64,000 nucleotides of DNA from positions 1,426,001 through 1,490,000 of the forward strand of contig CM059432.1 of assembly GCA_030390025.1 (NCBI GenBank), read 5' to 3'. Position numbers and translations under genes: made by a program. The notes beneath the pieces were generated by a model. That model had not been told where the DNA came from. It did not search any database and worked only from the letters and a program-made list of their open reading frames with translations. This DNA comes from Squalus acanthias. Its lineage: Eukaryota. Positions 1 through 64,000 of this stretch are shown here, piece after piece (positions within the stretch are counted from its first letter, which is position 1; each line of letters begins with the position of its first letter).

Positions 1-850
1 TTCACAACAAGGACACATTCCATCGTGTCGTGTGGCACTACCACCGCGCGAAGTGGGATCAATTAGAAGATCGAGCAGCTCAAAACTGGCCATCCGCGAG
101 GCAATGTGGGCCATCAGCAACAGCGGCATTGTATTAACAATCTGTAACCTCGTGGCACTCCTCCAGCACCATCGACCCATATGACGAATCCTGGTTTAAT
201 CAAGAGTGTACCCTCGATTTTAAAATTCTCATCTGAGTTTTCGAAATCCCTCCATGGCCTCCCCCCTCCCTATCTCCGTAACCTCCTCCAGCCCTACAAC
301 CCTCAGATCTCTGCGCTCTTCCAATTCTGGCCTCTTGCGCATCCCTGATTTTCATCGCTCCGCCATTGGTGGCCGTGCCTTCAGCTGCCTGGGCTCCAAG
401 CTCTGGAATTCCCTCCCATAACCTCTCCGCCTCTCTTTCCTCCTTTAAGACGCTCCTTAAAACCGACCTCTTTGACTAAGCTTTTAGTCATCTGCCCTAA
501 TATCTCTGTGTGGCTCGGTGTCAAATTTTGTTTGATAACGCTCCTCTGAAGCACCTTGGGACGTTTTACTATGTTAAAGGTGCTATATAAATGCAAGTTG
601 TTGTTGTTGTGTGAAACAGCATGCTGGGAGCAGCTCGAGGCATGCCTGAAAATGAGATGCCAACCTGGTGAAGCTACAACACTGGGCTACATGCATGGTA
701 ACAGTGAAAGCCGCGTACTATAGACAGAGCTAAGCGATCCCGTAACCAACGGATTAAGTCAACGCTCTGCTATCCTGCTGCATCCAGTTGTGGATGGTGG
801 TCGGCAATGAAGCAACTATTGGGAGGAGGAGGCTCCTCGAACATCTTCAA
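1..850 (+). mobile_element. Degenerate Zenon-like LINE pieces (1-205, ~640-850) interrupted by an L2 3' end
   Basis: HRVVWHYHRAKWD and WWSAMKQLLGGGGSSNI-like sequence matching 4471-4977 in reverse. Confidence 0.65.
212..610 (+). mobile_element. L2 LINE 3' end
   Basis: DFKILI..KSLHGL.PPYL.NLLQPY..RSLRSS..GGRAFS..PKLWNS-type sequence ending aaatgcaag(ttg)n; homologous to 27103-27462 and 60520-61110. Confidence 0.8.
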
Positions 851-892
851 CCAGGAGGTAACAAGTGGATAATCCTTCTCATCTCCTGAGGT

Positions 893-2082
893 ATAAGAAC
901 ATAAGAAATAGGAGCAGGAGGCGGCCATTTGGCCCCTCGAGCTTGCTCCGCCATTCAATAAGATCATGGCTGATCTTCCACCTCAACTCCACTTTCCTAC
1001 ACTAACCCCATATCTCTCGATTCCCTTAATATCCAAAAATCTATCGATCTCTGTCTTGAATATACTCTGATTCACTCAGTGTAACTTTACCTGAAGAAGG
1101 GGCAGGATAGCTCCGAAAGCTTGTAATTTTAAATAAATCTGTTGGACTATAACCTGGTGTTGTGCGACTTCTCATTTTTGAATATACTCAGTGACTGAGC
1201 ATCCACAGCCCTCTGGGGTAGAGAATTCCAAAGATTCACCACCATCTGAGTGAAGAAATTTCTCCCCATCTCAGTCCTAAATGGTCAACCCCTTATTCCC
1301 AGCCTGGGGAAACATCCTCCCTGCATCTACCCAGTCAAGCCCTGTAAGAATTTTGTATGTTTCAATGAGATCACCTCTCATTCTTCTAAACTCTAGAGAA
1401 TATAGGCCTAGTCTACTCAATCTCTCCTCATAGGACAATCCCCCCCATCCCAGCAACCAGTCTGGTGAACCTTCGTTGCACTCCCTCTGTGGCAAGTATA
1501 TCCTTCCTTAGGTAAGGAGACCAAAACTGTACACAATACTCCAGGTGTGGTCGCACCAGGGCCCTATATAATTGCAGTAAGACGTCTTTACTCTTGTACT
1601 CAAATCCTCTTGTAATAAAGGCCAACATACCATTTGCTTTCCTAATTGCTTGCTGTACCTGCATGTTAACTTTCAGTGATTCGTGTACAATGAGACCCAG
1701 GTCCCTCTAAACACCAACATTTCCCAATCTCTTACCATTCAAAAATACTCTGCTTTTCTATTTTCCTACCAAAGTGGATAACTTCACATTTCTCCACATT
1801 ATATTCCATTTGCCATGTTCTTGCCCACTCACTTAGCCTCCTTGCATTCTCCTCACAACTTACATTCCCACCCAGCTTTGAATCAGCAGCAAACTTGGAT
1901 ATATTACATTTGGTCCCCTCATCCAAATCATTGATGTAGATTGTGAATAGCTGAGGCCCAAGCACTGATCCTTGCGGTACCCCACTAGTTACAGCCTGCC
2001 AATCCGAAAATGACCCGTTTATTCCTACTCTCTGTTTTCTGTCCATTAACCAATCCTTAATCTATGCTAGTATATTACCCCC
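893..2082 (-). mobile_element. 5'-truncated CR1 LINE
   Basis: ORF fragments 1732-2046, 1428-1664, 1277-1495 ([21 protein letters not shown]); CR1 3' stem-loop and ataagaac tail at ~893-970. Confidence 0.9.
1068..1177 (+). mobile_element. Penelope-like terminal-repeat fragment with a minimal hammerhead motif
   Basis: ttac-CTGAAGA-a-ggggc-aggata-gctcc-GAAA-gctt-gtaa (1087-1126); downstream sequence matches the arm at 39767-39854; flanked by 12-bp direct repeat ttgaatatactc (1056-1067, 1178-1189). Confidence 0.78.
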
Positions 2083-2346
2083 ATCCATCATCACAGATGC
2101 CATCATTCAGCCAATGTGAGTCACTCAATGCGACATCAAGAAATAAGTGAGCGCACCGGACACAGCAAGATCTACAGGCCACAACAACATCCCTCCTATA
2201 GTGCTAAGACCTGTGCTCCAGAACTAGCTGCTCCCCTCGCTAATCTGTTCCAGTACAGCTACAACACTGGTATTTAACTAACATTTCGGAACATTGTCCA
2301 GGTGTGTCCTGTCCACAAAAGGTAGGACAAATCCAACCCAGCCAAT

Positions 2347-5300
2347 TTTTTATTTTTTCATTTATTCGTTTCTGGGATGTGGGCGTCGCTGGCAAGGCCA
2401 GCATTTATTGCCCATCCCTAATTACCCTCGAGAAGGTGGTGGTGAGCCGCCGCCTTGAACCGCTGCAGTGGTGAAGGTGCACCCACAGTGCTGTTAGGGA
2501 GGGAGTTGCAGGATTTTGACCCAGCGACGATGAAGGAGCGGTGATATATTTCCAAGTCAGGATGGTGTGCAACTTGGAGGGGAACTTTCAGGTGGTGGTG
2601 TTCTCATGCGCCTGCTGCCCTTGTCCTTCTAGGTGGTAGAGGTGGCGGGTTTGGGAGGTGCTGCTGAAGAAGCCTTGGTGAGTTGCTGCAGTGCATTTTG
2701 TAGATGGTACACACTGCAGCCATGGTACACCGGTGGTGCAGGGAATGACTGTCTACTCGGAGCTCCGACATGGCAAGAGAGCCCCAGGTGGGCAGAGGAA
2801 ACGCTTCAAGAACACCCTCAAAGCCTCCTTGAAAAAGTGCAACACCCCCACCAGCACCTGGGAATCCCTCGCCCAAGACCGCACAAAGTGGAGGAGAAGC
2901 ATCCGGGATGGCGCCGAACACCTCGAGTCTCTTCGCCGGGAGCAAGCGGAAGCCAAGCGCAAACAGTGGAAGGAGCGCACGTCAACCCAAGCACCCCACC
3001 CACCCGCCCCTTCAACCACCGTCTGCCCCACCTGTGACAGAGACTGTAGGTCCCGCATTGGACTCAGCAGCCACCTGAGAACTAATTTTTAATGTGGAAG
3101 CAAGTCATCCTCGGTTCCAAGGGACTGCCTAAGAAGACGATGACTGTTTAAGGTGGTGGATGGGGTGCCAATCAAGCGGGCTGTTCTGTCCTGGATGGTG
3201 TCGAGCTTCTTGAGTGTTGTTGGAGCTGCACTCATCCAGGCACGAGGAGAGTATTCCATCACACTCCTGACTTGTGCCTTGTAGATGGTGGAAAGACTTT
3301 GGGGGGGGGTCAGGAGGTGAGACTCTCGCCGTAGAATACCCAGCCTCTGACCTGCTCTTGTAGCCACAGTATTTATGTGGCTGGTCCAGTTAAGATTTCT
3401 GGTCAATGGTGACCCCCAGGATGTTGATGGTGGGGGATTCGGTGATGGTGGTAATGCCATTGAATGTCAAGGGGCGGTGAATATACTCTCGCTTGTTGGA
3501 GATAGTCATTTCCTGGCACTTGTGTGGCGCGAATGTTACTTGCCACTTATCAGCCCAAGCCTGAATGTCATCCAGGTCTTGCTGCATGCGGGCATGGACT
3601 GCTTCATTATCTGAGGAGTTGCGAATGGAACTGAACACTGTGCAATCATCAGCGAACATCCCCATTTCTGACCTTATGATGGAGGGAAGGTCATTGATGA
3701 AGCAGCTGAAGATGGTTGGGTCTAGGACACTGCCCTGAGGAACTCCGGCAGCGATGTCCTGGGGCTGAGAGGATTGACCTCCAACAACCACAACCATCTT
3801 CCTTTGTGCTAGGTATGACTCCAGCCAGTGGAGAGTTTTCCCCGATTCCCATTGCCTTCAATTTTACTGGAGCTCCTTGATGCCACACTTGGTCAAATGC
3901 TGCCTTGATGTCAAGGGCAGTCACTCTCACCTCATCTCTGGAATTGAGCTCTTTTGTCCATGTTTGGACCAAGGCTGTAATGAGGTCTGGAGCCGAGTGG
4001 TCCTGGTGGAACCCAAACTGAGCATCAGTGAGCAGATTATTGGTGAGTAAGTGCTGCTTGATAGCAATGTTGATGACACCTTCCATCACTTTGCTGATGA
4101 TTGAGAGTAGACTGATGGGGCGGTAATTGGTTGGATTGGATTTGTCCTGCTTTTTGTGGACAGGACATACCTGGGCAGTTTTCCACATTGTCGGGTAGAT
4201 GCCAGTGTTGCAGCTGTACTGGAACAGCTTGGCTAGTTCTGGAGCACAAGTCTTCAGCACGATAGCTGGGATGCTGTCGGGGCCCACAGCCTTTGCTGTA
4301 TCCAGTGCGCTCAGCTGTTTCTTGATATCACGTGGAGTGAATTGAACTGGCTGAAGACTGGCTTCTGTGATGGTGGGGACCTCAGGAGGAGGCTAATATG
4401 GATTATTCACTCGGCATTTCTTGCTTAAGATGGTTGCAAATACTACAGCCTTGTCTTTTGCACTCGTGTGCTAGGCTCCACCATCATTGAGGATGGGGAT
4501 ATTCCTGGAGCCTCCTCCTCCAGTTAGTTGTTTAATTGTCCACCACCATTCACGACTGGATGTGGCAGGACTGCAGAACTTTGATCTGTTCCGTTGATTG
4601 TTGGACCGCTTAGCCCTGTCTATAGCATGCTGCTTCCGCTGTTTAGCATGCATGTAGTCTTGTGTTGCAGCTTCCAGGTTGGCACCTCATTTTTAGGTAT
4701 GCCTGGTTCTGCTACTGGCATGCTCTTCTGCACTCCTCATTGAACCAGGGTTGGTCCTCTGGCTTGATGGTAATGGTAGAGTGATTATATGCCGAGCCAT
4801 CAGTTTACAGATTGTGGTGGAATATAATTCTGCTGCTGCTGATGGCCCACAGCGCCTCATGGATGCCCAGTTTTGAACTGCTAGATCTGTTCTGAATCTA
4901 TCCCATTTAGCACGGTGGTAGTGCCACACAACACGATGGAGGGTGGCCTCAGTGCGAAGATGAGATTTCATCTCCACAAGGACTGTGCGGTGGTCACTGC
5001 TACCAATGCTGTCTTGGACAGATGCATCTGCGACAGGTAGATTGTGAGGACGAGGTCAAGTAGGTTTTTCCCTCGTGTCTTCTCTCACCACCTGTCGCAG
5101 TCCTAGTCTGGCAGCTATGTCTTTCAGGACTCGGCCAGCTCGGTCAGTAGTAGTGCTACCGAGTTACTCTTGGTGATGGACATTGAAGTCCCCAACCCAG
5201 AGTACATTCTGTGCCCTTGCTACCCTCAGTGCTTCTTCAACATGGAGGAGTACTGACTCATCAGCTGGGGGAGGGCGGTAGGTGGTAATCAGCTGGAGGT

Positions 5301-5984
5301 TTCCTTGCCCGTGCTTGACCTGAAGCCATGAGACTTCATGGAGTCCAGAGTCAATGTTGAGGACTCCCAGGGCCACTCCCTCCCACTGTGCCGCCACCTC
5401 TGGTGGGTCTGTCCTGCCGGTGGGACAGGACATACCCGGGGATGGTGATGGAGGAATCTGGGACATTGGCTGAAAGGTATGATTCTGTGAGCATGACTGT
5501 CAGGCTGTTGCTTGACTAGTCTGTGGGACAGCTCTCCCAATTTTGACAAGTCCCCAGATGTTGGTGAGGAGGACTTTGCAGGGTCAACTGGGTTGGGTGT
5601 GCCATTGTCGTGTCCGAAGTTGGCGCCGAGGTCGATGTCGGGTGGTCCATCCGGTTTTATTCTTATTATTGTTTTTTGTAGCGGTTAAGTACAACTGAGT
5701 GTCTTGCTTGGCCATTTCAGAGGGCAGTTAAGAGTCAACCACATTGCTGTGGGTCTGGAGTCACATATAGGCCAGACCGGGTAAGGGCGGCAGATTTCCT
5801 TCCCTAAAGGACATTAGTGAACCAGATGGGTTTTTACGACAATCCGGTAGTTTCATGGTTACCATTACTGATACTAGCTTTTTTATTCCAGATTAATTGA
5901 ATTAACTGAATTTAAATTCCCCAGCTGCCGTGGTGGGATTTGAACTCACATCTCTGGATCATTAGTCCTGGTCTCTGGATTACT
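2347..5984 (-). mobile_element. Near full-length single-ORF CR1-group (Zenon-like) LINE, disrupted, with tRNA-like 5' head
   Basis: Colinear fragments: EN (YRPP, VGDFNVHHQE, ~5164-5549), RT (GPDSIP, YRPISLLS, LDIKAAFD, GVPQGSVL, FADD, 3390-4287), C-terminus (YKAQVRSVMEYS, LHHRCTMAAVC), A-rich tail near 2347. No room for an ORF1. Clade name from recall. Confidence 0.85.
2753..3139 (+). mobile_element. RTE-clade (BovB-like) LINE 3' fragment nested in the Zenon-like LINE
   Basis: YSELRHGKRAPGGQRKRFKNTLK...DRTKWR...CPTCDRDCRSRIGLSSHLRT; TSD atgactgt at 2745-2752 and 3140-3147. Confidence 0.85.
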
Positions 5985-6103
5985 GCCTTATCAGCCTACA
6001 ATCATCAGCAAAGTGATGGAAGGAGTTGTCAACAGTGCTATCAAGGAGCACTTAATTACCAATAACCTGCTCGCCGATGCTCAGTTTGGGTTCTGCCAGA
6101 ATC

Positions 6104-6380
6104 ACGCAGCAGCCAGTTTGCGCACAGCAAGCTCCCACAAATATCAATGAGATAAATGGGCAAACTGTTAAGAGTGGTGCAGGTTGAGGAATAATTATCG
6201 GCCAGGTCACCGAGAGATCTTCCCCGATCTTCTTTCATCTGAAAGACAACATTTTCCGACAATGTAGTACGGCACTGGAGTGTCAGATGAGGTTAAATGC
6301 TCAAACTCTGGAGTGGGCTTGAACCCATAACCACCTGACTCAGAGGTGTGCACCACCAACTGAGCCACAGCTGACACTCA
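6104..6380 (-). mobile_element. Degenerate DeuSINE (SacSINE1-like)
   Basis: Homologous to 10597-11066 in reverse, including the tRNA-like head with B-box. Confidence 0.65.
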
Positions 6381-6748
6381 AGGCTGACACTTAGAGATGA
6401 CTCAAATACTGTAATAGGAACACAGGAACAGAAGGAGGCCATTCAGCCCCTCGAGCCCGTTCCGTCATTCAATTAGATCATGGCGAATCTGTACCTTAAC
6501 TCCATTTAGCCGCCTTGGTTCCATAACCCTAGATACCCTTACACGATACAGAACATGCTGTTTATATATTGCGCATTAGTTTTCAAACTAATACGATTCA
6601 CAGACCATAGATTTAATTTTTAAAAAGGATTATTTCAAATACAATTGCAATCTAAAGTGTTGATTTGACACTGACATCATCGCTGGGTCAAAATCCTAGA
6701 ACTCCCTCCCTATCAGCACTGTGGGAGTACCTTCACCACACGGACTGC

Positions 6749-7621
6749 TGTTAGAAATCAGGGGCGTTCAAAATGTATATGGTTTTGCGGATAAAACTGT
6801 GACGCGAGTAATGCTGTATTTACATGATTGTATTAGAACTGGAGACAAAAGGTCTCTTCAGACTAGTATTAGAATAATTAGATAGATGCTTAGAATCTGC
6901 TTATGTTGTGGTTCCCTGCGGATGTTCTAACATTTTGCACTGTGACGGTCACATACGACCTTGTTTCCAGGCTAGCTATCTGCTGTTTATGTGCTAGGAA
7001 GGTTGTTTTCTTCCATGACTGCTAGTAACCATATTATAATGCAATGTTAGGATTTTGACTGTGTTTAACAAAACTGCTTTAAAATGCGTTAAGTTAACCA
7101 GTGTATGAGAATAGAATAGAAGATATCTTTGGGAATTTAATGATTCATTCCATGGTACAATAGTCTGATAACGAAATCGTTAGTTAAAGCTGCATGAACA
7201 GCATGAACATAAATAACTGATAACAAGCAGTTACGAACATCTGATGGCCGAGAATGGCGTGTCCGACTCCAAACTAGGGAGGATAGAGACAAGAGCAGAT
7301 AAGACACGAATTCCAAAGGAAGAACCTTCAGAAAGATTAAACAAGACAAATTGGATGAAGTAATGAGACCCCCTTTTGGGGAGGGCTTTCATCCAAGAAC
7401 AAAGACAAAGAACTTGAGGTGCCACTGGGTGAGGAGGTTTTAGAGGAACCTCTATAGGGTAAATGGTCTTGTCAATAATTTGGCCTCAGGCCCACCCCTA
7501 AAAAGAGAATAAAAGTGACACCCCGAGTGCTTGCCCACACAGACGGTGGAGGGGAGAGCCGAGCAGAAGTTGGGCTGGTCGAACGCTCTTTTGAGAGTGA
7601 TCCTATGCTCACCAAATCGAA

Positions 7622-7655
<34 letters not shown>

Positions 7656-7843
7656 TCTTCACGCACGCCAGCCGTCTGTCCGATCAGCTGCTTGTCATGG
7701 TCGTATGTTTTTGCTGTATAACTAGCAGGTTATATTCCGTCTTAAACTCTGATTAAACACAATATACCCACCATATTGGTTTGCAGTCGATCCTGATTAT
7801 TTGAAAGACTAGAGATAAGCTACTAATTGGCCAAATCTCTACA
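6749..7843 (+). mobile_element. Solo LTR, 1095 bp (ERV or Gypsy type)
   Basis: TG...CA ends with imperfect inverted termini (tgttagaaat / atctctaca), 4-bp TSD ctgc (6745-6748, 7844-7847), cleanly interrupting a LINE tail. AATAAA-like motif at ~7508 and ATTAAA at ~7752. Strand is tentative. Confidence 0.82.
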
Positions 7844-9095
7844 CTGCAGCGGCTCACCCCACCACCTTTTCAAGGCCAACTAGGGATGGGCAATAAATGC
7901 TGGCATTGCCAGCGACGCCCACATCCCATGAACGAATAAAACAAAAACTATACGTTAGTAAAAAGAGCAAAAACTCAAATTGTACGAGTTAAATCATATA
8001 TTGAGTTAACTCAAATTGTGTAACAAATATATAGCAAAAGCATTTTGGTACCGAGTTGATTTTACTGCATTTTATTGTACAAAATTTATTTAAGCTTATA
8101 AATCTAAATTAGAATTTGTTACAATATACACAAATAAATAGGGTGAATATTAAACAACGATCCTCAGGAGAGCTGTCCTGCTAATGCACGAGAATTGTCA
8201 TCACATCACCTGTATTATTTATATAGCATTGACACTGCACATCGGTCTCAGTTTCATTTTCAGATTGTACTTCAACGCAGTCAGTTTCAAATTACAGATA
8301 TTCCAGAGAGATCGGGTTTCCATTTTTTCCTTGTTACTATGCCAGATAGTCTCAATATCTGAAGGTCTGCAAAGCAAGGCGATCAAACCACGGGTTCCCC
8401 TTTGATTTGGAGCAATTCATTTTAAGGTAATTGCACGGACCTAAAAGAAAATGATCTGAGCAATAAAAGTACTGAAGAGTTTAAACTGCCCCCTTCTCAC
8501 TGCTTCCTCACACACCTGCTAGCTTTGCAAAAATGCCCAGCGGAGACTTAAAACAAAACTTACTCATTGAGGGGGCTGGGTTTCCAACAGCCCACTTTGG
8601 GACTGGACCTGTGTTTCTCAACAGATCTCCAGCGCTTGGTCACGAGTTACCAAAGTGCATTCATCAAAAAAAACTTTCACCAAAAAGCTTTCCCCGTTCT
8701 CCGATTCAAATTAGAAAGGGGAACAATTAATTCTCCAAAACTGGGTGCTGCTGTCGGCTCCATTTCTGCATATCGCTGAACTGGACTGTGGGGAAGCATC
8801 ATCTCGAGAACATGACATATTCGAAGATAGATTGAAGACATAACCGACCTTTAAGAGCCTCCACCCAACCCTAAACACACTCAGTCATTTCACCTCCAAG
8901 ATGCTTTCAAACCGACCTTGAAAATTCTAAACGTGGTTAATCCACTAAGTTCTATGGCTTAAACTTTCAATTTTTTTTTTGACAAAATAAATACACAGAT
9001 TTTAAAATTTGCAGTTTTTGTATTCAATTGCTGTAAATCTCTAATACTAATCTTTCCCCATTCTTCCTCCAATTTTCTCTCATTAGATACTCTGT

Positions 9096-9655
9096 CATAG
9101 AATCACAGAATGGTTACAGCGCAGAAGGAGGCCATCCGGCCCGTGCCGGCTCTCTGCAAGAGCACTTCAGCTAGTCCCACTCCCCTGCCCTATCCTGTAG
9201 ACCTGCAAAAAAATTTCCTTCAGGTACCTGTCCAATTCCCTTTTGAAAGCCACGATTGAATCTGCCTCCACCACCCTCTCAGGCAGTGCATTCCAGATCA
9301 TAACCACTCGCTGAGTAAAAAAGTTTTTCCTCATGTCGCCTTTGGTTCTTCTGCCAATCACCTTAAATCTGTGTCCTCTGGTTCTCGACCCTTCCGCCAA
9401 TGGGAACAGTTTCTCTCTATCTACTCTGTCCAGACCCCTCATGATTTTCAACACCTCCATCAAATCTCCTCTCAGCCTTCTCTGCTCTAAAGGAGAACAA
9501 CCCCAGCTTCTCCAGTCTAGCCACGTAACTGAAGTCCCTCATCCCTGGAACCATTCTCGTAAATCTTTTCTGCACCCTCTCCAAGGCCTTCACATCCTTC
9601 CTAAAGTGCGGTGCCCAGAATTGGATACAATACTCCAGCTGAGGCCGAACCAGTG
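9096..9655 (-). mobile_element. CR1 LINE 3' fragment
   Basis: ORF 9167-9463 (TRGHRFK, FFTQRVV.IWNALP) plus 3' UTR and tail. Confidence 0.85.
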
Positions 9656-10596
9656 GTGGACACAGTCCCGCAGGTGCTGGCAGCTCTTCAGTACTTCAGC
9701 CAGCTAACCAAGCCTTCATAAGTGAGCCTCAACAACGAGCATCGTAGGATATTCAACAGGTGTTGCACCACACCCAGTCTAGTCCTGCCTTCGCCCAATC
9801 CGTACTTTCCTGCATGCATCACTAGGCTGCCTTTAAGAGCTGGAATCCTGGCTGGTTGTCCCCTCCCTACTCTGTAGGTACAGAGATCTACACTAATGCT
9901 GCAATTGCTACCCCTGGCAGAGGCTAAATTTTACTAAGCAGAATTGAAGGACTGCCTTAATTTGTTTACATCTTAATTTATATTATACTTTTAAAATCAC
10001 ATCTTGGAAGAAAAGCCTTGCTGCAATTTTCAAAGTTGAAATGGATTCTGAAAATAATTCTGAAAATTTCTAACAGAGAATCGAGCTTTGCAGCAACGTA
10101 ATTTTATTTGCCTTGAAAACCCACAGTGCACTCTCAGCTCAGCAGAGTACTCAAGAGAACATTGAGAATGTTGATATTCCCCAGTGCTATGAAGTGTAAA
10201 CACTAAACCTGGCTGAAACAGTTGAAGTTTCTTCAAGTACAGCAGTATATTATATCTATGTTTTAGTTACAGATCACGGAATTCAGATATTTTGTGGTAT
10301 TACTGTGCTCTCCACATCATTAGTCGGAACCCTAGCATCAATGCATTCACTAAAAAAAAATTGGCCTTTAGATGTAGTATAATGAACACAAGAATTAGGA
10401 GCAGGAGACGGCCATACAGCCCCTCGAGCCTGCTCCGCCATTCAATAAGATCATGGCTGAACTTTTACAACTCCACTTTCCCACCCGATCCCCATATCCC
10501 TCAATTCCCCGAGAGTCCAAAAATCTATCGATCTCAGTCTTGAATATACTCAATTCCAAAGATTCACAACCCTCTGAGTGAAGACATTTCTCATCT

Positions 10597-11066
10597 CAGT
10601 GGCTCAGTGGGCAGCACCACTTGCCTCTGAGTCAGAAGGTTGTGGGTTCAAGTCCCACTCCAGGGTCATGAGCACATAAAGCTAGGCTGACACTCCCAGT
10701 GCAGTGCTGAGGGAGCGCCGCACTGTCGGAGGTGCCGTCTTTCGGATGAGATGTTAAACCGAGGCCCTGTCTGTCCTCTCAGGTGGACGTAAAAGATCCC
10801 ATGGCCACTATTTCGAAGAAGAGCAGGGGAGTTTTCCCCGGTGTCCTGGCAATATTTATCCCTCAATCAACATCACTGAAACAGATTATCTGGTCATTAT
10901 CACATTGCTGTTTGTGGGAGCTTGCTGCGCGCAAATTGGCTGCCGCATTTCCCACATTACAACAGTGACTCCACTTCAAAAAGTACTTCATTGGCTATAA
11001 AGCGCTTTGAGACGTCAGTGGTCGTGAAAGACGCTGACAGAAATGCAAGTCTTTCTTTCTTCTTTC
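10597..11066 (+). mobile_element. tRNA-derived DeuSINE (SacSINE1-like), inserted in a CR1 3' fragment (~10385-11100, minus)
   Basis: A-box tggctcagtgg, B-box ggttcaagtcc, Deu-like core (ggaggtgccgtctttcggatgag...aaagatcccatggc), tail aaatgcaagtcttt shared with the L2 3' ends. Confidence 0.82.
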
Positions 11067-11589
11067 TAAACGGCCGACCCCTTATCCTGAGACGATGCCT
11101 CCACATTCTTGTGGCAGGCAGCCAAACCTATCTTGATGAGGCCCATAATGTAGAATTGGAAATTTTTAAGAAAAGCATTTTTCCAGATTAAACATGCCCC
11201 ATTAAGATGGAATAGGCACCACTAGAGGAAGCTCTAGATACCTAAATAAAAAGGTATGGTACACAAAGTTCAATTCGATCGTGGCTAAAAATATTTGCAT
11301 TGAGTTTTGCCACTGAAACAAATACCATGAGCAAGTACGAGGAGATAAAACAACTTGCATTTATATAGCACCTTTAATATAGTTAAACATCCCAAGGAGC
11401 TTCACAGCTACAAGAGTAGGCATTATTGCTGGTACAACAGTGCCATAAGTTGGAGGCAGCCGCCTCCATTATTCACCTGTTCTATGTCTGTTAAATGTTG
11501 GTTTCTTCCTAACATCTCACATTAATATCATTGCTGCCATTTAACCATCTCTTGATTTCCTTTTAAGCATTTTACTTCCTCACTCGCAC

Positions 11590-11760
11590 ATTTCCCTCCC
11601 CCCCCCCCCTTTTGTTCTCTCCATTTTTAAATCCTGCTCATCTGTAATTTTTTCCCCCCAGTTCTGATAAAAGGCTGCACCTGAAACGTCAACTTGCCTG
11701 TTCTCTTCTTGGATGCCGACTAACCTGCCAAGTGTATCCAGCACTTCTGTTTTTGTTTAA
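11590..11760 (+). mobile_element. Degenerate Penelope-like terminal repeat with decayed hammerhead core
   Basis: cagttctgataaaaggctgcacctgaaacgtcaact followed by sequence homologous to 41905-42045. Confidence 0.55.
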
Positions 11761-12054
11761 AACCACCTACTTTCGAACCTATTGAAATATGTTGTGGTCT
11801 TCACGAGGTTGATGCCCACGTGGTACCGTTACCTATGGGTCAGCTACAACAAATCTCCCTGAACACACAAATACAGGATAGAGTGGGAATTCAAAAAAAG
11901 AGCATTGGGGAAATCGGAGTTTGGTAGACCTTTTGGACAATGCATCAGATTATTTGGTCAGTGCCTTCCATTAAATATTCTTCCCGATAGATCTCTCTCC
12001 CCCTTTAGCTTTAGGGAAAAATATCAAATGGAGATTGTCCAATCCCATCCTGAC

Positions 12055-12381
12055 TTTTATTTTTTTATTCGTTCCTGGGATGTGGACGTTGCTGACAAGG
12101 CCGGCATTTATTGCCCTCCCTAATTGCCCCTTGAGAAGGTGGCGGTGAGCCGCCTTCGTGAACCGCTGCAGTCCGTGTGCTGAAGGTTCTCCCACAGTGC
12201 GGTCAGGGAGGGAGTCCCAGGATTTTGACCCAGCGACGATGAAGGAACGGCCGATATGTTTCCAGGTCAGGATGGTGTGTGACTTGGAGGGGAACTTGGA
12301 GGTGGTGGTGTTCCCATGCGCCTGCTGCCCTTGTCCTTCTAGGTGGCAGAGGTCGCAGGTTTGGGAGGTGCTGCCGAAGAA
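12055..12381 (-). mobile_element. Zenon-like LINE 3' fragment
   Basis: Matches 2347-2670. Other 3' fragments lie at 15008-15640 (+), 24884-25198 (+) and 6675-7947 (+, split by the LTR). Confidence 0.82.
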
Positions 12382-12577
12382 ATTGTTACACACAAGGGCC
12401 ACTGGTAAAAACAGTTTTGGCTCCCTCCTTATTCTGAGAGTGACTATGGATATAAAACTGTAATTAGTGCAGATGAACGCTGCACCTCCTGAAGGCCTAC
12501 TGGATTCTAGCCCTCCCTACTCAACACTGATATTTATCTCATAATCTAGGTTAACATTTCAGTCCGGTACTGAGGGA

Positions 12578-14215
12578 AAAAGGACTTGCATTTATACAGC
12601 GCCTGTCACGACCTCAGGACGTCTCAAAGTGCTTTACAGCCAATGAAGTACCAAGTACAGTCACTGTTGTAATTTAGGAAATGCGGCAGCAAATTTGCAC
12701 ACAGCAAGCTCCCACAAACAGCAATGTTATAATGACCAGATAAATCTGTTTTCGTGATGTTGATTAAGGGTTAAATATTGGCCAGGACACCGGGGAGAAC
12801 TCCCCTGCTCTTCTTCAAAATAGTGCTGTGGGATCTTTTACATCCAACTGAGGGTTCAGACGGAGCCTCGGTTTAACATCGCATACAAAATACGGCTCCC
12901 TCAGTACTGCCCCTCCGACAGTGCGGCGCTCCCTCAGTACTGCCCCTCCGACAGTGCGGCGCTCTCTCAGTACTGCCCCTCCGACAATGCGGCGCTCCCT
13001 CAGTACTGCCCCTCCGACAATGCGGCGCTCCCTCAGTACTGCCCCTCCGACAGTGCGGCGCTCTCTCAGTACTGCCCCTCCGACAGTGCGGCGCTCCCTC
13101 AGTACTGCCCCTCCGACAATGCGGCGCTCCCTCAGTACTGCCCCTCCGACAATGCGGCGCTCCCTCAGTACTGCCCCTCCGACAGTGCAGGCGCTCTCTC
13201 AGTACTGCGGCGCTCCCTCAGTACTGCCCCTCCGACAGTGCGGCGCTCTCTCAGTACTGACCCTCCGACAGTGCGGCACTCCCTGTGTACTGCCCCTCCG
13301 ACAATGCGGCACTCCCTCAGTACTGCCCCTCCGACAGTGCGGCCCTCCCTCAGTACTGACCCTCCGACAGTGCGGCGCTCTCTCAGTACTGCCCCTCCGA
13401 CAGTGCGGCACTCCCTGAGTACTGCCCCTCCGACAGTGCGGCGCTCCCTCAGTACTGCCCCTCCGACAGTGCGGCGCTCCCTCAGTACTGCTCCTCTGAC
13501 AGTGCAGCACTCCCTCAGTACTGCCCCTCCGACAGTGCGGCGCTCCCTCAGTACTGCTCCTCTGACAGTGCAGCACTCCCTCAGTACCGCCCCTCCGACA
13601 GTGCGGCGCTCCCTCAGTACTGCGCTCCCTCAGTACTGCTCCTCTGACAGTGCAGCACTCCCTCAGTACTGCCCCTCCGACAGTGCGGCGCTCCCTCAGT
13701 ACTGCCCCCCTTCAACAATGCAACACTCCCTCAGTACTGCCCCTCCGCTAGTGCAACACTCCCTCAGTACTGCCCCTCCGCTAGTGCAACACTCCCTCAG
13801 TACTGCCCCTCCGACAGTGCAGCGCTCCCTCAGTACTGCTCCTCTGACAGTGCAGTGCTCCCTGAGTACTGCCCCTCCGCTAGTGCAACACTCCCTCAGT
13901 ACTGCTCCTCCGCTAGTGCAGCGTTCCCTCAGTACTGCCCCCTCGACAGTGCAGCATTCCCTCAGTACTGCCCCCTCGACAGTGCAGCGTTCCCTCAGTA
14001 CTGCCCCCTCGACAGTGCAGCGTTCCCTCAGTACTGCCCCCTCGACAGTGCAGCGTTCCCTCAGTACTGCCCCCTCGACAGTGCAGCGTTCCCTCAGTAC
14101 TGCTCCCTCGACAGTGCAACACTCCCTCAGTACTGCACTGAAGTGTCAGCTTAGATTATGTGCTCAAGTCTCTGGAGTGTGGCTTGAACCCACAACTTTT
14201 TGATTTAAAGGCGGG
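12578..14215 (-). mobile_element. DeuSINE (SacSINE1-like) with an internally expanded minisatellite
   Basis: SINE tail and body at 12578-12896, tRNA-like head at ~14136-14215, array between them. Confidence 0.82.
12897..14135. repeat. 33-bp tandem array, about 37 units (cgctccctcagtactgcccctccgacagtgcgg)
   Basis: Direct reading; gives the 11-aa periodic ORFs (VRRSLSTAPPT). Confidence 0.95.
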
Positions 14216-14900
14216 AGCTCTACCCACTGAGCCAACAATAGGGAGTGCTACACTGTCAGAGGCACTGTCTTTCGATGAGACATGAAACCATATGACATGG
14301 CACTACTCGAAGAGGAGCAGGGGAGTTCCCCTGGTATCCTGACCAACATATATCCTGCAGCCAACACCACTAAAAAGAGAGAGATTATTGCCGTATGCAA
14401 ATCGACTTCAATATAGCCTACATATAGGTTTGGGATGTCCCAAGGAATTGAAAAGGTTTATATAAAGGCAAGATTTCTTTTGACATGCTCAGAATAAAAA
14501 AAAAAATTAAACGGTGGAAGCTGATGTTTTTAAAGCACGCGTTTCCCTTTGAAGATAGGAATGCTCAAGTTGAATTAAACAGTGCATCGAAGTGGCAATG
14601 CTGTTTTGTCCAGCGACAGAGGCACGTCCAAAATATTTTGCTGGAGATTAGAATACAGTATTACGCGAGCAAATTGCTGTAATCATTAAAGTAATGATCT
14701 CAGAAAATACACTCAGTGTATGCTCAGCTGCCTACACCTTGCAATGATTAATTAGCATTTCAAACAAACCATCACCAAAGAGCCTTTATATCACTAAAGC
14801 CTGATCAAAAATAATCTATCCATCCTTGGAGATTGGGGATCTCAAGTCCTCCATTTTAAGCTGCTTGGGAAATGCCTCCATTTTAAATGAGGTAACTCAG

Positions 14901-17900
14901 AACATAAGAACATAAGAACTAGGAGTAGGCCATCCAGCCCCTCAAGCCTGCTCCGCCATTCAATAAGATCATGGCTGATCTTCTACCTCAACTCCACTTT
15001 CCTGCACCATAAATACTGTGGCAACAAGAGCAGGTCAGAGGTTGGGTATTCTGCGGCGAGTGTCTCACCTCCTGACTCCCCAAAGCCTTTCCACCATCTA
15101 CAAGACACAAGTCAGGAGTGTGATGGAATACTCTCCACTTGCCTAGATGAGTGCAGCTCCAACAACACCAAGAAGCTCGACACCATCCAGGACAAAGCAG
15201 CCCACTTGATTGGCACCCCGTCCACCACCATAAACATTCACTCCCTCCACCACCGGCGCACCGTGGCTGCAGTGTGTACCATGTACAAGATGCACTGCAG
15301 GAACTCGCCAAGGCTTCTTCGGCAGCACCTCCCAAACCCGCGACCTCTTCCACCTAGAAGGACAAGGGCAGCAGGCACATGGGAACACCACCACCTCCAA
15401 GTTCCCCTCCAAGTCACACACCATCCTGACTTAGAAGTATATCGCTGAAACTTCATCGTCACTGGGTCAAAATCCTGGAACTCCCTCCCCAACAGCACTG
15501 TGGGAGCACCTTCACCACACGGACGGCAGCGGTTCAAGAAGGCAGCTCACCACCACCTTCTCCAGGGCAACTAGGGATGGGCAATAAATGCTGGCCTTGC
15601 CAGCGACGCCCAGATCCCATAAACAAATGATTAAAAAAAATCCCCATATCCCTTGATTCCTTTAATATTCAAAAATCTATCTCTCTGTCTTGAATATACT
15701 CAACAACTGAGCCTCCACAGCCCTCTGGGGTAGAGAATTCCAAAGATTCACCACCCTCTGAGTGAAGAAAATTTCTCATCTCAGTACTAAATGGCCGACC
15801 CCTTATTCCGAGACTGTGACTTCTGGTTCTAGACTCCCCAGCCAGGGGAAACATCCTCCCTGCATCGACCCTGTCAAGCCCTGTAAGAATTTTGTATGTT
15901 TCAATGAGATCACCTCATTCTTCTAAACTCTAGAGAATATAGGCCTAGTCTACTCAATCTCTCCTCATAGGACAATCCCCAATCCCAGGAATCAAACTCA
16001 TGAACCTTCGTTGCACTCCCTCGATGGCAAGTATATCCTTCGTTAGGTAAGGAGACCAAAACTGTACACAATACTCCAGGTGTGGTCTCACCAGGGCCCT
16101 TTATAATTGCAGTAAGACATCTTTACTCTTATACTCAAATCCTCTTGTAATAAAGGCCAACATACCATTTGCTTTCCTAATTGCTTGCTGTACCTGCATG
16201 TTAACTATCAGTGATTTGTGTACAAGGACACCCAGGTCCCTCTGAACACCAACATGCACAGGCAGGAAGGGAATCAGTGACCGCCAGGCAGAGTAGCAGG
16301 CGCACGCAGGTAGTGCAGGGGTCCCCTGTGGCCATCCCCCTCTCAAACAGATATACCGCTTTGGATTTTGTTGGGGGAGATGGCTTATCGGGAGAAGGCA
16401 GCAGTAGCCAACTTCCTGGCACCATGGGTGGTTCTGCTGCACAGGACGGGAGGAAAAAGTGCGGGAGAGTTATAGTGATAGGGGATTCTATTGTAAGGGG
16501 AAAAAATAGGCGTTTCTGCGGCCGCAAACGAGACTCCAGGATGGTATGTTGCCTCCCTGGTGCAAGGGTCAAGGATGTCTCGGAGCGACTGCATTCTGGA
16601 GGGGGAGGGTGAACAGCCAGCTGTCGTGGTGCATACAGGTATCAACGATATAGGTAAAAAACGGGATGAGGTCCTAAAAGCTGAATATAGGGAGTTAGGA
16701 GGTAAATTAAAAAATAGGACCTCAAAGGTAGTAATCTCAGGATTGCTACCAGTGCCACGTGCTAGTCAGAGTAGAAATAGAAGGATATTTCAGATGAATA
16801 CGTGGCTAGAGGAATGGTGCAAGGGGGAGGGATTGAAATTCCTGGGACATTGGAACCGGTATTGGGGGAGGTGGGACCAGTACAAACTGGACGGTTTGCA
16901 CCTGGGCAGGACCGGGACCGATGTCCAAGGGGGAGTGTTTGCTAGTGCTGTTGGGGAGGGTTTAAATAGCAGGGGGTTGGGAACCTGTGCAGGGAGACAG
17001 AGGAAAGGGAAGCAAGGATAGAAGCAAAAGACAGAAGGAGAAAAGTAAAAGTGGAAGGCAGAGAAATCAAGTGTGTAAATCAAACAGGGCCACAGTAAAT
17101 AATAACTCTAAAAGGACTAAGTGTTAAAAAAACAAGCCTGATGGCTGTGTGTCTTAATGCGAGAAGCATTCGTAATAAGGTGGATGAATTAGCTGCGCAA
17201 ATAGATGTAAAAGAATATGATATAATTGGGATTACGGAGACATGGCTCCAGGGTGACCAAGGCTGGGAATTCAACATCCAGGGGTATTCAATATTCAGGA
17301 AGAACAGGCAAAAAGGAAAAGGAGGTGGGGTAGCATTGCTGGTTAAAGAGGAGATTAATACAATAGTAAGGAAGGATATTAGCTCTGATGATGTGGAATC
17401 TGTATGGGTAGAACTGAGAAATACCAAGGGGCAGAAAACGTTAGTGGGAGTTGCATACAGACCCCCAAACAGTAATGCTGAGGTTGGGGATGGCATTAAA
17501 CAGGAAATTAGAGACGCGTGCAATAAGGGCACAGCAGTTATCATGGGTGACTTTAATCTACATATAGATTGGGCTAACCAAATTAGTAACAATACTGTGG
17601 AGGAGGAATTCCTGGAGTGTATACGGGATGGTTTCCTGGACCAATATGTCGAGGAACCAACTAGAGATCAGGCCATCTTAGACTGGGTATTATGTAATGA
17701 GAAAGGATTAATTAGCAATCTTGTTGTGCGAGGCCCCTTGGGGAGGAGCGATCATAAAATGATAGAATTCTTCATTAAGATGGAGAGTAAAGGAGTTGAC
17801 TCAGAGACTAGGGTCCTGAATTTAAATAAAGGAAACTACGATGGTATGAGGCACGAGTTGGCTAGGATGGATTGGGGAATGTTACTTAAAGGGTTGACGG

Positions 17901-20900
17901 TGGATAGGCAATGGCAAACATTTAAAGATCGCATGGATGAACTACAGAATTTGTTCATCCCTGTCTGGCATAAAAATAAAACAAAAAAGGTGGTGCAACC
18001 GTGGCTAACAAGGGAAATTAGGGTTAGCATAAGATCCAAGGCGAGGACATATAAATTGGCCGGAAAAAGCAGCAAACTGGAGGATTGGGAGCAGTTTAGG
18101 ATTCAGCAAGAGGACAAAAGGATTAATTAAGAGGGGGAAAATAGAGAATGAGAGTAAGCTTGCAGGGAACATAAAAACTGACTGTAAAAGCTTCTGTACA
18201 TATGTGAAGAGAAAAAGATTGGTGAAGTCAAGCGTAGGTCCCTTGCAGTCAGAATCAGGGGAATTTATAATGGGGAACAAAGAAATGGCTGACCAATTAA
18301 ATACATACTTTGGTTCTGTCTTCACAAAGGAGGACACAAATACCGTCCCAGAGATGTCAGGGAACATAGGGTCTAATGAGAGGGAGGAACTGAATGAAAT
18401 CAGTATTTGTAGGGAAATGGTGTTAGGGAAATTGACGGGATTGAAGGCCAATAAATCCCCAGGGCCTGATAATCTACATCCTAGGGTACTTAAGGAAGTG
18501 GCCCAAGAAATAGTAGATGCATTGCTGGTCATCTTCCAAAATTCTATAGACTCTGGAACAGTTCCCATGGATTGGAGGGTAGCTAATGTAACCCCACTAT
18601 TTAAAAAAGGTGGTAGAGAGAAAACGGGGAATTATAAGGTAAGCCTGACATTGGTAGTGGGGAAAATGCTAGAGACCATTATAAAAGATGTAATAGCAGA
18701 GCACTTGGAAAACAGTGACAGGATCGGACAAAGTCAACATGGATTTACCAAAGGTAAATCGTGCTTGACTAATCTTCTGGAATTTTTTGAGGATATAACT
18801 GGTAGAATAGATAAGGGAGAACCAGTGGATGTGGTGTAGTTGGACTTTCAGAAGGCTTTCGATAAGGTCCTGCATAAGAGATTAGCGTGTAAAGTTAAAG
18901 CACATGGGATTGGGGGCAAGGTATTGACTTGGATAGAGAACTGGTTGGCAGACAGGAAGTAAAGAATTGGAATAAACGGGTCTTTTTCCACGTGGCAGGC
19001 AGTGATTAGTGGGGTACCGCAGGGATCGGTGCTAGGACCCCAGCTATTCTCAATATATATTAATGATCTAGACGAGGGAACTAAATGTAATATCTTCAGG
19101 TTTGCAGACGACACAAAGCTGGGTGGGCCTGTGTGCTGTGAGGAGGATGCCGAGAAACTCCAGTATGATTTGGACAGGTTGGGTGATTATACTGCATCTG
19201 CCATGCATCTGCCCAATGTGGATAAATGCGAGGTTATCCAATTTGGTGGCAAAAACAGGAAGGCAGATTATTATCTGAACGGCAATAGATTGGGAGAAGG
19301 GTAAGTGCAACGAGACCTGGGTGTCCTTGTGCACCAGTCGCTGAAGGTAAGCATGCAGGTGCAGCAGGCGGTTAAGAAGGCAAATGGTATGTTGGCCTTC
19401 ATAGCGAGAGGATTGGAGTACAGGAGCAAGGATGTCTTGCTACAGTTGTACAGGGCCTGGGTGAGACCACACCTTGAGTATTGTGTGCAGTTTTGGTCGC
19501 CTTATCTGAGGAAGGATGTTCTTGCCATGGAGGGAGTGCAGTGAAGATTCACCAAACTGATACCTGGGATGGCAGGAATGATGTATGAGGAGAGATTGGG
19601 TCGATTGGGCTTATATTCGCTGGAGTTTAGAAGAATGAGAGGGGATCTCATTGAAACTTATAAAATTCTAACAGGACTAGACAGACTAGATGCAGGAAGT
19701 ATGTTCCTGATGGCAGGGGAGTCCAGAACCAGGGGTCACAGTCTAAGGATAAGGGGTAAGCCATTTAGGACAGAGATGAGGAGGAATTTCTTCACCCAGA
19801 GAGTGGTGAACCTGTGGAATTCTCTACCACAGAAGGCAGTTGAGGCCAATTCATTAAATATATTCAAGAAGGAGTTAGATATATTTCTTAAGGCTAAGGG
19901 GATCGAGGGATATGGGGAGAAAGCAGGGACAGGGTACTGAATTTGGATGATCAGCCATGATCTCATTAAATGGCGGAGCAGGCTCGAGGGGCCGAATGGC
20001 CTACTCCTGCTCCTATCTTCTATGTTTCTATGTTTCCCAATCTCTCACCATTTAAAAATACTCTGCTTTTCTGTTTTTCCTACCAAAGTGGATAACTTCA
20101 CATTTCTCCACATGATATTCCATTTGCCATGTTCTTGCCCACTCACTTAGCCTGTCTATATCCCCTTGAAGCCTCTTTGCATCCTCCTCACCACTTACAT
20201 TCCCACCTAGATTTGTATCATCAGCAAACTTGGATATATTACATTTGGTCCCCTCCTCCAAATCATTGATGTAGATTGTGAATAGCTGAGGCCCAAGCAT
20301 TGATCTTTGTGCTACCCCACTAGTTACAGCCTGCCACCCCAAACACGACCTGTTTATTCCTACTCTCTGTTTTCTGTCAGTTAACCAATCCTCAGTCCAT
20401 GCTAGTATATTACCCCCAACCCCATGAGCCCTAATTTTGTTGAAGAACCTCTTGTGTGGCACCTTCTTGAATGCCTTCTGAAAATCCAAATACACCACAT
20501 CCACTGGTTCCCCCTTATCTATTCTGCTAGTTACAACCTCAAAAAACTCTAACAGATTTGTCAAACACGATTTCCCTTTCATAAATCCGTGTTGACTCTG
20601 CCCAATCCTCATGTTGTTACCACATCCTTAATAATAGATTCTAGCATTTTCCCTACTATTGATGTCAGGCTAACTGGTCTGTAGTTCCGTTTTCTCTCTC
20701 CCTCCTTTCTTAAATAGTGGGGTTACATTTGCTATCTTCCAATCCGGGGGAACCGTTCTAGAATCTACGGAATTTTGGAAAATGACAACCAATGCATCCA
20801 CTATCTCTAAGCCACCTCTTTTAAAACCCTAGGATGTAGGGCATCAGGTCCAGGGGATTTATCGGCTTTCAGTCCCATTAATTTCTCTCGTAATATTTTT

Positions 20901-21315
20901 TTTACTAATACTAATTTCTTTCAGTTCCTCATTCTCGCTTGACCCTTGGTTCTGCACTATTTCCGGGAGGTTTTTGCGTCTTCTTCACAGAAGACAGACA
21001 CAAAGTATTTGTTTAATTTCTCTGCCATTTCCTTATTCCCCATTATAATTTCTCCTGTCTCAGCCTGTAAGGAACCCACATTTACTTTTGCTAATCTTTT
21101 CCTTTTTACATACCTATAGAAGCTTTTACAGTCTGTTTTTATGTCTCTCGCTAGTTTACTCTCACATTCTATTTTCCCTTTCTTTATCAATTTCTTGGTC
21201 CTCCTTTGCTGAATTCTAAAATCCTCCCAATCCTTAGGCTTACTATTCTTTTTGGCAACATTATAAGCCTCTTCCTTTAATCTAATACTATCTTTAACTT
21301 CTCTTGTTAGCCACG
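14901..21315 (-). mobile_element. Fragmented CR1 LINE hosting insertions at 15008-15640 and 16256-20032
   Basis: Tail and 3' UTR at ~14901-15007; C-terminal ORF2 15641-16255; RT 20033-21315 (ORFs 20052-20612, 20957-21190); pieces are colinear across the insertions. Confidence 0.88.
16256..20032 (+). mobile_element. Near full-length CR1 LINE, disrupted: ORF1 (SGNH/GDSL esterase-like) + ORF2
   Basis: ORF1 motifs VIVIGDSIVRG, VVHTGINDI, DGLHL (16211-17021, frameshifted). ORF2 EN/RT split over 17141-19940 by frameshifts and stops. (TTTCTATG)n tail. Splits a minus-strand CR1 at caacat|ttccc. Confidence 0.93.
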
Positions 21316-23842
21316 TAACTAAGACAAACCTTCTATTCTGTCACAGTACACGTTTCAGCTGCACCCAGTGCAGTGTCCCCAGGGTGGCTCGCAGAATCCA
21401 CCGAGACCAACGGCGTGGCTGGTGGCAGCCATTTCTGACGTCTCTGGTTGAAATGATCAACGCCACAACTATAATACTGAGAGAAAACAAGAGACTAAAC
21501 TATTTATTTTTAAATTATGCAGAAATTCCATATTAAGATAGCAGGAATGATGGTTCTTTTCCCCTCCTTGGGCGAGGAGAAGTATTGTCTCCATAGGGGA
21601 CCAAGACCCGGTCCTCCCCAGCTCCCAGTATTTCAGATAACCCAAGTGGTGCTACTTCTCCAAAAGGGTCAGTCAGCTCCACATCTTTCACCTGCCAGAG
21701 TAGGAAACGCTTACTAAGTTAGAACACAAATTAGAAAATGTTATAAACGATTGCAAAGTTTGACAAACAGGCTCACTATGTCAAATTATAGGAGTTGGAG
21801 CAGAATGCTCATACTTGTATCCAAAGGAGATCATTCCTAAACATCTGGGGCTCTTTCCACACAAAATGGCCAAAGTGCAGGGGAGTCAGGGGAGGGGCAA
21901 TGGGCTCTATCCCTCCCATTCCCTTACTGAAGATGAATCAAAAGTTGAACATTTTTGGGGAACTTTAAGCCTGAAGGCCTAAAATATCATGCTATTTATA
22001 TCATGCTCCATCATAAAGTGTTGGCTTGGCTCAGTTCCTTGCACTCTTGCATGAGTCTCATGGTTGTGAGTTCAAGCCAGACTTCAGGACTTGAGTATTC
22101 AATCTAGGTTTATACTTGGTGCTGCCCAACTGCCTGTGCAGCATCAAGTCACAACTTTTTACAACTTGTATCTGCCAACACCAATGCCTTCTTCTTTGGC
22201 TCCAATCATAAACTTCCCACCTCCCAGCCCACTTCCTGGCAGCACGCCCAGGCTGAACTAGATGGCGCACAGCCTTGGCATCCTGCGTGACCTTGAGTTG
22301 AGCATAACACATTATATCCAATCCATTTACGTCTGCTTACTTCCACCTCCTAATATCAGCTGCCTTCATCTCTACCCAACCTCAATCATCCCTTCCTTAT
22401 CCCCAGGTTCGACTTCTTGAATACCCTCCTCATCAACGTCCCAAGCTCCACCCTGTACAAACGCCAAACCTCCCTGAATTCTGCCATCCAATCCCATACT
22501 AAAAGTCTCGTTTGCCTATCACCCTGTTCTTGCTGACCCTCGCTGGTTCTCTTGTTGTCCTCATCCTCTTTCACAAATCCCTCTGTGGCCTTACTCCACT
22601 GTATCTCTGCAATCTCCTCCAGCCTCGTGTCCCAGTTCACACCCTTCACTCTCCTAATCCTGACTCTCACTACGTTTTCACTCCCTCCCTCCCTCCCTCC
22701 ATGACCATCTGCTCCAACATGGGGCCAAATGACCGACTCCTACTCCTACATCTTATGTTCAATGATTTGTGTGTGCCACGTAGGACTATAGGTGGAGTCT
22801 GCTGGAGACAATCAATACACTTTCCTAATTAACAATGCAAGCAACCAATGTTGCCAATACAGAAAATAACTTGGATCAATTAGATTATATCATTTTGAAA
22901 TCACGCTGTACCACTAAGACCATGCCACTTATCCAAAACATTCAAGAGCAAGGAAAGAGGCGAGAAAATCTTAATACAATGGTTTGTCCTTTAACATTTG
23001 TCAGGTACATTCCAAATGCAATAAATGATGTTTATAATTATTAAAGTCATGCATTCTATAATCGAAAATAACAGTACCAAGCAATGAAGAGGTAATCAGA
23101 TCACCAAGAGAATGAACACTGTTGGTGATACTAGAGAACGGAGTATCTCTTACAGTTCATTAAAATTTAGGCCTTGCGATCAAATTTAGTCTTTCAAATG
23201 TGCTGCAAGATAAAAACAAAAAAAAATGCATTTCCACTATTTAAATCCATTACATTTAAACATTTGTTCTTTGCACAGTTTGGCCAACATACTGCAGAAA
23301 ATATTCTCAACTCACCTTGTCTATTTGGCCCATGTATTAAACATTCATGTCTACACCATCAGATAGAATGATTCCAATTCAAAAACAAATGCAAAATCAA
23401 ACTACGGGAGAAATTAAGACTACACCCTTGGGATGAAATAAAGATTATTTTAGCCCTCTGTGTTGCAGTGATACCTTGGTATCAAACATTCCACAAGTTA
23501 AAAAAAAAAAATTATCCTATAAACACTTACATTTTTTGATAGCGCTAGCTTATTTTTCTAGGGTACCTTACTAATAACACATTTGAATAAGCTGTATTTT
23601 ATAAAAGTAGAGCCGTATGGTTTAAAAACTGAAAAGTAACAGAGAACCAAGTCTTTGCTTCCACAGATGTTAACGTACGTGAAGCAGAATATGAAGTACA
23701 ATTTTCTCTCAACTCTTTTATTCAAATACTCTGTGCTAGACCTTGTATGGCTTGGCTGGAGGGCATCGTGTAGCTCGTGGGAACTCTAGGTACAATTACG
23801 GCTCTATCTAACAAGCTATGTTCTTCAACATTACTGGCTCAC

Positions 23843-24002
23843 CTGTATTTTGTGATGCCATTGGCTTGTGGCGGACTGCTGCCATGCTTTTCCTGCTCAG
23901 ACATATTTGACCTTTCGGTATTGCTGCAGTTCAAAGGTTCTTCCTCAGCTGAACGGCTCGTTACAGTCTCAAATCCACTCAAAGAGTCCGCAGAGTCAGA
24001 AT
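23843..24002 (-). CDS. OSBPL1A: Next coding exon of ORP1 (linker before the ORD; contains the ORP1S-equivalent Met)
   Basis: Acceptor gtttttgaactcag|, donor CAG|GTGAGC; 160 nt, phase 1 in (matches previous exon), phase 2 out. Reads (D)SDSADSLSGFETVTSRSAEEEPLNCSNTERSNMSEQEKHGSSPPQANGITKY(R), colinear with recalled human DSESERSLSRLEAVTARSFEEEGEHLGSRKHRMSEEKDCGGGDALSNGIKKHR. Absent from the ORF track; found by manual translation. Confidence 0.88.
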
Positions 24003-25808
24003 CTGAGTTCAAAAACAAGCCATGTTAATGCAGCACTTTGCAAAGCAAGACCGTACAGTGGTAACAACTGACACCATTCACTCTGTACCAACACTCTGAA
24101 ACCTGACCCTGTGCAGTATTGTTTACAGACTCCTTCTGGTAACTGCCCAAATATAAATGATCCTTACTTGTATACTACGATTCTCAAAACCAGTGCTGAA
24201 GATCCATTCAAATGTAACTAAACCACAATGAACTAAATATTTCATCTTGCCCGTTCTCCTAAATTACATGCAACACGAACACACACATCTGTTTTAAAAA
24301 CCTATTTTTCCATGTGTTTTGTAGAAATAAAAACCTATGCAATAAACACACACTAAATATTTGCCAAATATTTAGTGTAAGTTTAAAAAAAAACACTCAA
24401 AAGTAATTACAAGCAAATTTCTGCATAGTCAGTTCTCAGTAATGATTTTCATCCCAGAACCAGCTCATTAAAGTCCCACATTTACTGCAGAATACAAAAC
24501 ATGTTCTTGCTCATGAATTTTAAGTGAGCACGGTTTGACGTCAATGGAATCCAATGCCAACTCCTTCAGCTGAGCTGGCTTTGCAATGGAGCTTCCAATG
24601 CCTGTCTAATGACTTTAGTTATTGGTCGGTCAGGCCTACAATATTGAAATAATGAGATATTTAAAAAAGATTTTGATGAAAACAAAAGAAAAATAATCAG
24701 ATATAAATTAAAGAAACTCTTTTCCAAAACTGGTCGCCTAAAAGTTAAAAAGGTGGCATTAGGAAACTAAAAAAATCTACAACATTTTTTGTATGTCATT
24801 ATTGCTGTTTAATGTGTAAATAGATCAAGGGATGAAAAACGATTTTAATCTTATGATTGAATCTATTTTTCTCAGGTTAGTTTTCTTCGGCAGCACCTCC
24901 CAAACCCGCGACCTCTACCAATTAGAAGGACAAGGGCAGCAGGCGCACGGGAACACCATCACCTCCAAGTTACACACCATCCTGACTTGGAAATGTATCT
25001 CCGTTCCTTCGTCGTCGCTGGATCAAAATCCTGGAACTCCCTCCCTAACAGCACTGTGGGAGCACCTTCACCACACGGACTGCAGCGGTTCAAGAAGGCA
25101 GCTCATCACCACTTTCTCAAGGGAAACTAGGGATGGGCAATAAACGCCGGCCTTGCCAGCGACACCCACGTCCCGAGAATGAATTAAAAAAAAAAAATCA
25201 ACCTACTAGAATAATGACAATCGGTACATAATAAACAGATGCATCATTTGCCATGGTCTGGGCTGCCTGGCTCAGTAACTCCAACCACAACGTCGGAGCT
25301 CAACATCAGAGCAACTCAAAAATCCTCTTTCCGACCCCAGTGCAACCAGTCCCCCGCAACACAATAAAATTCAGTCCAAACCACTTTTGGCTCAAGCTAC
25401 AAAAAACGCTGAAAATAAAGTATATTTATTTGAATTTTCTCTCCCCGTCCACCACCCCACCATTCATACATCATTGCTACTTGCAAATGTTCTGCCTGGT
25501 TGCCGTGTGACATGGGTCATCCAGTGTACTCTAGGTATCTTAGCGCCACAGCAGCAGACTGGAAACTGCAACTTCCACAAAGCAACTCACTCGCACAGAA
25601 TACACCAACAAGAGCTGGGAATGCAGCCAAGTTGAAGGCTCAGTTTCTAGTTGTCATGGTGTGCTTCAGGTATTGCAGATCACAGGACGAAAACAATTCC
25701 CATCATGCAGCTCTCTCTCGTACATATACAGATTGCGTCTACGGGAGCTGCAAAAAAATCATCACCAAAGGCCCAAGTGATATTTCCAACTTCGGGACTA
25801 AAGCAACT

Positions 25809-26460
25809 GCGAGGGGGCGAGACAGCGCGCGAGGGGGCGAGACAGCGCGCGAGGGGGCGAGACAGCGCGCGAGGGGGCGAGACAGCGCGCGAGGGGGCGA
25901 GACAGCGCGCGAGGGGGCGAGACAGCGCGCGAGGGGGCGAGACAGCGCGCGAGGGGGCGAGACAGCGCGCGAGGGGGCGAGACAGCGCGCGAGGGGGCGA
26001 GACAGCGCGCGAGGGGGCGAGACAGCGCGCGAGGGGGCGAGACAGCGCGCGAGGGGGCGAGACAGCGCGCGAGGGGGCGAGACAGCGCGCGAGGGGGCGA
26101 GACAGCGCGCGAGGGGCGAGACAGCGCGCGAGGGGGCGAGACAGCGCGCGAGGGGGCGAGACAGCGCGCGAGGGGGCGAGACAGCGCGCGAGGGGGCGAG
26201 ACAGCGCGCGAGGGGGCGAGACAGCGCGCGAGGGGGCGAGACAGCGCGCGAGGGGGCGAGACAGCGCGCGAGGGGGCGAGACAGCGCGCGAGGGGGCGAG
26301 ACAGCGCGCGAGGGGGCGAGACAGCGCGCGAGGGGGCGAGACAGCGCGCGAGGGGGCGAGACAGCGCGCGAGGGGGCGAGACAGCGCGCGAGCGGGCGAG
26401 ACAGCGCGCGAGCGGGCGAGACAGCGCGCGAGCGAGCGAGACAGCGAGCGAGAGAGAGCG
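25809..26460. repeat. CpG-rich 20-bp minisatellite (gagggggcgagacagcgcgc), about 32 units
   Basis: 15 perfect units, one 19-bp unit at 26111, 13 perfect units, then variants grading into GAGC/GAGA sequence. Confidence 0.96.
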
Positions 26461-27102
26461 CGAGCAACCGAGCCAGAGCGTGGAGCGCCCACACGAGCAA
26501 GGAGCGTAAACGTGAGAGACAGAAAGCGAGAGCGCGAGCGCCCGAGCAAGAGCGACCGCGAGACCGGGCTACACCATTTTGCTTAGAGCTGGATGACATT
26601 TTGCTTTACCCTGCACTACCAACAGCTCCATGGCAAAAACAAGCATTTTTGTTGAGTTAGACAAGTTACACCTCCCAATATTTTTCAGAACCAGTGATCG
26701 TATTGAATATACACCTGTAAAGGTGGGCCATCTGTATTATATCTTCATCGTTGCTCTATACACTATTTGTACTGTTAGCATGTCATATTTTCAAGAAGCG
26801 ACACACATTAAACCAGTACTATCCTCACGTGGAATTTGTGCTAAATAATGCATGACCACTTAAACTAAAATAGCAGCACAAGGAATGAAAGAGATCAAGT
26901 GAAGCACACCAACTTCCTTTTATATATAATCAATTACTTTCCTGGACTCCCTAAATAATGACATTGAAATTGTACAAAAGTGTTGGGATTTAACTCATTT
27001 CATGCATTATCCACGCCCTCAGCATTTTGAAGACCTGGATCAAATCCCCACTTAAAACAGAATCAAAATATCCCAAGTGACTATACCAGTAAACTACACA
27101 CA

Positions 27103-27462
27103 TTTTCAAATCCCTACATGGCCTCGGTCCCTTCCCTGTTCCAGCCCCACAACCCTCCAAGATCTCTGCAATCCTCCAATTCTGGCCTCTGGAGTATCCC
27201 AATTTTAATCGCTCCACCATTGGCGGCCGTGCCTTCAGTTGCCAAGGCCCCAAGCTCTGGAATTCCCTCCCTAAACCTCTCCGCCTCTCCTCCTTTAAGA
27301 TGCTCCTTAAAACCTATCTCTTTGACCAAGCTTTCGGTCATCTGCTGTAGTATCTCCTTATGTGGCTCGGTGTCAAATTTTGTTTGATAATCGCTCCTGT
27401 GAAGCGCCCTGGGACATTTTACTACGTTAAAAAAGGCACTATATAATTGCAAGTTGCTGTTG
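27103..27462 (+). mobile_element. L2 LINE 3' end
   Basis: Homologous to 212-610. Confidence 0.8.
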
Positions 27463-27756
27463 AAGATTAGAATAACACTTGTCATTTGAGAGTCAAAAGC
27501 ACTTGCATTTGATGTGCTTTATTGATAACTACTTCACCTTGATAAAGATGGAGGAGGGGAAAGGAATCCAGTGATTATTTGCAGTCACTGTACACCCCTT
27601 TTACTGTGTTTGCCCTTTCCTGTTCCAATGTGCATTACCTTCTATTTGTGTCGACATTAAAATCCATTTGGCATGGCTTAGCCCATTTGCTCAATTGATC
27701 CAGATCTTTTCAAATGCTTTTCACCTGAAATGTCATCGAGCCACATAGCTTGGTAG

Positions 27757-28184
27757 CATAGAAACATAGAATCTAGGAGCAGGAGTAGGCCATTCGGCCC
27801 GTCGAGCCTGCTCCGCCATTCAATACGATCATGGCTGATCATCCAAATCCAGTACCCTGTCCCTGCTTTAATCTCCACAGTACACATATCCCACCCTACC
27901 CCCGTAACCCCACGTATTTAATTCCCCCCAACATATCCCATCCTATCCCCATAACCCCACATATTTAATCCCCCCTAACACTAAGGGTCAATTTATCATA
28001 GCCAAATCAACCTAACCCACACATTTTTGGACTGTGGGAGGAAACCGGAGCACCCGGAGGAAACCCACGCAGACACGGGGAGAATGTGCAAACTCCACAC
28101 AGACAGTCACCTGAGGTCAGATTCGAACCCGGGTCTCTGGCGCTGTGAGGCACCAGTGCTAACCACTATGCCACCGTGTTGCCC
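27757..28184 (-). mobile_element. Full-length V-SINE (HE1-like)
   Basis: tRNA-like head (tggcatagtgg, ggttcgaatct), V-domain (gtgtggagtttgcacattctccccgtgtctgcgtgggtttcctccggg), CR1-type 3' tail; possible TSD agcat. Confidence 0.88.
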
Positions 28185-29708
28185 AGCATCAGCACATTTT
28201 GTAATATTGGGAACAGTTCTCTCCAAACCATTTATGAATATCGCAGCGCTAGTTGAACAGACCAACTCTGCTCGTCACCGGTCAGAGCTTTGCCACGGAT
28301 TACCTTTCCTTACCATTGTTAAGACGGTTTTAAATCCAGTTAGTTAAATTGGCCTTCACCTGAACACAGACCATCCATTTTACGTCAGCCACAGTAACGG
28401 TTCCAGCACTGCCTCAACTCACTCATGCCCCAATTTTCAACCCCTCCTCCCACCCCCAATGATGCGGTCTTTAAAAAATGTGCCCGAATACACCATGCTT
28501 TTAGAAATGCAACGTCAAAACTGACTCTTTCCAAATCCTCTCTGTGGAAAAATGGTCAAAAAATCCGACAACCTGACTCGCTCATTTGCAAAATCTAGGA
28601 TTCCTAGGTTCTTAAAAAAAATCATCAACTTGGTCCTCCTACTTTTAAAGATGTGAATCATGACGGGTAAATTGAATTTATACAGCAACCTTTAATATAG
28701 TGAAACGTCATAAGGTACTTCACAGCAGCAGAATGGGCGGGCGCAAGGCAGAAGAAGAATTAGCGGAGGTAACTGAAAGCATGATCAAGATGTAGTTTGG
28801 GAGGAAGCTCTGAAGGCGAGAAGCGAGGTAGCAAGGTGGGGGGGGGTGCAGTGGAGTGTCAGCCAGAGTGGAGGGTTACAAAGGTTTGATGTGATAGCAG
28901 AGGAGGACAGTGGGGCATGGGATTGGAGAAGTCAAGTTTGTAGAGAATGAAGGAATGTGCAAGGGTTTTGATGGCAGTGGGATGAAATAAGTGTACAAGT
29001 GGGTGATGCTGCAGAAATAGGATTAGGATTTGAAGTTTAGATTTAAAAAAAGGACGGCGAGATTACGCAGAGCGTTTATCTCATCCCTGACTTTCCAAAT
29101 GTTTCTGTGTACAGCAAAATGTGGTGTGTTCATCAGTGCCAGTTTGTCCAATTATGTTTCTTTTACTCACTTGACAGCCAGTCAAAAGCAAAACTGAGAT
29201 ATTAAGAGATCCCAAGGATTTCAAAATCAGCACATCATAAGTAAACCTAGAGATTTAGTTCCTCCCAGAACAATGGGTAGGTACAAAAATATTTCAGTCC
29301 ACGTTGCTTAACTTATGCACAAAGAAGCTGGACAAATATCTCATTGAAAATAGGATTGGAGGCTATAGGGATAGGCACAGAGACTGAGGTTATCGAAGAC
29401 TACACAGGATACAACAGACACATTCCACTGGCCTCAGAAGAAAATGGTTTGTGAAAGGCAGTAAAAGCCAGAATGGAGTAGGGGACTTAAGGCAATTTAA
29501 AAATATGCTGGAGGTTTATTTGATTACTGCTGGAGGGGGCAATTAAGAGAATTTTCCCTCGTGTGATTGAATGGAGGGGGCAGTGTCCATAATACGGCTT
29601 GTGGTCTGCCGAAGGGCTTTGTGAGCCAAGTGCTCTTTTCTTCTTCCGAGTTCTCATAGGACAGCCATCTCTCCTCATCTAATTGGGAGTAAACAACCTC
29701 TTTACTTA

Positions 29709-30092
29709 CTGAGGGGAGATTTAATTGAGGTGTATAAGATTACGAGGGGCCTCGATAGAGTGGATAGGAAGGACCTATTTCCCTTAGCAGAGACGTCAAT
29801 ATCCAGGGGGCATAGATTTAAAGTAATTGGTAGAAGGATTCGAGGGAAGTTGAGACCTTTTTCACCCAGAGGGTGGTGGGGGTCTGGAACTCACTGCCTG
29901 AAAAGGTGGTCGAGGCAGAAACCCTCATCGCATTTAAAAAGTACTTGGCTATGCACTTGAAGTGCCGTAACCTGCAGGGCTACGGATCAAGAGCTGGAAA
30001 GTGGGATTAGGCTGGATAGCTCTTTTAGAGCCAGTACAGACACGATGGGCCGAATGACCTCCTTCTGTGCTGCAAGCGTCGATGATTCTATG
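29709..30092 (+). mobile_element. CR1 3' fragment (a second one at ~30560-30847 lies on the other side of the FFAT exon)
   Basis: LRGDLIEVYKITRGLDRVD, RGHRFKV and CR1 3' UTR. Confidence 0.82.
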
Positions 30093-30237
30093 AAAAATAT
30101 TACGCATAATAAAGAGTATGTCTCATGTGCAATTACATAATGGAATCGGTGTTTCCACTTATGCAGATATTTTTCGTCTGTTTTACTTGTAAATCCAATG
30201 ACATCGCTGACCACAACAAATCCTTTACTCAACTCAC

Positions 30238-30400
30238 CTGAAAGAGCATCGTAGAACTCATCATCACTCAGCACACTCTGGGGCGGGGACCCTTTGACTA
30301 ACGATTGCTCAAGTTCATGATGCTCACAGGCCAGAGTCTGGAGAGCTTCGGAAAGTATCTTGTTCTTCTCTTGTTCCTGCTCTAATCGCAGATTGCGCAC
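30238..30400 (-). CDS. OSBPL1A: Internal coding exon of oxysterol-binding protein-related protein 1 (coiled coil + FFAT motif)
   Basis: Translates VRNLRLEQEQEKNKILSEALQTLACEHHELEQSLVKGSPPQSVLSDDEFYDALS, near-identical to recalled human ORP1L (VRNFKLEQEQEKNKILSEALETLATEHHELEQSLVKGSPPASILSEDEFYDALS). Acceptor ctctccccag| after a TC-rich tract, donor CAG|GTGAGT; 163 nt, phase 0 in, phase 1 out. Confidence 0.93.
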
Positions 30401-31436
30401 CTGGGGAGAGAAGGGAGAGAGAGAGAGAGAAAATGAGTGCGGGAGAAGAGAGCACGCAATGGTGGAGAGAGGGAAGGAGGAGAGATGGAGAGAAAGAAAG
30501 AGACAGAGAGGAGAAAAGAAAGAGAGGAGGAGAGAGGGGAGAGAAAAGAAAGAAGTGGCGAAAGGGTGGGTTACCAGAGGACACAGATTGAAGGAGATTG
30601 GCAACAGGGCCAGAGGCGACATGAGGAGACATTTTTTGCGCGGCGAGTTGTTGTGATCTGGAACGCGCTGCCTGAAAGGGCGGAGGAAGCAGATTCAATA
30701 GTAACTTTCAAAAAGGAATTGGATAAATACTTGAAGGGAAAAAAATTTACAGGGCTATAGGGAGTGCGACTAATTGGTTAGCTCTACCAAAGAGCCATCA
30801 CAGGCACGATGGGCTGAATGGCCTCCTTCTGTGCTGTATTATTCTAAGAGAGCGAGGGGAAGAAAAGCAAGTGAAATAAAGAGAGAAGCGAGAAAGAGCA
30901 AGAGAGAGAGAGACAATGAATTGAACATATTTTAAACTTCCACATTCAAAGGATGGCGAGTCAAATCAATAGGGAACCAATCCATGAGTTTGGTGCCACG
31001 AACAGAAAAATAAATCCTGTATGTCTAACCATGATATGCAATCTTCACAGGCTCAACTTCCATAAAGAAAGAAACCCTCCCATAGGTTCAGTGAGCTAGC
31101 TAATGCCCCAATTAAGAAAAAATCAGAGTCCAGGTCAACGAAAATTTCATTATTGGCCTCCCCCAACCAGAAAAGTGGTGTAACCCCAGCCCCCACGTCA
31201 TCAATCGCACAACATACCCCAGAGACAAAGGCAGCCAAGATGAAATAAAGAAAGGTGAGGCCAGCTTTGAATGGAGAAGTACCAATTCCCATTAGGCTTC
31301 ATAAAAGGTGTAAAATGATGCTTCATGAAGCATGCAAGCACATTACCTGCAAGGCAGCAGCATGTCATAATTAAAAGAAACCCATGATGTAGTCACAACG
31401 CGAGCAGAATGAACCTCTTCTCCACATAACCTCGGC

Positions 31437-31533
31437 CCCCTACACTGTTCCAATGAAGCTCGAGGAACAGCACCTCATCTTTCGATCAGGCACTTTACAG
31501 CCTTCCGGACTCAGCATGGAGTTCAACAATTTC
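31437..31533 (+). mobile_element. Penelope-like element fragment (GIY-YIG domain C-terminus)
   Basis: Translates KLEEQHLIFRSGTLQPSGLSMEFNNF, resembling the recalled E..I..L.T..P.GLN C-terminal motif of PLE endonucleases. Confidence 0.68.
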
Positions 31534-32988
31534 AATGAATTACGAATGACTACCAAATTAAATTGTCACAATGAGCAATGCTTTTGGTTCTATCAATATA
31601 GTCATTTCCCAAGAAATTAAACTCAAATACAATTTCAAAACAAAGTTCAGAAGCGATCTTAGAACTGCGCTATCCAAACTTTAAAATACAAGGTGGATCA
31701 CACACAGCCACCCGAAAACAGAAACAAGAGCAAGCAGTGGAACAATTTTTAAAGCAAGCGACTCAAAGATCAAATGAAACCATGGTTTCAAATGGACTGA
31801 ACACGAGTGTCTGTAATCCAAGATTCAGTTTCTAGGTTGGCATTACTCGCTGGTTTCATTTTGCAGGTGCCATTCCTGAGCACAAGTGCCATTCACAGCT
31901 CTTCAACTGAATTCCTTACTAGAGGCAGATGATTGGCAGCCATTGCAGCAGCTTACGCACTAGGCAATAGACCCTGATGGAATAATAAATCCAAATATGT
32001 AAGGATAATCAGAATATCAATAAGGGGAACTGATGGGGGTAGAGAGAGAGAGAGAAACTATTTCCGCTGGTTGGGGAGTCTAGGACTAGGGGAGCATAGT
32101 TTTAAAAATCAGAGCCAGACCTTTCAGGAGTGAAATTAGGAAACACTTCCACACACAAAGGGTGGTAGAAGTTTGGAACTCTCTTCCACAAACAGCAATT
32201 GATGCTGGGTCAATTTTGTTAACCAAAGGTGTTATGGGATATGGGGCAAAGGCGGGTGTATGGAGTTAGGTCGCAGATCAGCCATGATCCTACTGAATGG
32301 CGGAACAGGTTCGAGGGGCTAAATGGCCTCCTCCTGTGCCGATCATCACCCTATCCCCCACTGGGGATCTGTCTCACCAACCAGTTCAAATTTTTTTTTG
32401 AGGCAGTCACGAGGTTGGCAGATATAGAAAGCTCAGACAAACATTGCGCATCTTGATTTCCAAAAAGCCTTTGACAAAAGGCTAGCAAGTAAGGTGGAGG
32501 CCAGTGGAATTAGCAGACAGATATTAGGTGGGTAAGGAACTGGTTGCATTTTCAGACAGAAGGTAGTTACCAATGATAGTCTTTCTGCATGGGGCCTCAT
32601 TACTTGTGGAGTCCAACAAGGATTTAAAAAAAATATTTATTCATTCACGGGATGTGGGCATCGCTGGCAAGGCCAACATTTATTGCCCATCACTAGTTGC
32701 CCTTGAAAAGGTGGTGGTGAGCCGCCTTCTTGAATCGCTGCAGTCCGTGCGGTGAAGGTGCTTCCACAGTGTTGTTAAGTAGGGAGTCGACCCAGCGACG
32801 TTGAAGGAACAGCGATATATAAGAACATAAGAATTAGGAGCAGGAGTCGGCCATAGGGCCCCTCGAGCCTGCTCCGCCATTCAATAAGATCATGGCTGAT
32901 CTTCGACCTCAACTCCACTTTCCTGCTCGATCCCCGTATCCCTTAATTCCCCGAGAGTCCAAAAATCTATCGATCTCTGTCTTGAATA

Positions 32989-35900
32989 ACGAATCGAATA
33001 ACTAGGGCTGTGGAGAGGACTTTAAACTAATTAGTGGGGGGGAGGTTTCAAGAGAGCAAAAAATAAAAATGACAACAGAGAGGGTCATAGACATAGGTAG
33101 CAGTAGGGGAATCACTAATCAGAGCGTGGCAGGAAGGGACAGAGTGTGTGGAGTAAAAGGTAAAGTGGTAAAAAGTGAAAAAGCTGGAACTAAGTGCCAC
33201 AAAGCATATTTGAAAGTTCTCTATCTGAATGCACGTAGCATTCGTAACAAAATAGACGAGTTAATGGCACAAATAACTACATATGGTTATGATATTGTGG
33301 CCATTACAGAAACATGGCTGCAGGGTGACAATGCCTGGGAATTAAACATACCAGGTTATTTAACGATCAGGAAGGACAGGCAGGAAGGAAGGGGAGGTGG
33401 GGTGGCTATGTTAATAAAGGAAGGAATCACTGTAATACAGAGTAATGATATTGGGTCAAAAAATCATGATAATGAAACAGTTTGGGTGGAGATAAGGAAT
33501 AATAAGGGGAAAAAAACACTAGTGGGCGTAGTTTATAGGCCTCCGAACAGTTGCAACTCTGTTGGACGGAGTATCAATCAGGAAATAGTTGAGGCATGTA
33601 ATAAGGGAACATCTATAATTATGGGGGATTTTAACTATCATATTAATTGGACAAATCAAATGGGGCAGGGCTGCCTTGAGGATGAGTTCATTGAGTGTAT
33701 TAGGGATGGGTTTCTTGAGCAGTATGTAACTGAACCGACCAGGGGGCAAGCAACCTTAGATCTGGTCCTGTGTAACGAGACAGGATTAATTAAAAATGTC
33801 CTAGTAAAGGATCCCCTTGGAATGAGTGACCATAACATGGTTGAATTCCATATTCAATTAGAGGGTGAGAAGGTTGGATCTCAAACAAGCGTGCTAAGCT
33901 TGAATAAAGGAGACTATGAAGGTATGCGAGCGGAATTGAGTAGAGTGGATTGGGAAAATAGATTAAAGGGTAAGACGACACATGATCAGTGGTGTACATT
34001 CAAGGAGTTATTTTACAACTTCCCAAAAAAATATATTCCACTGAAAAGAAAAGGGTGTAAAAGAAAGGACAGTCATCCGTGGCTAAGTAAAGAAATTAAG
34101 GATAGTATTCGACTAAAAACAAGGGCATATAAGGTAGCGAAATCTAGTGGGAGGACAGAGGATTGGGAAAACTTTAAAAGGCAGCAAAAAATAACAAAAA
34201 GATTGATTAAGAAAGGGAAGATAGATTATGAAAGTAAATTAGCAAAAAATATAAAAACAGATAGTAAGAGTTTTTATAGTTATATAAAAAGAAAAAGGGT
34301 GGCTAAAGTAAATGTTGGTCCCTTAGAGGATGAGACCGGGAAATTAATGTTGGGAAATATGGAGATGGCAAAAACACTGAATGAATATTTTGTATCAGTC
34401 TTTACAGTAGAGGACACTAAGAATATCCCAACACTGGACAAACAGGGGGCTATAGGGGGAGAGGAGCTAAACACGATCAAAATCACTAAGGAAGTGGTAC
34501 TCGGTAAAATAATGGGACTCAAGGCGGATAAATCACCTGGACCTGATGGCTTACATCCTAGAGTCTTGAAGGAAGTGGCGGTAGGGATTGTAGATGCATT
34601 GGTAATAATTTTTCAAAACTCCCTGGATTCCGCTGAGGTCCCGGCAGACTGGAAAACTGCTAATGTAACACCCTTATTTAAAAAGGGCAGTAGACAGAAG
34701 GCTGGTAACTATAGACCGGTTAGCCTAACATCTGTGGTAGGTAAAATTTTGGAGTCCATTATTAAGGAAACAGTAACAGGACATTTGGATAATCATAATT
34801 TAATAGGACAAAGTCAGCATGGTTTTACGAAGGGGAAGTCATGTTTGACAAATTTGCTGGAGTTCTTTGAGGAAGTAACACATAGAGTGGATAAAGGGGA
34901 ACCAGTGGACGTAGTGTATTTAGACTTCCAAAAGGCATTTGACAAGGTGCCACACAAAAGATTATTGCTTAAGGTAAAAAATCACGGGATTGGGGGTAAT
35001 ATTCTGGCATGGATAGAGGATTGGCTATCCAACAGAAAGCAAAGAGTTGGGATAAATGGTTCATTCTCAGACTGGCAATCAGTAACTAGTGGTGTTCCAC
35101 AGGGGTCAGTGCTGGGTCCCCAACTCTTTACAATCTATATTAACGATTTGGAGGAAGGGACCAAGTGTAACATATCAAAATTTGCAGATGATACAAAGAT
35201 GGGAGGGAAAGTAGTGAGTGAGGAGGACATAAAAAACCTGCAAGGGGACATAGACAGGCTAAGTAAGTGGGCAGAGATTTGGCAGATGGAATACAACACT
35301 GGAAAGTGTGAGGTGATGCACTTTGGCAGGAAAAATCCTAGAGCAATTTATTATCTTAATGGCAAGAAACTGGAGAGTACTGAAGTGCAAAGGGATCTGG
35401 GGGTCCTGGTGCACGAAACTCAAAAGGTTAGTATGCAGGTGCAGCAAGTGATTAAGAAGGCAAATGGAATGTTGGCTTTCATTGCTAGGGGGATAGAATA
35501 TAAAAATAGGGAGGTATTGCTTCAGTTGTACAAGGTATTGGTGAGACCGCACCTGGAATACTGCATACAGTTTTGGTGTCCTTACTTAAGGAAAGACATC
35601 CTTGCTCTCGAGGCAGTGCAAAAAAGGTTCACTCGGTTAATCCCGGGGATGAGGGGGTGGTCATATGAGGAGAGGTTGGGTAGATTGGGACTCTACTCAT
35701 TGGAGTTCAGAAGAATGAGAGGCGATCTTATTGAAACATATAAGATTGTGAAGGGGTTGGATCGGGTGGATGCGGGGAGGATGTTCCCGATGACGGGTGA
35801 GACTAGAACTAGGGGACATAGTCTTAGAATAAGGGGCTGCTCTTTCAAAACTGAGATGAGGAGGAACTACTTCACTCAGAGGGTGGTAGGTCCATGGAAT

Positions 35901-36257
35901 ATGCTGCCACAAAAAGCTGTAGAAGCTACAACATTAATTAAATTTAAAACAGAAATAGACAGTTTCCTAGAAGTAAAGGGCATTAAGGGTTACGGGGAGC
36001 GGGCAGGAATTTGGACATGAGTCTAGGTTCGGATCGGTCATGGCCCTGTGGGTAGTGGAGCGGGCCCAGGGACCGTGTAGCCTGATTCTGCTCCTATTTC
36101 GTGTGTGCAATTCTGTTAGATGCAGGAGATGGTTCTGTGATAGATAGTAGATTGGCGGTTAGGATCAGATCAGCCATGATCTTATTGAATGGCGGAGCAG
36201 GCTCGAGGGGCCGATTGGCCTACTCCTGCTCCTATTTCTTATGTTCTTATGTTCTTA
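32989..36257 (+). mobile_element. Young 5'-truncated CR1 LINE (end of ORF1, intact ORF2, 3' UTR, (TTCTTATG)n tail)
   Basis: TSD tgaata at 32983-32988 and 36258-36263; ORF1 remnant TNRITRAVERTLN* at 32989-33030; 8-bp tail repeats. Confidence 0.93.
33069..36020 (+). CDS. Intact CR1 LINE ORF2 (APE endonuclease + reverse transcriptase), 983 aa
   Basis: Uninterrupted ORF with EN motifs YLNARS, ITETWL, YRPP, MGDFN, SDH; RT motifs PGPDG, YRPVSLT, LDFQKAFD, GVPQGSVLGP, FADD; CR1-type C-terminus (RPHLEYCIQFW, RRMRGDLI). Confidence 0.96.
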   Translation: MTTERVIDIGSSRGITNQSVAGRDRVCGVKGKVVKSEKAGTKCHKAYLKVLYLNARSIRNKIDELMAQITTYGYDIVAITETWLQGDNAWELNIPGYLTIRKDRQEGRGGGVAMLIKEGITVIQSNDIGSKNHDNETVWVEIRNNKGKKTLVGVVYRPPNSCNSVGRSINQEIVEACNKGTSIIMGDFNYHINWTNQMGQGCLEDEFIECIRDGFLEQYVTEPTRGQATLDLVLCNETGLIKNVLVKDPLGMSDHNMVEFHIQLEGEKVGSQTSVLSLNKGDYEGMRAELSRVDWENRLKGKTTHDQWCTFKELFYNFPKKYIPLKRKGCKRKDSHPWLSKEIKDSIRLKTRAYKVAKSSGRTEDWENFKRQQKITKRLIKKGKIDYESKLAKNIKTDSKSFYSYIKRKRVAKVNVGPLEDETGKLMLGNMEMAKTLNEYFVSVFTVEDTKNIPTLDKQGAIGGEELNTIKITKEVVLGKIMGLKADKSPGPDGLHPRVLKEVAVGIVDALVIIFQNSLDSAEVPADWKTANVTPLFKKGSRQKAGNYRPVSLTSVVGKILESIIKETVTGHLDNHNLIGQSQHGFTKGKSCLTNLLEFFEEVTHRVDKGEPVDVVYLDFQKAFDKVPHKRLLLKVKNHGIGGNILAWIEDWLSNRKQRVGINGSFSDWQSVTSGVPQGSVLGPQLFTIYINDLEEGTKCNISKFADDTKMGGKVVSEEDIKNLQGDIDRLSKWAEIWQMEYNTGKCEVMHFGRKNPRAIYYLNGKKLESTEVQRDLGVLVHETQKVSMQVQQVIKKANGMLAFIARGIEYKNREVLLQLYKVLVRPHLEYCIQFWCPYLRKDILALEAVQKRFTRLIPGMRGWSYEERLGRLGLYSLEFRRMRGDLIETYKIVKGLDRVDAGRMFPMTGETRTRGHSLRIRGCSFKTEMRRNYFTQRVVGPWNMLPQKAVEATTLIKFKTEIDSFLEVKGIKGYGERAGIWT

Positions 36258-36439
36258 TGAATATACTCAAAGACTCAGCATTCACAGCCCTCTGGGTTAG
36301 AGAATTCCAAAGATTTACAACCCTGAGTGAAGAAATTTCTCATCTCAGTCCTAAATAGCCGACCCCTTATCCTGAGACTATGACCCCTAGTTCTAGACTC
36401 TCCGGCCAGGGGAAACAGCCTCTCAGCATCTACCCTGTT

Positions 36440-36870
36440 AAACATAGAAACATAGAATCTAGGAGCAGGAGTAGGCCATTCGGCCCGTCGAGCCTGCTCC
36501 GCCATTCAATACGATCATGGCTGATCATCCAAATCCAGTACCCTGTCCCTGCTTTAATCCCCACAGTACACATATCCCACCCTACCCCCGTAACCCCACG
36601 TATTTAATTCCCCCTAACATATCCCATCCTATCCCCATAACCCCACATATTTAATCCCCCCTAACACTAAGGGTCAATTTATCATAGCCAAATCAACCTA
36701 ACCCACACATTTTTGGACTGTGGGAGGAAACCGGAGCACCCGGAGGAAACCCACGCAGACACGGGGAGAATGTGCAAACTCCACACAGACAGGCACCCGA
36801 GGTCAGATTCGAACCCGGGTCTCTGGCGCTGTGAGGCACCAGTGCTAACCACTATGCCACCGTGTTGCCC
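36440..36870 (-). mobile_element. Full-length V-SINE (HE1-like), nested in a CR1
   Basis: Differs from 27757-28184 at only a handful of positions. Confidence 0.88.
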
Positions 36871-37816
36871 ACTAAGAATCTTGTATGTTTCAATGGGATC
36901 ACCTCTCATTCTTCTAAACTCCAGAGAGTAGAGGCAATCTCTCCTCATAGGACAATCCTCTCATCCCAGGAATCAATCTAGTGAACCTTCGTTGCACCCC
37001 CTTTAAGGCAAGTATATCCTTCCTTGGGCAAGGAGACCAAAACTGTGCACAGTACTCCAGGTGTGGTCTCACCAAAATGCTATATAATTGCAGCAAGACT
37101 TCCTTACTCTTATACACCAACCCCCTTGCATTAAAGGCTAACATACCATTTGCCTTCCTAATTTCTTGCTATACCTGCATGTTAACTTTCTGTGATTTAT
37201 GTACAAAGACGCCCAAATCCCTCTGCATACCAACATTTTCCAAGTCAGCATGGTGTGGGACTTGGAGGTGGTGGTGTTCCCATGCGCCTGCTGCCCTTGC
37301 CCTTCTACCCAGTAGAGGTCGCGGGTTTGGGAGGTGCTGCCGAAGAAGCCTTGGCGAGTTGCTGCAGTGCATCTTGTAGATGGTACACACTGCAGCCACG
37401 GTACGCCGGTGGTGGAGGGAGTGAATGTTTAAAGTGGTGGATGGGGTGCCAATCAAACCAACTACTTTTTCCTGGATGGTGTTGGAGCTGCACCCATCTA
37501 GGCAAGTGGAGAGTATTCCATCATACACTCCTTACTTGTGCCTTGTAGATGGTGGAAAGGCTTTGAGGAGTCAGGAGGGGAGACACTCACTGCAGAATAC
37601 CCAGCCTCTGACCGGCTCTTGTAGCCACAGTATGTGTGTGGCTGGTTCAGATTAGTGTTACTACCGCTGCACTTCATCTTTATCGAATCATACAGCATAG
37701 AAAAGGGCCATTCGGCCCAGTGAGCCGGCGCTGACTCCTGGAAAGAGCTCTCCAATTAGTCCCACTCCCCCTGCTCTTTCCCCAACGTCCTGCATGATCT
37801 GGGTGAATGAATAAAT

Positions 37817-38791
37817 GATCTAGACGAGGGAACTAGATGTAATATCTCCAAGTTTGCAGACGACACAAAGCTGGGTGGGCGTGTGTGCTGTGAGGAGGAT
37901 GCCGAGAAACTCCAGTATGATTTGGACAGGTTGGGTGATTATACTGCATTTGCCATGCATCTGCCCAATGTGGATAAATGCGAGGTTATCCACTTCGGTG
38001 GCAAAAACAGGAAGACAGATTATCTGAACGGCAATAGATTGGGAAAAGGGGAAGTGCAACGAGACCTGGGTGTCCGTGTGCACCAGTCGCTGAAGGTAAG
38101 CATGCAGGTGCAGCAGGCGGTTAAGAAGGCAAATGGTATGTTGGCCTTCATAGCGAGAGGATTGGAGTACAGGAGCAAGGATGTCTTGCTGCAGTTGTAC
38201 AGGGCCTTGGTGAGACTGCACCTTGAGTATTGTGTGCAGTTTTGGTCACCTTATCTGAGGAAGGATGTTCTTACCATGGAGAGTGTGCAGCGAAGATTCA
38301 CCAGACTGATACCTGGGATGGCAGGAATGACGTATGAGGAGAGATTGGGTCGATTAGGCTTATATTCGCTAGAGTTCAGAAGAATGAGAGGGGATCTCAT
38401 TGAAACTTATAAAATTCTAACAGGACTAGACAGACTAGATGCAGGAAGGATGTTCCCGATGGCAGGGGAGTCCAGAACCAGGGGTCACAGTCTAAGGATA
38501 AGGGGTAAGCCATTTAGGACTGAGATGAGGAGGAATTTCTTCACCCAGAGAGTGGTGAACCTGTGGAATTCTCTACCACAGAAGGCAGTTGAGGCCAATT
38601 CATTAAATATATTCAAGAAGGAGTTAGATATATTTCTTAAGGCTAAAGGGATCAAGGGATATGAGGAGAAAGCAGGGACAGGGTACTGAATTTGGATGAT
38701 CAGCCATGATCTCATTAAATGGCGGAACAGGCTCGAGGGGCCGAATGGCCTACTCCTGCTCCTATCTTCTATGTTTCTATGTCTATGTTTC
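37817..38791 (+). mobile_element. 5'-truncated CR1, same subfamily as 16256-20032
   Basis: ORF 37883-38689; TSD taaat (37812-37816, 38792-38796); same 3' UTR type. Confidence 0.9.
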
Positions 38792-39664
38792 TAAATCGTC
38801 GGGGAAACTGATCACGTTTGCAGATGATGCAACGGTACGGGCGGCTGTTAGGATTTAGATGGGAATAGAAGATTATAAGGCGACCTAGATGTGATGGAGG
38901 GATGGGCCCACACCTGGCAGATACCTTTCAATATGGATAAATGTAGTCTAATGCACATGGGTAGGGACATTACCAAGAAACAGTACTTGCTCAAGGCTGC
39001 TGAGCGAGAGAAGGACCCGAGGTTTATAATCTTTAATGGTCCACAACTAGTGTGAGGCTATTGCAGTCCTAACCCTAAATACAAAAGAAACACTATACTG
39101 TCTCTGTACAAGACAACGGTTAGGCCCTATGTAGACTACTGTGCCCCCTTTTGGACCCCTGTCGTGGCGGGTGATAGAGGCAATGGAAAAGGTTTAGGAG
39201 GAGGACCAATGGATTGATATCTAGTTTAAAAGGCCCCCTGTTACAATAGGATGGGAGCGCCGAAGATTTTTACTCTACAAAAGCATAGACTTCGAGGCGA
39301 CTTGATTGAGGATTATATGGAAATGTTCAGATTTGGTCTAAACGCATAGAACTGGGTCAGATGCCAGGAGCTGCTTCTTTCTTTGCAGAGTCGTCAACCT
39401 CCGGAACAAGTTGCTGGCACGTGCAGTGAGTGTGGATTATGACAGCCTGAAATAGTCTAGCCTTCCTGATCACAGGGATAGCCACTGCTACCACCCTGGG
39501 GGGGCAGTTACAGCTAATACTGAGCATTTAATTTTGAAATACCTGTAATTATTACTGTCCATAATACTGGATAAAATTATTGAGCACTTGGCTGCAAAAG
39601 GACAGAGATGGGTTACCAGGTTAGGCAGATGGGTGGCAGAAACAGTTCAATGTCAGAAAATATT

Positions 39665-39906
39665 AATGTGAGAAGTCGCACAACAGCAGGTTATAGTCCA
39701 ACAGCTTTATTTGAAATCACAAGCTTTCGGAGCGCTGCTCCTTCGTCAGGTGCTCCTTCGGCACTTCACCTGACGAAGGAGCAGCGCTCCGAAAGCTTGT
39801 GATTTCAAATAAAGCTGTTGGACTATAACCTGGTGTTGTGCGATTTCTCACATTTGTCCACCCCAGTCCAACACCGCATCTCCACATCATGGCTACTATC
39901 GACACC
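39665..39906. mobile_element. Penelope-like inverted terminal-repeat pair, each arm with a hammerhead motif
   Basis: Arms 39665-39752 and 39767-39854, 86/88 complementary, 14-bp spacer; right arm continues into an unpaired extension ending atggctactatcgacacc. Confidence 0.82.
39766..39802 (+). ncRNA. Minimal type I hammerhead ribozyme motif
   Basis: Stem I tcac/gtga, core CTGACGA (39770-39776), stem II ggagc/gctcc, GAAA (39791-39794), palindromic aagctt in place of stem III. Activity untested. Confidence 0.75.
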
Positions 39907-40107
39907 AGAAAATATTAAGTAAGGCATTTTAGAAATAAGAACAGGGAAATTAAGTAACAGCTTAAATGGGAAGATTTTAAATTAAGTAGAGGAGCAGAGT
40001 GACCTGTGTATACACAGGTTAATGAACAGTTACAGTACAAATACACATGAACATATGAAAAATGAAGGACAGGAAAAGATCTACTGGTCCACCCAGCCTG
40101 TCCCATA

Positions 40108-40903
40108 GGAACATAAGTAGTAAGAGCAGGAGTCGGCCATACGGCCCCTCGAGCCTGCTCCGCCATTCAATAAGATCGTGGCTGATCATCGACCTCAACT
40201 CCACTTTCCCGTCCGATCTCCATATCCCTTGATTCCCCTAGAGTCCAAAAATCTATCGATCTCAGCCTTGAATATACTCAAAGACTCAGCATTCACAGCC
40301 CTTTGGGGCAGAGAATTCCAAAGATTCACAACCCTCGGAGTGAAGAAATTCCTCCTCATCTCGATCTTAAATGGCCGACCCCTTATCCTGAAACTATGCC
40401 CCCTAGTTCTAGACTCTCCAGCCAGGGGAAACAACCTCTCAGCATCTACCCTGTCAATCCCCTTCAGAATCATGTATGTTTCAATGAGATCACCTCTCAT
40501 TCTTCTAAACTCCAGAGAGTATCGGCCCAATCTACTGAATCTCTCCTCATAGGACAGCCCTCTCATCCCAGGAATCAATCTAGTGAACCTTCGTTGCACC
40601 GCCTCCAAGGCAAGTATATCCTTCCTCAGATAAAGGAGATCAAAACTGTGCACAGTACTCCAGGTGTGGTCTCACCAAGGCCCTGTACAATTGTAGCAAG
40701 ACTTCCTTACTCTTATACTCCAACCCGCTTGCAATAAAGGCCAACCATGCCATTTGCCTTCCTTATTGCTTTCTGTACCTGCATGCTAGCTTTCTGTGTT
40801 TCTTGCACGAGGACACCCAAATCTCTCTGAACACAGAAAGTTTCTCACCATGTAAAAATTATTCTGTTTTTCTATTCTTCCTACAAAGCGAATAATAACC
40901 TCA
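40108..40903 (-). mobile_element. CR1 3' fragment
   Basis: ORF 40195-40653 plus 3' UTR. Confidence 0.88.
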
Positions 40904-41904
40904 AGCGGTTGCGATGGCTAGTGCATAGTAGATAACGCCATTAAAAAGCAAACAGATCCTGGTTTTGATTCATTACAGAAACAAGAAGCTAATCTACAAG
41001 CCTCAGTTAGGTTGCAGTTGGAGTATCGTTTAGTTGGTAATACCCCCCGAGGGATGATACAAAAACGATGGAAAAGGTGCACCATATCCTTCTAGGATGT
41101 CCGGAGCAATCGTTCCCTTTAAGCTGCGCAGCCTCGCAGCGCTTCAGGGATCCCGCGCAGCCGACTGTTTCAACGTAAAAACCGCGCATGCGCTGTATTT
41201 TGAATGGCCCTTGTGGCAAATTACAGGGAACATTGGTTACAAGGTACCAAAGGTCATCATTCTGACAAAATTAGGGCTTTTTAACACTGAATTGGAGAAG
41301 GTTACGGGTTGGTCCTCAAGATTATGAACGATTGCAAGAAGACGATTAGCGATGAGCAAAGAACTTGCATTTATAGAACATCTTTCACATAAAGTGCTTC
41401 TCAACCAATGAATTATTTTTGAAATGTAGGCACCGCTCTGTAGATAGTTTCCACTGGTTGGCAAGACAGTAACAAGCAGGTACAGAGCTAATAACCACAA
41501 GAAGAATTAAAGGGAAGTTGGAAAACATTTCTTTACACAGAGGATGATTGACCTTTAGAATTCTGTGACAAACGTTGCTGAAACAGAGTCCTTAAAAAAA
41601 GGTTAATTAGATTAGACGCTTCAAAAATATTAAAGGAGGTATTGGGAGCGAGCAAGGAGAGTGGAATTAAATGGCAGTGGAGGAAAACGCCGGCGCGGAC
41701 TTGATTTGCCAAACGGCCCTTTGCTGTGCAGTAGCTTTAAACAGCTCTATGACTCCAAGCTAAGAGTACAGTGAAACATTCAAAATCAGCAGAGGCCAGC
41801 ACTGGGTGCATCGTTCAGAAGGATATGTGATCAACACTAAAAATCAGCCAAGAACAGCAACAGATAGAACTGGTTACGGCCAATAAATATTGGGGCTGAG
41901 CAAC

Positions 41905-42045
41905 AGAGGTTCTGACGAAAGGTCACCGACCCGAAACGTTATCTCTGTTTCTCTCGTCACAGATGCTGCCTGACCTGCTGTGTGTTTCCCCAACATTTTC
42001 TGTTTATATTTCAGATTTCCAGCATCCGCAGTATTTTGCTTTGAA
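41905..42045 (+). mobile_element. Short Penelope-type repeat with hammerhead motif (second family)
   Basis: agaggtt-CTGACGA-aaggtc-acc-gaccc-GAAA-cgtt-atctct then acagatgctgcctgacctgctg...; inverted partner at 42268-42393. Confidence 0.72.
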
Positions 42046-42267
42046 CACAGGTGTGTGTTGTGCCTGGGATCGATGTCGCAAGTGGATCTCTCAATTGGTT
42101 GTTTCTAACATTTAATTATTCAATGGGTCCCAACTATTAGAACCACAAATTTCAGAACCAGCAGGAAGCGTTACTGAGAAACTTGTGGTGCAGTGTGCAA
42201 TTTGCTCCACTTGATGGCACATTAACAAGAGACAACGCAATAAAGGACTAAGAAAGAAGGTCTTTCT

Positions 42268-42393
42268 TACAAAGGCAAAATACTGTGGATGCTGGAAATC
42301 TGAAATATAAACAGAAAATGCTGGAAATACTCAGCAGCACCTGTGGAGAGAAGAACAGGGTTAACGTTTCAGGTCGATGACCTTTCGTCAGAA
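42268..42393 (-). mobile_element. Short Penelope-type repeat with hammerhead motif (second family)
   Basis: Reverse complement reads ttCTGACGAaaggtcatcgacctGAAAcgttaac. Confidence 0.72.
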
Positions 42394-42589
42394 GGTCTTT
42401 CGGGTGTCTGCCAGTGGTACCATCAAGTCGCTCTTGGTGGTGGACATTGAGGTTTCCCCACCCAGTGGGTCCTTGCTGCCCTCAGAGCTTCCTCCCAGGG
42501 AGGTTCAGTACAGAGGAGCCCTGATTCATCAGTTGAAAGGGACAGAGCTGTAATTGATGAGCAGGAGTTTTCCTTGACCTTGCTGGCTC

Positions 42590-42761
42590 CAACGTTTTCC
42601 CTTTAAGCGGCTTGGGCGCGCAGCGCTCCAGGGGTCCCACGCAGCCGGTGAGCTGCCTTTTAAATTTGTTTTTTAAAATCGCGCATGCGGGGAATTTTGA
42701 ATGGGCCGCGCCGCCCATTAAAGGAGCCCGCGCGGGCCAAAAAAAATTACAGGGAAAATTG
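42590..42761. mobile_element. Short GC-rich MITE, probably hAT superfamily (other copies ~41107-41235, ~56083-56214, ~63316-63472)
   Basis: Imperfect TIRs caacgttttccct / agggaaaattg; 8-bp flanks gctggctc / gtcggctc (6/8 match); internal cgcgcatgcg shared by all four copies. Confidence 0.6.
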
Positions 42762-43367
42762 GTCGGCTCCCTTCCCTGTAGGACATTAGTGAAGAATTTT
42801 TTTTTTTTTTTAAAAACAACAATCCCGAAGCTTTCACTGTAATGTTTCTGGGGATAGTCCGCAAATTACGCTTTACTGAACTCAATTTCACAACTTCCCA
42901 ATTTTTTTAGGAATTCAGACTTCTAATGTAAAACAATAGTTTCCAAACTTTAAATGGCTTCATTTTGTGGCTAATCATTTTTTTAACATTTGTAAAAATA
43001 AGCCATTTGCTGTAAGAATTTTCTGTAACTTGACCAAACTTAAAAAGCTAACCAAATTTAATATACCAGCATGCCTCGAGAGGCTGAGCGGTTGGTTCCT
43101 CTGGGAACTCTGTACGAAAGCTGTTAATCAGATAAGGAAGCGTCAGACCCTGAGCAGGAACAAACAGGTTGGGCGTTACAAAGACAGGAACATCTTCAGG
43201 CAAGTGGTGTGAAGGGCTTTGGGGCCCACTGATGAGAGGATAACAACTGCCGACCATCTGTCACACGGTTTGGGACACATACGCACTGAGGAGCCTGCCC
43301 AGGTTTTTTGGGTATGAGATATGATGTTTTAAGACACTCGGGGCTGCTGCAGTCGGGGGAGGCAACC

Positions 43368-43898
43368 TGGTCTAAGAAAGGATATACTTGCCATAAAGGG
43401 AGTGCAGCGAAGGTTCACCAGACTGACTCCTGGGATGGCAGGACTGTCGTACAAGGAGAGATTGGGTCGACTAGGCCTGTATTCACTAGAGTTTAGAAGA
43501 ATGAGAGGGGATCTCATTGAAACGTATAAAATTCTGACAGGGCTAGACAGACTGGATGCAGGGAGGATGTTTCCCCTGGCTGTGGGGTCTAGAACAAGGG
43601 GTCATAGTCTCAGGATATGGAGTAGGACATTTAGACTGAGATGAGGAGAAATTTCTTCACTCAGAGGGTGGTGAACCTGTGGAATTCTCTACCACAGAAG
43701 GCTGTGGAGGTCAAGTCACTGAATATATTTAAGAAGGAGCGATAGATAGATTTCTAGACACAAAAGGCATCAAGGGATATGGTGAGAGAGCGGGAATATG
43801 GTATTGAGATAGAGGATCAGCCATGATCATACTGAATGGCGGAGCAGGCGCGAAGGGCCAAATGGCCGACTCCTGCTCCTATTTTTCTATGTTTCTAC
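43368..43898 (+). mobile_element. CR1 3' fragment
   Basis: ORF 43402-43644, 3' UTR and tail. Confidence 0.85.
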
Positions 43899-44061
43899 GG
43901 TCAGTTGCCAGTTAAAGTCGTACGTCTAGCCATCGCCGAACTGACCACTCGCTGGTGTTAGTACGTGTGTAGTGTTGGCTTATAATCGTTTGAGCTTAAA
44001 GTAAGGGAATAAACCTGTGTGTGCTTAGATATAATCGGGAATATTATATGCAACAGTTTTA

Positions 44062-45535
44062 TGGAGGACAGCTAACGTAGTACCATTATTCAAGAAGGGT
44101 AGTAGGGATAAACCAGGGAATTACAGGCCAGTGAGCCCAACATCAGTGGTAGGGAAATTATTGGAAAAAATTCTGAGACACAGAATTAGTCTCCACTTGG
44201 AGAGGCAAGGATTAATCAAGGATAGTCAGCATGGCTTTGTCAGGAGGAGATCATGTCTGACCAATTTGATTGAATTTTGCGAGGGGGTGACTAGGTGTGT
44301 GGATGAGGGTAGTGCAGTTGATGTGGTCGGTAGTGCAGTTGATGTGGTCTACATGGACTTCAGTAAGGCTTTTGACAAAGTCCCGCACGGGAGACTGGTC
44401 AAGAAGGTAAGAGCCCATGGGATCCAGGGCAATTTGGCACATTGGATCCAAAATTGGCTTAGTGGCAAGAGGCAGAGGGTGATGGTCGAAGGTTGTTTTT
44501 GTGACTGGAAGCCTTTGCCCAGTGGTGTACCGCAGGGATCGGTGCTGGGTCCTTTGCTGTTTGTAGTGTACATTAATGATTTAGATATGAATGTAGGAGG
44601 TATGATCAGTAAGTTCGCAGATGACACGAAAATTGGTGGGGTGGTAAATAGCGAGGAGGGAAGCCTCAGGCTACAGGACGATATAGACGGGTTGGTCAGA
44701 TGGGCAGAACAGTGGCAAATGGAATTTAACCCTGAAAAGTGTGAGGTGATGCATTTTGGGAGGACTAACAAGGCAAGGGAATACACAATGAATGGTAGGA
44801 CCCTAGGAAGGACAGAGGATCAGAGGGACCTTGGTGTGCATGTACATAGATCCCTGAAGGCAGCAGGACAGGTAGATAAGGTGGTTAAAAAGGCATATGG
44901 GATACTTATATTCTATGCCTCGGCTAATGAAGGCAAGAGCAGGGAGGTTATGATGGAGCTGTACAAAACGCTAGTTCGGCCACAGCTGGAATACTGTGTG
45001 CAGTTCTGGTCGCCACACTATAGGAAGGATGTGATTGCATTGGAGAGGGTGCAGAGGAGATTCACCAGGATGTTATCTGGGCTGGAGCGCTTCAGCTATG
45101 AAGAGAGACTGGACAGGCTGGGGTTGTTTTCCTTAGAGCAGAGAAGGCTGATGGGGGGACCTGATTGAGGTATACAAAATTATGAGGGGCATAGATAGGG
45201 TAGATATAAAGGAACTTTTCCCCTTAGTAGAGGGGTCAATAACCAGGAGGCATAGTTTCAAGGTAAGGGGCAGGAGGTTTAGAGGGGATTTGAGGAAAAA
45301 CCTTTTCACCCAGAGGGTGGTTGGAATCTGGAACTCACTGCCTGAAAGGGTGGTAGAGGCAGGAACCCTCACAACATTCAAGAAGCATTTAGATGAGCAC
45401 TTGAAACGCCATAGCATACAAGGCTACGGACCAAGTGCTGGAAAATGGGATTAGAATAGACAGGGCTTGATGGCCGGCGCGGACACGATGGGCCGAAGGG
45501 CCACTTTCTGTGCTGTATAACTCTATGACTATGAC
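44062..45535 (+). mobile_element. 5'-truncated CR1 of a distinct subfamily, (CTATGA)n tail
   Basis: ORFs 44131-45168 and 45182-45454 (MDFSKAFD, GVPQGSVLGP, FADD). Confidence 0.9.
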
Positions 45536-46159
45536 TTTTGTGTGAGCTTACTTGTAACCTCTTGCTGATTTTAAGTAACTTATTTTCGCTTGATCTTAAA
45601 GTAAGGGAATAAACCTGTGCGTGCTTAGATATAATCAGGAGTATTATATGCAACAGTTTTGTGTGAGCTTACTTGTAACCTCTTGCTGATTTTAAGTAAA
45701 AAGAAAGTTAATTCTCGAATCCTTGTGTTTGAACGGGTCTGAACTTTGGAAACTGTTGGACAGGTTAAAGGACAACATCTTACACATTGCAGTAGATTAT
45801 AGATGTAGCCGAAGTTCTTCTCATTAGCTACAACAGTCTTACTATCAGTACTGCCCTTGTACAGCCTACTATGAAATGAGCTCCACCTAGTGGCTTGCAA
45901 GGAGAATCGATTAAATTCAACACACATATGCAAGTAGGTAAAAGTGACATAGCACAAACACTCGAGACTCGTACCCCAAACCATCAGTACGATTACATGT
46001 TGGGTCCAATGCAATAAACTGTGGGGGCACGAGAGGAGAGAAAAGTTCGAGAAAGTGAGATAGTGGTTGTCGAAAATCTGTCAATTTCCTCTTACACCTC
46101 TTCTTCAATCCAGCAGATTATTTTGGTGATTGTAACCCTATGTATAATAAAGTAGGCAT

Positions 46160-46565
46160 AGGATATACAGCACAGAAACAAGCCATTCAGGCCCAACTAG
46201 TCCATGCCGGCGTTTATGCTCCAGTCTTTCCTCATCTAACTATCAGCATAAACCTCTATTCCCTTCTCCCTCATTTGCTTATCTAATCGCCCCTTAAATG
46301 CATCTATACTATTTGCGTCAACCTCTCCCTGTGGTAGTAAGTTCCACATTCTCACCACTCTCTGGGTAAAGAAGTTTCTTCTGAATTCCCCATTTGATTT
46401 CTTGGTGACTATCTGATATTGATGGCCTCTAGTTTTGCTCTTCCCCATAAGTGGAAACACTCTCTCTGTATCCACTCTATCAAAACCTTTCATGATTTTA
46501 AAGACCTCTATTAGGTCACCCCTCAGCCTTCACTTTTCAAGAGAAAAGAGACCCAGCCTTTCTCC
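46160..46565 (-). mobile_element. CR1 3' fragment (same subfamily as 49885-50360, +)
   Basis: ORF 46236-46493 (TRGHQYQIVTKKSN). Confidence 0.82.
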
Positions 46566-46666
46566 CCAGTTTCATTCCACCCAAAATTCTGCCCAGTCAT
46601 GTCAGAAATAGTTGAAATAAAAATCAATAAGTGTGTGTATATGCATGTGTGCGCGCGCGCGCGCAA

Positions 46667-46667
46667 A

Positions 46668-46700
<33 letters not shown>

Positions 46701-46745
46701 GAGAGAGGGAGAGAGAGAACGAGACGGAGAGAGAGAGAGAGAGAG

Positions 46746-46782
<37 letters not shown>

Positions 46783-47727
46783 ACGAGAGGGAGAGAGAGC
46801 GAGAACGAGAGGGAGAGAGAGAGAGAGAGAACGAGAGGGAGAGAGAGAGAGAGAACGAGAGGGAGAGAGAGAGAGAGAGAACGAGAGGGAGAGAGAGAGA
46901 GAGAGAACGAGAGGGAGAGAGAGAGAGAGAGAACGAGAGGGAGAGAGAGAGAGAGAGAACGAGAGGGAGAGAGAGAGAGAGAGAACGAGAGGGAGAGAGA
47001 GAGAGAACGAGAGAACGAGAGGGAGAAAGAGAGAGAGAACGAGAGGGAGAAAGAGAGGGAGAAAGAGAGAGAGAACGAGAGGGAGAGAGAGAGAGAGCAC
47101 GAGAGAGAGAGAGCACGAGAGAGAGAGAGCACGAGAGAGAGAGAGAGAGAGAGAGAACGAGAGAGAGAGAGAGAAAACGAGAGAGAGAGAGAGAGAACGA
47201 GAGGGAGAGAGAGAGAGAACGAGAGGGAGAGAGAGAGAGAACGAGAGGGAGAGAGAGAGAGAACGAGAGGGAGAGAGAGAGAACGAGAGGGAGAGAGAGA
47301 GAACGAGAGGGAGAGAGAGAGAACGAGAGGGAGAGAGAGAGAACGAGAGGGAGAGAGAGAGAACGAGAGGGAGAGAGAGAGAACGAGAGGGAGAGAGAGA
47401 GAGAGAACGAGAGAGAGAGAACGAGAGGGAGAGAGAGAGAGAACGAGAGGGGGAGAGAGAGAGAGAACGAGAGGGAGAGAGAGAGAGAACGAGAGGGAGA
47501 GAGAGAGAGAGAACGAGNNNNNNNNNNNNNNNNNNNNNNNNNNNNNNNNNNNNNNNNNNNNNNNNNNNNNNNNNNNNNNNNNNNNNNNNNNNNNNNNNNN
47601 NNNNNNNNNNNNNNNNNNNNNNNNNNNNNNNNNNNNNNNNNNNNNNNNNNNNNNNNNNNNNNNNNNNNNNNNNNNNNNNNNNNNNNNNNNNNNNNNNNNN
47701 NNNNNNNNNNNNNNNNNAACGAGAGAG
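46667..47727. repeat. Compound (GA)n tract with recurring gaacgagaggga unit; contains a 200-N assembly gap at 47518-47717
   Basis: Direct reading. Confidence 0.95.
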
Positions 47728-48061
47728 ACACACACACAAACTGAGCCAGACTGACACTAAAGATTGACACCAGTAATTTCCGCAGGGTTCTCCTGATTTC
47801 CTGCCGGAAGTTTGGGGGACACCCCTGAAAAACAGCGTAAACGGCCACTTCCGCTGAAGGGGTCTTGAGAAGCGGGAGATCAGGGAATCCCTGTTGAAAT
47901 TCTACCCAGAAGTTTTTGGTCTTAAAGATAGAATGGATTTTTGTAACTCAGATGAAAAGAATTAACTTCAAACAGAAAGCTATTTGAAATAACGGGGAAC
48001 GGAATAAAAATCAGAAAATAGACAAGTGCAGCGACAGCAAGTTATTTTCAAAAAGCTTTCT

Positions 48062-48499
48062 TTTTTTTTTTAATTCGTTCATGGACGTCGCTGGAAGGGC
48101 CAGTATTTATTGCCCATCCCTAATTGCCTCGAGAAGATGGTGGTGAGCCGCCTTCTTGAACCTAACGGTTTGGTACAACGGAATCTCTCGCTGGGCCATT
48201 TCAGAGGGCAGTTAAGAGTCAATCACATTGCTGTGGGTCTGGAGTCACATATCGGCCAGACCGGGTAAGGGCGGCAAATTTCCTTCCCTAAAAGGACATT
48301 AGTGACCCAGATGGGTTTTTACGACAATCCAGTAGTTTCATGATCACCATTACTGATACTAGCTTTTTAATTCCAGATTTATTTAATTGAATTTAAATTC
48401 CCCAGCTGCCGTGGTGGGATTTGAACTCATATCTCGGGATCATTAGTCCCAGCCTCTGGATTACTAGCCCAGTGACATAACCGCTATGCTACCGTACCC
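48062..48499 (-). mobile_element. tRNA-headed SINE sharing both 5' region and 3' tail with the Zenon-like LINE
   Basis: A-box tagcatagcgg, B-box gagttcaaatcc; ~48165-48464 matches 5681-5984; ~48062-48160 matches the LINE tail 2347-2460. Confidence 0.85.
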
Positions 48500-49884
48500 G
48501 ATAATCTATATATTGCCTTTGATGTAGGAAAACTTCCCAAAGCGCTTAACAGAAGCGTAGACAAATATCAGCGCTGAGCTCAAGGAGGTGATCATCAAAC
48601 TGTACTTTGCTGCAGAGAGCCAGAGTAGTCCAGCCCCCCACCCCGTTTAAAACGGGCAGTCGCTTAAATCAGCCAAAAAGTGAAAACCATTAACCATTTG
48701 CATTAACGGCAATTTCAAAGTTGCTGGCTATGGCGTTTTAAACGCTCAGTTTATTCTGGGTAGAAACAGCTGTGCTTACTCACATTATCACCTCCTTTAG
48801 GTGCACTGATGCGAGAACAAGTAAATAGCATCTCATTTAGGCGCAGCGAAGCAGAAACAATCATAGGGAAACGAGTTAAATAAAGCTATTGTAGTTGCAT
48901 TGCAGGCGGTATTGTTTGGTTTCTTCGACGGTGATCTACAGTATATTTTACAGGTCATAAGGACGTGAGACGACGTCAACAGAAATCTCTGTTAATTAAC
49001 AGATTCCTTTGTGTTTCTCCTTTGCCTGTTCTCTCACCTGGGAATAAAAAGCAAGGATTGTTGTTCATTACCTAATTGAATAGGTAAAGTATCAAGACAG
49101 GTGACGGTGCAGGGGACAAAAGAGTGCCATGGCAGGAGACGATCTGGTTACGACTGAATAATTGTGGAATCGAGTGAGGACAGTCCTACTGACCTGGACA
49201 ATGGTGGAGCGGCGTTGCAGGAGGTTGACTATGTCAGAACTCAAGGAGGGCGAGGAGGGATAGTGTTCCATGGCCACAGTCACACAGGATGCAAGTTCGG
49301 AGTTTGATTAGGGCCATTTCAGTGCTCCGACTAGAGCCATTTAAACACAAACAGCTGCATTATAATAAACTCACTCATCCTTGAAAGTGGCTATCGACAT
49401 GGTAATAACTTACAGTTGCTCGAAAAAGGTTTGATTCCAAATGTTTATGAAATCCGCCCAGTTTCCCCTGGAGATTCCACAGGTACCCTCATGAGAGACG
49501 CATGAAGTACAGATGGCATAGCAGCTCCATACATACTCTCCAAGATCTCAGGGGGAAAAGCGATCCAAGCGTAGAGTAGCAAACCAGGCTGATCTGATTT
49601 GGGTTTTTTTGTGTTAATGTGCAGCACAGAAATAGGCCATTCGGCCCAACAGGTCCAGACTCCACAAGAGTCTCCTCCCCCGATCAGCATAACCTTCTAT
49701 TCTTTTCTCCCTCGTGTACTTAGCTCGCTTCCCTTTAAATGCATCACTGAAGAAGAGTGAGTTTGCAGAGGTAGGTTGGAGTGAGGCCATGGAGGGATTT
49801 GTAGATACAGATGAGTATTTTAAATTGTATGTATTGGAAACAAATTGGTATAGATCAGCAAAGACAGGAATGATGGATGACTAG

Positions 49885-50963
49885 GACTGGAGAGGGTGCA
49901 GAGAAGATTTGCAAGAATGATACCAGAAATGCGAGGGTATACCTATCAAGAAAGGATGAACAGGCTGGGTCTCTTTTCTCTTGTAAAAAGGCTAAGGGGT
50001 GACCTAATAGAGGTCTTTAAAATTATGAAAGGTTTTGATAGAGTGGATAGAGAGAGAATGTTTCCACTTGAGGGGAAGAGCATAACTAGAGGTCATCAAT
50101 ATAAGATAGTCACCAAGAAATCCAATAGGGAATTCAGAAGAAACTTCTTTACCCAGAGAGTGGTGAGAATGTGGAACTCACTACCACAGGGAGTGGTTGA
50201 AGCAAATAGCATAGATGCGTTTAAGGTGAGGCTAGACAAGCATGAGGGAGAAGGGAATAGAGGGTTATGCTGATAGATTTAGGAAAGATGGGAGGAGACT
50301 CGAATGGAGCATAAACGCCGGCATGGACTGGTTGGACCGAATGGCCTGTTTCTGTGCCGTAACATAGAAACATAGAAGATAGGAGCAGCAGTAGGCCATT
50401 CGGCCCCTCGCACCTGCTCCGCCATTCGATGAGATCATGGCTGATCATCCAAACTCAGTACCCTGTACCTGCCTTCTCCACATATCCCTTGATACCTTTA
50501 GCTTTAAGAAATATATCTAACTCATTCTTGAATATATTTAATGACTTGGCCTCAACTACCTTCTGTGGTAGAGAATTCCACAGGTTCACCACTCTCTGGG
50601 TGAAGAAATTCTCCTCATTTCTGTCCTAAATGGCTTACCCCCTATCCTTAGATTATGACCCCTGGTTCTGGACTCTCCGACCATCGGGAACATTCTTCCT
50701 GCATCTAGTTTGTCCAGACCTGTCAGAATTTTATATGTTTCGATGAGATCCCCTCTCATTCTTCTATACTCCAGCGAGTATAAGCCCAATCGACCCAATC
50801 TCTCCTCATATGTCATTCCTGCCATCCCAGGTATCAGCCTTGTGAATCTTCGCTGAACTCCCTCCATGGCAAGAACATCCTTCCTCAGATAAGGCGACCA
50901 AAACTGCACACAATACTCAAGGTGTGGTCTCACCAAGGCCCTGTACAACTGCAGCAGGACATC
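49885..50963. mobile_element. Two tail-to-tail CR1 3' fragments (49885-50360 +; 50361-50963 -)
   Basis: ORFs 49896-50273 and 50586-50948; the second has the same 3' UTR type as 16256-20032. Confidence 0.85.
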
Positions 50964-51283
50964 CGATGTAATCCGATGTGTACGGGGGATAGGAAATGGG
51001 TGGCTGAGCTTTGAATAAATTGGAGACTATGGACGGTGGAAAATGGGAGGCTATTGAAAAAATAAATTTAAAAAGTGGGAACTAAGCGTTCTGTCTTCGG
51101 TACGGGACTTGGTGCTAGATAGGATAGTGGGGAGGCGGTGAGGCAGGCAATGTGTTTTTTTTATAAAACCGAGGTGAATGTGAACAGTCTTCAAAAGGAT
51201 GTGGGAATAATAGAATATTGTTCTCTTCCTCCTTCCTGTTCTGCTATTTATCAAAATAGGCCACCACACAGATACTGATATTA

Positions 51284-51712
51284 TCTTCTTCTTCTTCTTG
51301 GGCAGTCCCTCGGAACCAAGGATGACTTGCTTCCACATTAAAAATGAGTTCTCAGGTGACTGATGAGTCCAATGCGGGACCTACAGTCTCTGTCACAGGT
51401 GGGGCAGACGGTGGTTGAAGGGGCGGGTGGGTGGGGTGCTTGGGTTGACGTGCACTCCTTGCGCTTGGCTTCCGCTTGCTCCTGGTGAAGAGACTCGAGG
51501 TGTTCAGCGCCTTCCCGGATGCTTCTCCTCTACTTTGTGTGGTCTTGGGCCAGGGATTCCCAGGAGTCGGTGGGGATGTTGCACTTTTTCCAAGGAGGAT
51601 TTGAGGGTGTCCTTGAAGCGTTTCCTCTGCCCACCTGGGGCTCTCTTGCTGTGTCGGAGCTCCGAGTAGAGCGCTTGTTTTGGGAGTCTCGTATCGGGCA
51701 TGCGGACGATGT
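51284..51712 (-). mobile_element. RTE-clade LINE 3' fragment with (AAG)n tail
   Basis: HIVRMPDTRLPKQALYSELRHSKRAPGGQRKRFKDTLK; homologous to 2753-3139. Confidence 0.85.
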
Positions 51713-52052
51713 GATTTAAACAACTTGCAAATACAGACAAAGGATTAGATTTAGACACCCGTGCATGCTACAATTGGCTCCACTTGTACACGTGTTGTAT
51801 TGTACCTTGTGGCATCCTCTACTTCTGCAGTGACTTCTTTCGATGCTAGTACATGCAGCATCATTTTTAGTTTTCAGTCCATACTAGAGTGAAGTTCTGA
51901 TCGAATTATTAGAATTTGACGCAGAGCGCGTAACTTAAAAGCACTGCTTTTGGACCTGCAAGTCCCTTTAATGAACTCAGAAGTCAGGTTATTTTTGCCG
52001 AATAATTTTACTAGCGCGTTAAGTCGCCAAAAAAGTTACCACACACAGCCTG

Positions 52053-52155
52053 CGAGTTCGGACGAAAGGTCAACGACCTGAAACATTAACTCTGTTTCTC
52101 ACTTCCCACTGATGCTGCCTGACCGCTCGAGTATTTCCAGTATTTTCTGTTTATA
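52053..52155 (+). mobile_element. Short Penelope-type repeat with mutated hammerhead core
   Basis: gagttcggacgaaaggtcaacgacctgaaacattaactc; core reads CGGACGA. Confidence 0.6.
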
Positions 52156-53479
52156 GTTCAGAAGTGAGCTTATTCAATAATACCTAAATTTTAAACTATA
52201 GGTTGACTCATCAATATTCCAAAACACATTTTTTTTTAAAAACACACACTTAAGATACTTTACCAATGGAATTAAAAGTATCAAAATATCTTCTAGAGTA
52301 CAAATACAATTCTAGGCAAGTCACTCACATCCATGACCAAAGGACGGTTAAGAGATATCCGCTGCAAGCACTATTTTAATTATCAAAGCCCTTTGACAGA
52401 AGAAACAAACCATATCGGTTCAGCTGAATCAATGTGGCACGTAATTTTTTTTACAGCAATCTCTCGTGTGATCAAAATAGAACAGGCACAACTATTTTTG
52501 CTGACTTGTTCAGCACACTACCAGTTTTGACTGGTCACGAAATACTACACCATTACTCTGAGCTAATATTTACAGTGTCACCACCAGATAATTATACTGG
52601 TTTTAGATCCAATAAATTGAAGTCAGAGCTTCTCGGAAAACAAACGCAGTTAATCGATTGTTTTACAAATCGTTTAACTCATGACTAGGGCTGTCAAATA
52701 ACCAAAATGGCCTACTCCCGCTCCTATTTCTTATGTTAGGATTAGTACATTAATACCTTTGGCGACATAAATAAATACAAATCCGAGGCATGTCAGTATT
52801 TGAAAAATTCAAAATCACACTAAAATGAATCGTTACTTGTAATACGAGTGTACTCCCTTTTAGACAAAAAGTCTTACGAGAAACTAATCCACAATGGTCA
52901 TGTTTAAACTTAGAACAACTGGAAGCCTCACTTGTGAAAGGTGGGGAAATAAGACTTCCCACTAGATATAAAGAACGTAATTTTTTTTTTGAACAACAGC
53001 CCCTGTCCCAGACAGATACTTCACCTGAGGCAACATGGAAACTAGCCTCGAGTGCCCACTCAGACCTGGATTATCAGAGTCACACAGCACAGCAGGAGGC
53101 CATTCGGCCCATCGTGCCTGTGTCGGCTCTTTGAAATAGCTCTCCAATTAGTCCCGCTCCCCCGCTCTTTCCCCACAGCCCTATAAATGTATCCTTTCCA
53201 AGGCACAGGCCGATGGGCCAAACGGCCTCCTTCTGTGCTGCATCATTCTATGATTCGAAGTGTCTATCCAATTCCCTTTTGAAAGTTACTATTGAATCTG
53301 CCTCCACCACCCTTTCAGGCAGCGCATTCCAGATCACAACAACTCACTGCGTAAAAAAAAAAGCTCTGTATTTTTTGCCAATTATCTTAAATCTGTCCCC
53401 TCCTGTCAGTGGAAACAGTTTCTCCTTATTCACTATCAAAACCTCTCAGTTTTGAACACCTCATTACAACAATAACTGG

Positions 53480-53925
53480 ACTTCAAAAATACTTCATTGG
53501 CTATAAAGCACGTTGGGACGTCCTGAGGTTGTGAAAGGCGCTATTGAAATGCAAGTCTTTCTTTCTTTTTAGGCACACACAACAGCCAATTTGGTCAAAG
53601 CAAAGTCCAACAAACAGCAAGTGAGTGATCGAATTACATACAAGTGAATGAATTAGCAAATAATCTTTTTGGTCATGTTGGTTGAGGGATACATGCTGGC
53701 CAGGACACCAGGAGAACTCGCTCTTCTTCTCGGAATAGTGCCACGGAATATTGTATGCTCACTTCAGCAGGCACAAGCGTATCGTTTTAATGTCTCATCC
53801 AAAAAAAAACTCCAATAATATAGCACTCCTTCAGTACTGCACGCACTGAAGTCTAGTTATATGCTCAAGCCTGTACTGGGGCTTGAACCCACAACTGTCT
53901 GATTCAGAGGCGAAAGTGCTACCTG
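53480..53925. mobile_element. Degenerate DeuSINE pieces (tail +, body -), after a CR1 fragment at ~53077-53462 (-)
   Basis: Homology to 10597-11066. Confidence 0.6.
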
Positions 53926-54317
53926 TATCTCTTACTTTGCCCCTAAAATTCAACAGTGATCAGAAATAGGACACTGAAATTAATTACCAACCAATCTTTG
54001 CTACTGCACACAGAACACACAAATTAAGAGATAAATCTGGGAATTGTATGTATTGCACTAGCAGAGCGATGGCATTGGGAAAGCTGTCCCGATATGAGAG
54101 ACCAGGAATCCTCAGGAGCAGTGAAGTACGACTAAGAAAGATTAATCTGGAAAAAGTATAGAAATTAGGTGAAAAAGATAAAGGCATGGAGCCTAGAAAA
54201 TGTAGTTATAGCACCAATTCAGAAAGGAAGAAAGCATAACAGAAGGAAATGTTACAAACACCACGATGGCAGTGGCTGAACCTTAAAAGATGTCTGAATA
54301 GCACAGATGAGATTAAA

Positions 54318-54966
54318 GAACACAAACATAAGAATTAGGAGCAGGAGTCGGCCATACGGCCCCTCGAGCCTGCTCCGCCATTCAATAAGATCATGGCTGA
54401 TCTTCGACCTCAACTCCACTTTCCCGCCCAATCCCCATATCGCTTGATTCCCTTAGAGTCCAAAAATCTATCGATCTCAGCCTTGAATATACTCAAAGAC
54501 TGAGAATTCACAGCCCTTCGGGGTAGAGAATTCCAAAGATTCACAATCCTCGGAGTGATGAAATTCCTCATCTCAGTCTTAAAAGGCCAACCCCTTATCC
54601 TGAGACTATATCCCCTAGGTCTAGACTCTCCAGCCAGGGGAAACAATCTTTCAGCAACTACCCTGTCAATCCCCCTTAGAATCTTATATGTTTCAATGAG
54701 ATCACCTCTCATTCTTCTAAACTCCAGCGAGTATAGGCCCATTCTACACAATCTCTCATCATAGGACAGCCCTATCATACCAGGAATCAGTCTAGTGAAC
54801 CTTCACTGCTCTAAGGCAAGTATATCCTTCCTTAGATAAGGAGACCAAAACTGTGCGCAGTACTCCAGGTGTGGTCTCACCAAAGCCCTGTACAACTGTA
54901 ACAAGACTTCCTTACTGTTGTACTCCAACCCCCTTGCAATAAATGCTAACATACCATTTGCCTTCA
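54318..54966 (-). mobile_element. CR1 3' fragment
   Basis: ORF 54410-54778 plus 3' UTR. Confidence 0.88.
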
Positions 54967-55366
54967 AATTGGCCTCGATGCCCCTGAACTAGACAGGGGG
55001 GCAAATAGCCAAGCTCACCACGCCTGTTCGCTATCCACTGACTCCTGCTGGAATGGGAATGGGGTGTGGATACATTTGAGAGCAGAATCAGGGTCAGCTC
55101 TGAACTACAATGCTCCCTCCCTGTCCAGACCCACTTGTGAACAACGTCCGCTTGGGCAAGATACTGGTAGGTAAGCAGAAGAAATGCACCCCAGCAAAAG
55201 TCAATGCTCTCAGATTAGAAGGGGGGTGGGGGAAAGTGAACCTAATACACAGCAGAGAATTGACCCAGATGAAGCAAGTTCTCTCAGTTATACAGTGCCT
55301 TGTTACATCCTCAGGATATCCAAAAGCTCATTACAACCAAAGGTTTCTTTTTTTTTACATTAACAC

Positions 55367-56371
55367 AAAGGCAAAATACTGCGGATGCTGGAAATCTGAA
55401 ATATAAACAGAAAATGCTGGAAATATTCAACAGGTGAGGCAGCATCCGTGGAGAGAGAAACTGAGCTAACGTTTCAGGTTGGTGATCTTTCATCAGAACC
55501 AACGTGGGATCACGTGACTCAGTTAGAGCCAATGGCAGCACACCATCTTCCATTCATAAGTTTCACAGACCTGCTGTAAAATCTATGAATCTTACACCCC
55601 CCCAAAATAACACCTAAACCTCAATTAAATTTTTTTAAAAAACCATCACATTAATAAAATAAGTATAGTTAATTAAATTAACCATTTTAAATAAAAAATT
55701 AAATTTTTGAAAAAATTTAAAATCTTTTAAAAAGTTATAAAAATAAACTTACCTGTCTTTAAAGTCTCTAAAAAAATATACCTGTAAAAAAAAATTCAAA
55801 AAAATACTTAATTCACTACTTACCTTCTTAAAAGCGGGTCTTACTCCTCCTTTTCACATTTCCAAAATCTTCCCTACTTACCTGCGCGTCCAAAGCATGA
55901 AGTGCACAGCGTGCGCGCAGCCTGTAGCGCGCACGCGATGCACCCAGGACCCGCCCCCTTTTCAGAAGAGCAATTGCCGGTTTTCAGCGCATGCGCAGGG
56001 CATGCAGAAAACCGGCAATTGGAGTGGGAATACGCGAGAGTACGCAGTGCGTACTCTCGCGTCCCGGGATCAATTTTCGGCCCAACATTTCCGTTAAGCT
56101 GCGTGGCTGCGCAGCGGTCTGGAGGCCCCGTGCACGCCGCTACATGGGGAAAAACCGCGCATGCGCGAAAATTTGAAAGGGCCCGCGCACCGAAAAAAAT
56201 AAGAGGGAACATTGATCAAAACTGGAAAATGTTACCGATGTGACACCTGTAAAACAGGTTACATCTGCAACATTTTCCAGTTCTGACGAAGGGTCACCGA
56301 CCAGAAACGTTAACTCTGTTTCTCTCTCCACAGATGCTGCCTGAGCTGCTGAGTATTTCCAATATTTTCTG
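55367..56371. mobile_element. Head-to-head Penelope-type repeats (55367-55499 -, 56215-56371 +) separated by MITE-like DNA
   Basis: Cores CTGATGA..GAAAcgtt (minus) and CTGACGAagggtcaccgaccaGAAAcgttaact (56283-56315); imperfect hairpin at 56221-56281. Confidence 0.68.
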
Positions 56372-56952
56372 GGGGTTTTTTTTACATTATGTGAGTAACG
56401 ATAAAATAATTGTAAAGAGAGATATTGATGAGAGCAGAAAACAAAACCAGAAATATTCACCATCACTAATTTTTTGTATAACCTTGTGTACCTACAAGGT
56501 AAAGATAATTTCACAACACAAAAACAATTTTAATTCCCTTGTTTCAGTCCCTTGTGATGTAATTTATTTGGTTACATTCTACATCAGTTTAACGTGGATG
56601 TCAACATGCACACAAGCCCAAGACAGTTCTAAGTCCGATAGATCAACGCGAACTGTAAACTTAAACCATTACAAAACCAATTTGCACCGATGTAAAATAA
56701 ATTCTTTTAGAGCACATTTAGACTTCAAACAAGTTGAGCATTGTTAGTCAGAAAAGAACCTGTGAAAGGAAACATGCTCTATTGCAAAATGCTGCATTCT
56801 GAAAAATATTCAGGCAAAGAATTATCCAAAGAATCTTTGATTATAAAACCTTCCTGACTAATGAAAGATTCTATAATGGTATGGAAGTAGCAGAGCGGAG
56901 AGGCGCAGATTTAATCTCCCACTCCACTAGGCACAGTGCGCAGGGAGGTAAA

Positions 56953-57587
56953 GAAAGACAGACTTGCATTTCTACAGCGCCTTTCACAACCTCAGGGCGT
57001 CTCAAAGCGCTTTACAGCCAATGAAGTACTTTTTGAAGTGTAGTCACTGTTGTAATGTGGGAAACACGGCAGCCAATTTGCGCACAGCAAGCTCCCGCAA
57101 ACAGCAATGTGATAATGACCAGATAATCTGTTTTTGTTATGTTGATTGACGGATAAATATTGGCCCCAGGACACCGGGGTGAACTCCCCCGCTCTTCTTC
57201 GAAATAGTGCCATGGCATCTTTTACATCCACCTGAGAGCGCAGACGGGGCCTCAGTTTAACGTCTCATCCGAAAGACGACCCTCTGACAGTGCAGCGCTC
57301 CCTCAGTACCGCCCCTCCGACAGTGCGGCGCTCCCTCAGTACCGCCCCTCCGACAGTGCGGCGCTCCCTCAGTACTGCCCCTCCGACAGTGCGGCGCTCC
57401 CTCAGTACTGCCCCTCCGACAGTGCGGCGCTCCCTCAGTACTGCCCCTCCGACAGTGCGGTGCTCCCTCAGTACTGCACTGGGAGTATCAGCCTAGATTT
57501 TTGTGCTCGAGTCTCTGGAGTGAGACTTGAACCCACAACCTTCTGACTCAGAGGTGAGGGTGCTACCCACTGAGCCACGGCTGACAC
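56953..57587 (-). mobile_element. Full-length DeuSINE with six copies of the 33-bp unit (~57282-57478)
   Basis: Complete head, body and tail; same unit as 12897-14135. Confidence 0.88.
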
Positions 57588-57649
57588 AAGGGAATGACAG
57601 ATAAATATTTGAAGCAGAGGAAGATACAGAGGAATGGGAGATAGGGCAT

Positions 57650-57976
57650 AGACATAAAACAGTACAGCACAGTACAGGCCCTTCGGCCCTCGATGTTGTG
57701 CCGAGCATTGTCCGAGACCAAGATCAAGCTATCACACTCCCTATCACTCTGGTGTGCTCCATGTGCTTATCCAATAACCGCTTGAAAGTTCCTAAAGTGT
57801 CCGACTCCACTATCACAGCAGGCAGTCCATTCCACACCCCAACCACTCTCTGAGTAAAGAATCTACCTCGGACATCCCTTCTATATCTCCCCCCATGCAC
57901 CTTATAGTTATGCCCCCTTGTAACAGCTGCCTCTACCCGAGGAAATAGTCTCTGAACATCCACTCTATCTATCCCT
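57650..57976 (-). mobile_element. CR1 3' fragment of a divergent subfamily
   Basis: ORF 57724-58053 part (TRGHNYKVHGGRYRRDVRGRFFTQRVV). Confidence 0.78.
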
Positions 57977-60519
57977 AAGGGCAGTGCCATTAGTTTTCGA
58001 TTGCTCCAGCCAAGGGCTTGTACAGACGCAATGGCCAAATGTGTTGTAAACATCTATGGTTCTTCTGAAATACATTGCAGAACCAGGGTAGCCCACTTCA
58101 CGAATGTTGCGTACATCACTGGTTCCCTTCCTGATCCCACCAACTCGATTATCTGGTCATTATCACATTGCTGTTTGTGGGAGCTTGCTGTATGCAATTG
58201 GTTCCTGCGTTTCCCACATTACAACAGTGACTACACTTCAAAAAGTACTTCATTGGCTGCAAAGCACCCGGTGGTCGTGAAAGGCGCTGTAGAAATGCAA
58301 GTCTGTCTTTCTTTCTTCGATGCAATGGTGCCTGCTTTAACCCCTTCTAGTCACAAAGCTCCAACAATAGCGTGTAAAGAAATTCTAACCTTATCCTCGG
58401 TGACAATTTTAAATCGACAGCTCATCACTGACGCCCCAAGCAGAGGGAATTGTTTTTTCCCCAAATTCACTCAGGATACACAATATCTATGATGCAGACA
58501 AGGACACAGGGCACAAGACCTCTGGGAAAGCAGTGCCGGAGAAGAAAGAAGAAATGGATATTGGAAATATGGAGTTTGAGCAAAAAAAAAACCTTTCAAT
58601 TACAAGTCCACAGGTAGAAATGGACAGATGAATATAAGAATTAGGTAAAAGGGGTGAAAGAACTAGTCGTCAGCATAACTGAAGTAGAAAATGACAAGAT
58701 TGCAGAGAATATAAAACACAAGGTGAAAAGCTTTTGGTAAATATATTGAAAACAAACAGATGTTCAAGGAAACTGTAAGCCTTCTGAGAACCTCAAGTAG
58801 ACATAGTGAGTGACTATGTAGTGGCAGATATCCTACATGCCCTGGTTTATAAAGGAAATCAGTGCAACAGGTTTCAGCATTTAAAATTTCAAGAGCAAAG
58901 TAAATACATTTTGGTACAGAGAGATTATGGCCTGGATTTTGAGGTCGGCAGCGCACTCCAGTGCGCGCACTTAGCTGATGGGGACCCTCCTTCGCGAACT
59001 CGCTCTCTTGACGCTGCGTACTCGATGGCAGCGTAAAGGCCCACGGATCCCAGGGGCGCAGCGCGTGCGGAAGCGTACCCGGGATCACGCGGACCTGGTG
59101 CTCCAATCAGTGGAAGCGCCGAGTTTTCTCTTACAGTGTGACAGATGTGTGGGAAACCATTGCATCGGGCTTATCGGAGAGAGGGTGCAGACTGGCACCC
59201 GACACACTGAACGCTGCATCGCCCACTCACAGAACGGGCACAGTCAATGACAACAGCACCGTAACGTGACTTTAAAAGCTTTAATGTCAGGAAATAAGAT
59301 ATAAACATATAGTTAGGTTTAACATTTCGTTCTTTATTTGGGATTTAGTATCGGTTAAATTCAGATTGCCTCACAAAAAAAAACTGGCGAAATGACAGCA
59401 CCAAGCTTCAGCAACACTAAAACAAACTAACAAAAAAAGCTCTTTGCAATTCTACGAAACTCATGGCTAAATTATTCAAGCGGAGCTGAGGTGCTTTGAT
59501 CTGTTGTAATGTTCCAATTCCACTTTTAGCTCAGCTAAATAATGCTAAAAGATGCTGAACAATGCTTTCAATTTTCTGAGGCATCCCCTTACGGCAATGG
59601 AAACAGGCCCCGTGCCCGCTTGCATCAACCATCAAAATTTTTGTACGTAATTGCTGGGCAGTTGGTGGGCAATTAGCTCAACTCTGCGCCAGCACTTGGG
59701 ATTTCCAAGGCGGAGCGGATGATCTGTCATGTCGGAACTTGACAGATCGCAAGTTCGGGATGTAGCGCGTGCGCAAAAGCATGCGGAAATCCCGAACCTG
59801 CGTTCCATTTCAAAGGGCGGTATGACAGCGTACTGAGCATGCCATCACACCCACAGCAAATTCTGGCCCAATAAGTAAAAAATGATAATACAGGCTGAGG
59901 ACACTAAAAGAGGACAAGGCAACCAGCCCAAATGGACTGCACCATGGGATACTTAAGGAAACAGCTCATTAAAATCAATGTCATCCTGACAGGCATCGTC
60001 AAGAAATCATTAGAGAAAGAAATAGTGCCCAAGAGTTGCAGAAGTGTAAACGCAACATTAAATTTATATTTAAAAGAGGACATGAACACCCTGGGAACTA
60101 CAGGCCTTGGAACCGGACATCTTTAGTTGCCAAATCAAGAGAGCGCGCCCTGAAGGAGATAAGAGTGAAGCAACTGGAGACACATGGAAGGGGAGGGATT
60201 CACAGCTTGCCTTTATGACAGGGGTGTCATGCCTGACTGACTATTTGCGAGCTTTGAAGAAATAGCCTGACCTGGTGAACAAGGGGGAAGGTCGTGTGGA
60301 TATTATATATTACAGATTTAAATTTTAGCAATTTTTTTTTTTTTACACAATGCCATACAGGAAATTGGTTCACAAGGTTGTAAGTTACAAAATATGGAGG
60401 GAGTGAGGAACATTCGCAAGTGGAGTTCGCTCAACCAAACCAAACAAAGGCCCAGAATTTCCTGGAGACTGAGCCATTCTCCATGGTAGGGACCGTTCCA
60501 ATGCTCTGCTGGCCATCCT

Positions 60520-61110
60520 CCCACCTTGCGCCCTCCACAAACTTGAGCTCATCCAAAACTCTGCTGCCCTGATATCTTAACTCACCCATCATCCCCTGTG
60601 CTCGCTGACCTACACTGGCTCCCAGACTAGCAATGCCTAGATTTTAAAATTCTCATCCTCGTGTTCAAATCCCTCCATGGCCTCGCCCCTCCCCTCCCCC
60701 CCCCCCCCCCCCCCACCCCCCCCCCCCCCCCCTCCCCATCTCTGTAATCACCTCCAACCCTACAATCCTCAGATCTCTGCGATCCTCCAAATCTGGCCTC
60801 TTGAGCATCTCTGATTTCCTTCACTCAACCATTGGCGGCCGTGCCTTCAGCTGCCTAGGCCCCAAGCTCTGGAATTCCCTCCCTAAACCTCTCCACCTCT
60901 CCTCAATTAAGACGCTCCTTAAAACCTCTCTTTGACCAAGCTTTTGGTCATCTGCCCCAATACTGTATCTCATGTGGCTCGGTGTCAAATTTTGTTTGAT
61001 AATTGCTCCTGTGAAGCGCCTTGGGACATTTTACTATAACTTATATTTACATAGCACCTTTAATGTAATAACCATGTTAAAGGAACTATATAAATGCAAG
61101 TTGTTGTTGT
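60520..61110 (+). mobile_element. L2 LINE 3' end with an expanded poly-C tract (~60690-60737)
   Basis: LELIQNSAA..PVLADLHWLP..DFKILILVFKSLHGLAP; homologous to 212-610. Confidence 0.82.
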
Positions 61111-61134
61111 ACGGTGCAAAAGAAAGTGGTACCT

Positions 61135-63275
61135 ACGAACTAGGAGCAGGAGTAGGCCACTCAGCCCTTTGAGCCTGCTCTGCCATTCAATAAGATCATG
61201 GCTGATCTGATTACTCCACATTCCCGCCTACCCCCGATAACTTTTCACCCCCTTGCTTACCAAGAATCTATCTACCTCTGCCTTAAAAATATTCAAAGAC
61301 TCTGCTTCCACTGCCCTCTGAGGAAGAGAGTTCCAAAGACTCACGACCCTCTGAGAAAAAATTTCTCCTCATATCTGTCTTAAATGGGCGACCCCTTATT
61401 TTTAAACAGTGACCTCTCGTTCTAGATTCTCCCACAAGAGGAAACATTCTCTCCACATCCACCCTGTCCAGACCCCTCAGGATCTTCTATGTTTCAATCA
61501 AGTCACCTCTTATTCTTCTAAACTCCAGCGGATACAAGCCTAGCCTGTCCAACTTTTCCTCATAAGACAACCCGCCCATTCCAGGTATTAGTCTAGTGAA
61601 CCTTCTCTGAACTGCTTCCAGTGCATTTACATCCTTCCTTAAATAAGGAGACCAATACTGTACACAGTACCCCAGATGTGGTCTCACCAATGCCCTGTAT
61701 AACTGAAGCATAACCTCCCTACTTTTGTATTCAATTCCCCTCGTAATAAACGATAACATTCTATTAGCTTTCCTAATTACTTGCTGTACCTGCATAGTAA
61801 CCTTTTACAATTCATGCACTAGGACACCCAGATCCCTCTGCATCTCAGAGCTCTGCAATCTCTCACCATTTAGATAATATGCTTCTTTTTTATTCTTCCT
61901 GCCAAAATGGACAACTTCACATTTTCCCACATTATACTCCATTTGCCAGATCTTTGCCCACTCACTTAACTTATCTATATCCCTTTGTAGCCTCCTTATG
62001 TCCTCTTCACAATTTACTTTCCTACCTATCTTTGTGTCATCAGCAAATTTAGCAACCATACCTTCGGTCCCTTCATCCAAGTCATTTATATAAATTGTAA
62101 AAAGTTGAGGCCCCAGCACTGATCCCTGTGGCACACCACTCGTTATATCTTGCCAATCAGAAAATGAACCATTTATGCCTACTCTGTTTCCGGTTAGCTA
62201 GCCAATCTTCTATCCATGCCAATATGTTACCCCCTACACCATGAGCTTTTATTTTCCGCAATAACCTTTGATGTGGCACCTTATCAAATGCCTTCTGGAA
62301 ATCTAAGTACAGTGCATCCACCGGTTCCCCTTTATCCACAGCACATGTTACTTCCTCAAAGAACTCCAATAAATTGGTTAAACATGATTTCCCTTGCACA
62401 AAACCATGTTGACTCTGCCTGATTACTTTGAACTTTTCTAAATGCCCTGCTATACTGTCTTTAATAATAGCTTCTAACATCTTCCCTAGGACAGATGTTA
62501 AGCTAACTGGCCTGTAGTTTCCGGCTTTCTGTCTCCCTCCCTTTTTCAATAAAGGAGTTACATTTGCTATTTTCCAATCTAATGGTACCTTCCCCAAATC
62601 TAGGGAATTTTGGAAAATTAAAACCAACGCATCACTAATCCTAGCCACTTCTTTTAAGACCCTAGGATGAAGTCCATCAGGATCCGGGGACTTGTCAGCC
62701 CGCAGCTCCAACAATTTGCTCAGTACCACTTCCCTGGTGATTATAATTTTCTTGAGTTCCTCCCTCCCTTCCATTTCCTGATTTACAGCTATTTCTGGGA
62801 TGTTACTTGTATCCTCTATAGTGAAGACCGATGCAAAATACCTGTTCAATTCAACTGCCATCTCCTTATTTTCCATTATTAATTCCCCAGACTCACTTTT
62901 TATAGGACCAACGCTCACTTTGTTAACTCTTTTCTTTTTTAAATATCTATAGAAACTCTTACTATCTGTTTTTATATTTCTAGCTAACTTTCTCTCGTAC
63001 TCTAATTTTTCTCTCCTTATTAATCTTTTAGTCATTCTTTGCTGTTTTTTTATATTCTGTCCAATCTTCTGACCTGCCACCCATCTTTGCGCAATTATAT
63101 GCTTTTTCTTTAAGTTTAATACTATCTTTAACTTTTTTAGTTAACCACGGATGGTGGCTCCTCCCCTTGGAATTTTTCTTTCTTGTTGGAATGTATATAT
63201 TCTGTGTATTCTGAAATATCCCCTTAAATGTCTGCCACTGCCACTCTATTGACCTATCCCTTAACCTAACTTGGT
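61135..63275 (-). mobile_element. 5'-truncated CR1 (linker + RT + 3' UTR), disrupted
   Basis: ORFs 62157-63080, 61805-62134, 61487-61795. Confidence 0.92.
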
Positions 63276-63489
63276 AATTATGGAGTAAGTGATTTATGAC
63301 ATTACTTACACCATGCAATGGTCCCTGTAATTGTTTTTTGCTGCGTGGTCCCTTTAACTGGCTGCGGCCCATTCACATTTTCGCGCATGCGCGCTTTCTT
63401 GCATTGAAAAGCTGGTGAGCGGCCTCCACGGCACCTCCAGACCGCTGCGTGGTTGCGCAGCTTAGCGGGAATTACTCATTCCCATACAA

Positions 63490-64000
63490 TAAAAAAAAAG
63501 GAAGGTTGGGATGGGAATAGGGCCATTAAGGGATGGACAGGACAATACCACAGGTAACAACGATAGGGAGATGGCAGAAATATTAAATCATTATTTTGCT
63601 TCAGTATTTACCAGGGAGATAGAACAGGTGGAGATGACATTGGATGATGAGATGAGTAATGAGATAAGTGCATTTAAAATAAAAAAGGGGATATATTAAA
63701 TAAACTAATCAAACTCAAAGAGGATAAAACCCCTGGTCCGGATGGATTGCATCCACGCATTTTAAAAGAATCTAGGGAAGAGATAGCAGAGGCATTACTA
63801 CACATATTTAATAATTCATTAGAAAAAGGTGTAGTGCCAGAGGACTGGAGGATAGCTAACGTAATACCTATATTTAAAAAGGGGGATAGAACATGTCCAG
63901 GGCATTATAGACCAGTCAGCTTAACATCGGTGGTAGGAAAAATAATGGAATCCCTACTAAAGGAGAAAATAGAAGAACATCTAGAAACCAAAAAGTATAA
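63490..64000 (+). mobile_element. CR1 ORF2 fragment running off the window end
   Basis: MAEILNHYFASVFT, KTPGPDGLHPRILKE, YRPVSLTSVVGK. Confidence 0.88.

What the first reader, a model, noticed from the sequence alone, without database searches (positions are those of the whole stretch)
5164..5984. A LINE with a tRNA-like (Pol III-type) head and no ORF1
Seen: the 5' ~300 bp of the minus-strand LINE (5681-5984) matches the head and body of the SINE at 48062-48499, including a B-box (5935-5947), and runs within ~130 bp into endonuclease coding sequence. A much older copy at ~42400-42915 also places this head next to EN sequence (GNLNVHHQE) on the same strand. Inference: an autonomous single-ORF LINE lineage that captured a tRNA-derived promoter rather than a one-off chimera. 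The A-box is missing in this copy.
Basis: partly seen in the sequence, partly recalled or inferred. Interest (0 to 1): 0.72.

Follow-up and report, generated by a model that had tools for sequence, protein, structure and literature searches.

The report
Shark Zenon LINE with tRNA head
This is a worn copy of an abundant shark-type jumping gene that encodes its own copying enzyme yet begins with a tRNA-derived head of the kind found on small non-coding SINEs and lacks the T-runs that stop RNA polymerase III, so it is likely a rare protein-coding retrotransposon made by that polymerase.

Summary
The core observation is confirmed; the element is a family. It is a 3.3-kb single-ORF (endonuclease + RT) LINE. 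Full-length copies start exactly at a tRNA-derived head with A and B boxes (Rfam tRNA 29.6 bits). Of 46 copies picked by endonuclease protein alone, none has another 5' UTR or an ORF1. It is the elasmobranch Zenon of Stuart et al. 2026 (PMC13343379): all five shark/ray species' consensus sequences begin with this head, hagfish and coelacanth Zenons do not, and the paper never mentions tRNA. Lack of ORF1 is normal for Zenon. The 'SINE' shares head, body and tail and has several deletion junctions, so it is a deletion product, not the donor. The ORF was under purifying selection. TTTT is absent from 37 of 52 copies and T-runs are depleted against same-genome RTE and CR1 controls, but significance is modest (p 0.003 to 0.14 by null). 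Pol III transcription is inferred (about 0.55), not shown. The old copy at 42400-42915 gives only weak support. This scan noted the family before in other windows and one other genome.

The parts
5925..5984 (-). 5'-truncated tRNA-derived head: 3' half of the anticodon arm, extra hairpin, T-arm. About 34 nt including the A-box are lost in this copy.
   Evidence: Rfam RF00005 hit on full-length copy L098
5936..5947 (-). B-box (GAGTTCAAATCC)
   Evidence: same box in published elasmobranch Zenon consensus starts
5716..5924 (-). Rest of the 5' UTR ('body'), shared with the short derivative
2418..5715 (-). Single decayed ORF: basic N-terminal extension, APE endonuclease, RT, no RNase H hit; broken by stops, frameshifts and an insertion. 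In this copy an ATG at 5713-5715 is in frame; in 51 of 79 copies two stops follow it.
2347..2417 (-). 3' UTR (with AATAAA) and short A-rich tail
2753..3139 (+). Later insertion of an RTE-like LINE 3' fragment with an 8-bp target duplication (2745-2752, 3140-3147); the RTE label is recalled
48062..48499 (-). Short internally deleted derivative ('SINE'): full head (A-box 48481-48491, B-box 48417-48428), 5' UTR body, and last ~100 nt of the LINE
42413..42890 (-). Very old fragment: 5' UTR body remnant (~42770-42890), unrelated 168-bp repeat (~42597-42764), endonuclease remnant (42413-42584)
5979..6105 (+). Piece of an older copy of the same family in opposite orientation, into which this copy inserted (other pieces at 10-208, 615-845, 2085-2347)

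Best explanation
[quoted passage not shown] Shown: the head is the family's own 5' end; it is shared by five shark and ray species; the ORF was under purifying selection; the sense strand has no fixed TTTT; the short 'SINEs' are repeated internal deletions that keep head, 5' UTR and tail. Inferred: TFIIIC binds the A/B boxes and Pol III starts at the head; it reads 3.3 kb because terminators have been selected against; the uncapped RNA is translated without an ordinary AUG start (near-cognate codon, or a shift from a 48-codon upstream frame); the protein recognises the 3' tail and copies both full-length and deleted RNAs by target-primed reverse transcription.
For: 40 of 40 scored loci carry the head-to-endonuclease junction. 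Among 46 distinct copies chosen by endonuclease protein, 11 reach within 5 nt of the 5' end, 9 more include the B-box, 21 end inside the body and 5 end at the ORF start. No shared alternative upstream sequence among 57 flanks. Rfam tRNA model: 29.6 bits (cut-off 29), E 2.4e-4, model positions 7-64. Published consensus starts from great white, whale shark, catshark, dogfish and stingray all show the A-box, and four of five a full B-box; the hagfish and coelacanth Zenon starts show neither and hold several TTTT runs (first 400 nt, read by eye). T4+ runs: 0.12/kb in 52 copies, none in 37 of 52, against 0.99/kb in same-genome RTE-like copies of lower T content (20 of 20 have at least one) and 8 in a 3-kb CR1. 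T3+ observed/expected under a codon-aware null is 0.38-0.44, lower than all 59 control ORFs (lowest 0.61). Variants shared by 4 or more copies: 35 synonymous to 32 non-synonymous, against 343 to 970 for singletons (Fisher p=1.5e-5).
Against: No transcription data: all RNA runs found are contigs, which cannot show start, strand or polymerase. Absence of TTTT alone is weak: p about 0.015 (base shuffle), 0.13-0.14 (dinucleotide shuffle), 0.09 (codon permutation); the copies are one lineage, so this is a single observation. AATAAA lies in the 3' UTR of 26 of 30 copies, which fits Pol II polyadenylation. Pol III RNAs are normally short and untranslated; Kojima 2024 argues that autonomous elements must use Pol II (PMC10886601 passages). 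The B-box in this subfamily departs from the ideal, and the head folds no better than shuffles (z -1.8 to +0.5).
Confidence: 0.55

Rival explanations
1. The element is transcribed by Pol II from a promoter in the 250-nt body or in the head, as other LINEs are; the tRNA piece is a relic, or a TFIIIC-binding site that only keeps chromatin open. Pol III may drive only the short derivatives.
For: AATAAA in 26 of 30 3' UTRs and an A tail. Kojima 2018 and 2024 state that LINEs use Pol II. TTTT absence is not significant once dinucleotide or codon use is fixed. The body is at least as conserved across species as the head (by eye).
Against: Boxes sit at tRNA-like positions at the exact 5' end in five species. 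TT and T3+ depletion is specific to this family against RTE, CR1 and 58 metagenomic LINE ORFs. Most copies lack an AUG start for the ORF, which a capped mRNA would be expected to keep.
Confidence: 0.28
2. The head acts as RNA, not as a promoter: a tRNA-like fold that is cut out of read-through host transcripts (for example by RNase P) to define the 5' end, protect it, or recruit ribosomes, as self-cleaving ribozymes do in other ORF1-less LINEs.
For: D-arm, anticodon arm and T-arm are retained. The extra hairpin differs between this family and the great white/catshark consensus by two double changes that keep pairing (by eye). Ribozyme-defined 5' ends are known in R2, RTE and Ingi (PMC5786205).
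Against: The acceptor stem is not matched by the tRNA model (positions 1-6 and 65-71 missing) and the first bases differ between species. The stingray consensus lacks the extra hairpin. This reading does not predict T-run depletion.
Confidence: 0.15
3. A chance adjacency or a single template switch joined a SINE to a truncated LINE.
For: None beyond the single window copy.
Against: Constant junction in three samples of copies chosen in different ways and in five species' consensus sequences.
Confidence: 0.01

Closest known systems
Elasmobranch Zenon LINEs (SquAca_Zenon-1, CarCar_Zenon-1, RhiTyp_Zenon-1, ScyCan_Zenon-1, HypSab_Zenon-1; Stuart et al. 2026, PMC13343379)
   Same: Same family: the first 400 nt of SquAca_Zenon-1 (3,314 nt) read nearly letter for letter like the full-length copies here; no ORF1, APE-RT, poly-A tail.
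   Different: The paper does not note the tRNA head: 0 hits for 'tRNA', 'promoter' or 'polymerase III' in the main text and 0 for 'tRNA' in the supplement text held. It reports neither the T-run depletion nor the short derivatives in the passages seen.
Lepidopteran Zenon and its short internally deleted element Persaeus (PMC6740152)
   Same: 3.3-kb Zenon LINE that repeatedly yields short elements made of its 5' and 3' ends.
   Different: Persaeus has no tRNA homology and no Pol III promoter; here the LINE and its deletion products both carry one.
tRNA-derived SINEs built on bipartite LINE derivatives (Bov-tA, SINE2-1_ACar, CoeSINE4; Kojima 2018, PMC5786205)
   Same: Head + LINE 5' part + LINE 3' part in the short form.
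   Different: In those cases the head was added to the non-autonomous form only. Here the autonomous LINE itself has the head, so one deletion gives a complete SINE.
RTE-1_DAn and relatives (one sentence in PMC5786205)
   Same: A LINE noted to contain a tRNA-like sequence.
   Different: Different clade (RTE, Drosophila); position and function are not given in the text seen, and a follow-up search found nothing.
TRIMp3 elements Cassandra, Helenus, Ajax (PMC10886601)
   Same: Retroelements other than SINEs with a small-RNA-derived Pol III promoter.
   Different: Short, non-coding, LTR-type. The paper argues their autonomous partners must use Pol II.

Membership tests
Zenon (CR1-group LINE) | No ORF1 | tested here: met
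   About 340 nt from 5' end to the endonuclease frame in all copies that reach it
Zenon (CR1-group LINE) | Single ORF with APE endonuclease and RT | tested here: met
   PF14529/PF03372 and PF00078, no other Pfam family; no majority stop in 883 codon columns
Zenon (CR1-group LINE) | Poly-A tail | tested here: met
   A-rich ends in the 71 tails listed
Zenon (CR1-group LINE) | Sequence match to a named Zenon consensus | tested here: met
   First 400 nt of SquAca_Zenon-1 in PMC13343379 Suppl. Table 2, compared by eye and by two exact motif hits; the rest of the cell is cut
Zenon (CR1-group LINE) | RT groups with named Zenon references in a tree | tested here: inconclusive
   Tree of 190 RT sequences has no named references and weak support near the query (0.44); 34% identity to the window's canonical CR1, 46-48% to the nearest unnamed compact elements
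tRNA-derived SINE (for the 3.3-kb element) | tRNA-derived head with A and B boxes | tested here: met
   the source tRNA is unresolved among Ser-AGA, Leu-TAA and Thr-AGT, 14 types compared
tRNA-derived SINE (for the 3.3-kb element) | Short and non-coding | tested here: not met
   3.3 kb, ORF under purifying selection
tRNA-derived SINE (for the 440-bp form) | Head, body and LINE-derived tail; non-coding; many copies | tested here: met
   40 scored full-length matches at 84-88%; structure
tRNA-derived SINE (for the 440-bp form) | Transcribed by Pol III | not testable with these tools
   only contigs or DNA reads available
MetaSINE | Meta-domain after the head | tested here: inconclusive
   By eye the body does not resemble the bivalve Meta-domain sequences in PMC4824008 supplement part 1 of 4; five motif searches found nothing; no alignment was run

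The most novel reading that the evidence does not exclude
All shark and ray Zenons form a lineage of autonomous LINEs, shared by sharks and rays, that is transcribed end to end by RNA polymerase III from a captured tRNA promoter and translated from an uncapped RNA without an AUG start. It would be a natural protein-coding Pol III transcript, and it gives birth to complete SINEs by simple deletion.
Probability: 0.45. Interest if true: 0.85.

Novelty: new variant of a known kind. Interest (0 to 1): 0.6.

Why it matters
The textbook split is that LINEs are Pol II transcripts that code for protein and SINEs are short Pol III transcripts that do not. A LINE that keeps a tRNA promoter at its own 5' end across sharks and rays, with T-runs depleted over 3.3 kb, would break that split. 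It would offer a natural case of a long, translated Pol III RNA. It also shows a route to SINEs that reverses the usual model: the head is already on the LINE and one deletion yields head, body and tail. The consensus sequences are published, so the test is cheap. If Pol II turns out to be used, what remains is an unremarked structural feature of a known family.

Tried and rejected
One-off chimera: rejected. Short element as donor of the head: rejected for the copies seen, since the 12 copies examined show at least six different junctions; an older, lost SINE donor cannot be excluded. Horizontal transfer of the head: no match in 80 metagenomic LINE loci (best E 0.97), none in prokaryote assemblies, none for two patterns in viral contigs; a 16-mer gave 14 viral hits that I did not examine further. 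A protein search with a translated stretch of the body found nothing, which is weak evidence. These collections hold few animal genomes, so invertebrate carriers are not excluded. A coral-metagenome RNA run and a second metagenome run cover all 30 bins of the element; contamination and real presence cannot be told apart, so I draw nothing from them. Transcription start from reads: not obtainable. ARAGORN finds no tRNA in the window, and Rfam found nothing at E<=1 when nine whole loci were scanned; the tRNA hit appears only on a 381-base stretch. A recalled resemblance of some metagenomic relatives' 5' ends to HDV-like ribozymes was not confirmed by Rfam. Terminal T-runs before the A tail as a Pol III terminator: rejected as evidence, since 31 of 55 parsed tails have a single T. 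My first guesses, Vingi and MetaSINE, were dropped. The ESM Atlas gave only generic RT clusters. A search for an older subfamily returned the same family at 81-93%.

Full report
Observation. The minus-strand stretch 5679-5984 matches 48163-48465 at 91% over 307 bp. The B-box is at 5936-5947 and the endonuclease motif VLLTNIWG follows about 105 bp after the match ends. The whole element runs from 5984 to about 2347. It is interrupted by an RTE-like fragment at 2753-3139 with an 8-bp target duplication (the RTE label is recalled). It inserted into an older, opposite-strand copy of its own family. The short element also shares the LINE's last 82 bp (89%). The old copy at 42400-42915 keeps about 120 nt of the 5' UTR body (p=0.002) and an endonuclease remnant, but no detectable tRNA head (p=0.55), and a separate 168-bp repeat lies between the two.

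It is a family. A genome search with the junction scored 40 of 10,609 candidates and all 40 span it at 91% or more. Many begin about 34 nt further 5', with an A-box, so the window copy is simply truncated. To avoid selecting for the head, I took copies found by endonuclease protein (48 of 137 listed loci examined, 46 distinct). Eleven reach within 5 nt of the 5' end, 9 more include the B-box, 21 end inside the body and 5 end at the ORF start. A third sample, chosen by a stretch about 1.2 kb inside the element, gave the same 5' UTR wherever it reached it (24 loci). Among 57 upstream flanks, only two pairs share sequence next to the junction, and by eye that sequence is abundant CR1-type repeat. 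Of 20 junction-selected copies extended 3', 13 were near-full-length at 3.2-3.3 kb. Pfam finds APE endonuclease and RT only. Variants shared by four or more copies are enriched for synonymous changes (35:32 against 343:970 for singletons, non-CpG, p=1.5e-5; 883 codon columns), so the source elements were selected for protein while carrying this 5' end.

The head. On full-length copy L098 the Rfam tRNA model scores 29.6 bits (cut-off 29, E 2.4e-4) over the D-arm, anticodon arm and T-arm, with 22 extra bases in the variable region; the acceptor stem is not matched. The hit did not appear when nine whole loci were scanned together, and ARAGORN finds no tRNA in the window. Against 14 tRNA types from this genome the source is unresolved among Ser-AGA, Leu-TAA and Thr-AGT. 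Predicted folding is no better than shuffles.

Identity. Long protein relatives are 930-980 aa EN-RT proteins at up to 48% identity, many on 3.2-3.7-kb contigs. Close short hits (69-83%) are named from Heptranchias, Heterodontus and Cetorhinus. Stuart et al. (bioRxiv 10.64898/2026.01.13.699120, parts 1-3 of 6 and passages; PMC13343379, passages) describe Zenon LINEs in five elasmobranchs, more than 84% alike, always without ORF1 and with a poly-A tail. In their Supplementary Table 2, of which I saw the first 400 characters per sequence, SquAca_Zenon-1 starts with the head found here. The great white, whale shark, catshark and stingray sequences start with a homologous head; all show the A-box, three show a perfect B-box, and the stingray's B-box is one base short (by eye). 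The hagfish and coelacanth Zenon starts show no such head and hold several TTTT runs; the elasmobranch starts hold none. The paper's text has no occurrence of tRNA, promoter or polymerase III. The cut remainder of those cells bears directly on the T-run claim.

The short form. Forty scored matches span it at 84-88%. In the 12 copies examined the 5' part ends at element positions 324-340 and the 3' part resumes at 3171-3191, in at least six different junctions (two rows, L203 and L204, were mis-extracted in the printed alignment, but their BLAST coordinates and junctions agree). This is repeated internal deletion, as for Persaeus from lepidopteran Zenon, which has no tRNA head (PMC6740152 passages). 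It reverses the model in Kojima 2018 (PMC5786205, parts 1-4 of 5), where a head is added to a deleted LINE. That paper mentions one LINE group with a tRNA-like sequence, RTE-1_DAn, in a single sentence.

Is it Pol III? In 52 copies (156,200 bp) there are 19 T4+ runs, at scattered places, and 37 copies have none. Same-genome RTE-like copies, with less T (0.186 against 0.202), have 0.99 T4+/kb against 0.12 and show no TT depletion; all 20 have at least one run, though these may share a site (three copies under 1 kb left out of the rate). The window's 3-kb CR1 has 8. Under a codon-aware null, T3+ runs are 0.38-0.44 of expectation in four natural frames, below all 59 control ORFs (58 metagenomic LINEs and one CR1; lowest 0.61). 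Against this, absence of TTTT gives p about 0.015 under base shuffling, 0.13-0.14 under dinucleotide shuffling and 0.09 under codon permutation over the whole ORF (T3+ p=0.011; canonical plus interrupted terminators p=0.05). One of three copies tested (L082) has two runs and is not significant. The copies are one lineage. AATAAA is present in 26 of 30 3' UTRs. No run gave RNA ends.

Translation. An ATG lies in frame 147 nt before the endonuclease motif, but 51 of 79 copies have two stops right after it; the window copy has neither. The next in-frame Met lies after the endonuclease domain. A 48-codon frame overlaps the ORF start (ATG in 45 of 47 matched copies; absent in the window's variant; present in all five species' consensus by eye). 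The start is therefore non-AUG or reached from that frame; this is unresolved. From my own knowledge, non-AUG starts go with uncapped RNAs in R2-type elements. Kroutter et al. 2009 (PMC2666806, abstract only) found that Pol III RNAs retrotranspose without ORF1p, which fits but does not explain the loss of ORF1, since all Zenons lack it.

Literature. Ten searches found no paper describing a tRNA-headed shark LINE or a Pol III-driven autonomous LINE. The library lacks most subscription papers and Repbase, so this is not proof. Also seen: PMC5499810 and PMC4824008 (parts 2-3 of 6 each; supplement part 1 of 4), and passages of PMC11481361, 10.1101/443036, PMC10886601 and PMC7245038. Earlier notes of this scan report the same family in other windows of this genome and in one other genome. 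I read them after my own tests; they are not independent evidence.

Verdict. A known family with an apparently unremarked, deeply conserved tRNA-derived head. The structure is established. Pol III transcription of the coding element is the most likely mechanism (0.55) but is unshown. Interest 0.6.

Noticed in passing
window 2753-3139 (+) and 51287-51670: RTE-like LINE 3' fragments (label recalled); the first has an 8-bp target duplication and a short AAG-repeat tail. The family is very abundant in the genome.
   Followed up: partly
window 33006-36020 (+): An uninterrupted 1004-codon CR1-type ORF2, with upstream ORF1-like frames at other copies (16497-17021); suggests a young CR1 family.
   Followed up: partly
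window ~42597-42764: A 168-bp GC-rich repeat with about 40 scored genomic matches at 78-82%, inserted in the old Zenon fragment; type not determined.
   Followed up: partly
window ~6105-6380 (-): A second, different tRNA-headed SINE just upstream; by recall it resembles the Deu-type SacSINE1.
   Followed up: no
3' tails of the family: The tail reads T(n)A(m) with n from 1 to 9 and a similar total length, which suggests stepwise A-to-T conversion of A tails after insertion.
   Followed up: partly
run X19 laid on L090:360-3690: A run labelled coral metagenome (RNA) covers the whole element, 583 of 3133 contigs at 95% or more; contamination or a real invertebrate carrier cannot be told apart.
   Followed up: partly
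proteins P0158-P0265 (EukProt-labelled): About 20 unnamed predicted proteins match the RT region at 58-82%; host not given.
   Followed up: no
G000:C889, C26, C2208: Long tandem arrays of tRNA genes (Ser-AGA at about 1.7-kb spacing, Thr-AGT at about 2.06-kb spacing).
   Followed up: no
window 29987-30694 (-): A probable host exon with oxysterol-binding-protein-like sequence (LQTLACEHHELEQSL...DDEFYDAL; label recalled); the window seems to lie within a gene.
   Followed up: no

What the first reader, a model, noticed from the sequence alone, without database searches (positions are those of the whole stretch)
39665..39906. Inverted pair of minimal hammerhead ribozyme motifs in an 88-bp palindrome
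Seen: two 88-bp arms (2 mismatches, 14-bp spacer), each reading cac-CTGACGA-a-ggagc-agc-gctcc-GAAA-gctt-gtg on its own strand. Established: Penelope-like elements carry minimal type I hammerheads in their terminal repeats, have a palindromic vestigial stem III thought to work as dimers, and often form inverted repeats. Inference: either strand's transcript contains a ribozyme motif, but a transcript spanning both arms (such as OSBPL1A pre-mRNA) would fold into ~88 bp of dsRNA that masks it and could be an ADAR or Dicer substrate.
Basis: partly seen in the sequence, partly recalled or inferred. Interest (0 to 1): 0.75.

Follow-up and report, generated by a model that had tools for sequence, protein, structure and literature searches.

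The report
Back-to-back Penelope retrotransposon stubs with hammerheads
This palindrome is one ordinary insertion of two back-to-back end fragments of an abundant Penelope-like retrotransposon in an OSBPL1A intron, but its thousands of sister copies show that the two halves are likely copied together from one RNA, and a small share stop exactly at the predicted hammerhead cut, a likely fossil trace of the ribozyme cutting in vivo.

Summary
Observation confirmed. 39667-39905 is a single insertion with a 13-bp target-site duplication; a related organism has the empty site. It consists of two head-to-head pLTR ends of a Penelope-like element (intact 888-aa RT ORF elsewhere; at least 67,316 end copies in the genome), each carrying the element's minimal hammerhead, in an OSBPL1A intron. 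The inverted-pLTR-plus-tail layout is published, and the scan noted it before in two other genomes. This copy is probably inert: on either strand the antisense arm is transcribed first.

The sister copies add mechanism. 98 of 99 pairs join one tailless end to one tailed end. Arm lengths are coupled (20 long/long, 67 short/short, 4 mixed). Either arm can be the longer (35 vs 39). Short arms stop at a TATA/Inr-predicted start. This favours two-site priming on one RNA over fold-back copying. Arms starting exactly at the predicted hammerhead cut are about 3-5-fold over neighbouring positions, often with both arms stopping there: likely copies of self-cleaved RNA, though an RT pause is not excluded. 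No cleavage, editing or expression was tested.

The parts
39654..39666 (+). Target-site duplication, left copy (13 bp)
   Evidence: Exact repeat of 39906-39918; single copy at the empty site of a related organism (run X23, record 25)
39667..39752 (-). Inverted, tailless pLTR arm; element positions -3 to +82 (0 = C of CUGA)
   Evidence: 84 of 88 letters match the intact copy L081; 3' end in the tailless class
39718..39752 (-). Minimal hammerhead motif of the left arm, 3-bp stem I; predicted cut between 39721 and 39720; the copy in sense with the host pre-mRNA
   Evidence: Motif match; predicted to misfold with the filler; activity not tested
39753..39761 (+). Junction filler, templated from the left arm (10-nt direct repeat 39736-39745 / 39751-39760)
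   Evidence: end-joining origin is inferred
39762..39905 (+). Direct pLTR arm with tail; starts at element position -8, beside the predicted transcription start
   Evidence: Matches L081 from -8; contigs of other copies diverge into upstream element sequence at 39762 (table 7)
39766..39802 (+). Minimal type I hammerhead motif: 4-bp stem I, 5-bp stem II, palindromic vestigial stem III; predicted cut between 39798 and 39799
   Evidence: covariation among subfamilies; activity not tested
39853..39905 (+). Tail, present on one arm only, ending 17 nt inside the ORF (ATG at 39889)
   Evidence: ORF start identical in place to intact copies
39906..39918 (+). Target-site duplication, right copy
30206..30400 (-). 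OSBPL1A coding exon, nearest detected exon downstream of the insertion
   Evidence: tblastn of shark ORP1 proteins, 84-98% identity; earlier exons lie beyond the window end in L205

Best explanation
The palindrome is one insertion of two head-to-head end fragments of a Penelope-like retrotransposon, likely made when the element's protein nicked both target strands 12-13 nt apart and primed two cDNAs at two fixed sites on the same stretch of element RNA. Shown: target duplication, empty site, parent element, one tailless plus one tailed end. Inferred: one nick primes at about +80, the other in the tail at +119 to +142; for short copies the template is the 5' end of a transcript that starts about 7 nt upstream of the hammerhead, so both cDNAs run out after 90-145 nt; host end-joining links the two cDNA ends by microhomology or filler. 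The hammerhead is cargo: it was uncut in the template of this copy and is predicted to be masked in any read-through RNA, because the antisense arm is always made first. In about 1-3% of arms the template had likely already been cut by the hammerhead.
For: Empty orthologous site with one copy of the duplication. Exact duplications of 9 nt or more in 110 of 129 pairs, 77 of them 12-13 nt, 72% AT. In loci from the first 14.5 Mb of contig C1: 250 arms, 99 head-to-head pairs, 98 with one tailless and one tailed end (about 50% expected if sites were chosen independently, p 1e-28). Of 91 pairs with resolved junctions: 20 long/long, 67 short/short, 4 mixed (Fisher p 5e-16); tailless arm longer in 35, tailed arm longer in 39. 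Arms of a pair differ at 33 of 612 diagnostic sites (5.4%) against 28% for shuffled partners. Longer arm ends at -7 or -6 in 29 of 75 pairs; TATA-like box at -37, with an AT-rich box at about that place in several subfamilies. 103 short pairs fall in 83 junction classes, so the palindrome is rebuilt, not inherited from one master. In vitro, an Anolis Penelope-like protein cuts and extends both strands and starts at two internal RNA sites, and uses uncut RNA (PMC11167929). Cut-site peak: arms starting at +29 number 186 against 35, 55, 33, 63, 56 at +25, +28, +30, +31, +36; 496 against 62-112 after capture correction, 303 after removing microhomology junctions; partner ends within 3 nt without microhomology in 12 of 45 distinct junctions against 0 of 27 controls, p 0.002.
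Against: Discordance at diagnostic sites (5.4%) is above the background of 70 in 7331 (0.95%), mostly at one position, so some pairs may come from two RNAs or two pLTR copies. 52 of 250 arms are single in the sample, and 19 of 129 pairs gave no exact duplication. Junction asymmetry could be altered by later deletion. The extra G before arms that start at -7 (39 of 49) is mostly explicable by the partner arm, and G is also common at neighbouring stops, so the cap is not shown. In vitro no difference of start site between strands was seen and no RNA-seq reads ended at the Anolis hammerhead site (PMC11167929). 13 of 30 and 2 of 28 inspected +29 junctions are microhomology joins. Symmetric junctions without microhomology also occur beside other short palindromes (hand count about 13 of 50), so centre deletion may add to the both-arm class. 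No RNA end, cleavage or protein activity was measured.
Confidence: 0.7

Rival explanations
1. Fold-back (self-priming): one cDNA is made from the tail, its 3' end snaps back and is copied, and the copy is cut or stops at the tailless site.
For: Proposed for head-to-head Penelope structures (PMC3846280, passages). Arms share subfamily letters, lengths are coupled, and junctions often show 1-9 nt overlaps, all also expected from fold-back.
Against: It requires the tailless arm to be nested in the tailed arm, but the tailless arm reaches further 5' in 35 of 91 pairs against 39, sometimes by 40 nt or more; one insertion has a tail-only partner beside a long tailless arm (L137); arms differ at diagnostic sites above background.
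Confidence: 0.17
2. The palindrome is a non-autonomous element (retrozyme-, SINE- or MITE-like) that moves as a unit.
For: All 40 best matches span both arms at 92-95% identity; a few junctions recur (up to 6 of 103 in one class; three loci share one junction).
Against: 83 junction classes among 103 short pairs; tail length and centre differ between copies; the same two ends bound inversions up to 2.7 kb; short copies lack the TATA box.
Confidence: 0.05
3. This copy is a host-adopted RNA element (switchable ribozyme or hairpin regulator) of OSBPL1A.
For: It lies in the intron and forms a near-perfect hairpin; Penelope repeats are heavily edited in lizard (PMC5625713).
Against: Absent at the orthologous site of a relative; its arm divergence (2 of 88) is like that of other copies; 9 kb from the nearest detected exon; longer inverted repeats of other elements surround it.
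Confidence: 0.04
4. For the +29 class only: reverse transcriptase pauses at the paired palindromic stem III (dimer fold) or palindrome centres are deleted later, without RNA cleavage.
For: The 6-nt palindrome ends at +28 and perfect palindromes centred on it are common (about 20 of the first 50 loci, hand count); similar symmetric junctions exist near +16.
Against: The excess is one nucleotide wide and includes solo arms abutting the duplication (4 of 58) and arms whose partner ends elsewhere without microhomology, which centre deletion cannot make.
Confidence: 0.3

Closest known systems
Endonuclease-bearing Penelope-like elements with inverted pLTR and tail (rotifer Pen2a_Av, Drosophila virilis Penelope; PMC3846280, PMC8557442, PMC2377424)
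   Same: Head-to-head inverted pLTR, tail on one arm reaching into the ORF start, target duplication, TATA plus Inr-like TCACT in the pLTR.
   Different: Here both arms are stubs without ORF body; copy number allows counts (98 of 99 pairs with one end of each kind, coupled lengths) that the passages read do not give.
Minimal hammerheads of metazoan Penelope-like elements (PMC4209133)
   Same: Type I, short stem I, unpaired base before stem II, G-C first pair, palindromic vestigial stem III; that paper also notes pairs on opposite strands 100-700 bp apart in Schistosoma.
   Different: Stem II is 5 bp; no shark example in the parts read; that paper states that in vivo evidence is lacking, whereas the +29 peak is a candidate trace.
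Anolis Poseidon PAc in vitro (PMC11167929)
   Same: Two internal start sites bounding the tail, both strands cut and extended, AT-rich targets, uncut RNA as main template.
   Different: There the hammerhead overlaps the start codon; here it lies 120 nt upstream. The paper's main text read here does not link the two sites to inverted insertions and found no reads at the cut site.
L1 twin priming (recalled, from no call)
   Same: Two target nicks prime two cDNAs on one RNA, giving an inversion inside one duplication.
   Different: L1 arms do not overlap and the second site varies; here both sites are fixed and arms mostly overlap fully, which needs strand displacement or a second RNA.
Retrozymes (PMC4918200 listing; bioRxiv 10.64898/2026.07.22.740005 passages)
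   Same: Non-coding, hammerhead-bearing, Penelope-related.
   Different: Retrozymes are direct or tandem repeats amplified as units; this is inverted and rebuilt at each insertion.

Membership tests
Penelope-like element (EN+) | Single ORF with reverse transcriptase | tested here: met
   888- and 896-aa ORFs in L081, L082; RVT_1 above cut-off
Penelope-like element (EN+) | C-terminal GIY-YIG endonuclease | tested here: inconclusive
   No Pfam GIY-YIG hit at E<=0.01; VVY...YIG motif at residues 787-804; PF01541 is listed for many relatives, e.g. turtle proteins at 43-45% identity
Penelope-like element (EN+) | ORF flanked by pLTRs, partial tandem or inverted | tested here: met
   L081, L084 have the repeat on both sides; L085 has an 1188-bp inverted end, L083 a partial tandem
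Penelope-like element (EN+) | Tail on one end, running into the ORF start | tested here: met
   98 of 99 pairs; window tail contains the ATG
Penelope-like element (EN+) | RT groups with Penelope-like RTs in a tree | not tested
   No labelled reference sequences were fetched; DKG and YIDD motifs present
Neptune clade | Extra Cys motif between RT and endonuclease | tested here: met
   C-x4-C-x2-C at residue 750; the feature is shared with Nematis (PMC8557442); clade not fixed by a tree
Minimal hammerhead ribozyme | Core CUGANGA...GAAA-NUH with stems I and II | tested here: met
   Both arms; among 74 long arms N7, H17 and loop II vary while core letters hardly do, partly by construction of the pattern
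Minimal hammerhead ribozyme | Covariation in stems | tested here: met
   One stem I pair: C-G 40, U-A 25, U-G 6, unpaired 3 of 74; 95.4% cells paired against 20-50% for slid controls; only one pair with a two-sided change, possibly a single event; outer stem I pair broken in 11 of 26
Minimal hammerhead ribozyme | Self-cleavage (as dimer or with protein) | not testable with these tools
   Only indirect: excess of arms starting at the predicted cut
Rfam hammerhead families | Match to a covariance model | tested here: not met
   No hammerhead model at E<=10 in 38000-42000
Retrozyme / non-autonomous unit | Copies inherit one fixed structure; hammerheads in direct repeats | tested here: not met
   83 junction classes in 103 short pairs; inverted layout

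The most novel reading that the evidence does not exclude
Penelope-like elements integrate by obligate two-site priming: a protein dimer uses both target nicks and two fixed sites on one RNA, which explains the class's inverted ends and one-sided tail; and this genome holds a few hundred insertions copied from RNA cut at the hammerhead site, genomic evidence that a metazoan minimal hammerhead cleaves in the germline.
Probability: 0.45. Interest if true: 0.7.

Novelty: new member of a known kind. Interest (0 to 1): 0.4.

Why it matters
The locus itself is ordinary. The family matters because two questions are stated as open in the papers read: how Penelope-like elements form their inverted-plus-tail structures (PMC8557442) and whether their minimal hammerheads cut in vivo (PMC4209133; no reads at the site in PMC11167929). 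Tens of thousands of young copies give countable answers and exact predictions (two start sites used once each, a start near -7, a cut at +28/+29) that an existing in vitro system can test. It also implies thousands of near-perfect 60-90-bp hairpins in shark introns in which the ribozyme is predicted to be switched off by geometry.

Tried and rejected
Rfam scan: no hammerhead; the miRNA hits are hairpin artefacts below cut-off. Solved-structure search with the ORF: no hit. Pfam scan of 72 minus-strand frames and a PH_8 genome search did not find the host exons; tblastn did. Expression: only contig data were available; the one presumed RNA run laid (X1) had almost no cover on the unique flanks, which shows nothing either way. 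Cap-derived G: suggestive but confounded by the partner arm, not used as proof. One search used a reference that held an inverted arm and gave false -98 ends; redone, where multi-reference matching overshoots short ends by a few letters, so the -7 mode is taken. One search ended in an error after printing its table. The 30 best-match loci are biased to the window's form and were kept apart from the C1 sample for the pairing and length counts, but pooled. A genome-wide count of whole palindromes was not obtained. A spliced 5' end was rejected: no AG before -7. Lunse et al. (PMC5785218) could not be read.

Full report
Observation. The inverted repeat is as described: 39665-39752 and 39767-39854, 88 nt, two mismatches, 14 nt apart. 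Each arm reads a minimal hammerhead motif on its own strand, with none expected by chance, and the region folds into one hairpin (z -22.6). Rfam has no matching hammerhead model. Positions below count from the C of CUGA as 0; the predicted cut lies between +28 and +29.

What it is. An exact 13-bp duplication bounds 39667-39905. A contig of a related organism runs from 39653 straight to 39906, that is, it has the empty site with one copy of the duplication (X23 record 25), so this is one lineage-specific insertion. The right arm continues into an ATG at 39889; in other copies that ATG opens an 888-aa ORF with a reverse transcriptase domain, flanked by the same repeat. Its closest named relatives are shark proteins (80-92%) and turtle proteins (42-45%), and many relatives carry a GIY-YIG annotation. 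A Cys motif before the endonuclease motif points to Neptune or Nematis (PMC8557442, passages); no tree was made. The genome holds 21,865 exact matches to a 28-letter hammerhead pattern and 67,316 to a body pattern. The host is OSBPL1A on the minus strand, with exons at 30206-30400 and 23842-23979 and earlier exons beyond the window.

Architecture of the family. I took loci from exact-match lists for the first 14.5 Mb of contig C1, leaving out one near-identical duplicate (L050); one duplicated insertion (L146) counts twice. Of 250 arms, 198 form 99 head-to-head pairs and 52 are single; 98 pairs have one end near +80 and one in the tail (p 1e-28 against independent choice). Duplications are mostly 12-13 nt and AT-rich (110 of 129 pairs, pooled with the 31 best-match pairs). 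Of 91 resolved pairs 20 are long/long, 67 short/short and 4 mixed; 7 were unresolved. In the first 5.58 Mb, 48 of 98 exact-match arms lie in short pairs, which would scale to over ten thousand such palindromes (extrapolation). The longer arm most often ends at -7 or -6 (29 of 75), at an Inr-like TCACTTC 30 nt below a TATA-like box at -37; a TATA plus TCACT was described in rotifer pLTRs (PMC3846280, passages), whereas the D. virilis promoter is TATA-less (PMC2377424, passages). Centres differ from copy to copy.

Mechanism. The strict pairing of the two end types and the coupled lengths suggest that both target nicks prime on the same stretch of RNA, one at each site; short pairs would come from the 5' end of the transcript and long pairs from the 3' pLTR. 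This joins two in vitro facts, extension of both strands and two internal start sites (PMC11167929, parts 1-2 of 4 and passages), which that text does not connect to inverted insertions. Fold-back copying, proposed earlier, needs the tailless arm nested in the tailed one; the tailless arm is longer in 35 pairs and the tailed in 39. Arms share subfamily letters (5.4% discordant against 28% shuffled), but that is above the 0.95% background, so a minority may use two templates. The joining by host repair is inferred from overlaps and fillers, including the templated filler here. An extra G before -7 is common (39 of 49) but mostly explicable by the partner, so capping is not shown.

The hammerhead. 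Across subfamilies one stem I pair changes from C-G through U-G to U-A, stem II keeps pairing, and N7, H17 and loop II vary; this is one compensatory pair, perhaps one event, and reflects selection on parent elements, not on this copy. The form matches the minimal hammerheads of PMC4209133 (parts 1-2 of 4), which were inactive as monomers and weak as dimers. In a head-to-head pair the antisense arm is transcribed first on either strand, so the ribozyme is predicted to be paired as it emerges; the copy in sense with OSBPL1A also has the weaker stem I. Editing is plausible by analogy (PMC5625713, passages) and untested.

A trace of cleavage. In the young subfamily, arms whose match starts at +29 behind two non-template letters number 186, against 35 (+25), 55 (+28), 33 (+30), 63 (+31) and 56 (+36). 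After correcting for capture, assuming even base use, this is 496 against 62-112, and 303 after removing the microhomology share seen in 58 inspected loci. In 12 of 45 distinct +29 junctions the partner ends within 3 nt without microhomology, against 0 of 27 controls drawn from 20 of 35 and 20 of 56 control loci (identical junctions were merged). By hand count of the first 50 loci listed, symmetric junctions without microhomology are about 14 in the window holding the cut (274 loci) and about 3-7 in three control windows (106-254 loci), but up to 13 in a fourth (146 loci), where subfamily loop letters blur the count. The simplest reading is that 1-3% of templates began at the cut. An RT pause at the paired palindrome, or deletion at palindrome centres for the symmetric class, remains possible.

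Novelty. The layout is published, and the scan described it in two other genomes. Searches for Penelope with twin priming, with pLTR/inverted/tail, with shark/palindrome, with both-strand integration since 2024, and with hammerhead/in vivo/cleavage site/genomic copies gave no listing that reports the pairing rule or a cut-site peak; subscription papers, Lunse et al., Arkhipova 2006, Repbase and Dfam were not seen, nor any supplements. Other papers: bioRxiv 2026.07.22.740005 (passages), PMC6765202 (passages), PMC4918200 (listing only). L1 twin priming and hammerhead numbering are recalled.

Verdict. New member of a known kind; locus ordinary and probably inert; interest 0.4 for the family-level evidence on integration and cleavage.

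Noticed in passing
window 38251-38663 and 40221-40633: 413-nt, 77% inverted pair of another repeat encloses the palindrome; many further inverted pairs lie in 36-44 kb, so the intron is rich in potential dsRNA.
   Followed up: no
window 46515-47947 and 25434-26657: Long stop-free stretches in several frames on both strands, probably low-complexity tandem repeats.
   Followed up: no
L081 3080-5746 (-), L082 3065-5755 (-): Uninterrupted 888- and 896-aa ORFs of the parent element, so the family is young.
   Followed up: partly
L012, L021, L061-L063, L066, L073, L074, L076, L079: Tails that run 85-180 nt into the ORF and then jump to a new pLTR copy, making partial tandems; two restart at position -7.
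   Followed up: partly
L137 (G000:C1:5873710-5874184), L117: Insertions whose partner arm is only, or little more than, the tail, beside a long tailless arm: a non-overlapping form.
   Followed up: partly
G000:C1:904275/904353 and seven other close pairs: A rare variant upstream of +36 is shared by both arms of eight pairs, again pointing to one source element per insertion.
   Followed up: no
L049/L050, L146: Insertions duplicated with their flanks, probably segmental or assembly duplications.
   Followed up: no
window 38800-39400: Looks like an older, decayed LINE fragment just left of the insertion site (read; label recalled).
   Followed up: no
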